A stretch of DNA of 64,000 nucleotides from a virus (IMGVR_UViG_3300009709_000001:64001-128000), one strand, 5' to 3'; shown: positions 1-64,000, counted from the stretch's first letter. The notes: generated from the sequence alone by a model not told the origin. Numbers and translations are program-made.

Positions 1-534
1 ACCGAGCAAAGGGCCTTCCGAGACAACTGGGTCGATTGGACTATGTTGAGCATTTGGATCCGATTGCATAGTTGGACCGTTGATACGTGCCATTGCTGCA
101 TCTCGTACTTTTCTTTCTATCAACTCGTCAGGAAAACGATATTTGCTCGAACGGTAGTGTTTCATACCATCTCTGACACATTCGTCGAAGTCTTGGGAAG
201 TTGCACCTCCAAGACGGAATGAATCATGAACAAAGTCAGCAAGACCATTAACAACATGGACTAAATCCGGAGATTCAAAACTCATCAAGGCAAATTCACG
301 CAGGTTCTTAATACCTTCGAGAACCAAGAGTCTCTTCGAGATTTCTGGAGATACTTTGGCATCATCGCCCTTGATCTTCAAGTCAAGGATTTCGTCCTCA
401 ATTTTCTCCATGATAGCGACTAGGTCCCTATCACTAACATCTTCCGCAATCTTAAATCCGTAATTTGTTTCGAGGTGCTGATTTATTTTCTTGAATGTTG
501 AAGTTGGTGAATTACCAATATCGTTTAAAAACAT
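1..534 (-). CDS. hypothetical late/virion protein, runs off the window edge (MFLNDIGNSPTSTFKKINQ...)
   Basis: ATG at 534 with an open frame to position 1; GATAAATA motif upstream at 565-572; absent from the ORF track because truncated. Confidence 0.75.
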   Translation of the reverse strand, partial: MFLNDIGNSPTSTFKKINQHLETNYGFKIAEDVSDRDLVAIMEKIEDEILDLKIKGDDAKVSPEISKRLLVLEGIKNLREFALMSFESPDLVHVVNGLADFVHDSFRLGGATSQDFDECVRDGMKHYRSSKYRFPDELIERKVRDAAMARINGPTMQSDPNAQHSPIDPVVSEGPLLG

Positions 535-582
535 ATAAATCGTTCCTGTTAAGTTTATTTCTAGTATTTATCATTACCTAGC

Positions 583-1032
583 CTATTTCACTCTCTTGAA
601 AACGGAGATCTTGTCCCTGGTCATCTTGGCTAATGTTTCTGATACTTGAAATTTATCTTCAAGTATAGCCATTCTTTCATGATCGTGATTTTTCTTAGCA
701 CCACGGATGCAGTGCAGGTAATGTATCATATCAGTGTGATACTTAGAAAATTTCTCTTCTAAGTCTAGAACACGCCGTATGATTGAAGTTTCACCAGAAT
801 TATAACGTTGGGCGACAATAATTGCAACGTCGAAAACAGAAATGTCCTCATAAATCGGTGTCTTATCAAATTTCAACACATCATAGAAACCCTTGGCGTT
901 CTTTGTTACAAAGACATTACCAATGAGTGTTGATTTCTTGTCCATAGGAATAGGATACCCTCTACTAATGGCGAATGTGGCAGCGCGATCAGTTGCTCTT
1001 TCGAGCTTTGCGAGTATCTCTGGTCTTTCCAT
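583..1032 (-). CDS. hypothetical protein
   Basis: 149-aa ORF, GAGG upstream, tightly packed in operon. Confidence 0.75.
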   Translation of the reverse strand: MERPEILAKLERATDRAATFAISRGYPIPMDKKSTLIGNVFVTKNAKGFYDVLKFDKTPIYEDISVFDVAIIVAQRYNSGETSIIRRVLDLEEKFSKYHTDMIHYLHCIRGAKKNHDHERMAILEDKFQVSETLAKMTRDKISVFKRVK

Positions 1033-1033
1033 G

Positions 1034-1810
1034 TTACCTCTTGAAACCGTTATTTGTTCTAGATGCTGTTCTCTTGCCCCTTACTGCAAGATTGGATGAT
1101 AGCAAACCAGATGCCTGATTAGGCTTTGTATCACCGATAATGGTTTTTGGTGGGCCATCTGGTGTATATTCTGGTGCTGGTTGTTCATTAGTCGGTTGTC
1201 TGCGCTTAACTCCGCCCATTGCTGAAGGAGCCATTGCAATTGCGCCAGCACCGGTTGCTCCACCACTGCAATTCTCACCAATACCAGCTAAAGTTTTCAT
1301 TCTGTTAAGTTCGGCTTCTTCTTGTGTTGGCTGAGTTACACCCGGTTGCTGTTGCTGACCAATTTGGTGATTGGTCCCGCCTTGTGCCATAAATGGTTCC
1401 AAGTCGTCGATATTCATCCATTCATCTTGTCCAGTAGTTGGATTCTTGACTTGAACACCACCCTGTGCCATATTGACATTCGAAACCTGACCGGGAACAG
1501 GAGCGCCGCCCTGACCCTTCAATCCAACTGTCATACCTGGCTCAAGTGGTGCACCTTTTCCTGCCCAGGTCTTTGGACCTTGTTGCGGACCCGATGCAGC
1601 CTGTTGTGGTGTGCCAGATTGTGGCGAAATTGTTTGTCCCGATGGTGGTGCAATATCTGCACTTGCTTCGACAAGCTTGTGATATTCAGCAAAGCTCATT
1701 TCAGAGATAACTTTCTTTGCTTGGGCAATATCGATGTTTCTATTTTCAGCAACAATCGATGCAAGCTGATCAAGCTGCATTTCTCTTGCAAATTCTGTTA
1801 AGTTTTTCAT
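1034..1810 (-). CDS. hypothetical virion (head-internal?) protein
   Basis: 258-aa Q/G/P-rich ORF; MKNLTEFARE N-terminus; ATGA overlap with upstream gene. Confidence 0.7.
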   Translation of the reverse strand: MKNLTEFAREMQLDQLASIVAENRNIDIAQAKKVISEMSFAEYHKLVEASADIAPPSGQTISPQSGTPQQAASGPQQGPKTWAGKGAPLEPGMTVGLKGQGGAPVPGQVSNVNMAQGGVQVKNPTTGQDEWMNIDDLEPFMAQGGTNHQIGQQQQPGVTQPTQEEAELNRMKTLAGIGENCSGGATGAGAIAMAPSAMGGVKRRQPTNEQPAPEYTPDGPPKTIIGDTKPNQASGLLSSNLAVRGKRTASRTNNGFKR

Positions 1811-2307
1811 ATTGAATCCATCCTAGTAAAGGCAATGTTCTGTGCCCATCCTGATGGACTACCCTGAACAGTTGTAATTCTTACACCACTTGGAATGATG
1901 ACGCCATCTAAATCGTCAATAAGCAGGCCGACCGGGCCTGCTGTTCCAAATGGAGTGAAGTTGTAAAATTGAACTCCTCGTTCAACTGCGAATTTCCAGA
2001 TATAACCTTCTCCAGACAATTCTAATGTATAGTCGGCAAGTTGCAGAACTGCAATAGGATCGGAGAGAACAACTGGCATAGCCCTAAGACCGATGCTCAT
2101 TAAAAGAACTTCAAAGTTCTTTTGACTTTCATCAAGTGGACTACCAGTTACCTGAATATTCAACAAACGTGGAATTTCTTGATTTGGCGGCGGATTCGGA
2201 TTAGGATCTGTAAATGCACCAGGTGAGGATGCATAGCAGACATAATACTGCAAATCGGCAGTTAAGTTCTGCATTGAAGATGCTGCACCGTGAATTTGTT
2301 TTGGCAT
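1807..2307 (-). CDS. putative virion structural protein, paralog family A
   Basis: N-terminal xxHGxxxxxQxLT motif shared with neighbours; AAGGA RBS; GGTAAATA upstream. Confidence 0.6.
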   Translation of the reverse strand: MPKQIHGAASSMQNLTADLQYYVCYASSPGAFTDPNPNPPPNQEIPRLLNIQVTGSPLDESQKNFEVLLMSIGLRAMPVVLSDPIAVLQLADYTLELSGEGYIWKFAVERGVQFYNFTPFGTAGPVGLLIDDLDGVIIPSGVRITTVQGSPSGWAQNIAFTRMDSI

Positions 2308-2343
2308 TCTTATTCCTTATCTTTGATATTTACCTGGGTTTTA

Positions 2344-3267
2344 TTACGGAGTAGAACCAATCTGGAGGTCCCAGTTATTCTGATCTCTACAAATTAAGAT
2401 CAGTTCCTGAGTTACGTCCATTTCGAGAGAATCTGTACTACCGAGGTCAGTTTGAATAAGATCTCCGATTGCACCAACGTTTACAAAAACGGTAATTCCG
2501 ACTTCTTTTGCAATATGAATTGCTGTTCCCAGAACTGCACCGACAGTTAATGCCGGTAATGTAACTGTTCCTGCCGAAGTAACATAATACTTCTTGCTTA
2601 TGAGTAATGGTGTTCCTGCCGGAATTGCAATGTAATCATCTGAACCAGATGCAGTAGAATCAATTGTGACCGAATTTGTTAATGAATCGGTTGTAAGAAC
2701 GATGTTCGTACCAGCGACAAGAGTTAATGTATCGGCACCGGTTGCTACAAGTTGGTTTTGACCTGCAACATCGACAAATGCAAAGGCATTTGATGTAACG
2801 CCGATTGGAGAGAATATTAATCCTGGGCCTGTCGAATTAACCGTAACAACATAATTTTCGGCACCTGCATAAGTGTCCGGAGTATCAGTTAAATCAAGAA
2901 AGGATTCATCATTGCAATCGCAACCCCAAATGTAAGGAACTCTTTTAACGGTTACTTGAGATAGGTTTAAATGATCGGATCCTACGTTAGTTCCTAAATT
3001 TCTAATCATTGTCTGAAGAGAAATTTCGGTCCAGGTAGATCTACCAGCTTCCAGAGCAAACGAAAGATTCTGCTCGTTTGGATTCATGATGTTGATATAT
3101 GTACTTTCGGAGATATTCGTGAAAATTATCTCCGCTGCAGAGTAGGGTACTGGCTGTCCGTATTGATTAATGGCACCGCTGAAATCTGCCCCGCAAACCA
3201 CATAATGGGCGAGTGAACCTGTCAGTACCTGTTCGTCAAAAACTCCACCTGTTGTCCTTAATGGCAT
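2344..3267 (-). CDS. putative virion structural protein, paralog family A with beta-rich C-terminal extension
   Basis: MPLRTTGGVFDEQVLTG; shares PVPxSAAEI with 3354-3926; T/G/V-rich C-terminus; late motif at 3293-3300. Confidence 0.65.
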   Translation of the reverse strand: MPLRTTGGVFDEQVLTGSLAHYVVCGADFSGAINQYGQPVPYSAAEIIFTNISESTYINIMNPNEQNLSFALEAGRSTWTEISLQTMIRNLGTNVGSDHLNLSQVTVKRVPYIWGCDCNDESFLDLTDTPDTYAGAENYVVTVNSTGPGLIFSPIGVTSNAFAFVDVAGQNQLVATGADTLTLVAGTNIVLTTDSLTNSVTIDSTASGSDDYIAIPAGTPLLISKKYYVTSAGTVTLPALTVGAVLGTAIHIAKEVGITVFVNVGAIGDLIQTDLGSTDSLEMDVTQELILICRDQNNWDLQIGSTP

Positions 3268-3310
3268 AATGTGGTTCCTTCAATATTTCGTATATTTATC
3301 CGAAAATCCA

Positions 3311-3336
3311 AAAGAAAAGGCACCCGAAGGTGCCTC
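3311..3336 (-). terminator. intrinsic terminator
   Basis: AGGCACC-TTCG-GGTGCCT followed by a U-tract on the minus strand. Confidence 0.8.
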
Positions 3337-3353
3337 AAGTCGGAGGGACGACT

Positions 3354-3926
3354 TTATGCCAAGGTGTAATAGGTTGCAGTTCCTAACGAGAAGGAAACTT
3401 CGGTAACAGTGCATGCCGCGAACGACGCGGTAGCTGTTACAGGCGGTGTTGCAGGATTAGCTGCACCAACGGTGATATAAACGGTTGCATTAGGCAATGC
3501 CTGAAGTGCTGCTTGCATTTCAACTGCTGCACCGGTTGGGCTTGTTGGAAGTTGCTCTTCATCTGCATCAGCCGGTGGTGCATCATAAGCAGGAACATCC
3601 GAACCCCATCCGAACGCAGAAGCAGAAACTGCAATATGCAACTCGGTTGTTGCACCGTATACATTTGGAAGAAGGCCGATAACTACGATATCAGATTTCT
3701 TAGTGATCTCACGCAGAACAATTTCGGCTGCACTATTTGGTACAGGCTTCTTATCTGCTACTTGATAATAGGTTGTTGTGTTTGGATTACCACCAGATAC
3801 TGTTACTGGAAGGTTAACCGAACCATCGGATACTGTCCAGGCGAATGGGCCAGTGATCTTGAAAAATCTCATGCCACCGGTCAATGTCTGATCATTGATG
3901 ATACCCCCGTTTACGCGGAAAACCAT
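3354..3926 (-). CDS. putative virion structural protein, paralog family A
   Basis: MVFRVNGGIINDQTLTG; AAGGAG RBS. Confidence 0.65.
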   Translation of the reverse strand: MVFRVNGGIINDQTLTGGMRFFKITGPFAWTVSDGSVNLPVTVSGGNPNTTTYYQVADKKPVPNSAAEIVLREITKKSDIVVIGLLPNVYGATTELHIAVSASAFGWGSDVPAYDAPPADADEEQLPTSPTGAAVEMQAALQALPNATVYITVGAANPATPPVTATASFAACTVTEVSFSLGTATYYTLA

Positions 3927-3928
3927 AA

Positions 3929-4501
3929 TTAAACTCCTTTGTTTCGTCTTTTCTGGGCTTCGCGTCTTGCTTCAGACCAGGGTTTATTTTTCTTAGACTC
4001 GGACATCTTTCTTTTTGTTTCCTCTGTATGAGGCACGGAATGATGGCCAGGTCTACCTGTTTGTAATTCCGATATTCTTCTTTTCGATTCTTCGGAATGT
4101 GTTCTTCCTTTAAAAGGACTAGGTTTACCGTATAAATGATGTTCTGTTCCCGATTTTTGATTAGCCGGGGTTAAACAACCAGTTCTGCCTGCCCAATGAA
4201 CATTAAATCCTTTTTCGTTATCGAAAGTATTAGTTTCTTTATTTCCGATACCGAATAAGATCATATATTCGTTTTCTTTATTCTCCAAATCAACCGCCTC
4301 GATATTTTCTTCTAATATTTCAAAAACAAAATCTTTCGAACTATATTTGTTCCAAGCGTTTTGTAGATGTGGATTGAAGTTTAAATTTCTATTTAGAGCA
4401 GATCTGTGTGATATCCATCTACTCTGTATATTTACACTACTGCCGATATAACGCTTTCCGGAAGAAATTTGTGTTATCGAATAAATTCCCGAGACCTTCA
4501 T
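3929..4501 (-). CDS. GIY-YIG homing endonuclease with NUMOD3 repeats
   Basis: SGIYSI..KRYIGSS..R..H motif and HSEESKRRIS/HTEETKRKMS repeats; start re-called at 4501, directly after late motif 4506-4513. Confidence 0.9.
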   Translation of the reverse strand: MKVSGIYSITQISSGKRYIGSSVNIQSRWISHRSALNRNLNFNPHLQNAWNKYSSKDFVFEILEENIEAVDLENKENEYMILFGIGNKETNTFDNEKGFNVHWAGRTGCLTPANQKSGTEHHLYGKPSPFKGRTHSEESKRRISELQTGRPGHHSVPHTEETKRKMSESKKNKPWSEARREAQKRRNKGV

Positions 4502-4536
4502 CGTATATTTATCAAGTTTCAAGGAATTTCGGAAAT

Positions 4537-4563
4537 AAAAAAAGGACTCCGTAGAGTCCTTTG
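4537..4563 (-). terminator. intrinsic terminator
   Basis: AAAGGACTC-TACG-GAGTCCTTT plus U-tract. Confidence 0.8.
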
Positions 4564-4583
4564 TATCTGATTCACAGGTCTGA

Positions 4584-5174
4584 TTAGGACTGTGTGAGTT
4601 CGACTGGGTAGTAGCCTGGAGTACCAGTTGGGCTGTTGGTTGGGGTAGCACCAGAAGTTGCACCTGGACCAATTTCCAAATCGCCGTTTGCTGCGGTCGC
4701 AACAGGCATTGTACCGTTCCAAGCAACAAATTCCATATTGAATGTAACTGCGGAGTTAAGAACACCAACGGTTGCACCAACAACGTTTGTTGGAGCTGCA
4801 CCAGCGGTAGTAACCTTAGCTTGAGCATTGAGGACTGGAATAACGGTAGCGATGATACCGTTAACATCCGAGAACCAACCTTCTGCAAAGCCGAGCATAA
4901 CGTCAACCGAAGTTGTTGCTACGTTATACTTGGAAATACCAAGAACGGTTGCCTTTGTTTCCAAAGTCTTCAAAGCCTGAACCATTGCGGATTCAACTAC
5001 GTCGAAAGACGAGTCGGCAACAGTACCAGCACCAGCTGGAGTGGTTGTACCTAGAACAACGAGATCAGCTGCTGCGAGAGCAGAGATGTCCTTGCTGAAA
5101 GTAAGCTTAACGAAAGTGACTTGCTTTTCAACCCAGATACCAGGGTAAGCTGCACCATTTACTTTTTGAGTCAT
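4584..5174 (-). CDS. putative abundant virion structural protein, paralog family A
   Basis: MTQKVNGAA N-terminus, A/T/G/V-rich, biased codons, AAGGAGA RBS, own late motif (5220-5227) and terminator. Confidence 0.65.
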   Translation of the reverse strand: MTQKVNGAAYPGIWVEKQVTFVKLTFSKDISALAAADLVVLGTTTPAGAGTVADSSFDVVESAMVQALKTLETKATVLGISKYNVATTSVDVMLGFAEGWFSDVNGIIATVIPVLNAQAKVTTAGAAPTNVVGATVGVLNSAVTFNMEFVAWNGTMPVATAANGDLEIGPGATSGATPTNSPTGTPGYYPVELTQS

Positions 5175-5218
5175 GATAAATCTCCTTGATTTTGTGATTG
5201 GTTTCCCAATTCATAAAG

Positions 5219-6100
5219 TTATTTATCATCTCGGTTGAAATATGCTTCAATTTCCGGCGGATACGCAAACTCTTTTGCCAGTTTCCAATCCTGAAAATTC
5301 TCTGCAATTCGCTTCCAAATGCGTTCTTGATCGGTCATTCCGTAGTTTCTTTTAACTGCGGCCATGATTGTTTCAAGACTTTCCAGGTCTGCTGCTGTAC
5401 CATCAACTTCGAATAAGACTTTTGCAACAAAATCGGTATCGAAATATGGACCTTCAGTAACCTGATCATCCTGTTTACGCATCCACACATTGGTATGGGA
5501 CTGTCTCTTGCTTGTTCGCAGAACCTGGATGAAGCCATGTGGACTCCATTTCCAACGCTTTAGGCGAATTGGTCGATTAAACGTATCAACTTCTTCAGAT
5601 TTTTCAAGAACAGTCATCGCGGTGATTGCCGCAATGGCTAGATTTCTGTGTCCGCCCTTATATGCCGATGTATCACCAGGGCTTGCATGGTAAACTCTTT
5701 CCCACTGTGCATTACCGATATTGAAATCGATTTGCACAAATCCTGTACGTGGAAGGAGCTCATTTTTGGTATTATCGAAACCAACAATTGGATACTTGAG
5801 GTGTACCATGTCACCATTTCGAGCAACATTTTCCTTGCCATAAACAAATCGCAAGAAATCAATGAGATCTGCAACAATCCATCTGCACCAGTCTCGGTCC
5901 AACACTAAGTCAATGTCGCCTGAGTATTCGCGTTTTCCTGTAGAACCAAGTACGAAATCGTTAAGGTTTACAGGGGATAGGTTCATCTCCTTTGACAATT
6001 TGTCAAGAGTTGGCTTAATTTCTGTAACGTGGATGGTTCCACACCCCGAAATGGCGGAGCCCCCATTGTCTGAGGGCTCCTTGATGTAATTTAGTTTCAT
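5219..6100 (-). CDS. Pol-beta superfamily nucleotidyltransferase
   Basis: LGSTGK..SGDIDL (GS..DxD) motif plus third Asp in VQIDF. Confidence 0.75.
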   Translation of the reverse strand: MKLNYIKEPSDNGGSAISGCGTIHVTEIKPTLDKLSKEMNLSPVNLNDFVLGSTGKREYSGDIDLVLDRDWCRWIVADLIDFLRFVYGKENVARNGDMVHLKYPIVGFDNTKNELLPRTGFVQIDFNIGNAQWERVYHASPGDTSAYKGGHRNLAIAAITAMTVLEKSEEVDTFNRPIRLKRWKWSPHGFIQVLRTSKRQSHTNVWMRKQDDQVTEGPYFDTDFVAKVLFEVDGTAADLESLETIMAAVKRNYGMTDQERIWKRIAENFQDWKLAKEFAYPPEIEAYFNRDDK

Positions 6101-6339
6101 TCTTCGATCAATTCATCGAGTGATAAGTCATATTCCTTGAGCAAACTATCGAAATGCTTACGAGATTTCTTTCCTCGCCTCCAGGCCTTAATAATCCTGT
6201 TCTTGATGCGAGTTACGTTGATTCCTTTGCTTGCTCGCCTCTTTAGTCCTCTAAGTAATCGAATGTATTGACTACCTTTAAGGACATCTCCTAAAGATAC
6301 ACTTTCATCCGTTACTGCTGTGATTTCGTCTAGTCTCAT
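6097..6339 (-). CDS. small basic hypothetical protein
   Basis: 80-aa ORF, ATGA coupling to downstream gene. Confidence 0.65.
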   Translation of the reverse strand: MRLDEITAVTDESVSLGDVLKGSQYIRLLRGLKRRASKGINVTRIKNRIIKAWRRGKKSRKHFDSLLKEYDLSLDELIEE

Positions 6340-7411
6340 CTTCTGCCCGATTTATCTTGAATGCGAATAACTCAAGCGTGCGACGATCTACAGCCCCGGT
6401 ATATCTGAATTCTCTGCTCATTTGTTGAACATAAATTCTCTTCGCATGCTTCTCTTTCTTATATTTATCAAGAAGAGACAAAATTGTTTCCCGGCTTGAT
6501 ACCTTGTCAAGAGAATTACGGACTTCCCAGACGAACTTATGTATTACTCCGAATGTATCCTTATCGACAAGTTTAACCATTTTGCCGGTTGTTTTATGTT
6601 TCAGGACCACACCTTCAATCCATCCACCCAAGGGGCCATACTTGCTACCCTTACCACGAACAATATTGTTCAACAGAATTGCCTTTAACGGAAGGATATA
6701 CTTACGTTGAAGAATTTCTCGAATACTTTCTCTTCGAATCTTGGCCTGGGCTCGATCAGCAACTGGTAATTTCGATAGATTCAATGTGGCAAGTTCATAA
6801 ACAGTCTTGCCGGGTTGGTTTGATTGTTCAGCAAGTCGACTAACAAGCCTTTCTCGTTCGAGATCGATATATGCTTCAAGTTTAATTTCATCGATCTCGA
6901 CAACCGGAACTCGACCAAAACCCCACTTCTGAGTATTAGTCTCAAGTCGAATGTTAATACCGTCATTTGTGAATGGGGACTGCAGGGTCACCGTTAGGGA
7001 ATGACCGGAGAACTCCAGTCCCAACCGGTCAATATCAACCGAACCTGCAGTGGTGCGCAGGAAGACAATATGACTAATATCACCGAGGTAGGGAACAACG
7101 TTCGGGAGTTCCCCGTGCAATACTTCAATCTCAACCTGATCACCTGACTTCATGCCAGCCGCCAATAGTTTCGATAGGGATTCCTTCAATGCCACATGAG
7201 CAAATCGTTGATATGTGGTGCTGAACCCGATTTCATACTCTGCTACATTATAGACGCGAGTAGTACCACGGGAGGTATAAAAACCTTGATCATCGATACC
7301 GAATAGAAGTTGAGCACCATCAAGCTTCTCGGTAGCTTCATAATCCGAGATGTTGGTGATTACATCAATTAGTTCTAGTAAGGGTAAATCTTCGAAGTGT
7401 TTAATGCTCAT
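6305..7411 (-). CDS. ATP-dependent ligase/covalent nucleotidyltransferase-like protein (RNA ligase-like)
   Basis: ATEKLDG (motif I KxDG), IEGVVLK (motif IV), VKLV (motif V). Confidence 0.65.
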   Translation of the reverse strand: MSIKHFEDLPLLELIDVITNISDYEATEKLDGAQLLFGIDDQGFYTSRGTTRVYNVAEYEIGFSTTYQRFAHVALKESLSKLLAAGMKSGDQVEIEVLHGELPNVVPYLGDISHIVFLRTTAGSVDIDRLGLEFSGHSLTVTLQSPFTNDGINIRLETNTQKWGFGRVPVVEIDEIKLEAYIDLERERLVSRLAEQSNQPGKTVYELATLNLSKLPVADRAQAKIRRESIREILQRKYILPLKAILLNNIVRGKGSKYGPLGGWIEGVVLKHKTTGKMVKLVDKDTFGVIHKFVWEVRNSLDKVSSRETILSLLDKYKKEKHAKRIYVQQMSREFRYTGAVDRRTLELFAFKINRAEDETRRNHSSNG

Positions 7412-7944
7412 TTTTTAGATCGGCCAAGCTGTGTGTTTTCGTGTTCTTTCACGAGTTCAGCTCTGCCCAATCTTTCTTCCTTCACAATCGATGTGAAGAT
7501 TTCCCTAATGTCTTCGACCACTGCTTTACCATGGAAGTGTACCGATTCTGTAAAGCCGTATTCCTTTTCTAGGAATGCAATCAAGTCTTTTTCGAGACCA
7601 TTTTGTCTGGCATAATCGGCAATCTTCTGTACCGCAGGGCTTGTCTCAGGTTCGTCAAATTCACCTTTTTTCGTAGGATCTTCGCCGAATACTTGGACAA
7701 ATATTTTCTTTACCTCAGGTTTGCTGAACCCATGCGCTAATAATAGCCCCTCTATGTCACGGGTGTCATCTGGAAACCCAGCATCCGCCCAAGCTTTTTG
7801 AAGTTCTGCAGCATCAATCGTTGGCTTTCTTAAGCTCTTGATGTATTTCGCTGGACCTTTTGGTGTATTTCTATCCGATACTGCTTTCTTAAAGATTGCT
7901 TTGGTATCGGCACGATTAAGTTGTACTTCGAATAATTTACGCAT
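7408..7944 (-). CDS. hypothetical protein
   Basis: 178-aa ORF in coupled operon. Confidence 0.75.
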   Translation of the reverse strand: MRKLFEVQLNRADTKAIFKKAVSDRNTPKGPAKYIKSLRKPTIDAAELQKAWADAGFPDDTRDIEGLLLAHGFSKPEVKKIFVQVFGEDPTKKGEFDEPETSPAVQKIADYARQNGLEKDLIAFLEKEYGFTESVHFHGKAVVEDIREIFTSIVKEERLGRAELVKEHENTQLGRSKK

Positions 7945-8695
7945 CTGTCAATGCCCTCCAAAGAGATTTTCTTTGTGCATCCGACATAACATCTCGAATA
8001 ACTCTTTTTAGTTTGTTTAACTCTTCGGCTCGTTCTTCGGGCGATTTTTCGGAAGAAACTGGCGGAACGCTCTTCTTGTTATCCACGTCGGGAGATTGCT
8101 GGGACGCTTGCGAACCCGATAGTATTTTGAAGACTTCTTCGACATCTTTCTCATCTAGTTCAAACCCCTGTTCTTCACGGAAGTCCTCACGCAGACCTTT
8201 CTTCTTAAGCCATTTCTTAAATCGACCTTCGGGCTTCTCTTGTTTAGGTTCATCGGGGATGTCTCTATAGTCGACATCTGACACATCGGCTAAAGGATCG
8301 TGCCCGAGCTGCTTCGTCTGCAGCGGAGCATCCAAAGCAGGTCTTTCTTTGTTCCCAATTTTCTGTTGACCAGGTCCGACTTGCTTAGGTGGAAAGGCAC
8401 CAGGGCGCATTTCGCTATGATGCCAAGTTGATAAATCGGAACTTGGAATAGGTTTGTTTTGAAGCTTACCTGGTTGTCTACCAATTGCTTTCTTAGACAA
8501 TACCATATGAATGGCATTAGCAATTTGGTCAGGTGTATAATCTGTCTTCAACTCTAGAAAGTCTGAAAGATCGCTCGCAGTTACCGATCTTTTATAGTTT
8601 AGCTTTCCGGTATTCGGATCAGATTTTAAATCGACAATTTGGTTGTTCTTTAGATATTGAATCCAACTCTTTGTCAGTTGTGGATTAATTGCCAT
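7937..8695 (-). CDS. hypothetical protein
   Basis: 252-aa ORF in coupled operon. Confidence 0.75.
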   Translation of the reverse strand: MAINPQLTKSWIQYLKNNQIVDLKSDPNTGKLNYKRSVTASDLSDFLELKTDYTPDQIANAIHMVLSKKAIGRQPGKLQNKPIPSSDLSTWHHSEMRPGAFPPKQVGPGQQKIGNKERPALDAPLQTKQLGHDPLADVSDVDYRDIPDEPKQEKPEGRFKKWLKKKGLREDFREEQGFELDEKDVEEVFKILSGSQASQQSPDVDNKKSVPPVSSEKSPEERAEELNKLKRVIRDVMSDAQRKSLWRALTDA

Positions 8696-8966
8696 CTAGG
8701 TCAGTTTCCTCATTGACCCCAGTCTTAATTCGATTAACCATACGAGTAAAACGATTAGGATCTGCACCGCGGATACTGGAGACAAAACGCTTCTTTAATG
8801 CTTCGGCTTCTTCTGGGGAAAAAGCCTCGTCGATTGACTCCAACAGATTGATAGCCGAAACTATAATGTGTTGGGCACGCGACTCGATAATATCTTCCTT
8901 GCTCTTCTGAGGAACACAGGCACTGATCTCTTCTAAAATAGATCTACTTCTGCGATTTATAGACAA
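8685..8966 (-). CDS. hypothetical protein
   Basis: 93-aa ORF, TTG start with GGAG RBS, late motif at 8991-8998. Confidence 0.7.
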   Translation of the reverse strand: MSINRRSRSILEEISACVPQKSKEDIIESRAQHIIVSAINLLESIDEAFSPEEAEALKKRFVSSIRGADPNRFTRMVNRIKTGVNEETDLDGN

Positions 8967-9004
8967 TTTCAGTCTCCGGTTGCTTTAAGCTATTTATCTG
9001 GATT

Positions 9005-10441
9005 TTATCTTTTCTTCAAAAAAGCTCTTAACGTGGCTGCTCCCTCGATAGGATTAGCTCTTTCTGGCGCAGTTTTCGATGTAATTTCACCGGATTCCGG
9101 ATCAACCTTTTCTCCACTACGAACAACACTCTTCTTTTTAAGTTGTTCGAACACATTCTTAGTGACCGCTTGCACTGCACCGTCTTCGCCGTCCTCAAGG
9201 TCCGAAATTCTCAAGCTCTTGTTATTGAATGCCAAGTCGACCTTAGAACCAACACCCGAACTTGAACGAGTCTTCATGAACTGAATCTGATAACGACCAC
9301 CTTCCTTCATGGCTGCACTTGTGAAAATACCGACAACGTTGTCAGCGGTGTTAACCTTAGAAATACCACCAGCGATATGACTTGGATCAAATTCAATTTC
9401 TTCATAAGATCCACGGTTAAGCTGTGAAGCCGATACACAAAGTACATCAAGCTCAACGGCCAAGTTACGCAACTCTTCGGTTACATACTTGTCCTTAACG
9501 AAAAGGTTTTCTGCTGAAATTTTCTTACTCATAGGAAACATCAAGTCCAAATAGTCAATCAACAATCCATCTACTTTTCTTCCGCAATGGATTTCATATT
9601 CTTTAATAAATGCTCGAACATCATTTGCGGTACAACCGTTTGGCAATTGTTTGATACGAAGTGAGCCTCTACTCTTTTGTTGAGCTGCACGAATCTTCAT
9701 GTGAACATCGTCAATGTTCTTCATAATTTCTCGTGTTTCGTAATCCGTGTGCATAGCATCGATACGCATAGCACAAAGCTTTTCACTCAGTTCCAATGAA
9801 AGGTAAACAACATTCAATCCTTGCTGTGCCCAGTTCACACCAATGTTTTGCAAGAACAATGATTTACCTGCACCGGATTGTCCTGCGAAAATTGTGATTT
9901 CGCCACGGTTAAGACCACCAAACAACTTTTCGTCAACAGATCTCCATCCGGTTGAAATCTGTCCTTTGTTTTCGCGAAGGGCCTCCAAACGTTCCTTTGG
10001 ATTTGCATAGTAATCCAGACCTAAGTCCTTAACCAATGCAATCTGGACTGCGGCCTTAATTGCGCTTTCCACTTCACCATATCTGCTATCATCAAGTAAT
10101 TTCGGTGCTGCAAAGATTGCATCACGAAGTGCCTTGTGTCTGCAAAACTTTTCGAATTCCCGTAGAAACCAACCTTCGTGTGTCGCAGCCTCAACCGGAA
10201 TTAACATGATGTCTTTTCTGGTGATTGCTTTGATTTGTTCTAATGACGGAATGATTGCAAAGTCGGTACTGTAACCCTCGATAAAGGCAACCGTATCTCT
10301 ATTTTGCCTATCGTCAAAATATTCGGATTTTAGAATACCTTTGCAACGGACAAACAAGTCCGGCTTGCTCATCATAAAGTTGATAAAAAGATCTTCGATA
10401 TCCTTGCTGTAATCAGTAATTTCGCTTGCGGTTTCTGACAT
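9005..10441 (-). CDS. DnaB-like replicative helicase (T4 gp41-like)
   Basis: Walker A GQSGAGKS, LIDYLDLM, ASQLNR, KTRSS motifs. Confidence 0.95.
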   Translation of the reverse strand: MSETASEITDYSKDIEDLFINFMMSKPDLFVRCKGILKSEYFDDRQNRDTVAFIEGYSTDFAIIPSLEQIKAITRKDIMLIPVEAATHEGWFLREFEKFCRHKALRDAIFAAPKLLDDSRYGEVESAIKAAVQIALVKDLGLDYYANPKERLEALRENKGQISTGWRSVDEKLFGGLNRGEITIFAGQSGAGKSLFLQNIGVNWAQQGLNVVYLSLELSEKLCAMRIDAMHTDYETREIMKNIDDVHMKIRAAQQKSRGSLRIKQLPNGCTANDVRAFIKEYEIHCGRKVDGLLIDYLDLMFPMSKKISAENLFVKDKYVTEELRNLAVELDVLCVSASQLNRGSYEEIEFDPSHIAGGISKVNTADNVVGIFTSAAMKEGGRYQIQFMKTRSSSGVGSKVDLAFNNKSLRISDLEDGEDGAVQAVTKNVFEQLKKKSVVRSGEKVDPESGEITSKTAPERANPIEGAATLRAFLKKR

Positions 10442-11480
10442 TCTGTTCAATTTCCCAATGTAGTTTTATGTTCATCTTTCCAGAAACAGCGGATGAGATT
10501 ATCGAATGCGTCGTCAACAATCTTCCATATTTTTCTGCTGCCTGGGCGGCGTCTTTAATACCCGAATCCCATTTAGGGAAGGATACCGCCCAATTATTTT
10601 CGATAGCAATATCTACTAGATCTTGCCCTTTCTTGTCCCTATCTGGACACACAATAATTTGTTTCTGGAGTCTATTGATAATGTCGGCTTTGGCCTGACC
10701 TATCTCACCTAGAATACTTATCCCATCTATCACATAGGCATCTAGGACTCCCTCTGTGACAAGGACATATTTACGATTCCATTCAGCTTGCCTGTCTAGA
10801 TTATAGACAAAGTCAGTTGGGCATTGCTGATAATATTTCGGGATGCTTTTGTCATCGACTGTGTAATATAATCTAGATGTAAATCCGACAATCTTATCTT
10901 TGTAAATGTATGGAATGATTAGACGCTGATTCATATTCATCTTCTTATCTGGCGTCCAATAGAAATTCTCTAGATCATAGATCTTTCGATTTAGTGCATA
11001 ATCCACAACCTTTAAAAATTCTGGATCATCTAAGCCGTATTCTAACCATTCTGTAACTGGCAACCAGTTGTCTGGCATTGCCATAGGCTTCCATTTGTCG
11101 AGGAGACTTCGAAACTTTGATTCGGCATCTTCGGGTTTGTTTTCATCACCGTCGCGAAGAACTTGAATCTGATTCTTCTGCTTGAAGATTTCAAATTCGA
11201 TTGAATCGATAAATTTGTCTTGGATGTTTAGATTCTTCAGAAAGAACTTAAAGGATTTCGAAAGTTCTTTACCTTCGGTATAGCTTGCAGAGAATCCACA
11301 ATTGAAACAGTTGACTGCAATCGACTGTGGATTGAATTGTATACCCATTCGATTTCTAGTATCTGTGCCATGACCTTGAGTATGGCACAACATACAATGG
11401 CGCTTAAACCAGCCCTTAGGGGCCAGCTTCAGCGCTCCAATGTTCTGCTTTACCGCATCAGTAATTACATCGATTATCAT
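10413..11480 (-). CDS. DNA primase (T4 gp61-like)
   Basis: Zn-binding CxxC..CFNC; TOPRIM motifs VTEGVLD, PDRD, KDA. Confidence 0.92.
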   Translation of the reverse strand: MIIDVITDAVKQNIGALKLAPKGWFKRHCMLCHTQGHGTDTRNRMGIQFNPQSIAVNCFNCGFSASYTEGKELSKSFKFFLKNLNIQDKFIDSIEFEIFKQKNQIQVLRDGDENKPEDAESKFRSLLDKWKPMAMPDNWLPVTEWLEYGLDDPEFLKVVDYALNRKIYDLENFYWTPDKKMNMNQRLIIPYIYKDKIVGFTSRLYYTVDDKSIPKYYQQCPTDFVYNLDRQAEWNRKYVLVTEGVLDAYVIDGISILGEIGQAKADIINRLQKQIIVCPDRDKKGQDLVDIAIENNWAVSFPKWDSGIKDAAQAAEKYGRLLTTHSIISSAVSGKMNIKLHWEIEQNVRNRKRNY

Positions 11481-12034
11481 TTAGTCTTACAATTTTCAAA
11501 ATGCCATTGTTTCATCTGTGGTGCACCACCTTCTTTCCCACAATGCGGGCACTGTGCCTTTTCTTGTGGAATATTTCTACGATGTCCGACTCTCTTTTCG
11601 ATCCATTCCGGTGTCTGTGGCCCTAATTTTCGATTTTTATTCTTTCCAACAAGCGAAGCTGATTTCTTCTCTGATGACTCTTTACCCATTTTCTTTCCGA
11701 ACATACCTCTTGGATTTTTATCACCTTGCCTTGCTTCCGACAATTTTTGCCTTGTTCCATCGGAAACTATTCTGCCAGAACCACCTTCACCACCGTCGGT
11801 TAAATTTCTAAGAATACCTGTATCATTATCTTTTCTTCCCCACCAACGAATATATCTTCTTTCCAGAGCAAATGCACCCAATTCTGTTAGATTAGTCTCT
11901 AAGAAGATTATCCTTGACTTATCTGACGGCGGATAAAATCCATTATGGCGCTCATATGCTCTCCTACCGCATCCTTTGCCGATATAATATGGTGTGCCAT
12001 CTTGTCGAATATAAGCATAAACGTAGAAGTTCAT
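11477..12034 (-). CDS. GIY-YIG homing endonuclease (NUMOD3, C-terminal Zn knuckle)
   Basis: YVYAY..YYIGKG..R..H, LE..YI, LRNLTDGGEG. Confidence 0.9.
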   Translation of the reverse strand: MNFYVYAYIRQDGTPYYIGKGCGRRAYERHNGFYPPSDKSRIIFLETNLTELGAFALERRYIRWWGRKDNDTGILRNLTDGGEGGSGRIVSDGTRQKLSEARQGDKNPRGMFGKKMGKESSEKKSASLVGKNKNRKLGPQTPEWIEKRVGHRRNIPQEKAQCPHCGKEGGAPQMKQWHFENCKTK

Positions 12035-12039
12035 TTTGT

Positions 12040-12068
12040 ATTATAGCAGTTTTCTAAAGAAAAGTCAA
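12040..12068 (-). promoter_or_regulatory. sigma70 promoter with extended -10
   Basis: TTGACT-17 nt-TATAAT with TG upstream of the -10. Confidence 0.8.
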
Positions 12069-12070
12069 AG

Positions 12071-12102
12071 AAAAAGGACGACCCTTAGCCTAGTTGTCGT
12101 CC
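12071..12102 (-). terminator. intrinsic terminator
   Basis: GGACGAC/GTCGTCC stem followed by U-tract. Confidence 0.65.
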
Positions 12103-12134
12103 ATAACCTTATTAGAAAGATTTAATTGGGAGAT

Positions 12135-12278
12135 TTACTTTTTCTTCGGTAAAGAAGGTGGTTTAGGTGGTTTCCTATGTTCCATCACAGTTGTAGCTGG
12201 ATGACGTTTTACATAAGATTCTGATACAAAACGACCGGTGATAGCGCTGAGGACGTGGCCGCCTGGTTTCTTGGACAT
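12135..12278 (-). CDS. 47-aa basic small protein (MSKKPGGHVLSAITGRFVSESYVKRHPATTVME...)
   Basis: AAGGAGA RBS, ATG..TAA; below the ORF-track cutoff. Confidence 0.7.
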   Translation of the reverse strand: MSKKPGGHVLSAITGRFVSESYVKRHPATTVMEHRKPPKPPSLPKKK

Positions 12279-12370
12279 TTTAATGTCTCCTTTGTTATGT
12301 TGGGTTGAAATTAGCCCAACATATTACTTATCTTCTGCCATAGAAGAAAGGAAACATTAAATTATTGATG

Positions 12371-13243
12371 TCAAGCCCTTACAATTAGTTTCTTTAGAAT
12401 ACCGGGATAGAGAACTTCAGTGCTTGGGAAGTATCTAAACTTCAACCACATGAAGTTGGCGCTGAATGTCCACGCCTGTGTTCCAGTATAAGAAATAAAT
12501 TCGATATCTGTAGACATCGACGATGGATAAATTCTAAACCATCTTGATTCTTGAAGATATGGATCTGGCGTTTCTTCCAGTGTTCCCCAAATTTCTAACC
12601 TACCAGTAAAATCTTCTGTGTAAGTTGAAAAAGAATGAACCGATTCTTTATGGTTGAGTACACGAGCACCTGCAATGCGACCAGTATAGAAGCAAGGTGT
12701 CGGTGGACCAAATGTCGGAATAAGAATGTCTGGTGTCCAATCCTTTGGTTCATAAATCACACTAGGAAGCGGAGCCTTCATCGCTTGCTCTGTAATTTCG
12801 ATTTCCATATTGACATTATCGTACATATCGCTGTAGAGTGGTTTCTCTACATAATAACCCGGAATATTTGCAACAAAGTTTTCTGTTCTAATCAGAACCA
12901 TTTCGTATAGTCCGGCATGAACATCAACAATATCACCAGAATCAAGTTCTAATGTAATGATACCTTTCGCTGGACCGAGACGGCAAAGCTTTTCGAGCAC
13001 AACCATTCTATTATCGGGGTCGATAATTCTTGCATAAACCTGCTCGCCACAACCAATGTCGTAGGGAATGCGATCAGGCCCAAGGGTTCTAAAAATGATC
13101 TTGTTATCGATTCCCTTGTGGGCTTTGATCGGATTCTTATTCATTGGGCCGTTGTCCCCTTTGCAAGCACAAAATGTATCTCCAAGAACGAGGAGTTGCC
13201 TGACGTGGTCATACATATAGACCTTATTGAAGGATACATCCAC
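12371..13243 (-). CDS. putative virion/baseplate-associated protein
   Basis: beta-rich 290-aa ORF; start re-called to GTG 13243 behind AAAGGAGA. Confidence 0.6.
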   Translation of the reverse strand: MDVSFNKVYMYDHVRQLLVLGDTFCACKGDNGPMNKNPIKAHKGIDNKIIFRTLGPDRIPYDIGCGEQVYARIIDPDNRMVVLEKLCRLGPAKGIITLELDSGDIVDVHAGLYEMVLIRTENFVANIPGYYVEKPLYSDMYDNVNMEIEITEQAMKAPLPSVIYEPKDWTPDILIPTFGPPTPCFYTGRIAGARVLNHKESVHSFSTYTEDFTGRLEIWGTLEETPDPYLQESRWFRIYPSSMSTDIEFISYTGTQAWTFSANFMWLKFRYFPSTEVLYPGILKKLIVRA

Positions 13244-13244
13244 A

Positions 13245-13892
13245 TCAATCTCCTTTTGTGCATTTGTTGTAATGGTGTTGCTTAATTGCGCTGGATCCAC
13301 CAAATTTCCTGCATACAATACACGATAATAATGGTTGTGGTCCTTTAGGTACACCTTTTAATGTGTTACTTATCGAATCTTTCGCCGCCTGTGACCTGGG
13401 TGTGCCAATCTTTGCCACACTCTGTTTCCTCTTAGTATCGTCTGATACTACACGACCCTTGTTTGGATTATACTTAGAAAAGGAATCGCGTATTTTCTGC
13501 TTGTGCTTGTCTGTTAAGGGAATTCCCTTCTTGGCTTGTCGAGAAGCCTCTTTAATTACAGAATATTCTTCGGGTGTAAAAATTCTTCTCCCATCTTTAA
13601 GAGTGCATAAACCCGATAAGGCATATAACATTTTTCTTTTTATCGGACCAGTAAATATTTCGCTAAGTAACTGGTGTGCGATAAAGTGCTCTTTCGCTGA
13701 TAAAATTACCAAATTATTTTTATCAGTCCTTTGGTCATCTGTATCGCACACACACTTCGGAAGGATATGATGTTTTTCAGTATATCCATCAATTGTAGAA
13801 CGAGATAGGCAATCTTCGATAAGCGCGGCATATTCTGCAGCTCTAATCTTATCTGAGGCAAGTTCGAGAATTTTCTGTAAATAATTGTTCAT
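13245..13892 (-). CDS. HNH homing endonuclease with NUMOD3 repeats
   Basis: EKHHILPK..NLVILSAKEHFIAH; late motif at 13900-13907. Confidence 0.9.
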   Translation of the reverse strand: MNNYLQKILELASDKIRAAEYAALIEDCLSRSTIDGYTEKHHILPKCVCDTDDQRTDKNNLVILSAKEHFIAHQLLSEIFTGPIKRKMLYALSGLCTLKDGRRIFTPEEYSVIKEASRQAKKGIPLTDKHKQKIRDSFSKYNPNKGRVVSDDTKRKQSVAKIGTPRSQAAKDSISNTLKGVPKGPQPLLSCIVCRKFGGSSAIKQHHYNKCTKGD

Positions 13893-13962
13893 ATTGCTAT
13901 ATTTATCAAGACCTACTTCAAAAAAAGTTCCAATATGACCGGTTCTTCATAAATAAGTCGTT

Positions 13963-14334
13963 ATGATAAATTTAGACCAAATTCAGGAAAAATTCCCCTT
14001 TCTAAGCGGATTACGCTTCCAAAGTCAGGAGTTCATTGGCATTATCCAAAATTCTGATGACAAGATCATTAGTTTCTACGATTACGAGTCCATTAGAACG
14101 CCCGAGGAGAAGAAGCTGTTCCTCGAGCTGGGCGAAACGTGGTGGTGGGAGAGTAATCGACTATTGCCTATCAACATCTTCCTTCAAGGACAGATGCTAC
14201 CTTACAGATATTGTATGAAGACAGTAGTGAATAAGGATGTCGAAGTAATGTTCGGATCTGTTACCAGTCTAAACAATATTATGAAGAAAAGAATTAAGAA
14301 GCGCCAGATTCAGCTGGTGAGGAAATCGGATTAG
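13963..14334 (+). CDS. conserved phage hypothetical protein
   Basis: 123-aa plus-strand ORF (ETWWWESNRLLPINIF) filling the gap; CATAAATA upstream. Confidence 0.75.
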   Translation: MINLDQIQEKFPFLSGLRFQSQEFIGIIQNSDDKIISFYDYESIRTPEEKKLFLELGETWWWESNRLLPINIFLQGQMLPYRYCMKTVVNKDVEVMFGSVTSLNNIMKKRIKKRQIQLVRKSD

Positions 14335-14509
14335 GTTCAAATTCTACCGTGGCGTAGGAAAACTCAAATCCGATAAGTCTAAACATAACAAGATCACTTT
14401 CGTCAATATTCGTTTGACGGCTAATCCCTGCATTATCTAACCAATTATCCATCGGAGTAGTATCTCCGGAATAACTTCCAATGGATTTAACATATCGAAA
14501 TTCATTCAT
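14294..14509 (-). CDS. small hypothetical protein, family B
   Basis: NWL...ESDLVMFRL motif. Confidence 0.6.
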   Translation of the reverse strand: MNEFRYVKSIGSYSGDTTPMDNWLDNAGISRQTNIDESDLVMFRLIGFEFSYATVEFEPNPISSPAESGAS

Positions 14510-15092
14510 TTGACATTTTCTCGATTAGTAAATTCAAATTCACAATAATGGCCAGTGCATAAGAAATGGCGTGCCCACGCTTGAACTGGTACACATTATC
14601 TCCTTCCACTTTTGTCCACACTTCTTTCCTAACACGATCCCAATCGTGGCTCTGCAGGTAAGCTTTAGCTGGCCGGACAATAGCCAAAATCATTGCCAAA
14701 TCTTCAACACTTTCTGGTTTATATTTCTGTAAGAGATGACTGTAACCGTTAAGGTGAAAGAGTTGATCTGTAATTGCTTCGTACTGAAAGAAATCCCAAG
14801 GTGGTTCCTTATTAAGCAATTCGAGCAAATGTGCTTCGTCTCGAACCCCTTCATACATATTCACATTCAAGAAGTCAATCTTAAAGTAACCATAATCACC
14901 TGCAATCCTGTGATCAATGGTTGATACATTGGTTGTAGGATCCCGTGGAATATTCTGAAAGTAAACACCGGTGTTGTGTTTATCATACTTTCCACCTTCG
15001 CGATCAATTCGACCAAAGATACAATCAAAGGTCTCTACAATGTGGTCGCGGCCAAAGACATCGATATCAACATCAGCCTGAATTGGAATCAT
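14502..15092 (-). CDS. minimal DnaE (DNA polymerase III alpha)-like protein
   Basis: ADVDID, KHNTGVYF, YFKIDFL, LAIVRPA, YQFKRGHAISYA correspond to DnaE PDxDxD, HAxGV, KxDxL, RPG and FNKSHxxxY. Confidence 0.8.
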   Translation of the reverse strand: MIPIQADVDIDVFGRDHIVETFDCIFGRIDREGGKYDKHNTGVYFQNIPRDPTTNVSTIDHRIAGDYGYFKIDFLNVNMYEGVRDEAHLLELLNKEPPWDFFQYEAITDQLFHLNGYSHLLQKYKPESVEDLAMILAIVRPAKAYLQSHDWDRVRKEVWTKVEGDNVYQFKRGHAISYALAIIVNLNLLIEKMSNE

Positions 15093-15747
15093 AATAATAT
15101 TCCTGTGGAAATTTTTTCATTTTACCGTAAAATACTGTCCTAGTCACACCAATATTCTCTACCGCTTCTGTAATATTTGAAAATCTTCCAAATGGTGTTG
15201 TAACCGATTTTCCCTTAGTCTTACCTTTTAAGGATTTAGACCGTTTTAATTTTGTCTCTTCGGATTGTATTTTTCCCATGTGAGATATTGATTGCTTTAA
15301 TCGTGTTTCATCTGAGGGCGTTATTCCTTTGTTCCATGCTGGGCCAAGAATCCGACCTTTATTTTTTCCCATCATAGTTTCTCTTCTTTTAGAATTAGTT
15401 TCTTCAGAATGGGAACCAAGAATTCGACCTTTATTTTTCTTACTAATCAACATTTTGGACTCATCGGTATGTTTCAAACCCGATGACCTTTCACCGCCAT
15501 CTGTTCTATTTTGTAGAATACCGGTACCTAAATCTTTTCTCCCATACCAGCGAATATAACGGCGTTCAAGAGCTAGTGCACCTATATCCGATAGATTAGT
15601 TTCAAGAAAAATTATTCTGCATGGATCTGCCGGAATATTCAAATTGTGATTTTTAGCCCATGCCCGATTTTCTTTTCCTTTACCAATATAGTAGGGACTT
15701 CCGTCTTGTCGAAGATAGGCGTAGACATAATAGATATATTTTATCAT
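15073..15747 (-). CDS. GIY-YIG homing endonuclease with NUMOD3 repeats
   Basis: YVYAY..YYIGKG, NRTDGGE, SEETKLKRS repeats. Confidence 0.9.
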   Translation of the reverse strand: MIKYIYYVYAYLRQDGSPYYIGKGKENRAWAKNHNLNIPADPCRIIFLETNLSDIGALALERRYIRWYGRKDLGTGILQNRTDGGERSSGLKHTDESKMLISKKNKGRILGSHSEETNSKRRETMMGKNKGRILGPAWNKGITPSDETRLKQSISHMGKIQSEETKLKRSKSLKGKTKGKSVTTPFGRFSNITEAVENIGVTRTVFYGKMKKFPQEYYYDSNSG

Positions 15748-15776
15748 CTACTATTTATCAAATGTCGACGTCAGCA

Positions 15777-16043
15777 TCAATCTTCTTTATCATTTTTTGG
15801 TGGATTCAGGGGAGGAATGTACGGACAGTAATAATAACCGGTGTCGACAGTAAGGTTTACACTTCGATAGGTAACGGTTGTATTATCTGGAGCAGGAAAT
15901 TTCAGCTTATAAGCGACTATATCTTCATCGCGAAGTAAAGTTACTACACCGGTATCGAAATCATAGTCGAAATTTTCTGTTCCGACTACTTCCATTAGCC
16001 AATCAGCTACTTCCCTTTTCGAAGGGCCAATTTTTACTTTCAT
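15777..16043 (-). CDS. small hypothetical protein, family B, with capsid-like C-terminal motif
   Basis: ADWL...EDIVAYKLKF...DTGYYYCPYIP. Confidence 0.65.
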   Translation of the reverse strand: MKVKIGPSKREVADWLMEVVGTENFDYDFDTGVVTLLRDEDIVAYKLKFPAPDNTTVTYRSVNLTVDTGYYYCPYIPPLNPPKNDKED

Positions 16044-16245
16044 TTTCTATCATCTGTTCGATTTTAGTTTTAGTTCTTACACCACCGAAAGTTAGAATAG
16101 CACACATTGCATCTTGTTCACTTTCGAATACGACTTTCCTAAATGGCCAATGATCGATATAGACATCGACACAGTTTGCAGACAGCCATGCTGAAACTTT
16201 TCTATATTCGGTAACAGTCATGGAGTTGAAAACCACTTCTATCAT
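16003..16245 (-). CDS. small hypothetical protein, family B
   Basis: AWL...FESEQDAMCAILTFG. Confidence 0.65.
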   Translation of the reverse strand: MIEVVFNSMTVTEYRKVSAWLSANCVDVYIDHWPFRKVVFESEQDAMCAILTFGGVRTKTKIEQMIENESKNWPFEKGSS

Positions 16246-16943
16246 AGGTTTGCTGCTTTCATTACTTCGGTGATATAATTCATATCATCCTCAGCCTTCT
16301 TAAATTTTCTCATCCAGAAATTAGGGTCAATGATCTTACCAATCATTCTGCCATGGTCTTCGTTAAACTTCTGCACCAGGGCATCGCCTGTTAATGACAG
16401 ATATAGAATCCACGGACTAAGTCTTCCCGATCTAATGATATGAGCTGCTTCGTTTGCAGTAATTCGTTGAAAGAATTCATTAAATGGTACTTTATTCTTT
16501 TCGCACCATTCGGCAATTTCTGTAATCGATCTATCTGCGGCGGCGGTTGCTGGTTCTTTCTTGATTAAATCTTCGATGTAAATATCGTAGACATGATCTT
16601 TTGTCCAGTCCTTGAGATCAACTCCGTTCTTAATAACGAAATCGATATATTGTTCCATATGAACTGGTTTTAGTAATGCTAGATGATTACCGAATTTAGC
16701 AAAGTCGATGTAATATGGACTATTGATAAACTCATCAAGAGTCTTAGGTTTCTTTGCACCCATCGAAATCGCATAGAAGCGCTGATAGGCAAGAAAACCG
16801 AAGCGTGATCCAGCCAGACCGGAATCCATATGGCGTCTTTTCTTAACGCACATATGGGTGATCAGTGTTTGTTCTTTATGAAACTTTGTTTTACAGAACT
16901 TACATTCGTATTTCTGTTCCATTGCTTTCTTCTTTGCTTGCAA
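16242..16943 (-). CDS. C2H2/C2HC zinc-finger hypothetical protein
   Basis: YECKFCKTKF..L..HMC. Confidence 0.7.
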   Translation of the reverse strand: MQAKKKAMEQKYECKFCKTKFHKEQTLITHMCVKKRRHMDSGLAGSRFGFLAYQRFYAISMGAKKPKTLDEFINSPYYIDFAKFGNHLALLKPVHMEQYIDFVIKNGVDLKDWTKDHVYDIYIEDLIKKEPATAAADRSITEIAEWCEKNKVPFNEFFQRITANEAAHIIRSGRLSPWILYLSLTGDALVQKFNEDHGRMIGKIIDPNFWMRKFKKAEDDMNYITEVMKAANL

Positions 16944-16945
16944 TC

Positions 16946-17524
16946 TTATTTACCCTTCGCATCTTTGAACAGCTCTTTGATTGATTTATCATCCATGCCG
17001 TTTTCTCTAAAGAATGCTTCCAGTTCTTCTTGTGTGTTGATCTGCAGAAGTAGTTCTAATTCGTCGTCTTTTAGCAACGGATATCTTTCGATAATGGCTG
17101 CCTCAACTTTATTCTTCTTAACGCCCTTCGGTGGAGCAATCCACGGATGGAATTGCTTACGGCCTGTCCCGCATAGTGCGAGCAACTTCCATTGCAATTC
17201 CGGGTGTTTTGTTAGATTACTGAAATTGTGGTTGACTAAGTCGTTTACCATCATCAAATGATGTTCTGGAATCGACTGCGATGAACTCATAAATCTCATC
17301 AAAACCCACAAACTGATTTCTTTCTTATGTTCATCCGAAAGATTCTTATAGAAAGACATATTGCAGGTGTCCATTGCCAACAATTCAGTTGGCAAACCAA
17401 GAGTGCTTTCTTTCTTTTTCTTCTTGGTTTCTTCTTCCTTAACTGCATCGGGATTCATTGCATAGAATCCATCGATCCAATCTCCAATATCGTTACTCAA
17501 AGAGTGCTCCAATATCAATAACAT
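16946..17524 (-). CDS. putative clamp-loader small subunit (T4 gp62-like); true start probably downstream
   Basis: WVLMRFMS..VN..HPELQW..RKQFHPWI pattern; replication context. Confidence 0.5.
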   Translation of the reverse strand: MLLILEHSLSNDIGDWIDGFYAMNPDAVKEEETKKKKKESTLGLPTELLAMDTCNMSFYKNLSDEHKKEISLWVLMRFMSSSQSIPEHHLMMVNDLVNHNFSNLTKHPELQWKLLALCGTGRKQFHPWIAPPKGVKKNKVEAAIIERYPLLKDDELELLLQINTQEELEAFFRENGMDDKSIKELFKDAKGK

Positions 17525-17996
17525 CCGGTAGTTTGCTCACTTCTTTCACGAAAAGAACGCAATTTGGGTGGGGTGTGTCTTCGACAGGCACAACTAAGAT
17601 GTTACCGTTTTTAAGTTTCGGGAAAAACCACTTTACTTCGGCGTACACATTTGTGATGTTAATTTCTTGTGGACGCGGAACCATATGCCTAAGTGGATTG
17701 AAAACCATTGTATGGAATCCACGATCATTCAAACTGGTAAGTGGCATTAATTCAAGGTCACTGTAGTCCTCGTCACAGACAAGAATCGACCAGTCCAGTG
17801 GCATTTGAATCGTATAATCCCCAATTTTTAATACTACAGCAGGAGCATGAAAACTCTCAAGGAAAATCAAGGGAATAAAGAAATAGTCAGGATTCTTCGG
17901 ATCGGAGTAATCTAGAACACAATATCTAATATCCTCAATTTCATTAGGAATCTTGTCTAAGTTGTATGCACGGTTTTCGTTTGTTAAAATATTCAT
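17493..17996 (-). CDS. conserved phage hypothetical protein (possible degenerate Hint fold)
   Basis: beta-rich ORF starting MNILTNEN; ATGA-coupled to upstream gene. Confidence 0.65.
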   Translation of the reverse strand: MNILTNENRAYNLDKIPNEIEDIRYCVLDYSDPKNPDYFFIPLIFLESFHAPAVVLKIGDYTIQMPLDWSILVCDEDYSDLELMPLTSLNDRGFHTMVFNPLRHMVPRPQEINITNVYAEVKWFFPKLKNGNILVVPVEDTPHPNCVLFVKEVSKLPDVIDIGALFE

Positions 17997-18325
17997 TTGA
18001 TTCCTAATACTTCTTTTCTGTAAATTTCCCATTCAGCATCAAGTTTACGCTGATCTAGCTTCACTGGTGCTTTGCCGATTGGAATCATATGTAAGCCAAC
18101 CCCACATCGCTGTAGATAATCGCAAAGCATATTATTCAGGCCGAGATTTCTGGTCGATAAAAACGAAATGGCAGTTGCTGTTTCCGAATCATCTTCGTAA
18201 ACGATTGCAAGCTTTGGACAAATGCCGTCATTAACCATTTCTAATTTAACGTCTAATTCGTTTGCGATCATGAATTCCCTTATCAGGGATTCGTAACCAT
18301 ATGAAATTATTGTGTTAATTCTCAT
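17993..18325 (-). CDS. hypothetical protein
   Basis: 110-aa coupled ORF. Confidence 0.65.
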   Translation of the reverse strand: MRINTIISYGYESLIREFMIANELDVKLEMVNDGICPKLAIVYEDDSETATAISFLSTRNLGLNNMLCDYLQRCGVGLHMIPIGKAPVKLDQRKLDAEWEIYRKEVLGIK

Positions 18326-19785
18326 CAGTAATTCACCTTCTTTACTGTGAACGGATATTCAGCTTCAGCATAGAATTTCTTTCGTTTCGTTAAGTGCCGT
18401 TTTGAAAACTTACAGTTCGAACACACATCGTAGACATTAACGAAATCCTTATCAGGCGCAACACGAATGCCACGACCAATACTTTGAATAACTCTAACGA
18501 AACTCTTTCCTGCTTCGAACAACACTAGATTGAAAATCCGTACAATGTTAATACCAGTTGAGGCTACACCATATGTTGCGATGATAACCTTACCATCAAC
18601 CTCTTGAACTTCTTTGTATTCTTCCTTTCGGTCTTTCGACTTCATTTTGCCCGAAACAAAGATAGAATCTGGGATAAGTGATTGTAACATTTCACCAGTT
18701 TGAACGCGATCAACCAAAATGAGTGTATTGCCCGTCTCCGCCATTTCTACGACGGATTTCGCAATATGTTTCAATCTTGCTTGATTAGTGGTTAGCCACT
18801 TTAGCTCGGATTGATAATTATCGAATGCAACTTCGCCCAAATCTTGCATCTGCCATACGTTGATATGGAGTTGTGCAAGAATACCTTTTTCCTGAAGTTC
18901 TTTTGTATTGATCTTACCTAGCATCGGTCCAAGGCAAGCCATAACAGAAACTTTTTCAAATTCCTCCTCCGGCATTGTCCCGGTTAGCCCCCAACGAACG
19001 GGCGCGTTTCGAAGATATCCTGACAAAAGCTTTCTTAGGACGTCGGCCTTCGCCTTGTGCACCTCGTCGACGATGACGCAGACTACTCCATCGAAGAAAG
19101 CTTCGATATCGATATCAAGGTCTTCTTCTTTCGACCTCTTTGCTAGACTTTCTAAGCTTTGCCATGTGCAAATGGTATGAGTTTTACCATAGTCTTTTCT
19201 ATCTCCAAAGAATACCCCAACATCAAGCCCAAAGTTGATATAATCTTCTTCAGTTTGTGTGACAAGGTCTTTTGTAGGAACAATAACAATGCTTCGACCA
19301 TATAGCTCCACTTTGTTACTCAGAATTGCGGTAATGATTGTTTTACCTGCACCAGTTGGTGCAATGTTAATACCGGTTGGATTTTCCAGATAGGAATTGA
19401 TAACTTCTACCTGGTGATCACGAATCATGATAGGTTCACCGGCAAGTGGATGTCCTTTCGGCCACTTAATGTGAGAATAGCTATCTTCTTTTACAGCTTC
19501 GAATTCGAAAGTCTGTGAATTTTCTCGTAGATCTTCTACCTCAATTTCATATCCTGCTTCTTGCACAATTGGAAGAAGTTTGTCTAGAAGATTGATATAG
19601 GAACGTGCACCGATATCACAGAAACTTAACTTACCATTCCACCGGCCTAATTTGAAACTTGGCATGTGTCTTGCATAAGGAATTTCGTATTCCAATGCCT
19701 GAACAAGTTTTCTTCTTGTTGTGATATCTAAATCAAGAAATTTTATGTTAACTTCATCAAGTATCTGAAGTGTTGTCTTTGGCAT
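18325..19785 (-). CDS. uvsW: SF2 DNA helicase UvsW
   Basis: [24 protein letters not shown] motifs. Confidence 0.92.
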
Positions 19786-20428
19786 TTTTGTATCTCTCTT
19801 GTTGTGCCTGTTTCATTCGCTCAATCTGTTCAGAAGTCCTTGGACCAGTTTTCTTACCACTATTCCAAGATTTCCGACCTTTGTTATTTTCTGACATTTT
19901 CTTTAAGTGTTCTAGCTGCTTTTCAGTTGTTCCATAAGATTGTCTGATTTCTGATAATTTCTTTTTGGTTTCCGCAGAATGTTTATTATTGCCGTTGGCT
20001 ATACGAGATTCGGTTCTTTTTCTACTATGTTCTTCAGTTTGTCTGCGACCCTTTCCAGCTACAGAAAGCCTGAGTCTAGTTTCATCGGAAGTCTTTTTAC
20101 CCTTATTCTTTTCAGATAAAATCTTCTTAGCAGATTCGGGGAATATCAGCCCAACTGATCCTTCCCCACCGTCTGTTCTATTTAACAAAATTCCAGTATT
20201 AAGGTCTTTTCTTCCCCACCATCTTATATAGAATCTTTCTAAGGCAAATGCACCAATTTCGGTCAAATTATCCTCAAGAATAATTACTCTATTTTTATCT
20301 TTCGGTGTAAGATTTCGTGCATGTTTCTCCCACGCCCGATTTCCCGTGCCCTTACCTATGTAATAAGGCGTTCCTGCAACCGAAGTTGCAGAATCTTTTT
20401 CACGAATGTAGGCATAAATGTAGAACAT
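19757..20428 (-). CDS. GIY-YIG homing endonuclease with NUMOD3 repeats
   Basis: [29 protein letters not shown]. Confidence 0.9.
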
Positions 20429-20436
20429 TATTCTTC

Positions 20437-20898
20437 TTATAAGCTAGCGTCATCCAATCCGGCACATCGCAACTTTATAATATGACCGGTCATAAAGTTT
20501 TTCGCTTCAAAGCCTTTTGAAATTCCTAGGAATTTATTTCGTAGAAGTGCAACCTCATTGATAAGCATTGTCAGATCAACAATTGCCGGCACTCCATCGA
20601 CATACTTTTCGGCATCCCTTGAACTCAGAGCTTTCGCATAGGCTTCTAGAAATTTCTTAAATTCTATCGACCTTTCTTTTCTGAGTTTGATATTCAGATA
20701 TTCGAGCACGGCTTCAATTTCTTGTAATTGGCCGAATCTATGCTCGACTAGACCCGGTAACTCTGCAGCATGCCGTTCAAGGGATTTACCCTTGAGAGAC
20801 AACTCGAGTTTTGCCAGATCTAGTTCTTTCTCATAGTGGTCGATAAATCCCGCAACCTGTGTAAGGTCGGCGGTGACTTTATAGTACCAGTTACTCAT
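20437..20898 (-). CDS. uvsY: recombination mediator UvsY-like
   Basis: helical 153-aa protein with DAEKYVDG; lies between uvsX and uvsW. Confidence 0.7.
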
Positions 20899-21203
20899 AG
20901 GCTGTGGACTCTTTTGATTCCGTTTTCTATAGCTAGAATTAGCATCGCAGCTTTCTGCGTGCGTGACATTACCGCTCTTCTAATCGCAAGTAGTTTTGGA
21001 GGGACCATAAGGTCTTCAGCCAACGCCTTGTGTACGCTGGTCAGATTGACTGGCTCAGTAATCCATAACACGTATTCCGCACCGACGCTTGTGTCTTTCA
21101 TGCCTTCTCGGAACTGTTGGATTTTCGCAATAGATTGCTGAGCATCCTTGCTTTTGATTGTTTCGAGCAGTTCTTGCCCGAATTCAGTAGCTGTCTTCGT
21201 CAT
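20895..21203 (-). CDS. hypothetical protein
   Basis: start re-called to MTKTATE behind GAGG. Confidence 0.65.
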   Translation of the reverse strand: MTKTATEFGQELLETIKSKDAQQSIAKIQQFREGMKDTSVGAEYVLWITEPVNLTSVHKALAEDLMVPPKLLAIRRAVMSRTQKAAMLILAIENGIKRVHSL

Positions 21204-21417
21204 AGTCTTCCTCTTCACCAAATTCAGCCAAGTGGCTCCGTGCTGCGGCACGAAGTTCCTTATCGAGATCCTGATCTAAAAGATCATCGTCAACAAGACC
21301 GAATTCATCAAACACAACAACCATGATGTCTGCAACTTCAAGCCGCTCCTTTGGAGGAATGTGCGACTTGATACGCGACCATAGTTCAATTAACAGTTCA
21401 TGATTTTCACTGATCAT
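21184..21417 (-). CDS. small acidic hypothetical protein
   Basis: 77-aa ORF coupled to uvsX. Confidence 0.7.
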   Translation of the reverse strand: MISENHELLIELWSRIKSHIPPKERLEVADIMVVVFDEFGLVDDDLLDQDLDKELRAAARSHLAEFGEEEDYDEDSY

Positions 21418-22496
21418 ACTGCTACTCCAGCCTGCTCCAGTTCTGCATCGGTGATTACGGCTTGCAGGTCGTCTTGAGTAAACTCATCCATAATCACTTT
21501 CATTTTATCGATATCGTTCCATTCTTTGCGGAAGTATTTCATTTCTTCCCCAGTCTTCTTACACTTGTACTTGTATCGATTACCTTCTTTTACCAATACG
21601 CCAGACTTCTCGAACAAGTCGAACAATCCAGAGATTGGATTCATACCCGACTCCCACGGAATATCGATCTTGATAGATTCGAAAGGCTTAGAGTAACGAG
21701 TCTTCACAACCTTACAGGTCGAACGAATACCCATAACATCAGATACCTTATTTCCGTCTTCGTCTTCCTTCAGCTTGTATTTCTTCATTGCAATAACGAT
21801 ACTTGATGCAAAGATGAAACCAGAACCACCGGAAATCTTGTCGTCAGGATCGAACATGTCCTGGCTTGCGTAGGTGTGGTTAGTAACAACCATGCCCATA
21901 TTCAAGTCACCAAACATATTCACACAGTTCGAAACAAAGGCCTTGAGTTGCTTAGCCTTACGTCCCATATCGCCCTTCATATCACCAGACTGGAATTGGT
22001 TAACTTCAGTCGGAGTAAGCAACATACCGATCGAGTCTACAATGAAGAGAATCTTAGGTCTGTCTTCTTTAGGAAGGTCGAGATAATTGGTTTTGTATTC
22101 TTTAACGAAGTCATGCACAATCGATGCAACTTCGTCGACAAGTGTTGCACCAATACGCAACATCTTATCTTCACTTGTGTCGACTCCAAGATTATGGAGC
22201 CACTTTTCATCAAGCGCATTTTCTGTGTCGATCATAACAACAAAAATGCCTTGATCTTGTGCCGCTTTGGCAATATTGCCCGAAACAATATATGATTTGC
22301 CCGATCCAGATTCACCTGCGAAAACCGTAACCTTACCCATAGGTACGCCACGATAGAAATCGCCACTGATAAGAAAGTTCAAGCCATATGATCCGGTGCT
22401 CACCCAGGTATCAGGATCGTTGAATCCTGTCGAAATACCTGTAATGTTCTTAGTGATACTCTTGCGAAATTTCGCAATGTCAAAAGGTCTGGTCAT
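21414..22496 (-). CDS. uvsX: RecA-like recombinase UvsX
   Basis: GESGSGKS, IDTENA, VDSIG, SGGSG, KTR motifs. Confidence 0.95.
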   Translation of the reverse strand: MTRPFDIAKFRKSITKNITGISTGFNDPDTWVSTGSYGLNFLISGDFYRGVPMGKVTVFAGESGSGKSYIVSGNIAKAAQDQGIFVVMIDTENALDEKWLHNLGVDTSEDKMLRIGATLVDEVASIVHDFVKEYKTNYLDLPKEDRPKILFIVDSIGMLLTPTEVNQFQSGDMKGDMGRKAKQLKAFVSNCVNMFGDLNMGMVVTNHTYASQDMFDPDDKISGGSGFIFASSIVIAMKKYKLKEDEDGNKVSDVMGIRSTCKVVKTRYSKPFESIKIDIPWESGMNPISGLFDLFEKSGVLVKEGNRYKYKCKKTGEEMKYFRKEWNDIDKMKVIMDEFTQDDLQAVITDAELEQAGVAV

Positions 22497-22516
22497 AGGT
22501 TTCCCCTAAAGTTAAT

Positions 22517-22544
22517 TAGGGTAGCTTCGAGCTACCCTATTTTT
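22517..22544. terminator. hairpin/terminator between gp32 and uvsX
   Basis: TAGGGTAGC-TTCGA-GCTACCCTA with T-tract on the plus strand. Confidence 0.6.
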
Positions 22545-22558
22545 AGTTTCTTATTTTC

Positions 22559-23584
22559 TTACTTATTGCGATTTCTGAGCATCGCCAAGATTTCTTGCGG
22601 TGACTTGCCAGTTGTGGCAGTTGCCTCTTCCTTGACTTCTACAGACGCTGGTTCATCTTCGCCGTCCCATGGTGCAGCTTCTTCAGCTACTGGGGCAACC
22701 GGTGCAGCCTTCACAGGCGCCGGTGTTGCTGGCTTCATCGCTGGTGCTGGTGCACGAGCTGGAGTATCGCTACCACCGGTATTCGAATCGAGTCCGTATG
22801 GCTTGTAGAATTGTGCCCAGCGAGCTGGATCATACAATTCACCGTCTAGCGATGCTTGGAACATCTCGAACATACCTGCGAGTTGTTCAGGGGTTGGCTT
22901 CTTAGGCAGATATGTAGATAAATCAACCAAACCATATTGGTTAATTGCATCCATCATTTCTTCAGTAAGACTAGATTCCTTACGTGCCCACTTCGATGTG
23001 CTGTAATCAGCAAATCCGCCCTTGCTGGTCTTAGCGACAATGAAGTCGAGACCGTTAGTGTAATCCACTGGGCTGTAGGTCAATTCCGGATCCATCAATG
23101 CAGCCTTGATGATCGTATAGATCTGTGGGGTGATGATGAACTTGCGAATTGGGTTTTCAGGAGTATCTGTTTCGTTGGAAGGATCCTGCTTAACGAAACC
23201 CTGCATGTAATAGGTGCGCTTCACCCAATACTTGCTCGCAATGGTCTTCAACGAATCATCTTTCCACCATGGACGTACTTCGTTAAGGATTGGGCAAGTG
23301 TTCTTGCCATCCCACATTTCGATACATGGAACTTGGACTTCGACTTCTTTATTCTCATCGTGTCCCTTAATACCAGGGAAGGTGAGCTTGATCATTTGCT
23401 TTTCTGCCCAGAAGAAAGTGTTATCTGGGTTTGCATCAGGAAGGAAGCGGAGGATTGCGGAGGTGCCTTCTGGGATATTCCACTGTGGATACACAGTCTT
23501 ATCCTTGTTGCCGGAGCCGGCTGGTCCCTTGCGGACTTCTAAGGCTTGGAGTTTCTTGCGGATTTCTTCTAGAGTTTTTGACAT
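22559..23584 (-). CDS. single-stranded DNA-binding protein (T4 gp32-like)
   Basis: LRFLPD, CxxMW..CPI, GLDF..K..GGFADYSTSKW motifs; acidic/Ala-rich tail. Confidence 0.92.
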   Translation of the reverse strand: MSKTLEEIRKKLQALEVRKGPAGSGNKDKTVYPQWNIPEGTSAILRFLPDANPDNTFFWAEKQMIKLTFPGIKGHDENKEVEVQVPCIEMWDGKNTCPILNEVRPWWKDDSLKTIASKYWVKRTYYMQGFVKQDPSNETDTPENPIRKFIITPQIYTIIKAALMDPELTYSPVDYTNGLDFIVAKTSKGGFADYSTSKWARKESSLTEEMMDAINQYGLVDLSTYLPKKPTPEQLAGMFEMFQASLDGELYDPARWAQFYKPYGLDSNTGGSDTPARAPAPAMKPATPAPVKAAPVAPVAEEAAPWDGEDEPASVEVKEEATATTGKSPQEILAMLRNRNK

Positions 23585-23702
23585 GATTTTATTTTTCCTA
23601 TGCTTTCGTTTTTATAAGAATGCTTGTTTATCGAGACACACATCTACTAGGGTCACATTACTCCCTTTCGCATGCTTTCCTGATTGGGTATCAACAGTGT
23701 CT

Positions 23703-23731
23703 ATTGTATGATACCCTTTTTCGTTTGTCAA
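23703..23731 (-). promoter_or_regulatory. sigma70 promoter for the gp32-uvsX operon
   Basis: TTGACA-17 nt-TACAAT. Confidence 0.8.
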
Positions 23732-23738
23732 GAACTTC

Positions 23739-25052
23739 TTATAGGAAGTTAAAATCAAAACGATCGAAGAATGTACTCAGGTCAGTACACTCACGAATTT
23801 CTTTTGGCGCAGACTTTGTTTCTTCAATAATTTGAAGATTCTCAAGAACTTGGACGAGAACGGCCTTTTCAAAGTCGTTGACGATGCCTTCCTTGCAAAG
23901 CTTGGTTCCAACCTTGTTAACGAAGCCAGCAAGTTCATCATTTTCAACGATGCGCAATGCCAATTCATTAATTTTGAATCCTAGACGAGCATTTTCGCTT
24001 GCGAATTCAAACATTGGTGTAATATTTATCGATTCACGACGGACCAATATTGGATTTGCGGCAGATTCTTCAATACGCTTGAGGTAGGTATCTTTCTCTT
24101 GAACGAGCTGTTTTACGATAGGAAGAACTTCTTCAAACTTTTCATCGAAACGACGAATGGTAAAAAGTTCCTTCAAATTAGAAGTATCATCTTCAGATAG
24201 CTGTTCACGTTCAAAAGTTTCGATACGAGCCTTCACAGTTTCGTAAGTCTTCGAACCTTGCAACTTTCTAATCTCTGTACGTAGAGTTTCGATGTTCTCT
24301 TTAATAGTTTCGACAATGCCGGAACTATCTTCATTAATGAGTTTGTTGGTTGTCACATAGCGGTTGAAAGACTGGAGCTTCAAAAGTTGGCCAGTGCTTT
24401 CTGTAATATAGCCGCCTACCTTATCGGTCATTAGACCACCGTGCGCCATATGTTGTGCCATAGCTCGAGCGCCGGGTAGGTAATTGTGTGGGAAACGGAA
24501 ACGCTCGCCATTGCACTCTAGGAAGATTGCACTGATCTGGCGTGTTCTAGATCCACGAATATTTTCGTCGATTGGAGTCTTGTGTTTAACAAGGATTCTT
24601 ACGTTCTCGAGTGTCTGCTGAGAAGTTCTTGCAGTACCGAACATTTTGCTTAGACTTTCTGAGAGTGTATTCATATCATTTCCAATACTTTTTTCCATCA
24701 TTGCACCAGCTCCTGCAGACTTATTCTTCGCACCGTAAGAAAAGTGACGAGGCTGAATTTCCTTTCCAAAAACCTTGGTATCGAAATTCATCAAGAATTC
24801 GTTTGCAAGATTTCTAATGTTTTTCTGCAGAGCGGTAATCTCTTCATTCTCTACAGATGATCCTTTGCTGAAAGCAATCTCATTTCCTTCTTCATCAATG
24901 GTAACCATAAGGTTAGGTTCATTGATGAAAAATCTGCGAGCGGTGCTTGGGTCTGTTGTTTCAGATCCAATATCATCGAAGATCTTAATTTGTAAACCGT
25001 TACCTTTTAGCAACGCAAAGATCTTATTCGCAAGAGTTTCGATTTCGACCAT
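23739..25052 (-). CDS. conserved late hypothetical (virion?) protein
   Basis: 437-aa ORF, AAGGA RBS, late motif at 25068-25075. Confidence 0.7.
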   Translation of the reverse strand: MVEIETLANKIFALLKGNGLQIKIFDDIGSETTDPSTARRFFINEPNLMVTIDEEGNEIAFSKGSSVENEEITALQKNIRNLANEFLMNFDTKVFGKEIQPRHFSYGAKNKSAGAGAMMEKSIGNDMNTLSESLSKMFGTARTSQQTLENVRILVKHKTPIDENIRGSRTRQISAIFLECNGERFRFPHNYLPGARAMAQHMAHGGLMTDKVGGYITESTGQLLKLQSFNRYVTTNKLINEDSSGIVETIKENIETLRTEIRKLQGSKTYETVKARIETFEREQLSEDDTSNLKELFTIRRFDEKFEEVLPIVKQLVQEKDTYLKRIEESAANPILVRRESINITPMFEFASENARLGFKINELALRIVENDELAGFVNKVGTKLCKEGIVNDFEKAVLVQVLENLQIIEETKSAPKEIRECTDLSTFFDRFDFNFL

Positions 25053-25080
25053 AATATTCCTTTCGCTTATTTATCTGTAA

Positions 25081-26655
25081 TCAGATGAAAACAGGCATCG
25101 GCGCATCATAGTTACCTTCGTCGTCCCCGATCACGCTGCTATTTATGGCAGCCTGTGACTTATCATCCCAAGTCGAGATATAGTCGATCATACGAACAGC
25201 AAGAATCATAGCCATAATCAAGTCGTCAGTTTGTCCAATGCGCGCTTCGAAAGTATTACCTCTCGATACGAAGACTTTAAGTTCCGACAAGATACCCTTC
25301 GAATTTAATCTCATGCGGTTAGATTCGATAAGGAATTTCAATTTAGCACAAGCTTCGAGTTTAGACTTGTTAGTTGTGACAAATCCGGCACGACGACCAG
25401 TCTTACCCTGTAATCTGTTCTTAGGATCGTGAAGCATGGTTCCATGGAACGATTCTTCACCTGTATCACGAATAACAACAAGAGCAGCTTCACCGAGTGT
25501 GTTACTTTCAACCGACCAGTAAATTTCAGGTTTACCATTTTCGTGCAATTCTTGAAGAATCTTACGCATGGTACGAATTTGTTCTTCAATGGGAGCCTTG
25601 TTATTACTCCATTCTGCGACCTGATTTAACGACGGTAATTCGAGAACTTGAATTGCAGCATTGTCACCGCCGGTTCCCAAAGATGGATCCAACGAAACAA
25701 CATAAGTTGCACTCGGATTAATAGGTGCAAACCAACGAACCTGACCACTCTTACGAATAGGCTGAATAGAACTGAGCTGTGCAAGCTTAATCGGATTAAT
25801 AAGAGTTTCTTCAAAGGTAATGAATTCGCAATTGTGTTCACGCAAGAAACGATCTTCGCCAAGTGCGGCCATTTCAGAATCGGCCCAGGCCTGATCTCTA
25901 TCAGGGTGAGCACTCCAGGTTGTAATGAATGGACGGAATCCATTCTGTCCTAGCTCGGTTTCATTGCCCAATGCATCGACTTGTCTATTAGCGCCAAACC
26001 AAATATCAGCAAACTGATCTTCGTCGGTATTTGGAGTAGAAGTAATAATACACTTACCACCAGTAGACAGAGTAGGAGATAGTGAAGTCCAGAATTCTTT
26101 TGCGATATTTGGTTCCACGAACGCAAATTCGTCAAGATAGACTAGGGAAAGCGACATACCACGACCGGTATTTTCAGTTGTGGTTGTTGCAACGATACGA
26201 GAACCGTTGTCAAAGTCGATCGAACGCTTGTTATAGGTTTTCGCACCTGCACGAATGTGGTCGGGCACACATTCATATGCATAACGAACTCGGTGCATAA
26301 TTTCCTGAGCACCGTCATACTTATTGGATGCAATCAAAATAGTCGAGTCTTCGACAAACATTGCATACCACAAAAGGTAACCGGACGCAACAGTGGTCTT
26401 ACCCAACTGGCGTCCAAGCATGTTAATCGATTTTCTATATTTTGTGTAATTTTCTAGAAGTGCGATTTGGTAATCAAAAAGCTGAAGTTTCTGTTTACCT
26501 TTCGTTGCGTGCTGGACATACATGAAATTTTGAATGAAGTACAAAGGACCGGTTATAGGATCCATGCACGCCTTCAGCTCGTCGATTTGCTCCTTTGTGT
26601 AGGTAACCTTCGAGTATGCACGCTTTACGAGTTTATCGTCCTGATAAATTGCCAT
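25081..26655 (-). CDS. terminase large subunit (gp17-like)
   Basis: RQLGKTT, LDEFAF, ITSTPN, nuclease motifs LDPSLG and DDLIM. Confidence 0.95.
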   Translation of the reverse strand: MAIYQDDKLVKRAYSKVTYTKEQIDELKACMDPITGPLYFIQNFMYVQHATKGKQKLQLFDYQIALLENYTKYRKSINMLGRQLGKTTVASGYLLWYAMFVEDSTILIASNKYDGAQEIMHRVRYAYECVPDHIRAGAKTYNKRSIDFDNGSRIVATTTTENTGRGMSLSLVYLDEFAFVEPNIAKEFWTSLSPTLSTGGKCIITSTPNTDEDQFADIWFGANRQVDALGNETELGQNGFRPFITTWSAHPDRDQAWADSEMAALGEDRFLREHNCEFITFEETLINPIKLAQLSSIQPIRKSGQVRWFAPINPSATYVVSLDPSLGTGGDNAAIQVLELPSLNQVAEWSNNKAPIEEQIRTMRKILQELHENGKPEIYWSVESNTLGEAALVVIRDTGEESFHGTMLHDPKNRLQGKTGRRAGFVTTNKSKLEACAKLKFLIESNRMRLNSKGILSELKVFVSRGNTFEARIGQTDDLIMAMILAVRMIDYISTWDDKSQAAINSSVIGDDEGNYDAPMPVFI

Positions 26656-28232
26656 TATTTCTTCAGATTAGGCTTCTTACCATCTTTGGCTTTTTCGCCC
26701 TTCTCTGCCTTCTTTTCCTCTTTAGGTTCTTCGCCTTTTTTGGCCTTTTCACCCTTCTTAGGCTTTTGAGATGCGGTTTCCTTTAGATAGGTTCTGTAAC
26801 CGTAAACCAATTCTTTATGTAGCTCGGTAACTTGCATCTTCTTCTGTTCTGGATTGTCACCCTGACGTGCGCCGGATGGGCCAACCTTCTTAACAACAGG
26901 ACTATCCGCACCATTAGGGAAATAGTCTTGACCAGATGCATATTGCTCGCTATCGTAACCATTGTTCAAGTCAAAATCTTCTTCCATTGCACATGCAATA
27001 TCTGCGCTTGCTGGATTAGACTGCCGGCATGTATCTACTTGTGCTTCTTTCATTTCATTACCTTCTAAATCGACAAACATTCCTGCTTCGTCACGGATAC
27101 CGTTTTCGAAACTATAAAGTCTCGGATTGCGTTTATACCATTCCATAAAGTGGGCGTGTCTTTGAGCTTCGCCGAGGCTATCGAAAGGACCAGATGCAAT
27201 CATGCCATCTTGTGCAACAATAAACCATCCTTGCTCTGTACCAAGATCTTGATCAGGATGCAATTCAATTGCCTCATCAGTTTCATGTTTGCCATGTTTC
27301 TTATCATAGATTGACCATGCTGTAGCAAATGCCTTTTCGGGATGACCAGGGTATTCTTTCTTGATGTCCTTCACAGCCTTTTCCATTCCCGGAGGAGCCT
27401 TTTCATACACTCCCGGGCTGTCGTCGTGATTTAGCCCTAGCATCATATCTTCATCGCCTTCAATTCCCGAATTGTTACCCTTAACACCGTCTGGGAGAGT
27501 TTCACCTTGATCAAACCATTCAAGATACGCGTCAAGTTCGGGTACCTGCTTTGAACCAATAATACCACCGGCTAACGCACTGTCCTTTGTTTCTTGTTTT
27601 GCCTTATCGGGAAAAGCACTTCGACTGAGCATACGAGTATAGAGAGTAGCAATTGCATCTTTCTGCCAGGCACTAAATGAGCTATTAGGTGAATCTACGC
27701 CATCTTCACTTACTTTTCCCTTACCGTGCTTCTTGTCATAGATCGACCATGCAGTGGCAAAAGCCTTTTCTTCATGACCGGGATATTCTTTCTTCAGACT
27801 CTTAACGAGTGCTTCTTCGCCTGGAGGTGCCTTTTCGGCAACACCTTGCTTCTTGGCAAGAACACCCTTGACGAATTCGTCAACGTTTCTAACTCTCCAA
27901 TCAGCCTGCGATTTAGGTACACGGATTACCAAGACCTTCTGGCCTTGATTTCTCAGAGATTGTGCTTCAAGGCGTGCATCTTCTGCATCGTCCGCATCAA
28001 ACTGGTGTCCCCAAGTGTCGGTTGCTGGATCGTAATAGAAAACCGAATGATACATCGGTTCACGCTTTGCTTCATCGACTGCAGGTTGTGAAGAATCAAA
28101 GCCAGAATAAGCCTGATCTCTACCAACAGTTCCGGCAGTTTGCATATCCGATTCTGTGCCGCCAGGGCTTCCAACTCCTGGAACGGCCATTACGCCTTCC
28201 ATAAGTTTAATCATATCTCTCATTGATTTCAT
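26655..28232 (-). CDS. putative head-internal protein with two ChaB-like repeats
   Basis: two copies of EKAPPG..KKEYPGH.EKAFATAWSIYDKKHGK; Lys/Glu-rich tail. Confidence 0.65.
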   Translation of the reverse strand: MKSMRDMIKLMEGVMAVPGVGSPGGTESDMQTAGTVGRDQAYSGFDSSQPAVDEAKREPMYHSVFYYDPATDTWGHQFDADDAEDARLEAQSLRNQGQKVLVIRVPKSQADWRVRNVDEFVKGVLAKKQGVAEKAPPGEEALVKSLKKEYPGHEEKAFATAWSIYDKKHGKGKVSEDGVDSPNSSFSAWQKDAIATLYTRMLSRSAFPDKAKQETKDSALAGGIIGSKQVPELDAYLEWFDQGETLPDGVKGNNSGIEGDEDMMLGLNHDDSPGVYEKAPPGMEKAVKDIKKEYPGHPEKAFATAWSIYDKKHGKHETDEAIELHPDQDLGTEQGWFIVAQDGMIASGPFDSLGEAQRHAHFMEWYKRNPRLYSFENGIRDEAGMFVDLEGNEMKEAQVDTCRQSNPASADIACAMEEDFDLNNGYDSEQYASGQDYFPNGADSPVVKKVGPSGARQGDNPEQKKMQVTELHKELVYGYRTYLKETASQKPKKGEKAKKGEEPKEEKKAEKGEKAKDGKKPNLKK

Positions 28233-28915
28233 AGTAGACCTACCTTTAATAGATTAGGCTTCTTAATTCTACCAAAGAAACCGACTGCATCTGTCTTAAG
28301 ATTCTTCGGATCGTTGAATCCATCGTAACCCTTAGGCAAAGTCGAATGATCAACAGATTGATCAGGAATCAAAGAATTCGTAACAGTGACTGTATCACGT
28401 TCTTTACGAACTTGTTCGAGTTCCTTCAAGAAACCAGTGTTATACTTTTCACCGTATTTTTCCTCTTCTGCACCAGGGACTTGTTCATAGTCGCTTCCGA
28501 GACGAGTCTTGTACTTCGCCTTGTATTCTGGGGAGTTACGGTCGATATACAAATCTGTCTCGATCTGACGTGGATCGTTCGAAGAATACACTGCGAGTTG
28601 TGCAGGGGAAATTCCGAGATTGTTACAGATGTAAGTTCTTAGGAAATCAAGACTTGCCGGATATGCCAAAGTAATATCACAGATATAAACCGATGTATTC
28701 TTTACGTTTGGAAAATCGAGTGGACTTTCTTGAATAGGTGTTTTTCTAAAAGCGGAAGCTTGCTTCAATTGATACTTGGTAAGGCAAGCTTCAAGCATAT
28801 CAACTCGTGCATCTTCCATTTCGTTAACGGCGAATTTCAAGACGTACTTGTAATCGGTCTTGACTTCTGCAACGTAGGATGCGAATGATTTGTTTTCTGA
28901 CATAGATGTCTCCAA
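28229..28915 (-). CDS. conserved late hypothetical protein
   Basis: 228-aa ORF, late motif at 28924-28931. Confidence 0.7.
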   Translation of the reverse strand: METSMSENKSFASYVAEVKTDYKYVLKFAVNEMEDARVDMLEACLTKYQLKQASAFRKTPIQESPLDFPNVKNTSVYICDITLAYPASLDFLRTYICNNLGISPAQLAVYSSNDPRQIETDLYIDRNSPEYKAKYKTRLGSDYEQVPGAEEEKYGEKYNTGFLKELEQVRKERDTVTVTNSLIPDQSVDHSTLPKGYDGFNDPKNLKTDAVGFFGRIKKPNLLKVGLL

Positions 28916-28922
28916 TATTGGA

Positions 28923-29429
28923 CTATTTATCAGAGTTTTCCGATCTAGAGGCCACTAAATGTCGTAGCAATTCGTTACGATCGAATTCTCCACCAGAAGG
29001 ATTGGTACTCTTTCCATTACCATTCTCAAAATCGATCTGTTCAGCACGGATTTTCTTGAGTTGAAGTTCGATTAGTTTAAGTTTTTTGTCGGCCTTTGCA
29101 TTCTTTGCTTCGAGTGCTGTCTTAAGCATTTGACCGGCAACTTCAAAGATCTTACCAGCATGCATATCCGGAACATTACCACCTAGCGAAACTAAGTCTT
29201 CGAATGTCTGAACTGCCTTCTTTGCAATATCATCCATTTCGTAGTCATGTGTATCGAGCCCAACAACCATCGGCAATGCTGCGTCAACCTTTTCTGTTGT
29301 GCTTAGAGAAGAGTAAATGGCAGAAGCTTCCGTCATTAATTCGTCTTTAGTCTTCGCAGGAACAATTTCTTCCGGCTCGGGTTCATCCATAGGCGGTAAA
29401 TTAAAAAATTCTTCCATTTTGCGCGTCAC
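28923..29429 (-). CDS. probable terminase small subunit
   Basis: helical GKIFEVAGQMLKTALEA resembles gp16; near the large terminase. Confidence 0.55.
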   Translation of the reverse strand: MTRKMEEFFNLPPMDEPEPEEIVPAKTKDELMTEASAIYSSLSTTEKVDAALPMVVGLDTHDYEMDDIAKKAVQTFEDLVSLGGNVPDMHAGKIFEVAGQMLKTALEAKNAKADKKLKLIELQLKKIRAEQIDFENGNGKSTNPSGGEFDRNELLRHLVASRSENSDK

Positions 29430-30088
29430 ACCAATATCTCCTTGTCCATCCAGGCTCGTTTACCGTCTACTAACTGCCATGTTCGACCTTTATTTTTGGC
29501 TGCATTAGTCAATAGATGTCCGTTATCTCTTTTATTGGCTGCTATGCTTTTGTTTTTCTTAGCGGACATGGAATCTTTTGTTCCAGTTCTTGTTTTACTT
29601 ATCTTTGCTGCGCGCTTTTCTGTGTATGTATCCAGGGCACAGCATGAATTCAACATTCGATCTTTCATTTCTTTGGCCGACAATGTCGATAAGGTCTTTT
29701 TCATTCCACCCGAAATAAGATTTCGTGATTCGACAGATTGAGAAATATTATATGGTTTGTGTCCTAATTGTGACTCAACAAACAATTGCTTGCCTAATTC
29801 GTAGAACCTTGAATTAGGTTTATATCTATTCTCATTTCCGTTGCACATTCTCCAATATGCATAATTCATCTTTTTCTTAAATGCTGGATAAACCGCCTTA
29901 ACCAGAAGAAGATGACAAACGAAATGTTCCCTTGCTGTCAATGACACCAGATTTCCGACAGAATTTTTACCGCCCAAAGATTTAGGAATCACATGATGTT
30001 TTTCGAAATACCCATTTAGGTCTCTAAGTTTCGCTTTCTCAATGATTCTAAAATACCACCTGGTATATTTATTTTGCTGAAAAATCAC
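29426..30088 (-). CDS. HNH homing endonuclease
   Basis: EKHHVIPKSLGG.N...NLVSLTAREHFVCH. Confidence 0.9.
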   Translation of the reverse strand: MIFQQNKYTRWYFRIIEKAKLRDLNGYFEKHHVIPKSLGGKNSVGNLVSLTAREHFVCHLLLVKAVYPAFKKKMNYAYWRMCNGNENRYKPNSRFYELGKQLFVESQLGHKPYNISQSVESRNLISGGMKKTLSTLSAKEMKDRMLNSCCALDTYTEKRAAKISKTRTGTKDSMSAKKNKSIAANKRDNGHLLTNAAKNKGRTWQLVDGKRAWMDKEILV

Positions 30089-30525
30089 GCTTTCCTCCTT
30101 GGATCATTATAGATATTCTCTTCATTCATTACTCTAAATTTCATGCCATGACTCTGAGCGAATGCATGTGCGGCTGCCCATTTGAACTGGTTTAGGGCCA
30201 CCGCAGCTTTCGCCTTTTCAGATTTCGCCTTTTCTAAAAATGTTTCCTTAGATGGTTTTACCTCGATAATTTCTGCGTTGGTCTTTCCGTTAGCATCCAT
30301 GTATGTAACGACAAAGTCCGGTATATAGACCGTGTATTTATTCGTGAATGGATTTTGGTAAGGGATTTTCAGGGACTCGGATGCCCAGCTAATGATGTTT
30401 GGATTAGTATCAAACATCACCATAACCTTATGTTCCCAAGAAGATCTAAAAAATATAGGATAGGTTCCTACATATTTGGCTGGATTGATAGGCTTATACT
30501 CGCCTTGGACATAACTTCTAGGCAT
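30085..30525 (-). CDS. head completion nuclease (T4 gp4-like, TnsA-type)
   Basis: FRSSWE..WASE..Y.PDF..IEVKP. Confidence 0.88.
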   Translation of the reverse strand: MPRSYVQGEYKPINPAKYVGTYPIFFRSSWEHKVMVMFDTNPNIISWASESLKIPYQNPFTNKYTVYIPDFVVTYMDANGKTNAEIIEVKPSKETFLEKAKSEKAKAAVALNQFKWAAAHAFAQSHGMKFRVMNEENIYNDPRRKA

Positions 30526-30526
30526 A

Positions 30527-31000
30527 TTATGTTCTTATTTCTCTTGCTTGTAGGCTATACCTGTTATCTACAGCAGTTACAATGCCGACCTGATTTCCGG
30601 GATCGCGAAGCATATTAAAGGAACGGTATGCATCAGCCGTAAAAGCTAACTGACCATTGTTTTCCGATTGTTCAAGCAAAGATTGTACCGAAATTCCCAA
30701 GATATTAGCCATGTCAATTGCAAGTCCTGTCATGGCATCGGCATAGACTACGGTTGCACCTCTTGACAAGAAGTAGCATCTAGTCGAGTTATAGACATTA
30801 GATGAATAATTGCCTACAACTCCACCACCTAAATCGGATTGTGAGAGTGAATCTGGACTCGGAAATACTGTAGGACCGGATGCATACTTGTAGGTATTGG
30901 AAATCGATCCATTGGTTGATTTAACGGTACGCTGTGTGCCCAGATACGTAAGCATCTGGGAACTGAAACGTCCTATTGATGCAAGGTTTGAATTAGCCAC
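30527..31000 (-). CDS. hypothetical virion protein
   Basis: 157-aa ORF in tail operon. Confidence 0.65.
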   Translation of the reverse strand: MANSNLASIGRFSSQMLTYLGTQRTVKSTNGSISNTYKYASGPTVFPSPDSLSQSDLGGGVVGNYSSNVYNSTRCYFLSRGATVVYADAMTGLAIDMANILGISVQSLLEQSENNGQLAFTADAYRSFNMLRDPGNQVGIVTAVDNRYSLQAREIRT

Positions 31001-32243
31001 TTGTGCCTCCTGTTCTATTCACATCCTGATACATTGTGGTACCTCGTCCAGCAGACGATGCGAAAGGTCGTGTTTGAACAGAAGGAGCATTTGTAGGATA
31101 ATATGGTGTGGGTGAAATCTTTGCCAATCCATCCAATGCACTGGATGTAACTCGTCTAACTACCTTGTCAGATAGGAATGCACCAGTGGTTGCACCAATT
31201 GTGGATTGTACATTCTTACCAATTCTTTGCAGAATAGGATTATCGGATGTTAGCAATGGATTATTAGACTCGATAAAGTCGATTAATTGCGCATTGAACG
31301 CTAGAGAAGGCAATTCCAGGAATTCGCCATGTTCAAAAGGTTCCATCGAGGAATTGTTGTTGACTTCTCCACCACCAAGTTTCAAGTTTTGAATGGTGTA
31401 GTAGGCATATTCATATTCGAAGGTAAATGTCAATTCGAGTGTTCTGCTACCTTCGGCATAATTCAATACATCGTGAGTGAATGCTGCAACACGTGGATTA
31501 ACCAAAGTAACCTGGTTAAATCTACCACCGTGTACCTGATAGATGTCAATTGTCTGGATTAGATTACGAATATTACCGACCTGTGGTAGATTGAAACCAA
31601 AGCGATGGTTATCAATTGTATCAGATACGATATTACTCAATGCTTTCTTATCACCGACAGAATTCACCGGAGAATTTGCACCAGTCGGTGCATTACTTTG
31701 GAACAAATCTTTTACACTAGCCGGCAAACTAGCAAGTGCCGGATTAAGTTTCGGAATAAAATTCTCTATAGCGAAGGTTTTGTTCTTCTGCTGAGTATTC
31801 TTTGCCTCGTTGATACCGGGTTCTGTACCGTCACCAAAATAGTATCGATAGTACATATCCCAAAACTTCAAGGTCTTGCCATCGGCAACATCGTGGAATA
31901 CCATCTTAATCGGTTCAAACTGAATCTTCGTCTGGCTTAGACGCTTTCGATTGTACTGATTGAGCGGAGTAGTTTCAATCTTCATAGCTGGCATGTCAAC
32001 GGTCTTAACCAATGGCATAACCTGTGTCCAATTCGGATTGTTAAAATACTGCGCGATGTAGTCTTTTGCGGTGCCTACATTATTCAGGTTGATATTGATA
32101 TAGTACTCGAACGGGAATCTTGGTTGATTCCTGTAGAGTGCCTGCGAATCTTGATTGAAGTTATAGGTGGCATGGCGTGGGTTCTTTTCATAAAAGAACC
32201 CGGCGCCTGTCAGTGACGTGAATAAGCTTGAGAATGATGGCAT
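30993..32243 (-). CDS. tail tube-like / tube initiator protein (gp54-like)
   Basis: VKTVDMP..NQYNRKR..FEPIKMVFHD..LTFTFEYE matches the tube fold of 33212-33826. Confidence 0.7.
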   Translation of the reverse strand: MPSFSSLFTSLTGAGFFYEKNPRHATYNFNQDSQALYRNQPRFPFEYYININLNNVGTAKDYIAQYFNNPNWTQVMPLVKTVDMPAMKIETTPLNQYNRKRLSQTKIQFEPIKMVFHDVADGKTLKFWDMYYRYYFGDGTEPGINEAKNTQQKNKTFAIENFIPKLNPALASLPASVKDLFQSNAPTGANSPVNSVGDKKALSNIVSDTIDNHRFGFNLPQVGNIRNLIQTIDIYQVHGGRFNQVTLVNPRVAAFTHDVLNYAEGSRTLELTFTFEYEYAYYTIQNLKLGGGEVNNNSSMEPFEHGEFLELPSLAFNAQLIDFIESNNPLLTSDNPILQRIGKNVQSTIGATTGAFLSDKVVRRVTSSALDGLAKISPTPYYPTNAPSVQTRPFASSAGRGTTMYQDVNRTGGTSG

Positions 32244-32248
32244 ACCCT

Positions 32249-33163
32249 TTATTTATCATCGAGAGTGTTTAACAGATTTCCATCTTTGTCAAATATCATA
32301 AATTTGAAATTATATCCGGCGTCTAGACAGGCTTGACGTTTTTCAAAATGCCTTTTCTGTTCATTAGAAAATGTCCATTTGGATTTAACTTCGATAATTA
32401 GATTCTCTTTAGGAATGTAAATATCCGGGAAATAATAATGTTGCTCACCGATTTCATCAAAATATTTTATCCTCGGCTTATCTTGTGTATCAATACTAAT
32501 TTCAGATTCATTATACTTCTCTAAAAGATATGTAATGGCAAATGGTTCATAGCCCTGGACCTTCGAAATTTTCCCACTCGGCAAGGTATAGTCTTTAGTT
32601 CGATATAATCGTTTTACTATTTTATCATATATTTCTGCATTTTGTGAAACATTTGTAACACCATATTTTTCAATATTGGTCTTAACTTTCTTATCCTGAG
32701 TTTCCTGTAACTTAGAATGATGTTCGACGCCATATTTTTCTAAATTCGTATCTCGTGTTTTATTCTTCAATAATTTCAATTGTTGTGGTTTTTCCACACC
32801 ATATTTTTCTAAATTACTTTGTCTGGTCTTAATCTGAAATTCTTCAAGCATTTGAGGTTTTTCAGTACCATATCTTTCGATATTTGTATCTTTTATTTTT
32901 TGTTTGAATACATCTAAATCCATTGCATTAGTAATTCCCTCACCATATTTTTCAGTAAACGAATCTTTAATTTTTTGCTTAATTTCTTTTGATTTAGATG
33001 GATTGGTTACACCATATTTTTCTAATGATGTTTGTTTTGATTTTATTGCATTGCCAATGTGACGGCAGGAAGAAGAACAATATTTCTTATATTGTCCGTT
33101 CTTCCTGTGTTCTAAAACCAGAGTTTTACAATCCGGATTATTGCATTTTTGACCATTTTCCAT
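32249..33163 (-). CDS. putative homing endonuclease: Zn finger, (TNLEKYGV) repeats and PD-(D/E)xK domain
   Basis: six EKYG-type repeats; YFPDIY..IIEVKS; AT-rich. Confidence 0.8.
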   Translation of the reverse strand: MENGQKCNNPDCKTLVLEHRKNGQYKKYCSSSCRHIGNAIKSKQTSLEKYGVTNPSKSKEIKQKIKDSFTEKYGEGITNAMDLDVFKQKIKDTNIERYGTEKPQMLEEFQIKTRQSNLEKYGVEKPQQLKLLKNKTRDTNLEKYGVEHHSKLQETQDKKVKTNIEKYGVTNVSQNAEIYDKIVKRLYRTKDYTLPSGKISKVQGYEPFAITYLLEKYNESEISIDTQDKPRIKYFDEIGEQHYYFPDIYIPKENLIIEVKSKWTFSNEQKRHFEKRQACLDAGYNFKFMIFDKDGNLLNTLDDK

Positions 33164-33211
33164 AAAATACCTCTATAAATTTGTTTATAAAAGTATTTAT
33201 CAAAATACCCG

Positions 33212-33826
33212 TCACCCGAATGTAGTACCACCAGTTGGGCTGGCGATATCTGGATATGGATTTCCGCCGACTGTTGTACCATCGTTGGTATTTGGACCTG
33301 CGACTTGTGTTGCATTGTCGAAACGAACTGTCAATGTGATGATGTTAGGATCACCACTTGCATAGTCGCCGTCGCCATACGCCACAGCTTGCAACCAGCA
33401 TCCGTCTAAGACCCATGATTCGAGTTGATCGTTATCAGTACCATCAAGAGAATGAATTTCCATAGAGAACTTGTAGTTAATACCGGCTACGGCACTAGTC
33501 TGTTCGAAGTGGTTCATCTGTTTCTGGACCTGTGCACCAACTGCGGACACAACAGAGTTAATCAAGTCATCACGCAAGGTGATTTCAATAGGATCGAAGG
33601 TATGCTTACCAAAGATCCAAGCAACCGAGTTGTACGAGTCTAGCTGAACTTCGTTGTAAGTAATCTTAGGACGAGTAACGGTGACAACGTTAGCAGTCAT
33701 CTCACGGAGACCATTGTTTTCACCGAAGTTTTGCCAGATAACTCTAAAACGATATTTCTGCTTTGGATGCAAAATGCCAAGCTTATTTCCATCAAGTGGA
33801 ATACCGAATTTTGCTAAATTTGCCAT
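33212..33826 (-). CDS. tail tube protein (gp19-like)
   Basis: KYRFRV, GKHTFDPIEITLRDD, LTVRFDNA; follows the sheath gene. Confidence 0.88.
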   Translation of the reverse strand: MANLAKFGIPLDGNKLGILHPKQKYRFRVIWQNFGENNGLREMTANVVTVTRPKITYNEVQLDSYNSVAWIFGKHTFDPIEITLRDDLINSVVSAVGAQVQKQMNHFEQTSAVAGINYKFSMEIHSLDGTDNDQLESWVLDGCWLQAVAYGDGDYASGDPNIITLTVRFDNATQVAGPNTNDGTTVGGNPYPDIASPTGGTTFG

Positions 33827-33910
33827 CTTTTTCTCCTGCTTAGAAAGCTACAACTATTTATCAAATAACCGAAATTATTTTTCAGTGGCCTTCGCATCGA
33901 GTATTTATCC

Positions 33911-33940
33911 AAAAAGAAACCGCCTCAGGGGCGGTTCCTT
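33911..33940 (-). terminator. intrinsic terminator
   Basis: AACCGCC-cctga-GGCGGTT plus U-tract. Confidence 0.75.
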
Positions 33941-33954
33941 GATATACCTAATAA

Positions 33955-36519
33955 TTAGGTTAGGCTTGAACCAGTATTCTTGATACGGATTGGGATATAA
34001 ATGTATTCGATTGCCTTAACTGGCTGAATAGCAATATCAATCCACAATTCGTTTCTATCGATACGAGCTGGTGTGTTGTTGCTCAAATCGCAAACAACGA
34101 TAAAGTCATACAATGCACGGAGTGTGATAAGTTCCGAAAGGAATCTATCAAACGCATCCTTGACTGCCTTACGAGTTGTGGAATCGTTTGGCTCGAACAA
34201 GAATGGTTGTGCAAGGTTGTTCAATTGATAACGAAGATAGTTTTCTAGACGAACAACGTTAATACGATCGGTTGCACTTGCGTATGGTTGACGTGTCTTC
34301 TGACCGAACACAACAATACCACCTGTTGGCATTACGCGGATTGGGTTAATACCGTTAATGTAAAGAATGTCACGCTGACCTTCATTCAATTTAACTGGAA
34401 TGTATTGACCTTCATCGTTAACATAACCAACCGAAGCAGCGTTGTTGACAATACCGCGTTGCAAACCTGCCGGTGCGAACCATGGGTAAGCAACCTGGTC
34501 GTTGTAAGCAATGGTGCGAAGTGCCATGTGCGATGGTGGAACAACTACGTCTGTACCGTCGAGGTTAGTCGACAAGCCACTTGGATACCATGCAGCGAAA
34601 TACTTGCTTGCAGAAACCAAACCATCTGCACCGTTACCGAATGCATTGCTGTGGTTAGTAGCCCAATTCTGAAGAGCTGTGCCAGTTGCATTCAATGTGA
34701 ATGGCGTATCACCGACAACAAATGCAGTCTCCTTACGGTCTTCGTTGAGTGCCAACATTTCATCAATTGCTTCAACATAGCCCGGAGCAGCAATCAAGTT
34801 ATAGAACAAGTCTTCTGCACGGATGTCTTCGTTCGAAACGATAGCAGATTGGATGCCCTTAACGATAACAATGTTCTGTGCGGCTGCACCCATGTATGGA
34901 ACACCACCTGGATTGTTACCAGAAGTGGTAACCCAACGGCCTAGGGAGCCATTGTTGGTGTCATCAGGTTGAGCTGGAACGCTGTCAAAGACATACGGAT
35001 TCTGCCATTCCTTGACATTATTTGTCGAGTAACGAGTATTCCACAACAGGAATCCCTTTGGATACAAGTCTGCATCTGGTGCATCTGGGTCCAAGTCTGG
35101 ATTCGAACCGCCACCGTTGTTTTCACCGGAATAAGAACCGTCGTGATACATTGGATTTGGACGTGCATCAGTAAAGATGATACCATTTGGAGTTGTCTGA
35201 TCGGAATTGTTTACCAAGACCCATGCAGTACCGCTCCAACGATAGATAACCGGATATGGAGCTACATCAGTGTCAACCCAAATGTCACCTTGGCTCAATA
35301 TCGGTGCAGGGACGTTGTCACGTGGATCTGCCGATTGTGTATACAAGGTTGGCTGTCCTGGAAGAACAGTCATTGTAAAACCTTCTAGGTTGATGTTCTG
35401 CCAGCTACCAGCACCGTCAGCAATAAGAATATCGACTGTTGATTGGCCGTTGCCGTCAACACCAACTTCTGCATTGAACCAGAGCTGACCATTTGCAGGA
35501 CCCTGTGTTGGAACACTTTCGCTACCAACGATAACTGCTAGAGGAGCCCAAGGACCGGTTGTACCAGTTGCCTTACGGAATTGGAACGAGTTAACTGTAA
35601 TAGCACCGATACCAGTAATTACTGGTTCGATGTAGACTTGACCGTTAGAGCCTGCCGGATTGGTGCTGTAATAGGTATTAGCAGCAGTGTCATCCGTTAG
35701 AATTGGAGCCTCAACTTGCAAGAATTGCGATAGTGTAGCATCCATTCTACGCAAAACTAGATTTGCACCTTGTGCTGCAGACGAAGTCTTAATCCAGTAT
35801 TGCTGAGTGGTAAGGATACTTGTCAAATCTGGCCATACAGATTGAACAACAACCGAAGTACCGCCAATAGTTCCAAGCTGGACCCACGAACCGCCAGTCT
35901 TTGTCCAATAAGAAACGTTACCGGATGCAGTTTGGAAGACAATTGCATAGTCTCCGTTAACACCATCACCAGCGACTGGTGTGTTTGTTGTGCCGGTTGC
36001 AAAGTTGTAGATGAAACTAATCGGTACAGATACCCAAATTTCATTAGGGAATGTTCCGGAACGTGTAAACAAGCCATATGCGGAACCATTTGGCAATGCC
36101 GATTCATCAAACCAGTAAGTTCCAACAGCAGCTGGGCTAGTTGGCTGGATCGAGGATGGCTGTAATTGCAAGGTGTTTACATCTGCACGAACAACTCTAA
36201 CTAGGTTAGAAATGCCGAGATACGAATAAGCTGCGAGCAAACCATATTCATTTAATGGATAGCCATTAAGTGGTGTTCCGCTGATTTCGTAGAAGATTGG
36301 GTCGCCGAAAGTCTGGACTAGGTCACGCTGGGAAGTAATGGAATATACCTTACCAGCATTCGCCTTTGTTGTACCAGGTGCAATAGACGCACCGTCAGGA
36401 GTCGATTTATTCTCCTGAGTTGCGATGAAGATAAGAGGTACGGTTCCTGGACCAGCACCTACATTGATACTTTCATCAATGACGGAAATACTTACGCCAG
36501 GTGATACTAATGTAGCCAT
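33955..36519 (-). CDS. tail sheath protein (gp18-like)
   Basis: LVSPGVS, PWFAPAGLQRG, GINPI, FGQKT, RINVVRL, FLFEPND. Confidence 0.95.
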   Translation of the reverse strand: MATLVSPGVSISVIDESINVGAGPGTVPLIFIATQENKSTPDGASIAPGTTKANAGKVYSITSQRDLVQTFGDPIFYEISGTPLNGYPLNEYGLLAAYSYLGISNLVRVVRADVNTLQLQPSSIQPTSPAAVGTYWFDESALPNGSAYGLFTRSGTFPNEIWVSVPISFIYNFATGTTNTPVAGDGVNGDYAIVFQTASGNVSYWTKTGGSWVQLGTIGGTSVVVQSVWPDLTSILTTQQYWIKTSSAAQGANLVLRRMDATLSQFLQVEAPILTDDTAANTYYSTNPAGSNGQVYIEPVITGIGAITVNSFQFRKATGTTGPWAPLAVIVGSESVPTQGPANGQLWFNAEVGVDGNGQSTVDILIADGAGSWQNINLEGFTMTVLPGQPTLYTQSADPRDNVPAPILSQGDIWVDTDVAPYPVIYRWSGTAWVLVNNSDQTTPNGIIFTDARPNPMYHDGSYSGENNGGGSNPDLDPDAPDADLYPKGFLLWNTRYSTNNVKEWQNPYVFDSVPAQPDDTNNGSLGRWVTTSGNNPGGVPYMGAAAQNIVIVKGIQSAIVSNEDIRAEDLFYNLIAAPGYVEAIDEMLALNEDRKETAFVVGDTPFTLNATGTALQNWATNHSNAFGNGADGLVSASKYFAAWYPSGLSTNLDGTDVVVPPSHMALRTIAYNDQVAYPWFAPAGLQRGIVNNAASVGYVNDEGQYIPVKLNEGQRDILYINGINPIRVMPTGGIVVFGQKTRQPYASATDRINVVRLENYLRYQLNNLAQPFLFEPNDSTTRKAVKDAFDRFLSELITLRALYDFIVVCDLSNNTPARIDRNELWIDIAIQPVKAIEYIYIPIRIKNTGSSLT

Positions 36520-36560
36520 TGTGATTTAACTCCTTTGAAGAATTATGCTTCTGTTATGAG

Positions 36561-36568
36561 TATTTATC
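36561..36568 (-). promoter_or_regulatory. late promoter motif GATAAATA (representative copy, before tail sheath)
   Basis: same octamer precedes many genes (565, 3293, 4506, 5220, 8991, 13900, 15752, 25068, 28924, 32250, 33194, 33855, 38856, 41677, 49248, 61599); analogous to T4 TATAAATA. Confidence 0.8.
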
Positions 36569-36605
36569 TTGGAGGATGTTAAATACCAGGCAAATGAAGC
36601 GATGA

Positions 36606-37265
36606 TCACATAAGCTTAGTCATCATTTGTCGAATTTGAACATGGAGATCTTCCAATGTTCCATCATTACTTATCTCTAAATCGGGAATAACTCCGGCTG
36701 TTGCCCATTCACTAAAGTGAACATTTGGGTAATTTTTCTGCATGATGTCCTTAGCAAGCGAACTTCCGTTGTTTGCCTGAACAGCAATTTCCACCCAAAC
36801 CGGAGCCGGACCACGATTCACCTTAACAAGTGTGCCACCGTTTTCGCGAATGAATTTCACTTCGTTAGGAAATCGTACATCACTAATGACTACATTTTGA
36901 GAAGGATCCTTTCTAATCTTGTTTAGGACAGTCAAGAACCACATATCTTCATCGAAATTATTTCTGATAACATCGGTGCCCATGAGTTGCAATGCCATTC
37001 TTGGGCTAAATCCTGGACGACCGAGTTTTTCTTCCCACCATGGATCAACCTGTTCACGCCATTCTCTAGATTTCTTGGTATCACCTTCTAGCATTTGCCT
37101 TGGCCAATCGAATAATGCGGCACAGGCATCCTTTAGACTTCCCGCAAAACTATCTTGCCTAAATCCATATTCATTCGCCAATTGCGAGGCAACAGTGCCT
37201 TTGCCGCTACCAATATACCCGAGTAATCCAATTATTTTCGCCAATTTAATCTTCCTTTTACCCAA
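36606..37265 (-). CDS. deoxynucleoside monophosphate kinase (gp1-like); start probably at LAKIIG
   Basis: GYIGSGKGT, SFAGSLKD, LQLMGTD, VISDVRFPNE. Confidence 0.92.
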   Translation of the reverse strand: MGKRKIKLAKIIGLLGYIGSGKGTVASQLANEYGFRQDSFAGSLKDACAALFDWPRQMLEGDTKKSREWREQVDPWWEEKLGRPGFSPRMALQLMGTDVIRNNFDEDMWFLTVLNKIRKDPSQNVVISDVRFPNEVKFIRENGGTLVKVNRGPAPVWVEIAVQANNGSSLAKDIMQKNYPNVHFSEWATAGVIPDLEISNDGTLEDLHVQIRQMMTKLM

Positions 37266-37960
37266 TTATCGGAGTCTGGTGGAACTACCGACATTATTGA
37301 ATTTATTCCATTGTTCCACCAGACCCGACCTTTTGTTACTCTTCCTTCTGTCCATCCTGGACCCGGGCATGCATCAGACTTTATATCTTCAATACCATTG
37401 TTCCACCAAGGCTTCTTTGCACTCTTTTTTTGTTTTTCTCTTGATTCTACAGAATGAAACCCAATACCCTGCTCTTTACATCTTAACCCGTTTTCAATTC
37501 TCTTTTCTAAGGAAATTCCGCAAACACCAGTTTTATTTCTTTTATTGGTTTCGCCGGCCTTCTTTGAATTTTCTTTACGGTCGGCTAATGTCAATTTATG
37601 AAATCCAATCTTAAGATCGCGACACTTGATGCCTGCACGAATAGAGATTTCTCTTTTCTCCTCGCCGGTAATTAGCCAATTTCCATTGGAATGCTTATTC
37701 AAGTAGTTTGGCCATCTCATTGTCCACCGATTAACTCTCATTTCCCAATTTATTGCAGATTCTCGATTATCGAATACTCTCCGTATTTCTATTTCAAAAT
37801 CTTCTTTTCCATGGAGTTCGATAATTTGTTTCACACTCTTTGAGGATGTAAAGTAGGTAGAAAATAAATCCGACGGGCAACAACCACTTGCATACCTAAC
37901 TCCATAATAATATTTGTTTTCAGATCGGGAATAGATTCGATATGTATAAGGTGTTGTCAT
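37232..37960 (-). CDS. GIY-YIG (Seg-like) homing endonuclease
   Basis: YTYRI..YYYGVR..YFTSS; WWNNG repeats; start re-called to 37960 behind GGTAAATA. Confidence 0.85.
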   Translation of the reverse strand: MTTPYTYRIYSRSENKYYYGVRYASGCCPSDLFSTYFTSSKSVKQIIELHGKEDFEIEIRRVFDNRESAINWEMRVNRWTMRWPNYLNKHSNGNWLITGEEKREISIRAGIKCRDLKIGFHKLTLADRKENSKKAGETNKRNKTGVCGISLEKRIENGLRCKEQGIGFHSVESREKQKKSAKKPWWNNGIEDIKSDACPGPGWTEGRVTKGRVWWNNGINSIMSVVPPDSDNWVKGRLNWRK

Positions 37961-38014
37961 ACGACTATTTACCACAGTCGCCCTAACAATCCAATAATCA
38001 CGAATCACCCATAA

Positions 38015-38063
38015 GAAAACCCCTAAATGTTTATTCTGTAGTTATACAGATTCATTTAGGGGT
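38015..38063 (-). terminator. long hairpin/terminator after gp13
   Basis: AACCCCTAAATG...CATTTAGGGGTT inverted repeat. Confidence 0.55.
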
Positions 38064-38079
38064 TCGCAATTTTTTTCGT

Positions 38080-38832
38080 TTAGCCAATTATGAAACCGTA
38101 ACCATCTCCAGATACTACCATATTCATTAATTGCTCTTCAAGTTTGTCCATTTCGGCTTGAGCTTCTTGTTTAATGGTAGCACCATTAAACATGACATTT
38201 CCATTCGGTCCAGGGAATCCGGATGGAAACTTATCTCTTGCCTCACCAAGTGTGTACTTCGCATAAGCAGTCGAATACTGTCTTAACCAAGGACCGACAT
38301 AAGGATCATTGATCATATCATCTTCGGACTTTCTTGCATAAACTCTAACCGCAACTTCTTCATCGGCTGTTGGACGACGAATAATGGTTAGAAGCTTGTT
38401 GTTCACATCCCAGGTGAAGTTATACTGGCTGGCAAAAACACGTTCGGTAGTTTCAAGAAACTGATTATAGAAATCCCAAGTAGCTAAACCACCTGATCTG
38501 TTAGGTTGTAACAGATAGATGTTATAAAATGCAGCATCAACCGGGTCAAAATTGATACCACCATTGGTATATGCACCGACACCACGGCGGTAAAGACGTC
38601 TCACCTCTTGCACCTCATCTGGAAGTGTATACTCTGTAATGTTCCGCGTAATGTGTAGAAAAATATCCTTCTCTAACAATGCTCCATCAGATCTTTGGCG
38701 GACCTTTTGAAGAGCAACCGTAATCGCAAGTTCTAGGTGTTGTACGTCAAGTTCAATATCAACCATTTGCGCACCGAGGGCTAGCTCGATTTGCTTCATT
38801 AACAAAACTCTAGGTGTTATCTGTGCGGACAT
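38080..38832 (-). CDS. neck/head-tail adaptor protein (gp13-like)
   Basis: LGAQMVDIELD, W...Y..A.AK..LGEARDKF..GP.G...NG. Confidence 0.85.
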   Translation of the reverse strand: MSAQITPRVLLMKQIELALGAQMVDIELDVQHLELAITVALQKVRQRSDGALLEKDIFLHITRNITEYTLPDEVQEVRRLYRRGVGAYTNGGINFDPVDAAFYNIYLLQPNRSGGLATWDFYNQFLETTERVFASQYNFTWDVNNKLLTIIRRPTADEEVAVRVYARKSEDDMINDPYVGPWLRQYSTAYAKYTLGEARDKFPSGFPGPNGNVMFNGATIKQEAQAEMDKLEEQLMNMVVSGDGYGFIIG

Positions 38833-38861
38833 CGTGTATCACTCCAATGATACACTATTTA

Positions 38862-39359
38862 TCAAACCTCCCAGCACTTTCCTTGTCGGTAAGCGATGGC
38901 CATCGCTTTTGCATCATCGAGAGCATTGTGGATATCGAAATTATTGTCCATGACGATTTGCTCTGCATCGTCATTCATTACCACAAATTTGTAGTAATCG
39001 GTTTTTGCTAAGTTTGCTGGCCACAATGAAGTCATCTGAATCAAACGCTTCAAATGTGGAAAGTCCCAAGACACATTATCGAGTCCAAGGATACACGGTT
39101 CCCCGAGATCTTCAATCCATTGTGCAATTTTCAAAGCACAAGCATACTCGGACATCTTATAGGGATCACCTTTGAGAATTGGCAAGACAAATTGCTTCAC
39201 AAACTCGGAGCAATCTTCCAATTCGTAGGTATCTGTCAACTCTGCATAAAACTCACGGCCATCCTCAGTGACCAGCGCAATGCTGATCAATTTGTTTTCC
39301 GGAATTAAATCCGTAAATTCCGTATCTAAAAATAGTTTAATCATCGAGTATCTGCCCAT
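38862..39359 (-). CDS. DEDDh 3'-5' exonuclease (Rv2179c-like)
   Basis: FLDTEFT..LISIALV..FYAE..WDF..HNALDDA. Confidence 0.85.
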   Translation of the reverse strand: MGRYSMIKLFLDTEFTDLIPENKLISIALVTEDGREFYAELTDTYELEDCSEFVKQFVLPILKGDPYKMSEYACALKIAQWIEDLGEPCILGLDNVSWDFPHLKRLIQMTSLWPANLAKTDYYKFVVMNDDAEQIVMDNNFDIHNALDDAKAMAIAYRQGKCWEV

Positions 39360-39588
39360 TGAATTTTAATTGAAATGCAGTTGCGTCTTCGTGGTTCGGA
39401 AATGCGAATACATATTTGTATCCGGAACTATATGAACACATCTCCCCCTTCTGATAAGAATCAAGATTCCATAGATAGGCAGAGCTAACAAAAATTCGAG
39501 TTTCTTTCCTTAATGGTTCAATCCACTCGATTTGTTCTTTGTTTTCATTAGTACCAGGATATGGACGAGCAATATTAATTCTGATCAT
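39337..39588 (-). CDS. small hypothetical protein, family B
   Basis: EWI...F.F...EDATAFQLKF. Confidence 0.65.
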   Translation of the reverse strand: MIRINIARPYPGTNENKEQIEWIEPLRKETRIFVSSAYLWNLDSYQKGEMCSYSSGYKYVFAFPNHEDATAFQLKFNGQILDD

Positions 39589-39785
39589 ACACCGAACCTC
39601 AATTTATAGGCTACTGCATCTTCTGTTCTGAAAATATCCAGGTCGTTATTTTTACTTGTCAGATGTGAATTGGCTTCGGATTTATTGTAATAAATTACCC
39701 AATCCTTGCCATAACTACCGACATTGCTCTCAATCCAACGCAGTAAAGTCGATGTTTGAACATCGGTAGGAATTTTAACTATCAT
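39585..39785 (-). CDS. small hypothetical protein, family B
   Basis: RWIESNVG...EDAVAYKLRFG. Confidence 0.65.
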   Translation of the reverse strand: MIVKIPTDVQTSTLLRWIESNVGSYGKDWVIYYNKSEANSHLTSKNNDLDIFRTEDAVAYKLRFGV

Positions 39786-40146
39786 TTTTGAAATAGGTTA
39801 CTGGATTTCCGGCAACAGCCAGAGCAAGAAATGTTGTAAATTGATCCCATTCCGGATTTATTGTCGGTAACCTATCGTCAGCTATAATGATGCTAGGAGT
39901 GATTCCTTTACAACCAAATTCCGAATGAACAAACATAATGGTCATATAATTATCGAAAGAGACTCTATGCCGAAAATTTTCTCTTCTAGATGGCATTAAC
40001 CAACTCGGTACTTCACTAAACTTATCGAGCATAGCTTGTTTGAAGACTTTTATATCTTCAACCGAATTAAGTGCAACAAGGATAGTCTGTCCTCTTTTAT
40101 ACAAGACCAACATTGCCAAAAAGTTCAATACCTCATCTTTGTTCAT
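39775..40146 (-). CDS. degenerate terminase-ATPase-domain-like protein
   Basis: colinear similarity to the post-Walker-A segment of the terminase at 25081-26655. Confidence 0.55.
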   Translation of the reverse strand: MNKDEVLNFLAMLVLYKRGQTILVALNSVEDIKVFKQAMLDKFSEVPSWLMPSRRENFRHRVSFDNYMTIMFVHSEFGCKGITPSIIIADDRLPTINPEWDQFTTFLALAVAGNPVTYFKNDS

Positions 40147-41333
40147 TTGTCAATTCTCAAGATTACATGATGCTCATTAATCTTGCCACCGCACGGAATA
40201 TCTACCGTGGAGAGTTCCTTTAAAAATGTGCGAAGCTTAACTTTTGTTGCCTTTTTAAACTCTGCGAGACTCTCTGCGGGCTTCCTGAGCGTTTTTTCCG
40301 CGGAATCAGCAGAAAAATTCACTAAACTCGCCCCCTTTACACTGAGTCCGTCTGCGTCAAGCGCCTTATATTGTGCAAGCTTCCTGGTTTTGGTGTTATA
40401 AACCCAAACCTCTTTGGAACCAATAATCTGAACTGGGTTCAAACTAACAATACCTAAGGAACTATCATCCTTCTTGTACTTCAGCTTCGCAATCAATTTA
40501 TCGTGGGAAACTGGTTTCTTCTTACGTGGTGCACGAACAACCTTAGCCACTTCTTGGAACATATCGCATGCGCCGAGAATATTCTTGTAAAGCTGACTGA
40601 ACTTCTTCAGTTCTGGTTTTGTAAAGTTGGAATATGCTTCGACAAGGTCTTTGTCCTTGCCTTCTAGAACTTCTTCAATTTCCGCAGATCTAGATTCGAA
40701 GATTGCAAACAGATGACGAGCGTGCGGTCCCTTCAGATCGTTTGCTTTGAAGAGGGAAACAAAATCTTCGACGCTTTTAGGTGTGGATTTAGGGTCCATG
40801 ACAAAATCGTCTAACCACCCCTCCACTTCCCCTGCGACTTCCCTTGCCTTCTCCCTGATCCGGTCCTGGATTGAGATAACCACTTTAGGTACTGCTTCAA
40901 CATTTGTATCAGCGTCATCTTTCTTCTTGAGACGGGCAGTCTCCTGACGTAACGCGTCTTCCTTCGCCTCTTCCTCATCCAGTATCTTCTCAAGTGCTGG
41001 CATAAGCTTCGGGAATACTTCTTCCGGAATATCACTGCCATGGTTTAAAATATACATATATTTACCGACCGTGACAAACCTATTCTCGTCCTTATCCTTA
41101 ATGCGATCAAGGAACGGATGCTTTGCATCGATACTCTTTAGATATTTGATGACTTCTTTCTTTAGGTCAATCGCACTCATCTCATAATGAGCGTAGAGCA
41201 TCGCGCCTTGAAAGTTTGATTTGAAGTTTTTATGTGTTTTGACCGTCTGTGCGAAGTTGGGCTTAGGCCACGACACGTGAACGCCAGATGATACTTGTCT
41301 CTTTCCTGCCATTTTCAATTTCCCTTGAAACAT
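40143..41333 (-). CDS. conserved phage hypothetical protein
   Basis: 396-aa ORF, C-terminal WVYNTKTRKL..KTLRKP. Confidence 0.75.
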   Translation of the reverse strand: MFQGKLKMAGKRQVSSGVHVSWPKPNFAQTVKTHKNFKSNFQGAMLYAHYEMSAIDLKKEVIKYLKSIDAKHPFLDRIKDKDENRFVTVGKYMYILNHGSDIPEEVFPKLMPALEKILDEEEAKEDALRQETARLKKKDDADTNVEAVPKVVISIQDRIREKAREVAGEVEGWLDDFVMDPKSTPKSVEDFVSLFKANDLKGPHARHLFAIFESRSAEIEEVLEGKDKDLVEAYSNFTKPELKKFSQLYKNILGACDMFQEVAKVVRAPRKKKPVSHDKLIAKLKYKKDDSSLGIVSLNPVQIIGSKEVWVYNTKTRKLAQYKALDADGLSVKGASLVNFSADSAEKTLRKPAESLAEFKKATKVKLRTFLKELSTVDIPCGGKINEHHVILRIDK

Positions 41334-41417
41334 TTGCTATTTTAGCTTGAACTAAAATAGGAACGCAATTTTCTTGGTTCTTTGCGTTTTCAGGGTTTAT
41401 TTAGCAGACGAGGATTT

Positions 41418-41579
41418 TTAATCGGTTTCTTTGTTCTTATGCTTCTCTTTGCGGGTGAACTTTTTTGGTTCATGAGAGCCGGAACCGGAAGTTTTGGCAT
41501 GCTTCGCAACGAAGTTACGCGGCTTTGGTGCCTCGGTTTTCTTCTTTGGCTTACTTTCGAATAATTCAAGCAGTGTCAT
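41418..41579 (-). CDS. small basic protein (MTLLELFE..RNFVAKH..GSH..RKEKHK)
   Basis: GAGG RBS; start re-called to 41579. Confidence 0.7.
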   Translation of the reverse strand: MTLLELFESKPKKKTEAPKPRNFVAKHAKTSGSGSHEPKKFTRKEKHKNKETD

Positions 41580-41601
41580 ATCAACCTCAAATAGAAAATC
41601 A

Positions 41602-41672
41602 GGGATCACGGTAGCGAATCGTGATCCCCGACGACTCCTTCCGGAGTAACCCTAATGGTCCTAAGGGTGTCA
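41602..41672 (-). ncRNA. candidate three-hairpin structured RNA
   Basis: three adjacent stems immediately downstream of GATAAATA (41677-41684). Confidence 0.45.
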
Positions 41673-41696
41673 GAAGTATTTATCTATTCTGACCTT

Positions 41697-42134
41697 TTAC
41701 AGAGGATCTCCTGGCCACCAACGGATCGCTACAATCATGTCGGCACCCTTTGAACGGATGTAATTATCCATTAAGCTACGAATATTATTCGCACCTACAG
41801 GATTCATACTATGAACATAGAATCTGAACTCGGGTTGCATGCCTGCTTCCGGAAGTCCTTCTAAATCCATATCTAATTCAGTCAACCATTTTGCAAAATC
41901 GTAACCACTCGGGGCAGGTGTTGCATCAGTAACAACAATCAACCCAGATTCGTCTGTATCGAATGCCTCATAGCCCAGATCGTGATCAAAACTGACCACA
42001 TCGGGAAACCCATTGCGCTCAACCCACTCGCATGCCTCTTTGTAGGAACGAACAACATGCCACGGTCCACTCTCAAGTGCAACCCAAGTGACATCACCAG
42101 GATTGCGTTCATCATCGAGAAATAATTTTTTCAT
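41697..42134 (-). CDS. cyclic-phosphate-processing receiver (cREC-like) domain protein
   Basis: LFLDDER.P, VSFDHDLG, GYD.AKWL, VHSMNPVG. Confidence 0.8.
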   Translation of the reverse strand: MKKLFLDDERNPGDVTWVALESGPWHVVRSYKEACEWVERNGFPDVVSFDHDLGYEAFDTDESGLIVVTDATPAPSGYDFAKWLTELDMDLEGLPEAGMQPEFRFYVHSMNPVGANNIRSLMDNYIRSKGADMIVAIRWWPGDPL

Positions 42135-42574
42135 CTGTTAACCACTAGGTTAAATCGAAGATTGGTTCGTTCTTCGGGTTGCAATAATCGATCTTCCTGC
42201 AGATTCCAAAACCCTATTTTGGAATCATCAAAATACTTTCCACCGAATGCTAGTTGGTGTTGATCGCTATTTCCACAACCACCTTCAATATTTAACACTC
42301 GGCAAAGTTTCCAGACTGCAGGCCAACCATTGTAATCTCTTTTTTCGCAGCCGGACAATTCATTATTGTTGACATACAGATATCGAATTTTAAGTTGAGA
42401 TGCAGTCTTCTTCAGGGTGTCCCACATCTTATCCTGAACTTGTCTGTATTCATCAAGTTCCATCAACAAACAGGCTCTTACCAGCGGGCAAGATTCTCTC
42501 GAAATCTGTTGCTCTTTTTTGAGAAGTTCGCGCAACTTAACAATGTCATCATCAGTCATTGACTTAGTATACAT
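42131..42574 (-). CDS. hypothetical protein
   Basis: 147-aa coupled ORF. Confidence 0.65.
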   Translation of the reverse strand: MYTKSMTDDDIVKLRELLKKEQQISRESCPLVRACLLMELDEYRQVQDKMWDTLKKTASQLKIRYLYVNNNELSGCEKRDYNGWPAVWKLCRVLNIEGGCGNSDQHQLAFGGKYFDDSKIGFWNLQEDRLLQPEERTNLRFNLVVNR

Positions 42575-43437
42575 TATTTTTCGTTCCTTTGCAAATTTCC
42601 AGTAAGCCTAATTTTCGTGTTTGCTTGTTCCACTTCCTTCAAGATCGACAATCTCTCATTCTTATCTTCGCCAAGTATTGCCTTGACATCTTTCGGTAAG
42701 CAGCTACCACCATAACCATATTGCCCATCGTGCCCCGGAACTTGGAAATGGCTATCACCAAGTCTACCATCATTGGCAAGCAATGTGATAAATTCTGACC
42801 AATCCGAATCTGAACAACTACCATAGACATCGATATAAAGTTGCTGCATCTGATTAAGGAATGCAACCTTCATCGCTAAGAATGAGTTGATTGCATACTT
42901 GACCATCGAAGCTGCCCTAAAATCGACATAACTAAAGTTGATATTCATCCTAATCTGTGAATGGTTTGTATATATGGTTCTCAACTCATTACAATCGTGC
43001 CAATTTCCGGCCATAATTATTGAACTCGGATTCAGAACATCAAATTCCCAATTCGATTCCCTTAGAAATTCCGGAGAGTAAATAAATCGCAATGGCCCTT
43101 CTTTCCTTAGGATCTTATCCGATGCGAATTCCTCACACAAATCGTTGATTGCTGCAGGAGGAACTGTGCTCTTAAGCACGACTAAGCCCGCATAAGTTTG
43201 GTCCACTAAAACCTGCAAAACATTGCGGATTATGCTTATGTCCACAGACCCATCCGCTAGTGTGGGCGCAGGGACAGACACAAAAATTACACGCGGATTA
43301 AATTCCCAAACCATATTATAGATGGAGTGATGTGGATGAGTTTTTGGATCAACCACATAGGACACCGAATTATGTTCGAAAACATATTCCTGCGCACGAC
43401 CTACAAAACCGTAACCAATAAATCCTAGTTTTAGCAT
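42574..43437 (-). CDS. UDP-glucose/GDP-mannose dehydrogenase family protein (short form)
   Basis: GYGFVG, KSTVPP, PEFLRE, catalytic GGSCLPKD. Confidence 0.9.
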   Translation of the reverse strand: MLKLGFIGYGFVGRAQEYVFEHNSVSYVVDPKTHPHHSIYNMVWEFNPRVIFVSVPAPTLADGSVDISIIRNVLQVLVDQTYAGLVVLKSTVPPAAINDLCEEFASDKILRKEGPLRFIYSPEFLRESNWEFDVLNPSSIIMAGNWHDCNELRTIYTNHSQIRMNINFSYVDFRAASMVKYAINSFLAMKVAFLNQMQQLYIDVYGSCSDSDWSEFITLLANDGRLGDSHFQVPGHDGQYGYGGSCLPKDVKAILGEDKNERLSILKEVEQANTKIRLTGNLQRNEK

Positions 43438-43447
43438 CTTACCTCCT

Positions 43448-43482
43448 AAAAAAAATGGTAGTGAGTTTCCCCACTACCATTT
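43448..43482 (-). terminator. intrinsic terminator
   Basis: AAATGGTAGTG/CACTACCATTT stem with U8 tract. Confidence 0.85.
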
Positions 43483-43485
43483 CCC

Positions 43486-43673
43486 TGTATGTACCTAGGC
43501 ACCCCACCTAAGTTCCCCGTCCTGCATTTCGGATCCTCCGTGGTTACATTCCAATTGTAGTCGGAAGTGCCACTCCGCCCTTAATAGAAGCATGTATACC
43601 GGTACCGGCATTTGTCACATAGGCCCTACGTATCGACTGCAGGTTCTCGACCGGCCCTACAAGGCCACATACA
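43486..43673 (-). ncRNA. candidate ~190-nt structured ncRNA
   Basis: GC-rich intergenic block with terminal TGTATGT/ACATACA stem, internal stems and its own terminator. Confidence 0.6.
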
Positions 43674-43679
43674 AAAACC

Positions 43680-44063
43680 TTACTTTAAAGCTCCAATTGC
43701 ATTATACGTTTCGCATTGTATCTTTGCAAGAGCTTCAATCTTTTCATCATATGGTATATCATCCTTTTCAGGCTTCTTACCATATACTCTTTTAGTTATC
43801 TTCTCAAAATTGCGCATCAAATCATACAGATTATGTTGCACGATCTTCGAGTACGATTTCGATTGCTTTGCGACATAACTATCGACGCAGGCTGCAATCT
43901 TATTCTCCCTTTCTACCAAGTCTGGTAGATCTTTTAGCTCAAATACGAACTGGTCGGCGAATATCTGGTGCACCTGCAATATCGGTGATATTTCAACAGG
44001 TGTCTCAGGTTTAGCAAATGCACTCGAAGATAAAGCTATCAGAAGAGAAAGTAATACTCTCAT
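43680..44063 (-). CDS. secreted hypothetical protein
   Basis: signal peptide MRVLLSLLIALSSSAFA. Confidence 0.7.
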   Translation of the reverse strand: MRVLLSLLIALSSSAFAKPETPVEISPILQVHQIFADQFVFELKDLPDLVERENKIAACVDSYVAKQSKSYSKIVQHNLYDLMRNFEKITKRVYGKKPEKDDIPYDEKIEALAKIQCETYNAIGALK

Positions 44064-44069
44064 TTTCTA

Positions 44070-44093
44070 AAGAAGGGGCGAACCCCTTCTTTT
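44070..44093. terminator. terminator hairpin after rIIB
   Basis: AAGAAGGGG-cgaa-CCCCTTCTT (UUCG loop on the minus strand). Confidence 0.75.
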
Positions 44094-45081
44094 AGACTTC
44101 AGTGCCGTCCTGGCGAACGATCTTCAGCTTAGCCTTCTTGCCGTCGATGTTACGCTGCACTTGCTCGATTGCGTCGAGATAAGTCATGTTGGTGTATTCA
44201 ACTGCACCACCGTTCACACGAACCAGGTTGTACAACTCATCGGCCGGATCATCTTCTGGCTGAGTTGGCTTCACGCCAGTCGGGAAAGGCCATGCAGCAA
44301 GAGCAGCATCCTTCTTAGCAGGCTTCTTGCTGAAGTCGCCATTGATTACCTTGCTGAATGCTTCTGCAGGGTTGCCGTTCACTTGACCAACCACTTCGTA
44401 CTTGCAGCAACGACCCTTCGCACCATTATAGTCCTTAGGAACGCTAACCACATCAGCAGGGTTGATCTTCAGGATCATGACTGGATCACCACCAGAACCG
44501 AAATGCTGCAGATAGCTTTCGCTGCAGAAGTGCAAACCGCTGGAGCAATAGGAATCAGGATTGTCGTCAACCGAGTTACGATCCATTTCAACAACTTCAC
44601 CGATACCATTGAAAATAGTGTTCGAGTGAAGGTCGTTGTAGTTGTCCTTACGCACCTTCTTGAATGCAAGGAAGTGGCCGTCTTCAGTAATCGGCAGGCT
44701 GTTGCGCTCAAGGAAGTCATACATCTGATTGACAGAACGCATGGATGGGTTCAGCATCAAATTTTCCATGAAACGAATCATCGGATCGATCGGGAAACCG
44801 TCCTGATACATTTGAATCATTCGCTTTGCCAAGCTATTATGGAAAGGTTGGCCCTTCCAGAAAATTTCGTCGCCTTCGATACTCACATGACCAGCACCAA
44901 AGTTAACGATAGCCTTTTTCGGTTCGATCAGGTCGCGCAGGGCGTCCCAATCCTTTTCCTTCAGTGCATCGATAATTTTCGTGTACGAGATGTGTGTACT
45001 TTGGCTGACAGTGTGGCTTTTTCCATCAACCACGAGGATGATGTTTTTGCCTTGCAGCAGATAAGGAATTGCCTTAGTCAT
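44092..45081 (-). CDS. rIIB: rIIB-like protein
   Basis: NPS..LPITEDGHFLAFKKVR..CSSGLHFCS..INPADVVSVPKDY..KGRCCKYEV. Confidence 0.92.
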   Translation of the reverse strand: MTKAIPYLLQGKNIILVVDGKSHTVSQSTHISYTKIIDALKEKDWDALRDLIEPKKAIVNFGAGHVSIEGDEIFWKGQPFHNSLAKRMIQMYQDGFPIDPMIRFMENLMLNPSMRSVNQMYDFLERNSLPITEDGHFLAFKKVRKDNYNDLHSNTIFNGIGEVVEMDRNSVDDNPDSYCSSGLHFCSESYLQHFGSGGDPVMILKINPADVVSVPKDYNGAKGRCCKYEVVGQVNGNPAEAFSKVINGDFSKKPAKKDAALAAWPFPTGVKPTQPEDDPADELYNLVRVNGGAVEYTNMTYLDAIEQVQRNIDGKKAKLKIVRQDGTEV

Positions 45082-47215
45082 TTGTGTTCTCCGTTTTATC
45101 AATCAATTTAATGTAATCAGCTACCAATTTATCAGGAGCATATTTCAAATGCTCAAGCAGAGGATATCTTGCCTTTAGGGCATCCTTTTCCTTCTGCACT
45201 TTCTTCTGGATATCGGCAACCTTTACAGTTTTACCGTACTTGGCACTCAACGATACCAATCCAGCGAGATCATTTTGCGCATGGTAATAGCCAGTCGGCG
45301 TTACCTTGCTTGTTTTCGGGTTTGTATGCATCGCAACAAACTCCGAATACTTGGAGTCTTTGCCCACAAGCTTCGCAATGTCCTTGTTAGTATAGCATGT
45401 TTCGCCGTATCCGTCAAACATATTGAGTGCAATGGCCGACTCAATATCTGCATCAGATACCTTCATAACTTCTTCTTTAACTTTCTCTTCGACCCAGACC
45501 CAGTTCGTCAGAGGTTTGATATCTTTCAAGACACTCTTACGCACACCGTAAATCGGAAGTCTATCTAAAGTCTTGATGCCCGAATTCTGAAGCTGAGATA
45601 CTAGTTCGAATAGAGCAAAATGATCTCCCTCAAGTGTTTGAGGAGAGTAGTTGCTCAAGGCCACATAGTTATATGTGACAGTATCGTCGTTCTCAAAACC
45701 GTCGCCCACAGGAACCCAGGTGTAATCACTTCTACCGGACCTGTATTCAAGTTGCATGATGCCTTGCTTAGTTTCGGCCTTAATGCGTTCTTTCTTCTGA
45801 AGTGTGCTTGCCTTGACCACGGTGTGTGGTGAATGAAGTTCCTTCAAGAACTTGTCGTACGCCTCTTGACGCACAGCCATATCCGGGCTCGAATGCGACA
45901 CGCAATAGATATTAACATGAGAACCATGATGATTCACATAGTGATATCGAGCACGAGTAGCACAACCAGTTTTTAGGTCATTCAACACAATAATCGTGTC
46001 GTCTGACACAGGAATGTTCATGCTATAAACGTAATTACCGTTTACATACTTCGATCTGTGGTTGATCTTAGAACTACCTGTACCATGGCAGGATGCTGCT
46101 ACGATTTCGAGATCCTTTTGCTTGAGTTCATCGAGCGTAAAGCTGAATTCAAAATGACCGTAATAGTTATTCGGATCGAAAAGCTTGAACTTGGTATCTG
46201 CAACATATTTCTTGACTGCTGCACCATACAAACGAGACCTGGATTCAGCTCCAAGATATACAGAACGCTTCCATTCACAAGTGATTGCGTCGGCTTTAGC
46301 CTTCAAATGGCTAACCAAGTTGTTGTTAACTTCGGTCAGTTTTTCCTTGATGCTACGAAGCGTCAATGGAACATAGCTGAGCTCTTCACGAGAAGCTGCA
46401 AAGTCCAACTTACCGATATCAAATTCGATAATTAGACCACATTCGAGCAGGTCTGCCAAATCACCAAAATGCTTTCTTGCCTCTGGGATCTTGTTGAGCG
46501 GATAGGCAATGTTACCCATCACCGCCATACAACCATGACTGCCCCAGGTATGTACACCGGGAACAATGTCCTTTTCAGTGTAACGAACTGGTTCAAGTGT
46601 TACCTTAGCACCTGTAATCGTAGGCAAAACCTTAAACCACTTAAATACTTCCACTGCTTCGTGTCGGAAGCTATCGTAATCGTATTTGTCAGTGACGCTG
46701 AACTTAACTTCAACGCCGTTGCTTTCAGATGACTCTTCTGCAGACATGGCAGTAACGCAAGGAACACCTTGGTCGTTAATATAAGCGCTATAGATGCGCT
46801 TCATGCCGTCTTTGACTGCCGTTACCGTAAAATTCTCGGTATAGCTGAAGGGTGACTTAGAGCCAAGGCCAAGTGCACCAATGAAATCATTCGAGTTGGT
46901 CTTTGTAGATTCGAAATAGGTGGTGTAAATATTCATCACCTGTGAATCGTCAAGGCCAGTACCGAAGTCGCGAACTGCAAACCATGGTTCGAGCATAGTA
47001 GGTAGGTGAACTTCAAAGGGAACATCTGCCTTACCTGCGGCTACATGGCTATCAACCGCATTGCAAGAAAGTTCGCGGATGATTGCTCTCTTTTTGTTCG
47101 AATACAAACCGTCCGAAAGAATCTTGAATGCTTTTGCCGAGTTGCGAATTTTAAATTCGCCCGACGCACCTACGTTCGATAATGTAACCTCATTAACTGC
47201 TACGTCAAGTTTCAT
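45074..47215 (-). CDS. rIIA: rIIA-like protein (GHKL ATPase)
   Basis: LYSNK..IRELSCNAVDSH, VRDFGTGL, GLGSKSPFSY. Confidence 0.93.
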   Translation of the reverse strand: MKLDVAVNEVTLSNVGASGEFKIRNSAKAFKILSDGLYSNKKRAIIRELSCNAVDSHVAAGKADVPFEVHLPTMLEPWFAVRDFGTGLDDSQVMNIYTTYFESTKTNSNDFIGALGLGSKSPFSYTENFTVTAVKDGMKRIYSAYINDQGVPCVTAMSAEESSESNGVEVKFSVTDKYDYDSFRHEAVEVFKWFKVLPTITGAKVTLEPVRYTEKDIVPGVHTWGSHGCMAVMGNIAYPLNKIPEARKHFGDLADLLECGLIIEFDIGKLDFAASREELSYVPLTLRSIKEKLTEVNNNLVSHLKAKADAITCEWKRSVYLGAESRSRLYGAAVKKYVADTKFKLFDPNNYYGHFEFSFTLDELKQKDLEIVAASCHGTGSSKINHRSKYVNGNYVYSMNIPVSDDTIIVLNDLKTGCATRARYHYVNHHGSHVNIYCVSHSSPDMAVRQEAYDKFLKELHSPHTVVKASTLQKKERIKAETKQGIMQLEYRSGRSDYTWVPVGDGFENDDTVTYNYVALSNYSPQTLEGDHFALFELVSQLQNSGIKTLDRLPIYGVRKSVLKDIKPLTNWVWVEEKVKEEVMKVSDADIESAIALNMFDGYGETCYTNKDIAKLVGKDSKYSEFVAMHTNPKTSKVTPTGYYHAQNDLAGLVSLSAKYGKTVKVADIQKKVQKEKDALKARYPLLEHLKYAPDKLVADYIKLIDKTENTND

Positions 47216-47383
47216 TGTTGTTATTTTCCTGTGTGTGGATCAAAGTTAGATTTTGCAAATTTGTCAACTGGTTTGTCAATTTTGACTATTGCTTTTTGAT
47301 AATGTAGTTATCAAACCGACTTGTTTATGATAAATACAATATCGAAAATGGTTTCGATACTAAAGAGTAAAGGAGAGGCCCAA

Positions 47384-47809
47384 ATGGGAAGACCTATTCA
47401 AAAGAAATGGTTCGGGTTAGCATCGCTATCTGGCAACCAAATCGTTGTCAATGGCGTTAAGTTCGCCGATGGTACAACTGCATCGAATGCTTACATCGTT
47501 AAGCAAACCGGTTCTGCAGCTTATGTTGTTCAAGATACCGCGAAGACTCACGCACCAGAAATCGTATTCATGGTTAACGCAAATGCATTGTCGGCATTGT
47601 TGCCAGGTCAGTGTTTCATTACTGCAACACCGTTCGGTGGCTCTGCACTTCCATGCGCGAAGATTGCACAGTTCCGTGTCGATCTTTACACAACACCTAA
47701 CAGTGTTCCACGTGAAGTTGGTGATCCAGCAGTTCAGGCACAGGCAAGCTACACATGGTCGACACAACCAGCTGTCGCTCCAGGTCAAGCTAATCTTAAC
47801 CTAGCTTAA
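47384..47809 (+). CDS. putative virion structural protein
   Basis: MGRPIQKKWFG; AGGAG RBS, GATAAATA at 47329-47336, terminator downstream. Confidence 0.7.
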   Translation: MGRPIQKKWFGLASLSGNQIVVNGVKFADGTTASNAYIVKQTGSAAYVVQDTAKTHAPEIVFMVNANALSALLPGQCFITATPFGGSALPCAKIAQFRVDLYTTPNSVPREVGDPAVQAQASYTWSTQPAVAPGQANLNLA

Positions 47810-47827
47810 AGAATTTTGTTTCTTATT

Positions 47828-47854
47828 AGGGGACTTTCGGGTCCCTTATTTTTT
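47828..47854 (+). terminator. intrinsic terminator
   Basis: GGGACT-TTCG-GGTCCC followed by T-tract. Confidence 0.75.
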
Positions 47855-48028
47855 GGCCGCATATTGCAGAATGACGTATCCAATCCAACTTAAACCAAGC
47901 ACAACCAGAAAAGCATAGAACTTTGCCCATCCGGTATAGAAATCGGATCTTAAAATCGCAATTATTGGATAAATGAGAAATGCGAACAGTACAAATAGTA
48001 CCATTGCAAGATAGAGAAGAAATTCCAT
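47846..48028 (-). CDS. small two-TM membrane protein
   Basis: 60 aa, two hydrophobic helices. Confidence 0.55.
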   Translation of the reverse strand: MEFLLYLAMVLFVLFAFLIYPIIAILRSDFYTGWAKFYAFLVVLGLSWIGYVILQYAAKK

Positions 48029-48057
48029 GAATCAAACCTGTGTCTATAAATATCACT

Positions 48058-48561
48058 ATGAAATGCTTACATTGCGACAAACCGTTACTCGGTCAATATC
48101 AAAAGAAATTCTGCAACAGATCTTGTTCCGCTTCGTTTAATAACGCATTCAAAATTAAGAATGGAAAATACTTATCGAAACAATGTTCTATTTGTAGTGA
48201 AGGTACTAATAACCCGAAATACTGCTCCCTTATCTGCAGAAACAAAAATCTTGCTAAACCAAGAAAATATAAAACGCAGGAAGAAAGGGATTGTGCTCGA
48301 AAACTTCTGCAAAGAGAAGCATACGCAAGGTATGCTGCTAAGAAGAGAAATCAAACACCAATCGATGCCGATTTAAAAGCTATTAAGGAATTTTATTTAG
48401 GTTGCCCCAATGGGCATGAAGTCGATCATATTATACCAATTTCGAAAGGTGGTTTGCACACCTTATCAAATCTCCAATATCTAACTATTTCGGAGAATAG
48501 AAAGAAATCAAATAAAATTTTGGTACCCCCGCCCAGAATCGAACTGGGACCTTCCCTTTAG
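48058..48561 (+). CDS. HNH endonuclease with Zn fingers
   Basis: CxxC repeats; EVDHIIPISKGGLH..NLQYL...NRKKSN; TATAAATA at 48045-48052. Confidence 0.88.
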   Translation: MKCLHCDKPLLGQYQKKFCNRSCSASFNNAFKIKNGKYLSKQCSICSEGTNNPKYCSLICRNKNLAKPRKYKTQEERDCARKLLQREAYARYAAKKRNQTPIDADLKAIKEFYLGCPNGHEVDHIIPISKGGLHTLSNLQYLTISENRKKSNKILVPPPRIELGPSL

Positions 48562-48595
48562 GAGAGGACTATTCTGTCCATTGAACTACGGGGAT
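48521..48595 (-). tRNA. tRNA-Arg(CCT)
   Basis: cloverleaf, loop CTCCTAA, GTTCGATT, encoded CCA. Confidence 0.88.
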
Positions 48596-48596
48596 T

Positions 48597-49121
48597 TTAA
48601 ACTCTTTTACCTGCTATTAATGCGGCTGCCTTATTCGCCTGGTCGGCGCGGCATTTAGATAATTTGGCAGAGGCGGATGCTAATTTGCTCCGGATTCCCT
48701 GACCTTCGGCAATTGGCAGAGAAACATGATCTAAACACCACTTAGATTTTCGTTTCAATTCAGCAAACTGGTCTTCAAATTCTGATAGATTATCAAAATT
48801 AAGATCCGACAATAAATTATCGAAATTGATAACTTCGAACCTAAAATCGCGAGCTGCTGTTTCAATTGGTATTTCTTTTCCCGCGGATGCATTTTGCAAA
48901 GACACAATCTGCTCCGTCAGAGAAGAAATCTGCAATCTTAGCTCGGTAACAGAATTTTCTGTCTGTATTAATCGGTTTCTTGACACTGGCAAAATCCTGT
49001 CAAGAACCCATTTAACCCAAGGCCTGTCCTTAAACATCCAGGTAAGTACAGCCGGGATAAAACCAATAAGGAATAAGCTTAATGCGCTCAATCCTGCATA
49101 CCAGCCGATACTGCGGCCCAA
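48597..49121 (-). CDS. membrane-anchored coiled-coil hypothetical protein
   Basis: N-terminal TM then coiled coil; start uncertain. Confidence 0.55.
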   Translation of the reverse strand: MGRSIGWYAGLSALSLFLIGFIPAVLTWMFKDRPWVKWVLDRILPVSRNRLIQTENSVTELRLQISSLTEQIVSLQNASAGKEIPIETAARDFRFEVINFDNLLSDLNFDNLSEFEDQFAELKRKSKWCLDHVSLPIAEGQGIRSKLASASAKLSKCRADQANKAAALIAGKRV

Positions 49122-49151
49122 ATTATCGAAAATTCAAACATATTTATATGG

Positions 49152-49240
49152 TGGCGGATAGCTGAGGTCTCGATCCCCATACAGTTTCCCATACAGCCTG
49201 TTTTCGAGGCAGGTCTAGCGCCCTGGCTAGTTAACTATCC
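49152..49240 (-). tRNA. tRNA-Ser(CGA), candidate 8/4 fold
   Basis: loop CTCGAAA, long variable arm with GAAA loop, GCCA end, atypical T-loop ATCGAGA. Confidence 0.8.
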
Positions 49241-49250
49241 GAATTTTTAT

Positions 49251-49427
49251 TTATCTGTCGTCGAGATAATCGCTTTCACGCCTGTAATAATCTTCTTTAT
49301 CCCTAACCTTCTTGTGTCGGGATTCATCTGCAGGCGGCTTGAACTTTTTATTCTTAATCTGATGAAATTCAAATTCATCAGGTTCATCTTCATCCATATG
49401 TTCGATATCGCGATATCTGCGTGACAT
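49251..49427 (-). CDS. 58-aa charged small protein
   Basis: ATG..TAA open frame filling the gap. Confidence 0.5.
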   Translation of the reverse strand: MSRRYRDIEHMDEDEPDEFEFHQIKNKKFKPPADESRHKKVRDKEDYYRRESDYLDDR

Positions 49428-49431
49428 GATT

Positions 49432-49695
49432 TTAATTGATCTTAGAAACTTCCAATAGAAGACCGGTTAAACTTCCAACGTGCTTATCGTCAAGGAAGAT
49501 TTGCGGTACTGCACGGATTTTTGCACCAACACGTTCTTCGAGGCTTCGAAGATTTACAGTGTCATCGATGTCAATGTAGTCGTAATCGATTGATTTGTTT
49601 TTGCAGAATGCAACCGCATCCTTACAAGTGGTGCACCAACTAGCGCCATAAATCTCAACTTTCATATTTTTCTCCATTTGATAACTACTTATCAA
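49432..49695 (-). CDS. glutaredoxin
   Basis: WCTTC active site, VPQIF, VGS; likely start at MKVEIYG. Confidence 0.88.
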   Translation of the reverse strand: MISSYQMEKNMKVEIYGASWCTTCKDAVAFCKNKSIDYDYIDIDDTVNLRSLEERVGAKIRAVPQIFLDDKHVGSLTGLLLEVSKIN

Positions 49696-49713
49696 GTTTG
49701 CAGCGCTCGTATA

Positions 49714-49742
49714 ACTATACAGAAATACCAGTAAATTGTCAA
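49714..49742 (-). promoter_or_regulatory. sigma70 promoter
   Basis: TTGACA-17 nt-TATAGT. Confidence 0.7.
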
Positions 49743-49955
49743 CTACTCAATAATTGTCATGAATTCCAGGGTCCCATCTGGGTATTCGAAGATACCAATT
49801 GATTCAATTTTACGATTGGCCCACTTGCGATCTCGGGGAATTTCCGAAACTTTTAATACCAGTACGTTTTTTCTATAGGTTTCTGTTATTTTTACGATGG
49901 TTCCTCTGAACCCTTGGAAGCTGAGTTTGCTCCCTTCACTGAAGAATGATGCCAT
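49743..49955 (-). CDS. hypothetical protein
   Basis: 70-aa ORF. Confidence 0.6.
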   Translation of the reverse strand: MASFFSEGSKLSFQGFRGTIVKITETYRKNVLVLKVSEIPRDRKWANRKIESIGIFEYPDGTLEFMTIIE

Positions 49956-49958
49956 ATT

Positions 49959-50498
49959 TTAACCAGTTAATGTACTCAGGTCTTCCATGACCAAATGAAT
50001 ACGTCGTTTTCTACTACCATTAAGGAATGTATGACTTCGAAGCGTATTCAAAAGATATAGATTACCATCTGCTGGTATGTGTATCATCTTCTCTTCATCA
50101 GGAAACAGAAATAAACATTTCGGGTTTGTTTCAATAACGTAGTGATATCTCTTCGATAAGTCCTTGTGTATTGTGTAGGCGCACGGGCCTTGCATCACCA
50201 TGATACGAAATCTACCAATAGACGGAATTGTCTGGTACATTTCATACAGTGATGTATCCCTGAATTCAGAATTGAATTCAGTAAAATCAGTTTCCTGAAA
50301 CTTATATGTTCCGGTATGTACATCGTACATGGAACCCCAGCCTTCTGTCAACTTTTCGAGTTGAGTCATCTCTTTACTCGAATGTGTCAGATTGATCTGT
50401 AATATAGGTGGATACTGATCCACAATTTTCATAACATCCTGCTTAACCCGTTCGAAATCGAAATTATATTGAGTTAACTTGGTTATGAAATCTGTCAT
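49959..50498 (-). CDS. 2OG-Fe(II) oxygenase (aspartyl/asparaginyl beta-hydroxylase-like)
   Basis: R.R..M..H.D..RYH..I.TN..HTFLNGS..RIHLV. Confidence 0.75.
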   Translation of the reverse strand: MTDFITKLTQYNFDFERVKQDVMKIVDQYPPILQINLTHSSKEMTQLEKLTEGWGSMYDVHTGTYKFQETDFTEFNSEFRDTSLYEMYQTIPSIGRFRIMVMQGPCAYTIHKDLSKRYHYVIETNPKCLFLFPDEEKMIHIPADGNLYLLNTLRSHTFLNGSRKRRIHLVMEDLSTLTG

Positions 50499-50499
50499 T

Positions 50500-50574
50500 T
50501 GGTGCGTCTATCAGGAATCGAACCTGAAACTAATACTTCGGAAATATTTATGATGTCCTTTTCACCATAGACGC
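50500..50574 (-). tRNA. tRNA-Arg(CCG)
   Basis: cloverleaf, loop TTCCGAA, CCA. Confidence 0.88.
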
Positions 50575-50579
50575 AATTT

Positions 50580-50654
50580 TGGTGCCGATTGTGAGAATCG
50601 AACTCACGTTACCACGTTACGAGGGTGGTGTCAATGCCACTATACTAAATCGGC
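50580..50654 (-). tRNA. tRNA-Thr(CGT)
   Basis: cloverleaf, loop CTCGTAA, CCA. Confidence 0.9.
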
Positions 50655-51001
50655 TATTCTTTATCTAGGTCTTTTGAGATTTCACCAAAATCTTCTTGAT
50701 CGATTTTGGCAATCTCGTCTTCGTCGAGGTCGTCGTTATCGTTCCTCGGTGCAAATACAAAGGTATCGAGGTCGATGACTTCCTTGTTGTAGGCAAGGTT
50801 CATACGTTCGATGCACTTCTGTGTTTCTTCTACGGATGCACCATAGACTCCTACTACAGTATCGGTGATGGCCCAGATGCTCCCATCCTCGTTGTAATAG
50901 GCTTCACGAATTTCATAAGAAACTTCTTCCCACTCCGTCCCGGGCTGGTAAGTGATCTTACAAAGTCTATAATTCCAACCAGTCATTTTTGTGCCATCCA
51001 A
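50654..51001 (-). CDS. conserved phage hypothetical protein (WNYR..I.EAYY..G)
   Basis: 115-aa ORF. Confidence 0.7.
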   Translation of the reverse strand: MDGTKMTGWNYRLCKITYQPGTEWEEVSYEIREAYYNEDGSIWAITDTVVGVYGASVEETQKCIERMNLAYNKEVIDLDTFVFAPRNDNDDLDEDEIAKIDQEDFGEISKDLDKE

Positions 51002-51183
51002 TTTCTAAGATGTTCTCGTTGTAGTTCTCTTGCGTTGTGAAGCTTGATCAATTGGTCGAGTGGCATTTCACCGATCTTATTCTGTTCGTACATATATTCC
51101 TTATATGCTCTCACCTTTTCGGGATCATTCGCATCTTTGGAACTGAAGTACCTAACTTTTGATGTCCAATCATCGTCACTCAT
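50983..51183 (-). CDS. hypothetical protein
   Basis: 66-aa coupled ORF. Confidence 0.6.
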   Translation of the reverse strand: MSDDDWTSKVRYFSSKDANDPEKVRAYKEYMYEQNKIGEMPLDQLIKLHNARELQREHLRNWMAQK

Positions 51184-51425
51184 TTCTTCACCTGACTTGC
51201 TGCAATCATCTTGGCAGCAATTTCTTGTGCTACATCCTCGGCTGTCTTACCACCACGCTTTCTACGTTGCTTGAGTTGATCTTTAATCCATTGTGGAAAA
51301 TGAGGTCCACTTAAATTATCAATATCCTCGTCTGAGTAGTTATCAATATTATCGAGAACAGCCTGCAATGCAGGCTTCTTCTTCATCTTAGAAAAGAATT
51401 TATCAGGATTTAGGTAACTTCTCAT
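51180..51425 (-). CDS. hypothetical protein
   Basis: 81-aa coupled ORF. Confidence 0.6.
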   Translation of the reverse strand: MRSYLNPDKFFSKMKKKPALQAVLDNIDNYSDEDIDNLSGPHFPQWIKDQLKQRRKRGGKTAEDVAQEIAAKMIAASQVKK

Positions 51426-51891
51426 TCATCAAATCGCGAACTTCCATCAGCACATGGCCGAGTAGGTTCTGTCCTTCCCACTGTGTAGGATCGGTTGCAC
51501 GAGGATCATCTGCTGTCATTCCGATACCCCAAACCTTGTCATACGGACTTGCTTCGACGACGGCAGTTTTACCTGTTGCCAGAAGTTGAGCACCGAGTGC
51601 AGGGTTCTGTTCAAATTTCGACAAACAACCATCAACCATGATGCTGATGCAATTTTCCGACCATACTTTCGGATCGAAGTTGCGAACTTCACGACCAAGC
51701 ATCTTCTGTGCTCGTGGGCTATCTGTTTCCATAATCAGTTGGGCAACTTCGGTATCACCGAACAGCAATGCCTTCTGATGCATCATGTATTGTTCCGAGC
51801 AGTTATACTGCACACCATCGTGCGTGAAGGGGCTCGGATGCCAGTTAGAGAACGGGCTCTCGGATTGCCAGAAGAAAGTGAATCCGCTCAT
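51403..51891 (-). CDS. NADAR/YbiA family protein
   Basis: PFSNWH, SEQYMM.QKA..FGD, KF.QN, EASPYD..WGIG, G.NLLG..LM..R. Confidence 0.92.
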   Translation of the reverse strand: MSGFTFFWQSESPFSNWHPSPFTHDGVQYNCSEQYMMHQKALLFGDTEVAQLIMETDSPRAQKMLGREVRNFDPKVWSENCISIMVDGCLSKFEQNPALGAQLLATGKTAVVEASPYDKVWGIGMTADDPRATDPTQWEGQNLLGHVLMEVRDLMNEKLPKS

Positions 51892-52061
51892 GTCGGCTTC
51901 TCCTCAGAGGTGAAGGCCATTGCCTGCATGTATACTCCGTTGGCAACTACCACACCACCAGTGAGCACCCAGCCACTGTTCAGTAAAAAGTTGACACGTG
52001 ATTCGAGTTCGTCAGGATCTGCGCCCCTAACCACTTTGTAAACATGATATACACCGCTCAT
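51888..52061 (-). CDS. DUF1737-like small protein
   Basis: YKVV..ELESRVN..L..GW.L.GG....YMQAM; 57 aa, below the ORF-track cutoff. Confidence 0.7.
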   Translation of the reverse strand: MSGVYHVYKVVRGADPDELESRVNFLLNSGWVLTGGVVVANGVYMQAMAFTSEEKPT

Positions 52062-52071
52062 TTTCTTCCTT

Positions 52072-52608
52072 TCAGTGAACTAGACCAAGCAATTCTTCGC
52101 CCAGCTTGTGATTGCCTTCGGTCGCTGCCATAGCTTCCGGGGTACTCAAATTAGCAAAGGCCTTTTCGTGCCACACTTCATCCTTGAGGATCTTTGTAAA
52201 TGCTTCACGAATATCTGCTGGAGCATCTTCATCGGCAACAATTGCACGAATTCTTTCAAGACGCATACCTTCGGCATGTGCAGCAACGGCAGCACCAGTT
52301 TCAAGGCTGTCAATATCCGGAAGTGTCTTTGTCCAATATCTCTTTTCGGCATTATCAACTGCGTTGCCGATATCTAGTTTAATGCCTCTTGCCAACAGGA
52401 TGTCACCAATCCAGCCGGCATGTGTCATTTCTTGATCGGCAATAGTTTGAAGAATCTTCTTTGTCTTCTCATCGGTAGCATATTTTGCTGCAAAATCTTC
52501 GATACGATTTACCGCAGTAACTTCACCGCGCCATTGCTTCACGAGCCAATCTTCCATTTTTGCCGAATCGGCCTTAACTTCATTCCACCATTGTACGGAT
52601 GTTTTCAT
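52072..52608 (-). CDS. ferritin-like di-iron protein
   Basis: GE..A, QEMTH, AE...L, DEVWH ligands. Confidence 0.8.
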   Translation of the reverse strand: MKTSVQWWNEVKADSAKMEDWLVKQWRGEVTAVNRIEDFAAKYATDEKTKKILQTIADQEMTHAGWIGDILLARGIKLDIGNAVDNAEKRYWTKTLPDIDSLETGAAVAAHAEGMRLERIRAIVADEDAPADIREAFTKILKDEVWHEKAFANLSTPEAMAATEGNHKLGEELLGLVH

Positions 52609-52763
52609 TATCCATTCCTCGCTTTTGGCACTGTCACTATTTTATAGGTGTTTCCTTCGAATGTAAACTGAGTGCCCTGTCTTAATTTCAGAGAAAGATC
52701 CCGATCGTAGAATGCTTGATTCAAAATTCTACGAACGAGATCTGATTTTAATGCTTTCATGTT

Positions 52764-52838
52764 TGGTCCGGCGTAAAGGAATCGAACCCTTGTTCACTCT
52801 TTAGAAGAGAGTTGTATTTTCCACTATACGAACGCCAG
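52764..52838 (-). tRNA. tRNA-Arg(TCT)
   Basis: ACTCT-CTTCTAA-AGAGT anticodon arm, CCA. Confidence 0.9.
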
Positions 52839-52843
52839 TTATA

Positions 52844-53020
52844 TTATTCTTTATCCTTGCCCTGGTAGTGGACCATGGCTTGTGCTGGATACCCGGTTGA
52901 GATAACAAAAGCAATTCCGCCCTGTAAATGCTAGCCATCCTGTAAATTCTTATTTACTTTTTCTTTAAGATCGTCAAAATCAACTCCGACAACAACAGTG
53001 TAAAGTGTGGGTGTAATCAT
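52844..53020 (-). pseudogene. DUF1737-like paralog interrupted by an in-frame TAG
   Basis: DDLKEKVNKNLQDG*HLQGGI..AQAMV; TAG at 52931-52933 replaces the conserved Trp. Confidence 0.65.
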
Positions 53021-53034
53021 AATTTTAATGTATT

Positions 53035-53109
53035 TGGTAGGGGATGCCGGGTTCGAACCGACGACCTTCACAATGTCAATGTGATATTCTACCGCTGAAA
53101 TAATCCCCT
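53035..53109 (-). tRNA. tRNA-Val(GAC)
   Basis: TCACA-TTGACAT-TGTGA anticodon arm, CCA. Confidence 0.92.
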
Positions 53110-53482
53110 AAATTCTTTTCTTGTTTCCCCAAGTCGGTGTCATTCTGTGGCAATTAGGACATAACAATCGTAAATTACTCGGTAAGTTATTCTTATTATT
53201 TCCGTCAATGTGGTCAATATCTAAAATAATGGGTTTATCAAACCATTTATCAATTCCACAGCATAGACATTTATAACCGTCTCGCTCAGATAGATACCGG
53301 ACTACAGCAGTTTTCGATGTATTCTGTCCAGATTCGATTTTTGGTTTGTTTATATGTTCCCATTGATAATCTTGGAAACACAACCCATTGCAAAATTTAT
53401 TCTTAGTCGTATATTTACATTCGACTTCGTTATTGCAATTTAAGCATCGAAATTTTGACTTGCCTTTATAACCACTCGGCAT
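53108..53482 (-). CDS. HNH endonuclease
   Basis: LDIDHIDGNNKNN..NLRLLCPNCH. Confidence 0.9.
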   Translation of the reverse strand: MPSGYKGKSKFRCLNCNNEVECKYTTKNKFCNGLCFQDYQWEHINKPKIESGQNTSKTAVVRYLSERDGYKCLCCGIDKWFDKPIILDIDHIDGNNKNNLPSNLRLLCPNCHRMTPTWGNKKRI

Positions 53483-53712
53483 TAATTTATTCTTGTAACC
53501 TGGTGTCTGCCTTTGATACGATTATGAAAATATCTGCCCTTTGACGGGGCACGAGTCCATTGCTCGAAAGTAGTTCTGGTAATACCGGGAATCAAATACT
53601 TCCTACCATTATTTAATGTCATGGTAAGTTCTTTGTTCGGCCGATTATGCCTTAAATCGACAATCCATGTCGATTGAACTTTCTTTTCTATCAAAAACTC
53701 GCTGAGTCTCAT
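53482..53712 (-). CDS. KTSC domain protein
   Basis: VQSTWI..L...NG..Y..G...F...APSKGRYFH..IKG. Confidence 0.8.
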   Translation of the reverse strand: MRLSEFLIEKKVQSTWIVDLRHNRPNKELTMTLNNGRKYLIPGITRTTFEQWTRAPSKGRYFHNRIKGRHQVTRIN

Positions 53713-53723
53713 AACATACCCTT

Positions 53724-53752
53724 AGTATATTATTTATCTCAGAAAATGTCAA
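53724..53752 (-). promoter_or_regulatory. sigma70 promoter with nested GATAAATA late motif
   Basis: TTGACA-17 nt-TATACT; spacer contains GATAAATA (53731-53738). Confidence 0.7.
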
Positions 53753-53762
53753 ACTACCAAGC

Positions 53763-54227
53763 TTAGGATAATGTGCGTCGTATCCAACCCGGAAGAAGTG
53801 TCGGTCCTTTAACTTCGGCGGGTTTAACTTCAACAGGTTTAATCTCTTCAACGGGCTTAATCTCTTCAGGAATTGATTCTTTAACTTCTTCCTGTTCGAT
53901 AGGTATCTCGTTGGCTGCCGGTTCTTCCGTTCGTGGAAAAACATAATCGCCCTCACTGAACGATTTTAGCGACTCTTCCTTATTTGCTGTTTCATTGTAT
54001 ATAAATTCGTACAAATTTCGGGCTGCCTTAACAATTTCCTCATCTGTCGGATATGGAACAAATTCCGGATACGGCGCCTGACGGCGATGTTTTCTCCACA
54101 TCTCGTCATTTTCTGTAACCCATTTATTATGTGCCATAGCACGCTTGTTGATATAATCTTCGTTGAGCAATTCCCTTGATATTTTCAGCAACTCGAAACG
54201 TTGCTTAATCTTATCAATATCCTCCAT
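53763..54227 (-). CDS. hypothetical protein
   Basis: RFELLK..RE..YPT.EEIV..A..LY.F; acidic tail. Confidence 0.75.
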   Translation of the reverse strand: MEDIDKIKQRFELLKISRELLNEDYINKRAMAHNKWVTENDEMWRKHRRQAPYPEFVPYPTDEEIVKAARNLYEFIYNETANKEESLKSFSEGDYVFPRTEEPAANEIPIEQEEVKESIPEEIKPVEEIKPVEVKPAEVKGPTLLPGWIRRTLS

Positions 54228-54369
54228 ACATTACCTGTGGATAAAAATAGGGATACATCATTGGATAGATAATGTATTGAGTAGAACGACGAGCTAACAT
54301 TTGGTAGAGGAAAAAGTCACTACTTCTATTGCACCCACAATAGTCTCGATGATATCTATATTCGTACAT
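54214..54369 (-). CDS. 51-aa Tyr/Met/Pro-rich small protein
   Basis: AGGAGA RBS before ATG 54369. Confidence 0.55.
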   Translation of the reverse strand: MYEYRYHRDYCGCNRSSDFFLYQMLARRSTQYIIYPMMYPYFYPQVMYGGY

Positions 54370-54418
54370 ATAATCTCCTAGGAAGAGGGTACTCCTCATG
54401 AGAGTACCCAATCCATAA

Positions 54419-55117
54419 TCAAACTACGTTATTTGTCGATGTGTTTCTTCCAGCATTTCCGGTCATAGTTCCGAAATTTACGGTGCCCTGAGTTGCTTGT
54501 TGAAATTGGCTGTGCAATGCATTGATCTGCGATGATAGCGATTCCGATTGTGAATTGCTATACTTGCCATGCCAATAACGTGAGTCACCACGATTCTCAA
54601 CAATTTCGGCATTACGCTCGATAAGAGCACGGTTGAGTTCATCCATTTTGAGACTGTTGATAAGTGCTCTTGTTGCATTTCCGTCGGAAACAATTTGCTG
54701 TCCAAGAAGGGCTTGCGCAAGTGCGGTTGCAGCGGCTTGTTTTTCACCTGCAAGGGCTACGGCGGCGGCTGTTTTTGCACCCTCCAATCCTGTTGCGGCT
54801 TGGCCTAATGCGCCTTGTGTATTGATAGAATTCAATACACTCGCAAATTGCATGTCGGTACTTGCCTTTAGAGCTGCGACTGCGGTTGCATTTTGAAACG
54901 AGTATTGTTGACCAGCAATGAAATATGCGGTGTCTTGAGCTACAACACGGTCGGCTTCGGTACCTGTACGATCCGAATTTGCCCATCCCGATGTCTTGAC
55001 TGCGTCAATAACATCTTTAGATTCGACCACATTTTCACGACGAATGTCCGATTGACCTTCGATGATAGATGTGACGTCGAGTTGGCCCGTTACGGTGCCT
55101 GTTACGATATCTGCCAT
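54419..55117 (-). CDS. Ala/Gln/Thr-rich helical hypothetical protein
   Basis: 232-aa ORF, AAGGA RBS. Confidence 0.75.
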   Translation of the reverse strand: MADIVTGTVTGQLDVTSIIEGQSDIRRENVVESKDVIDAVKTSGWANSDRTGTEADRVVAQDTAYFIAGQQYSFQNATAVAALKASTDMQFASVLNSINTQGALGQAATGLEGAKTAAAVALAGEKQAAATALAQALLGQQIVSDGNATRALINSLKMDELNRALIERNAEIVENRGDSRYWHGKYSNSQSESLSSQINALHSQFQQATQGTVNFGTMTGNAGRNTSTNNVV

Positions 55118-55142
55118 GATTTTAATTCCTTAAGTAATTTTC

Positions 55143-55176
55143 TAGCTGTAACTGAAATCATTTTCAGTTACAGCTA
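55143..55176. repeat. perfect 15-bp inverted repeat
   Basis: TAGCTGTAACTGAAA-tcat-TTTCAGTTACAGCTA; outer 8-bp arms at 55131-55138 and 55179-55186. Confidence 0.85.
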
Positions 55177-55183
55177 TTATTAC

Positions 55184-55924
55184 TTACAAGGTTGGCGGCG
55201 AATTAAACTTCAACAATTTCACTGGACATACGTCAGTACTAGTTATGATTTTTGGTTTTGAAAAAAGTACGAGTTGAGTTCGTGTTCTCACTCCATACTG
55301 TTTTAGGATTGCACTAACATGAGATTTGACAGTGCTTTCCGAAATCTTCATTAATAGCGCAATTTTCTTATTTGATAATCCACGATCACAAATAAAATTG
55401 AAGACTTCAGTTTGACGACCAGTTAACTGAATACCCAGTTGAACTGGAAGAGTCGAATTTTTAAACCGTTGCAATACATCGGCCGGCCAATGAGTTTGAT
55501 GATTAAGTATTTCTCTAATCGACAATAAAGTACAATCGGGTCCGAAACCTTTAGGAGTCGGAATAATTCCCATGATATCATTTTCATTGCGAATATCTTT
55601 GATAAACGATAAGTCGCACGTTCCATTTAATACAACGCCAATACATAACGGTGCATTTACTGAAAATCGATACAATGTTGAAATCATACCGACAGCCTCA
55701 GTTATGGTAAATTTCTGAGATTTTAAAGAATTGGAATCAATGATAATTGATGTCGGTAGATTTGATAATGACGAAAGGACACTTAACCGGGTCATTAAAC
55801 CTTGCCAGGAATCACAATTATCAATCGAACACGAAGTTTCTCGCTGAATGCGTTCAATAAAGTCATCTGAAATATTATCTTTCTCCATTCTGAGATAGAT
55901 AATGGATCTTGGTGTTTGGGACAT
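55184..55924 (-). CDS. LuxR/NarL-family HTH regulator with degenerate receiver-like N-terminus
   Basis: LTGRQTEV..GLSNKKIA..M.ISESTVKSHVSAILK.YGV..RTQL. Confidence 0.88.
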   Translation of the reverse strand: MSQTPRSIIYLRMEKDNISDDFIERIQRETSCSIDNCDSWQGLMTRLSVLSSLSNLPTSIIIDSNSLKSQKFTITEAVGMISTLYRFSVNAPLCIGVVLNGTCDLSFIKDIRNENDIMGIIPTPKGFGPDCTLLSIREILNHQTHWPADVLQRFKNSTLPVQLGIQLTGRQTEVFNFICDRGLSNKKIALLMKISESTVKSHVSAILKQYGVRTRTQLVLFSKPKIITSTDVCPVKLLKFNSPPTL

Positions 55925-56031
55925 ATGCCTCCCTGAAGTAATTCCATTATTTTACACGGTATAAAATACTTAGTCTGTGCGCTGCCGTACATAGCCAAAC
56001 AAAAGTTTATTAATACTTCAGTAGGCCATTA

Positions 56032-56055
56032 GAAAGCCGCCTCATGGGCGGCTTT
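56032..56055 (-). terminator. intrinsic terminator
   Basis: AAAGCCGCC/GGCGGCTTT stem. Confidence 0.7.
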
Positions 56056-56056
56056 A

Positions 56057-56491
56057 TTATTGCTTTCTGGTCCAGATATACTTCTTCTGCGACCCATCTA
56101 CATTCGGTGAACCATATACCCACCCAGGTCCAAGAAGAGAATTCATCTTTGGAACCATCCTGTTATACAATTTCATCCTAGAAGGTTCAGCTTTTTCGGC
56201 ACCGAAGGCAATAGTTCGATCCGATGACTGAATATAACCCTTTAGGTATTTCTGAAGAATTGCTTCGACAGTTGAGAATATCTGAAAAGCATTTCCTGTA
56301 CCGGTTTTCTGATATGCACCATGAACGGTAAATTCGATAATTACCTCATTCATTTTGGTGCCAGTACGAACAAGATAGACACTCAGGCCGATGCTCGGGG
56401 ACAGTATCTCCCAAACTTCGTTATTGCCGTCGACTAAGTCAAATGGAGCAACGTTATTGCCCGTCTCCATCAGGAATTCTTGTAGTTTCAT
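56057..56491 (-). CDS. hypothetical protein
   Basis: MKLQEFLME; TGTGNAFQIFSTV..SR.KLY. Confidence 0.7.
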   Translation of the reverse strand: MKLQEFLMETGNNVAPFDLVDGNNEVWEILSPSIGLSVYLVRTGTKMNEVIIEFTVHGAYQKTGTGNAFQIFSTVEAILQKYLKGYIQSSDRTIAFGAEKAEPSRMKLYNRMVPKMNSLLGPGWVYGSPNVDGSQKKYIWTRKQ

Positions 56492-56954
56492 GCCTTACAT
56501 ACTCGACGAACCTAAATTTGTAGTTTTCGTCTTCTCCTTCAATGACACTATTTATCTTCCAATGTGTCATATCAATGACAGGAAAATGAGTGTCGGCTTC
56601 AAAGTCTGCATCGACATGAGTAATTACAAGCTTGTCGGCACGATTAATTGTTTGGCGATATAGCAATTCGCCACCAATTACAACTAACTCGGGATAACAA
56701 TACTCAATCGACAGTGCAGAATCCACATCTTTTGCGTGAACTGCCACACCGCCGATATCCCCGGTGCTAACAATGACATTCTTTCTTCCCGGCAATGTTC
56801 TACCGATACTCTGGAATGTCTTCCTTCCCATAATAACAACCTTCCCGGTTGTATATTCCTTGAAGTGCTTCATGTCCGCCGGAATGTTCCAGAGGAGCTT
56901 GTTTTTCAGTCCTAACTCATTGTTACGACCGATTGCTGCAATCAGTGTGATCAC
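56454..56954 (-). CDS. dihydrofolate reductase
   Basis: LIAA..G....L.W..PADM.HF...T.G..VIMGRKTFQSI..LPGR.N, IGG, ADT.FP. Confidence 0.95.
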   Translation of the reverse strand: MITLIAAIGRNNELGLKNKLLWNIPADMKHFKEYTTGKVVIMGRKTFQSIGRTLPGRKNVIVSTGDIGGVAVHAKDVDSALSIEYCYPELVVIGGELLYRQTINRADKLVITHVDADFEADTHFPVIDMTHWKINSVIEGEDENYKFRFVEYVRHETTRIPDGDGQ

Positions 56955-57250
56955 TCTAATTTTTCAACCTGGCCCTTCAATTCCTTGACTTGTGATCCAA
57001 GATTGTCCCAGGCGTCCTTTAGATCGCCTACTTTTTGCTGCATCATCACAGAAATTGCAACCGTGGCAGCGAGCGGCGTTTTACCCTCACGGACTGCATC
57101 GACTTCCATTTGCAGGAGACGGAGCTTATTTCTTTGATCAACGGGAGCCTTGAGAATTTCAGCGTTGATCAAATCTCTACGCTTACGTTCGAAGTCCTCG
57201 GGGCTTGTTTTTGCAAGCTTTGCCCAATCGTCAAAAGAAAAATCGCTCAT
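56951..57250 (-). CDS. DUF3135-like protein
   Basis: FDDW..LA...PE.FE..R..LI.......L..LQ..VD. Confidence 0.7.
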   Translation of the reverse strand: MSDFSFDDWAKLAKTSPEDFERKRRDLINAEILKAPVDQRNKLRLLQMEVDAVREGKTPLAATVAISVMMQQKVGDLKDAWDNLGSQVKELKGQVEKLE

Positions 57251-57297
57251 GATTGCTCCTTAGTTGCAATCATTATAAGCGATTTCATGTGGTTTGT

Positions 57298-57657
57298 CTA
57301 TTGGTTAATGCCACGAAGTTTCTTTATTATTTCCGCAGCATCGATTTCTTCGGAAACACCCTTTTTTCTACCATCTATGATAATCTTCATACACTGAGAT
57401 ATAGTCTCGATGTCATAATCATCAAATTCTAATTCATTTTTATCGATAAGTTCATCAATCTCTTTATCGGTAAAACCATCGTCTTCAAGCATAGCACGAA
57501 GTTCTACATTCGAATCTTCGTGCTGTTCCTCAAAGAATGTAGTTATCAAGTCTATCAGACTGTCTCGGCATCCGCATGCAACATCGTGTTCACAGCGGAA
57601 TCCCTTAGATGCCTCTCTTACTTGTGGATGATAATAAATGTCATCTAATCTATACAT
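57298..57657 (-). CDS. acidic hypothetical protein
   Basis: 119-aa ORF starting 4 nt after a tRNA CCA. Confidence 0.6.
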   Translation of the reverse strand: MYRLDDIYYHPQVREASKGFRCEHDVACGCRDSLIDLITTFFEEQHEDSNVELRAMLEDDGFTDKEIDELIDKNELEFDDYDIETISQCMKIIIDGRKKGVSEEIDAAEIIKKLRGINQ

Positions 57658-57661
57658 AATC

Positions 57662-57748
57662 TGGAGGAAGATAACAGAATCGAACTGTCACCGCGTTAGC
57701 AATGGGACGGTTTTCAAGACCGTGTCCCCACCATGGAGCCTATCTTCC
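57662..57748 (-). tRNA. tRNA-Ser(TGA), candidate 8/4 fold
   Basis: ACGGT-CTTGAAA-ACCGT arm, long variable arm, TCCA end. Confidence 0.8.
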
Positions 57749-58386
57749 GAGTATAATTTGATATAATCCTTGCCATATTTATCAATGACATATCTGATTA
57801 TATCTTTTAAATCACTTTCATATAAAACTCGAACATCCGGATTAGCATTGAGTTTAGCCATCCATTGATCGGTTTTATATCCTTTAATTTCTGTTACCTG
57901 GCCGTCGACAATAAAATCCGGAATGTAAGTTCTAATCTTGCCATTGAATTCATACTTCCTTTTTTCAATATTACGGACAATATTCTTACCGTGCTCTAAA
58001 CAATAGATCAAATATGCGAGTTCCCAACTGCTATCGCAGAAGAATCCCTTATACCAACCTTTTTTGCCCCTTCCAGAGCCCTGCCGTAGACCACCGTTAT
58101 TTAGACGAGCTTTTTCGGTTATCTTTCTTTTACGCTCTAATTCGGCTTCGGGTGTTGAAGCAGTCCCGGTTGCAATAACTCGCAACTTCTCTTTTGTTTC
58201 ATCAGATCTTTTACACCTAATATCACCTTTTAATCCCTTATTCCACGGAGGAATACCCTTCTGGCGATGGGCATATGGTGATTTATCTCGTTGTATTCTT
58301 TCTGGATTATCTTTACAGTAAGGCTGATGACAAGCTAATGCACCCGGATTACCGAAAGTTCGTGGACAGTGTTTGCATGGTAACAT
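57688..58386 (-). CDS. putative homing endonuclease (Zn finger, NUMOD3, PD-(D/E)xK)
   Basis: CKHC..H..C, PWNKGL, DSSWEL, YIPDF..EIKGY. Confidence 0.82.
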   Translation of the reverse strand: MLPCKHCPRTFGNPGALACHQPYCKDNPERIQRDKSPYAHRQKGIPPWNKGLKGDIRCKRSDETKEKLRVIATGTASTPEAELERKRKITEKARLNNGGLRQGSGRGKKGWYKGFFCDSSWELAYLIYCLEHGKNIVRNIEKRKYEFNGKIRTYIPDFIVDGQVTEIKGYKTDQWMAKLNANPDVRVLYESDLKDIIRYVIDKYGKDYIKLYSEDRLHGGDTVLKTVPLLTR

Positions 58387-58429
58387 GCAATATTTACCAC
58401 AATCAAGACTGGTGCGTTTACCGTCTTGA

Positions 58430-58594
58430 TTACAGCATCATCATGCAAATGCATACCAATGCTGAAATTTTCATTATTACTATTCCCACAATTATATCTT
58501 CGGTTGGAAACATGCGTGGGTTATTCCAATCGTGTACTGTACCGAGATAAGTCAGGTACATTCCGTACAAAAACGACACGAAGAAGACAATCAT
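58430..58594 (-). CDS. small two-TM membrane protein
   Basis: hydrophobic ORF; start moved outside the tRNA-like gene. Confidence 0.45.
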   Translation of the reverse strand: MIVFFVSFLYGMYLTYLGTVHDWNNPRMFPTEDIIVGIVIMKISALVCICMMML

Positions 58595-58602
58595 GATAAT
58601 GA

Positions 58603-58706
58603 TGGTAGGAGGGGTGGGAATCGAACCCACGTTACTACAGCCTTATCTAGACTGTGCTCTACGAGTTTATAAGGCTCGCCCTACGGCCAACATTAGCAAC
58701 CCTTCC
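58603..58706 (-). tRNA. tRNA-Ile(TAT)-like RNA with very long extra arm (104 nt)
   Basis: GTGGG-TTCGATT-CCCAC T-arm, ACCA end, loop CTTATAA, ~31-nt extra region. Confidence 0.7.
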
Positions 58707-58764
58707 AAAATTTAGGAAGGTATTCGTATGTTACGAATTGTTGCCTTTTGTTGTGACATAGTCT

Positions 58765-58872
58765 TTATTTATCTTCTGGTTTCTTGAACGCAGCTACAGC
58801 CTTATCCCATAGCATTAACCAAAATTTCGAAAATGCTGCACCGATTGCGATGCCGAGTAATAGATCAAACAT
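58765..58872 (-). CDS. 35-aa membrane peptide (MFDLLLGIAIGAAFSKFW...)
   Basis: AAGGAGGT RBS, ATG..TAA. Confidence 0.6.
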   Translation of the reverse strand: MFDLLLGIAIGAAFSKFWLMLWDKAVAAFKKPEDK

Positions 58873-58896
58873 AATAACCTCCTTAGATGGTTATTA

Positions 58897-59172
58897 TTAT
58901 TTACCTTTGGCAGCAGTCTTCGCAGCGGTGATTTCTGATTTAAAAGTTTCTCGATCTCGATTGAGCAAGGTAATCAATTGTTCACTATTCAAAAGAGTGA
59001 ATCTTTCTTCAGTGAATTCTTCAAGTGGTCTTGCCCAAGTATGTTCTTCAAATGGATAGACATGATCATAAATGACAAGTCTTTCCTTTGTTGAGGTATG
59101 TGTTGCAACACCGGTTACGAAGTAAACTCCGCCATAGCGATGTTGGTAATGCTGATCAATTATTGGTTTCAT
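58897..59172 (-). CDS. DUF1653-like protein
   Basis: YQH.YGG.Y.V..VA.H....E.LVIY...WARPLEEF..RF. Confidence 0.8.
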   Translation of the reverse strand: MKPIIDQHYQHRYGGVYFVTGVATHTSTKERLVIYDHVYPFEEHTWARPLEEFTEERFTLLNSEQLITLLNRDRETFKSEITAAKTAAKGK

Positions 59173-59283
59173 CTTTTACCTAAGTATCGATGAATTCTCA
59201 TGATACTTGCATAGGCTGTTCTACGGCGACGATTTTTTGATGTCGGTTTGTAAACTCGCCAAAATTTGAAGGTCTTCATTATG

Positions 59284-59357
59284 TGGAGCGGGTATCCGGA
59301 CTCGAACCGGATTCACTAGCTTGGAAGGCTAGAGCACAACCTATATACCATACCCGC
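59284..59357 (-). tRNA. tRNA-Gly(TCC)
   Basis: CTAGC-CTTCCAA-GCTAG arm, TCCA end. Confidence 0.92.
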
Positions 59358-59759
59358 TCAAATTGTTATTTCGTATTCAGAAAAATATCTACTATTGACA
59401 TTACCTGTTGAATTATTCATTCGCAATGTAAATGTTCCGATATTTGTTGTAATTAATTCGTTAATATCGATTAATGCAAGACGTTTACTTGTTTCTTCAA
59501 AAACTGCAAAACAATCGATTGATCCATCTGTATAATCAGCATGATTATTCTTGTTATATTTGGACGGATTTAACTTAATCTCAACAATATCATTTACCGC
59601 TGTTCGATATTTTACTTGAACTCTGAGAACACGATTATCCTTTTCAAGAAAGAAATCATAAGGTGCTCTTTCGGGTGTTTTTGCACAAATCCATCCCTTT
59701 ACAGAACAGACGTATGCAAAATACGATTCACCGATGTCACCCTTGTTTTTCGTGTTCAT
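59358..59759 (-). CDS. PD-(D/E)xK homing-type endonuclease (I-Ssp6803I-like)
   Basis: KGDIGE..PYD...RVQVK..Y....ID.FAV. Confidence 0.82.
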   Translation of the reverse strand: MNTKNKGDIGESYFAYVCSVKGWICAKTPERAPYDFFLEKDNRVLRVQVKYRTAVNDIVEIKLNPSKYNKNNHADYTDGSIDCFAVFEETSKRLALIDINELITTNIGTFTLRMNNSTGNVNSRYFSEYEITI

Positions 59760-59873
59760 TTATAAGATGTGATCCATGCCTGGATTCCAAGATCCCATAT
59801 CATGGAAGGCAGAGGGATTATCACACATTCTGTGGTGGGAACTTTCAGGTTGTTTTCCACCAAAGAGCAAACT

Positions 59874-60131
59874 TTATCGTGTCGACTCTACGTCGGCTCC
59901 TCGCAAATATGCGGCCTGGGCTTGTTCGGTGCCAATTTCTTCACCTTGGGTATGAAGGAACTCACCGAGTCGAGATACCTGGTCTGCAGACAAGAACAAA
60001 TCACTAATGTGGTCTTTGTCTGTGCCCGAGATGCGACTCATACGCACCATAACTTGTTCGGTATGCGGGTCACTTTCACGGACCTCAAATTCCAAATCAA
60101 AAGTACCTTGTCGCAGAACGAGTTTTGCCAT
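59874..60131 (-). CDS. hypothetical protein
   Basis: 85-aa ORF. Confidence 0.6.
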   Translation of the reverse strand: MAKLVLRQGTFDLEFEVRESDPHTEQVMVRMSRISGTDKDHISDLFLSADQVSRLGEFLHTQGEEIGTEQAQAAYLRGADVESTR

Positions 60132-60134
60132 ATA

Positions 60135-60533
60135 TCATTTCTTTCTATGTTTTCTTCCATTACCTTTGTTCTTTGCCTTGTAAGTCGGAGTTTGACTATG
60201 GCAATTTGGACATAGACAACAGAGGTTATCTTCTTTATCATTGGAACTATTACCATCAATATGTTCTAGTTCCAAAACAATTGGCTCATTCTGCCAACTG
60301 TCAATATTACATTTTAAACATTTTCCACCTTGTTTGTCAAGAATATATTTCTTAATCCAAGGTGCTGTGCCAGATGATGTACTTCTTCCGGTAATTCCCG
60401 TTCTTTTCCATTCAAGAATTCTCTGCTCATTCGCAAATGCCTGCTGGCATTTAGTCGAACAATATTTATTCTTCTTTCTATTATCAGATTCGCATTCGAC
60501 CTGACAATGTAAACAATGGTAAAATCCGGGCAT
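60135..60533 (-). CDS. HNH endonuclease (paralog of 53108-53482)
   Basis: LELEHIDGN..DNL..LCPNCHSQTPTY; start re-called outside the tRNA. Confidence 0.9.
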   Translation of the reverse strand: MPGFYHCLHCQVECESDNRKKNKYCSTKCQQAFANEQRILEWKRTGITGRSTSSGTAPWIKKYILDKQGGKCLKCNIDSWQNEPIVLELEHIDGNSSNDKEDNLCCLCPNCHSQTPTYKAKNKGNGRKHRKK

Positions 60534-60536
60534 ATT

Positions 60537-60610
60537 TGGTGCCCCATGACGGAATCGAACCGCCAACTAATCATTACAAGTGACTTGTTATGCCGTTTAA
60601 CTAATGGGGC
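60537..60610 (-). tRNA. tRNA-Thr(TGT)
   Basis: AGTCA-CTTGTAA-TGATT arm, ACCA end. Confidence 0.92.
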
Positions 60611-60668
60611 TTTTCTTAACTGTTTATTTATGCCACAATTGTAGCAATATTCCAAAAATTGGTCAATA

Positions 60669-61469
60669 TTACCAGCTGCAAGAATTGCGTTTTTGTTGAA
60701 CTACACTTCTTGTTTTTGATGGCCAAGTTTTGTCCGAATATCTAGCATTCGGTGGCATCGGGAATTGAATCTGGGTATGTTGTTGAACTTGACCTAATTC
60801 AACAATAAATTGATCAAGGCTTCCCTTAGCTGGTCGATGTTTAAATTCATACACCAAAACATCTCTTGTAATCACATCAATCAAAATCTTATAGAAACCC
60901 GATGGAATAATTACTCGATTTGGGCCAATTGTCGGATCATCATATCTGTAAATCAGACCTGCATAAACAAGGATAGGATGATTTCTGGCATTAGCTAATG
61001 CTCTGGTCTGATCTTCAAGTCTCTTCCAAATTCCACGATTAAAACCGGGAAGCTGTGGAGTCATGTTGCTCAGGATGAAGCTTTCAGTCTCAATAACTGT
61101 ATCCCAGGACATATCAGCATTATTGGCAATATGGCCAGTATCGTACCCCGAATCGTTATAGTCCCGAAGTGTTGATCTTGCATCGGGGCGCAAGCTCAAA
61201 TCAGGTGAAAAAGCGTTGGATCGTTTGACGCAGCCCGTAGTGTGCTCAGGCGTCAACATATAAGAGACCCAGACGGGAATTTTAGCTTTATTGTCGTATT
61301 CCAGTGCATAAGCCTTGCGGCAAATCTGCACGCTGTCATCTTTGCGCACTTGCGGAATACCATAAGGCATCTGCTGTTCACATTGCTGTATCGGCATTGG
61401 TGGATCCTGCGGTACAGCAAAGGCCGATATCGTTGTTACTAAGGCAAGAAGTGCGAAGATCTTTTTCAT
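60669..61469 (-). CDS. secreted DNA/RNA non-specific endonuclease (NucA/EndoG family)
   Basis: signal peptide; SGYDTGHIA, SNMTPQ..FNRGIW..LE. Confidence 0.9.
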   Translation of the reverse strand: MKKIFALLALVTTISAFAVPQDPPMPIQQCEQQMPYGIPQVRKDDSVQICRKAYALEYDNKAKIPVWVSYMLTPEHTTGCVKRSNAFSPDLSLRPDARSTLRDYNDSGYDTGHIANNADMSWDTVIETESFILSNMTPQLPGFNRGIWKRLEDQTRALANARNHPILVYAGLIYRYDDPTIGPNRVIIPSGFYKILIDVITRDVLVYEFKHRPAKGSLDQFIVELGQVQQHTQIQFPMPPNARYSDKTWPSKTRSVVQQKRNSCSW

Positions 61470-61482
61470 GTGGTCCTTAATG

Positions 61483-61512
61483 AAAAAGCCCCAATGATAA
61501 TATCACCGGGGC
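61483..61512 (-). terminator. terminator after tRNA-Gly
   Basis: GCCCCGGTGAT/ATCATTGGGGC stem plus U5. Confidence 0.7.
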
Positions 61513-61517
61513 AAAAC

Positions 61518-61591
61518 TGGAGCGGGTAACGAGAATCGAACTCGTGCATAAACTTTGGCAAAGTTTTAGGCTACCATTACATCATACCCGC
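61518..61591 (-). tRNA. tRNA-Gly(GCC)
   Basis: AAACT-TTGCCAA-AGTTT arm, TCCA end. Confidence 0.92.
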
Positions 61592-61601
61592 ATACATCTA
61601 T

Positions 61602-61862
61602 TTATCTTCTAACTAAAAAATTCCGAAAGTGTGTTTTCACACCAAAGCTTCTAGGACATGGGCTTGCATTGGCATGTCAAGTATACGATTTCTCTTCATG
61701 ACTTGGTTCGGGCTTTCAAAGCCAAAACAAACAATTACCCATTCAATCCGCAAGAATTTACCGTTCAGATCGTAGCATCCTGGACTTATCTCGCTTCGCA
61801 CTCTTTAAATAATGGCTACTTCTAGGCCTACATCCTTACAGAGTTTTTTAGTTAGAAGATAA
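61602..61862 (-). ncRNA. ncRNA mimicking the 23S rRNA L11-binding domain (H43-H44) with a 158-nt insertion
   Basis: AGGATGTAGGCCTAGAAGTAGCCATTATTTAAAGA ... GGTGTGAAAACACACT enclosed by a 22-nt inverted repeat (21/22). Confidence 0.8.
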
Positions 61863-61896
61863 GGGGACTCCGGTCCCCTTATCTATACACGACCTC

Positions 61897-63306
61897 TTAG
61901 AAGTCGTACTTCTCGACCATTACAGTCTTCAGCATAATGCTGATCGGTGTCATTTCTTCACCACCAAGAACCGACTTAACGATGCTTGGGCTGAATCCAG
62001 ACACAAGTGCTGCACCGACCTTGTTATAGGTCACCGGGCTGTTACCAGAACGGCCAGTAATGTTCCAGAACACGATCTGTGGCATCTTGTAGCCTGCGGC
62101 TGCATATTCTGCCTCGATCATTTCCATCGCACTAACCGACACACCTGCACCATAACCACGGCCGGAACCAGCGGTTACGCAAGTGTCGAATTCCATGTCC
62201 GACAAGATCATGATCTTTGTCGGCATTTCCTTCTGTGCAACCTTACCCTTCACTGCCGCACCCAAGATCAACTTGAATACAGCCTGGATGTCAGTATTCA
62301 TGCTCCAGCTCGAACGAGACATAGTATCGAAACGCTGCTTCAAAGTACCAGTTACCTTCAACAGTTCTGGCGCACCAGAGAATGTCACGAACTGATCCTT
62401 GAACACACCACCCATGCGTTCTGCGGTGTATAGACCTAGCGAAATCGCCACGTCCATTGCAGTTACCGATCCAGACACCGGAGTATCCATAGAACCGGAA
62501 ACGTCAACAACCGCAAGGATGTTTTCATCCGAACCTTCCAAGTAGTTAGGCAATGCCTTCCACTGTTCGTTCGACACAGTAACGTCACCGTTACGTAGAG
62601 AACGGATCACATCGTATGGGTACGCCACCGATGCGTTGATCTTTGCTTCGCCAGAAACCAGCTTAGCCTTATAGGTAGCATAACCCGATGGGTCGTGCTT
62701 ACCGAAAGCCTTCTGATAACGACCAGCAGCAACCGAAGGAACGTGCTGGTAGTTGATGTCATCCCATTCCTGGGCACACATCTTCTGTTCAACAGTGTTA
62801 GACAAGCTAACAACGAGTTGACGATACTGCTTAGGTGTCAACTTCAAGTAAGAACGAATCTTACCGGCTTCTGCACCCTGACGAGGCATCCACTTAGCGC
62901 ACAGACCGTCCTTGGCATTCAAAGCAGTCGCAATCATGCGCAATGCTTCGCGTTCCAATGGAGTACCGAATGCAACGAATACGTCGTCCCAACGACCAAG
63001 TGTCGGCACCTTCGCCAATACCTTCGAAGCGTTAACCGCGTCGGTACGGATCAAGTAACCAAACAGGTCACGGAAAGTCTTACGTTCGCCGGAACCACCA
63101 CGGGCGTCACGAGTCCATTGAAGGATACGGATCGCCACTTCAGAATCTTCTGCCAAAGCACCAGCAAAGACATTCTTGATGTCCTTACCGCGGCTTGCGC
63201 CAGCTAGGAAGAAGAGGTCCACGTTCTTATTCAACGAGGACACGTTGGTAACCGCGCCATTAGCGGTTGTTGCGGAGGCGTTTATAGCGGTGAAAAGGTC
63301 TGTCAT
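61897..63306 (-). CDS. DUF2828-family protein (helical TROVE-like region plus vWA domain)
   Basis: T.NGA, RDARGG.GER, GRWDD, AKWMPR, VPSVA, VDVSGSM (MIDAS), SDMEFD, VFWN, SGFS. Confidence 0.85.
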   Translation of the reverse strand: MTDLFTAINASATTANGAVTNVSSLNKNVDLFFLAGASRGKDIKNVFAGALAEDSEVAIRILQWTRDARGGSGERKTFRDLFGYLIRTDAVNASKVLAKVPTLGRWDDVFVAFGTPLEREALRMIATALNAKDGLCAKWMPRQGAEAGKIRSYLKLTPKQYRQLVVSLSNTVEQKMCAQEWDDINYQHVPSVAAGRYQKAFGKHDPSGYATYKAKLVSGEAKINASVAYPYDVIRSLRNGDVTVSNEQWKALPNYLEGSDENILAVVDVSGSMDTPVSGSVTAMDVAISLGLYTAERMGGVFKDQFVTFSGAPELLKVTGTLKQRFDTMSRSSWSMNTDIQAVFKLILGAAVKGKVAQKEMPTKIMILSDMEFDTCVTAGSGRGYGAGVSVSAMEMIEAEYAAAGYKMPQIVFWNITGRSGNSPVTYNKVGAALVSGFSPSIVKSVLGGEEMTPISIMLKTVMVEKYDF

Positions 63307-63365
63307 ATTGTATTCTCCTCAGAATTATGCTTATGTTAAATGCTGTTTTAACTCTTTAAAATTTA

Positions 63366-63394
63366 ATTTTACATAAATAGTTTTACTATGTCAA
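63366..63394 (-). promoter_or_regulatory. sigma70 promoter for DUF2828 gene, overlapping a divergent CATAAATA late motif
   Basis: TTGACA-17 nt-TAAAAT on minus; CATAAATA at 63372-63379 on plus. Confidence 0.75.
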
Positions 63395-64000
63395 CCAACT
63401 TAACACAGAAACCACCTAAATGTAAGAATCCCGAGTGCCAAAATGAAACATATTGGCGTAAAGGGTCCAAATCAATGCAATGGTCTACTTATTGCATGAA
63501 ATCATGCTATCATTCTCATAAGAGCACTCTTATGTCTAAACCACCAAGGTTAAATGGTCCAAAATGTAAATTACCTTCTTGTGAAAATCTTGTAAATTGG
63601 TCAAGAAGTAAAGGGGTCGGGTGGAAAAGCTATTGCTCCGGTAATTGCTCATCAAAATACAAATCGGCTATTCTACTAGATGAAAAATTATCTCTTCCTA
63701 TAAAAATATGTAATAATCCATACTGTAATAATATCGTTTCGATAAGAAACAAATATTCACATGTATGGCTAGATCAATGCTCTCTTGAATGTAAAAGAAT
63801 AGTCGATCAAATTAAAATCAAATCTACAAACATACAGAGGTATGGCGTAGAAAATGTTATGCAATGCGATTCTATATTTGCAAGTAATATCAAAAGCAAT
63901 AAACGATTCAAAGATTATATTTTACCATCTGGTAAAATAGTTCGCATACAGGGAAATGAAAACCTTGCATTGGACCAACTTCTTCAGACTTATCAAGAAG
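63388..64000 (+). CDS. putative homing endonuclease, partial (paralog of 32249-33163)
   Basis: three C..C/C...C repeats, TNIQRYGVEN, KDYILPSGKIVRIQGNE; runs off the window. Confidence 0.75.
   Translation, partial: MSTNLTQKPPKCKNPECQNETYWRKGSKSMQWSTYCMKSCYHSHKSTLMSKPPRLNGPKCKLPSCENLVNWSRSKGVGWKSYCSGNCSSKYKSAILLDEKLSLPIKICNNPYCNNIVSIRNKYSHVWLDQCSLECKRIVDQIKIKSTNIQRYGVENVMQCDSIFASNIKSNKRFKDYILPSGKIVRIQGNENLALDQLLQTYQE

Follow-up and report, generated by a model that had tools for sequence, protein, structure and literature searches.

We conclude that a large bacteriophage encodes a free-standing RNA replica of the GTPase-associated center (GAC) of the bacterial ribosome. The replica is the product of a noncoding RNA gene of about 260 nt, located on the minus strand at positions 61602 to 61862 of the window (the 64,000-nt stretch of DNA analyzed here), between a gene for a DUF2828 protein and a gene for tRNA-Gly. 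The phage genome is complete, with 385,394 bp and terminal repeats. The two ends of the RNA jointly rebuild the domain of 23S rRNA that binds uL11 and meets the translational GTPases, and the whole forms a self-closed copy of that domain, with an H42-like closing helix, H43, H44, the 1072/(1092-1099) base triple, and the 1082-1086 pair. The element belongs to a large family of phage RNAs, and the product of the gene must fold like the GAC.

The likeness to rRNA is direct at both ends of the element. Read on the minus strand, the segment from 61836 to 61802 differs from positions 1054 to 1088 of the 23S rRNA gene rrlH of Escherichia coli K-12 at 4 of 35 positions (31 are identical), and blastn of the whole element against rrlH returns this stretch with an E value of 8e-9. 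Beyond a 158-nt insert that separates the H43-like and H44-like segments, the stretch from 61643 to 61628 aligns with rrlH 1090 to 1105 with no gaps and with 10 of 16 positions identical. A sequence-only reading of this DNA had described both alignments, the insert, and its several hairpins, and the alignments hold when checked against the actual rrlH. The 22-nt inverted repeat with one mismatch described in that reading is confirmed as well and forms the outer end of a longer helix, in which an inverted-repeat search finds arms of 33 nt each that are 85% complementary. The coordinates of these parts and of the neighboring features are given in Table 1.

Table 1. Parts of the phage RNA gene and features next to it, in window coordinates
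Feature	Position	Strand	Description
Sigma-70-like promoter	63366-63394	-	Consensus match only (11 of 12 positions); ahead of the DUF2828 gene
DUF2828 + DUF7788 protein gene	61897-63306	-	469 aa; Ro60-like; Pfam E values 9e-51 and 2e-26
12-bp hairpin	61857-61884	-	3' of the DUF2828 stop codon; inverted repeat, 100% complementary
5' arm of closing helix	61830-61862	-	H42-like stalk; inner end is A1054-G1055-G1056; inverted repeat
H43 mimic and junction	61802-61836	-	Equivalent to 23S 1054-1088; stem 1057-1064/1074-1081
Variable arm	61644-61801	-	158-nt insert at G1089/G1090, with a basal helix and several hairpins
Subclade-conserved hairpin in insert	61702-61732	-	GUUUGUUU-stem-loop-GAACCAAG
H44-like segment	61628-61643	-	Equivalent to 23S 1090-1105; G1091-C1100, U1092-A1099, G1093.A1098, loop UGAA
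3' arm of closing helix	61602-61634	-	Inverted repeat; outer end overlaps the GATAAATA motif
tRNA-Gly(GCC)	61518-61591	-	10 nt downstream of the element, same strand; found by ARAGORN and Rfam
Intrinsic-terminator-like hairpin and U tract	61488-61512	-	After tRNA-Gly; likely end of the transcription unit

The H43 mimic carries the 1067 loop as CUAGAAGUA, followed by UUUAAAGA, and the H44-like stem is followed by C1102-A1103-C1104-U1105. The key bases of the window copy are A1061 (61829), A1067, U1072 (61818), U1092 (61641), and A1099 (61634); its triple is in the U/(U-A) state, one of the two main states in the family. The variable arm changes the three-way junction of the GAC into a four-way junction. 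The insert that forms this arm has no significant match to E. coli 23S rRNA (best E value, 0.3; only chance-level matches of 8 to 14 nt), and the best of these matches is not kept in the related loci L015 and L019. The hairpin within the insert occurs once in the window, with 0 occurrences expected by chance. It is retained in L015, L019, and L022, and its pairing by RNAalifold includes compensatory changes.

Metatranscriptomic contigs of genuine rRNA align with positions 61797 to 61836 with 3 to 4 mismatches and then continue into true H44. We rejected the identification of the element as a genuine 23S rRNA gene or fragment, as it is enclosed in the window by a self-complementary helix, with a protein gene and a tRNA beyond, it contains the 158-nt insert, and its match to the Rfam model of bacterial LSU rRNA is local and weak (12.7 bits; E value, 0.13; gathering score, 50).

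With the complete element as the query, blastn gave no match among 50,697 phage records, and relatives were found only by the short core. We traced the family through viral contigs that carry a relative of the DUF2828 gene and then with degenerate patterns for the H43 core. Among the loci with a DUF2828 relative, the RNA is present in three related phages and missing from about fifteen others. The degenerate pattern identified 39 viral contigs, and a looser version identified at least 119, with at least 115 distinct cores. A 28-nt core pattern (a GGC-N9-GCC stem-loop plus a UUUAARGAG junction) matches the window exactly; the only other place in the 385-kb genome has 3 mismatches and no H43 features. 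A pattern scan also located the RNA in unannotated gaps of about a dozen cultured phages. These carriers include Pseudomonas phage pf16, where the RNA sits between tRNA-Asn and tRNA-Pro, Cronobacter phage GAP32, Pectobacterium phage CBB, Yersinia phage fHe-Yen9-04, Xanthomonas phages XaC1 and XacN1, and Ralstonia phage RSP15. In prokaryote assemblies, a 17-nt 3' motif gave 106 matches, which is about the number expected by chance, and we counted only the 28 that also have the 5' half; these include isolates such as Flintibacter muris DSM 110149.

The sequence-only reading knew of no named family for this RNA, and we find none. The Rfam scan of the window at gathering scores reports tRNAs only, and the E-value mode adds only a sub-threshold LSU match on H43, both in the window and in a long member. 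Such a family is absent from Rfam 15 and is not described in the searchable full-text literature.

To compare members, the 3' half of the RNA was placed by its complementarity to the 5' flank in 89 distinct copies. The inserts of the family range from 37 to about 400 nt, and their position, between 1089 and 1090, is constant; in three copies the insert is missing. These insert-less members, plain GAC look-alikes of roughly 58 to 68 nt (L084:1017-1084, L086:4878-4945, and L095:295-362), have an H44 identical to that of rRNA (GCGUAAUAGC), C at 1067, and U1072 with C1092-G1099, and are exceptions to the triple covariation described below. About 8 of the 89 members, all of them long, carry the sarcin-ricin-loop motif AGUACGAGAGGA in the insert. 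This look-alike of the sarcin-ricin loop (H95) lies in a hairpin in L081:6880-7304 and occurs also in L083, L085, L107, L129, L144, and L172. There is no sarcin-ricin-loop motif in the insert of the window copy or elsewhere in this genome. GAACCAAG of the window hairpin resembles GGAAUUAAG, the 3' strand of the arm in sarcin-ricin-bearing members, which suggests that the window arm corresponds to theirs but lacks the bulged-G/GAGA tip. A second recurrent type of insert has a conserved CACCCCG-N5-GGUAAGG module directly before the H44-like segment (L227:1600-1660 in phage pf16, and also L126, L130, L133, L139, L160, L196, L213, and L218).

Evidence that the fold is under selection comes from covariation. 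The check that had been proposed at the outset, a covariance model built from phage homologs, was done with 14 short members, none of them close to the window and the window copy left out. The model recovers the window element at 66.2 bits (E value, 1.7e-14), spanning model positions 1 to 148 of 148, as the sole significant match in the 64 kb, and it matches 97 places in the gathered loci. Over 92 distinct matches, 90.1% of cells pair, compared to 66.1% in shuffles. The covariation score is 0.514, compared to 0.154 in shuffles (0 of 500 as high) and 0.06 to 0.13 in slid controls. We place more weight on the anchored counts over the 89 copies, because the alignment of the 92 matches was fitted to the model.

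The most telling of these counts concern the base triple. The 89 members have C/(C-G) in 54 cases, U/(U-A) in 28, U/(U.G) in 6, and C/(U-A) in 1; for the pair 1092-1099 alone, the counts are 54 CG, 29 UA, and 6 UG. Five groups of members with homologous inserts each hold both states of the triple, so at least five independent concerted switches have taken place. According to Conn, Gutell, and Draper, writing in 1998, the same covariation reportedly defined this triple in natural rRNAs. The helices covary as well. The pair 1082-1086 is UA in 61 copies and CG in 25, and the pair 1058-1080 is UA in 40, GC in 29, AU in 13, and CG in 4. The closing helix (1046-1055 with 1104-1113) is 53 to 100% canonical, with all four pair types, and is fully compensatory, and the basal helix of the variable arm covaries too (pairs 54-56 with 301-303 of the family alignment). 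Without being imposed by the search, A1057, G1059, U1060, U1094, and the UUU that precedes G1090 show little or no variation. U1094 and A1095 are for the most part retained across the family; among the other loop bases, 1067 is A in 60 members and G in 27, 1096 is A in 74 and G in 15, and 1097 is free.

The central claim of the sequence-only reading, a stand-alone phage mimic of the GAC in which the tertiary fold is selected, is thus borne out by the triple and helix covariation across the 89 members. It had been argued there from the concerted change of 1072, 1092, and 1099 in the window copy, and this argument holds for the whole family. A second argument, that A1061 speaks for the fold, had to be given up: the base is uninformative, as the family has A in 36 members, U in 34, and G in 17, and the position is variable in natural rRNAs (PMC6239185).

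The window copy itself departs from the consensus at G1059.U1079 (found in 1 of the 89 members), C1065, and G1095, and it has the lowest score among the full-length matches of the covariance model. Its UGAA loop in H44 is a minority form in the family, with G at the conserved A1095 position, and this loop with G1095 is also found in the close relatives L015 and L019. For the isolated H44 segment of the window, thermodynamics favor a hairpin of 4 to 6 bp (GUGU/ACAC) with a GNRA-like GAAA loop. The register of H44 in the family is that of rRNA, because C-type members cannot make this alternative hairpin. The family covariance model places the window segment in the rRNA register, and the 3' segment of the window, which reads UUUGGUGUGAAAACACAC, fits the family pattern UUUGG-Y-GU-NNN-A-R-CACAC in that register. 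For the subclade of the window, we infer the rRNA register from the family, not from the window copy.

The genomic context of the RNA is that of a tRNA gene. All 53 tRNA genes at 112 to 174 kb of the genome, including a tRNA(CUA), and a tmRNA are on the minus strand, and the element lies inside this island; the 54th tRNA of the genome, a tRNA-Met, is apart at 316 kb. The tRNA(CUA), which is of the amber-suppressor type, and the tmRNA-like gene are at G000:C1:144387-144463 and 149048-149415. Across the family, a tRNA is encoded within 4 kb in 81 of 113 loci and within 300 nt in 66, in all 66 cases on the same strand. Protein clustering over the 113 loci identified no recurrent neighbor gene. 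The commonest neighbor families (DUF2828, TerD-like proteins, and homing endonucleases) each occur in at most 9 loci. DUF2828 is within 4 kb in 9 of the 113 and is directly upstream only in the subclade of the window. A suppressor tRNA is within 4 kb in 3 of the 113, so there is no local link to stop-codon recoding. The RNA gene is accessory, because it is missing from two complete close relatives of the phage.

Based on the sequence signals at either end, the putative promoter and terminator may bracket a transcription unit made up of the DUF2828 gene, the RNA, and tRNA-Gly. From the end of the DUF2828 gene it is 34 nt to the closing helix and 71 nt to the H43 core, both of which lie downstream. 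With its 3' arm, the short hairpin after the stop codon overlaps the initial 6 nt of the closing helix, and a consensus scan made no terminator call on this hairpin. Relatives of the DUF2828 protein occur in 711 phage records, and phage records of RefSeq name relatives "RNA-binding protein"; a sequence search against solved structures returned designed repeat proteins only. A 2.7-kb contig from a metatranscriptome of the same habitat is identical to 61623-63500 and gives a weak hint that the locus is transcribed, although such a contig could derive from DNA. Runs X16 and X18 contain only short pieces of the DUF2828 gene region, with 90 to 95% identity, and we give no weight to the gap that the X2 contigs leave at 61489-61622, where the tRNA and terminator lie.

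In terms of function, we consider it probable that the RNA is a trans-acting decoy of the GAC site. The RNA would be cotranscribed with its neighbors and then freed from the tRNA-array transcript, with an RNase P cut at tRNA-Gly, 10 nt downstream, setting its 3' side. It would build up during infection and, away from the ribosome, act in trans by tying up a protein for which this rRNA domain is the normal target. The first candidate for this protein is host uL11, possibly together with uL10/bL12; titration of uL11 would yield uL11-poor ribosomes, in which RelA activation would be blunted and RF1-dependent termination altered. The assignment of host uL11 as the partner is tentative and less likely than not to be right. 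The combined proposal, that a stable phage RNA with the fold described above acts as an off-ribosome decoy with host uL11 as the first candidate, has in our judgment slightly less than an even chance of being correct.

We rank a decoy of uL11 and the stalk first because the fold core that is read by the C-terminal domain of uL11 is conserved, because the loop bases in contact with factors and thiostrepton are less constrained (A or G at 1067, with 1097 free), and because none of the carriers searched, this phage and 35 others, encodes a uL11 of its own. Against it, uL11 is mostly ribosome bound, so a sponge would need a high copy number or exchange. The copy of the sarcin-ricin loop in some members argues for a factor or toxin able to recognize the two elements together, and not for uL11, and the patchy presence of the RNA among close relatives fits a counter-defense gene at least as well. 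A more far-reaching version is improbable: that large phages reprogram host translation with a free-standing replica of the factor-binding site (the GAC in all members, with the sarcin-ricin loop added in some) and that, in this phage, the RNA strips or intercepts host uL11 and thereby silences the RelA-dependent stringent response and weakens RF1, to the advantage of the phage tRNA(CUA). The amber-suppressor tRNA(CUA) is encoded 19 kb from the element in the same array, and domain 1 of RF1 docks on uL11 (PMC3677378).

Searches for further phage-encoded partners found no uL10 above the cut-off and no RelA/SpoT homolog in this phage. The N-terminal part of a 122-aa phage protein matches the C-terminal domain of bL12 (PF00542, 35 bits; factor-binding helices), and the protein is without the uL10-binding N-terminal domain (L228:1258-1626, minus strand, equivalent to G000:C1:286017-286385). 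We dropped this protein as a partner of the RNA, as its family occurs in 3 of 35 carriers compared to 3 of 15 noncarrier relatives; close relatives of the phage encode it both with and without the mimic.

Second in rank is a decoy for toxins that act on the GAC. The RNA would absorb a host toxin or defense effector (an ADP-ribosyltransferase, RNase, or glycosidase) that attacks this site, and ribosomes would stay functional. We know of no GAC-directed toxin from an anti-phage system as yet, and the very wide host range of the family demands an equally widespread toxin. The bases of the loops that could be modified are also less conserved than the fold core (1097 is free, and the window copy has G1095), and we regard this explanation as rather unlikely. 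Nevertheless, one bacterial toxin does act on precisely this site: Tre23 ADP-ribosylates H44 around 1095-1098 and blocks the GTPase activity of EF-G (PMC8661411). The RNA resides in tRNA arrays, is accessory in that two complete close relatives are without it, and in some members adds a copy of the sarcin-ricin loop, the other classic toxin target. Such a role would parallel that of phage tRNAs, which make up for tRNAs lost to anticodon nucleases by replacing or outnumbering them. RNA mimicry as a route of phage escape reportedly has a precedent in pseudo-ToxI (PMC3475682).

The combination of the GAC and the sarcin-ricin loop constitutes the factor-binding site of the ribosome, and about 8 of the 89 members hold both in one RNA. 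These members raise the possibility that the free-standing RNA, alone or with stalk proteins, binds a translational GTPase (EF-G, EF-Tu, IF2, or RF3), RelA, or a release factor, which would thereby be sequestered or misdirected. U1094 and A1095, which are largely kept, are in line with this role. However, A1067, a key factor contact, is replaced by G in 27 of the 89 members, and the window copy has G at 1095 and no sarcin-ricin-loop motif. Isolated GAC RNA also binds factors weakly without the rest of the ribosome. We consider a role as a factor platform quite improbable.

It is very improbable that the RNA is the partner or cargo of the adjacent Ro60-like DUF2828 protein, as a Y-RNA-like molecule with an rRNA domain as its body. 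In the window and in the three relatives closest to it, the RNA shares a strand with the DUF2828 gene and begins 63 to 72 nt past the stop codon of that gene, its long terminal helix recalls the architecture of Y RNAs, and the 9 of 113 loci with DUF2828 within 4 kb include distant ones. Yet 104 of the 113 loci have no DUF2828 nearby, most close DUF2828 loci are without the RNA, and the helix-plus-CAGCAA "handle" ascribed to partner RNAs of DUF2828 was not found in 61602-61862. The RNA and DUF2828 both cluster in tRNA regions, and this alone can explain their proximity.

A functionless origin, as a decayed, captured host rRNA or an assembly chimera, might be suggested by the high local identity to 23S rRNA (31 of 35) but has practically no probability, as the compensatory and triple covariation over about 90 distinct copies refutes it, the helix closes on itself, the insert is at one fixed point in every member, the copies do not track host rRNA (the pf16 copy has G-C at 1058-1080, where E. 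coli rrlH has U-A and Pseudomonas rRNA presumably the same), and the chimerism about which the sequence-only reading had cautioned is countered by finished genomes of cultured phages and by an identical 62.7-kb DNA contig that crosses the locus with even depth and no differences.

Several known systems share features with the RNA. With the GAC of 23S rRNA (E. coli 1051-1108, the 58-nt fragment that binds uL11 and thiostrepton), it shares the secondary structure and a near-identical core, the 1072/(1092-1099) triple in both its C/(C-G) and U/(U-A) forms, the 1082-1086 pair, G1071 with G1091-C1100, U1060.U1078, and G1093.A1098. It differs in that it is a stand-alone gene with a sequence-free closing helix in place of H42, an extra arm of 0 to 400 nt at 1089/1090, and G.A in place of A1090-U1101, and in that 1067 may be G.

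The rplJ leader imitates this very region of rRNA and is bound by L10(L12)4. Like the phage RNA, this L10 leader (RF00557) is an extraribosomal RNA that imitates a protein-binding site of rRNA. Ribosomal-protein leaders are, however, cis-acting elements with a loose likeness to rRNA in cellular mRNAs upstream of ribosomal protein genes, whereas the phage RNA is free-standing, lies in a tRNA array with no adjacent ribosomal protein gene, and has almost the sequence of rRNA. We rejected identity with RF00557, to which there is no match even at an E value of 10; the downstream gene is a tRNA.

The YrlA Y RNAs that accompany Ro60/Rsr (PMC4201824) are likewise small, with a long terminal helix and a body resembling an RNA of translation. 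They are encoded beside a Ro60-type gene, also in phages, and the body that they carry imitates tRNA. In contrast, the body of the phage RNA imitates an rRNA domain, and the link to a Ro60-like gene is found in only 8% of loci. We rejected identity with Y RNAs, as there is no match to any Rfam Y-RNA model and the body is rRNA-like. Phage tRNA arrays and the pseudo-ToxI of phage phiTE (PMC3475682) are further cases of phage look-alikes of host RNAs, which sustain translation or absorb a toxin. The genomic neighborhood of the RNA is the same as that of phage tRNAs, and the RNA that it imitates, in contrast to these cases, is a part of the ribosome. GOLLD and ROOL, which are large and ornate, are also structured noncoding RNAs of phages that often adjoin tRNA genes. 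The RNA studied here is much smaller, has a core that is recognizably an rRNA domain, and matches neither Rfam model, and we rejected identity with either.

Imitation of tRNAs by viruses is known, as are viral genes for tRNAs, ribosomal proteins, and translation factors. In the searchable literature, by comparison, there is no description of a functional rRNA domain copied as a stand-alone viral RNA. In this family, the tertiary fold of the uL11/thiostrepton domain is preserved across phages of Proteobacteria, Firmicutes, and Bacteroidetes, and about 100 natural sequence variants are now available for one of the best-studied RNA tertiary folds. Such preservation, with a sarcin-ricin loop added in some members, would imply widespread and unrecognized interference with, or protection of, the ribosomal GTPase center during infection, and it may reveal a new principle of counter-defense (rRNA decoys) or a new control of the stringent response or of termination. 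The cultured carriers pf16, GAP32, CBB, and XacN1 permit direct functional tests.

Three further features of the locus are of interest. The motif GATAAATA (window 61603-61611; loci L003-L021) recurs about 6 to 10 nt before the 5' ends of tRNAs in this phage group and is close to the T4 late-promoter sequence TATAAATA. In a close relative, a GC-rich, structured-looking element of about 100 nt, which starts with GCUCCGGGUUUGUUUAUCCCGAGGAG, replaces the mimic (L018:3960-4060) and sits between the DUF2828 gene and tRNA-Gly. In the window, the terminator after tRNA-Gly is directly followed on the minus strand by an Endonuclease_NS gene (60669-61469; DNA/RNA nonspecific endonuclease; E value, 6e-37), the predicted protein of which has an N-terminal signal-like segment.
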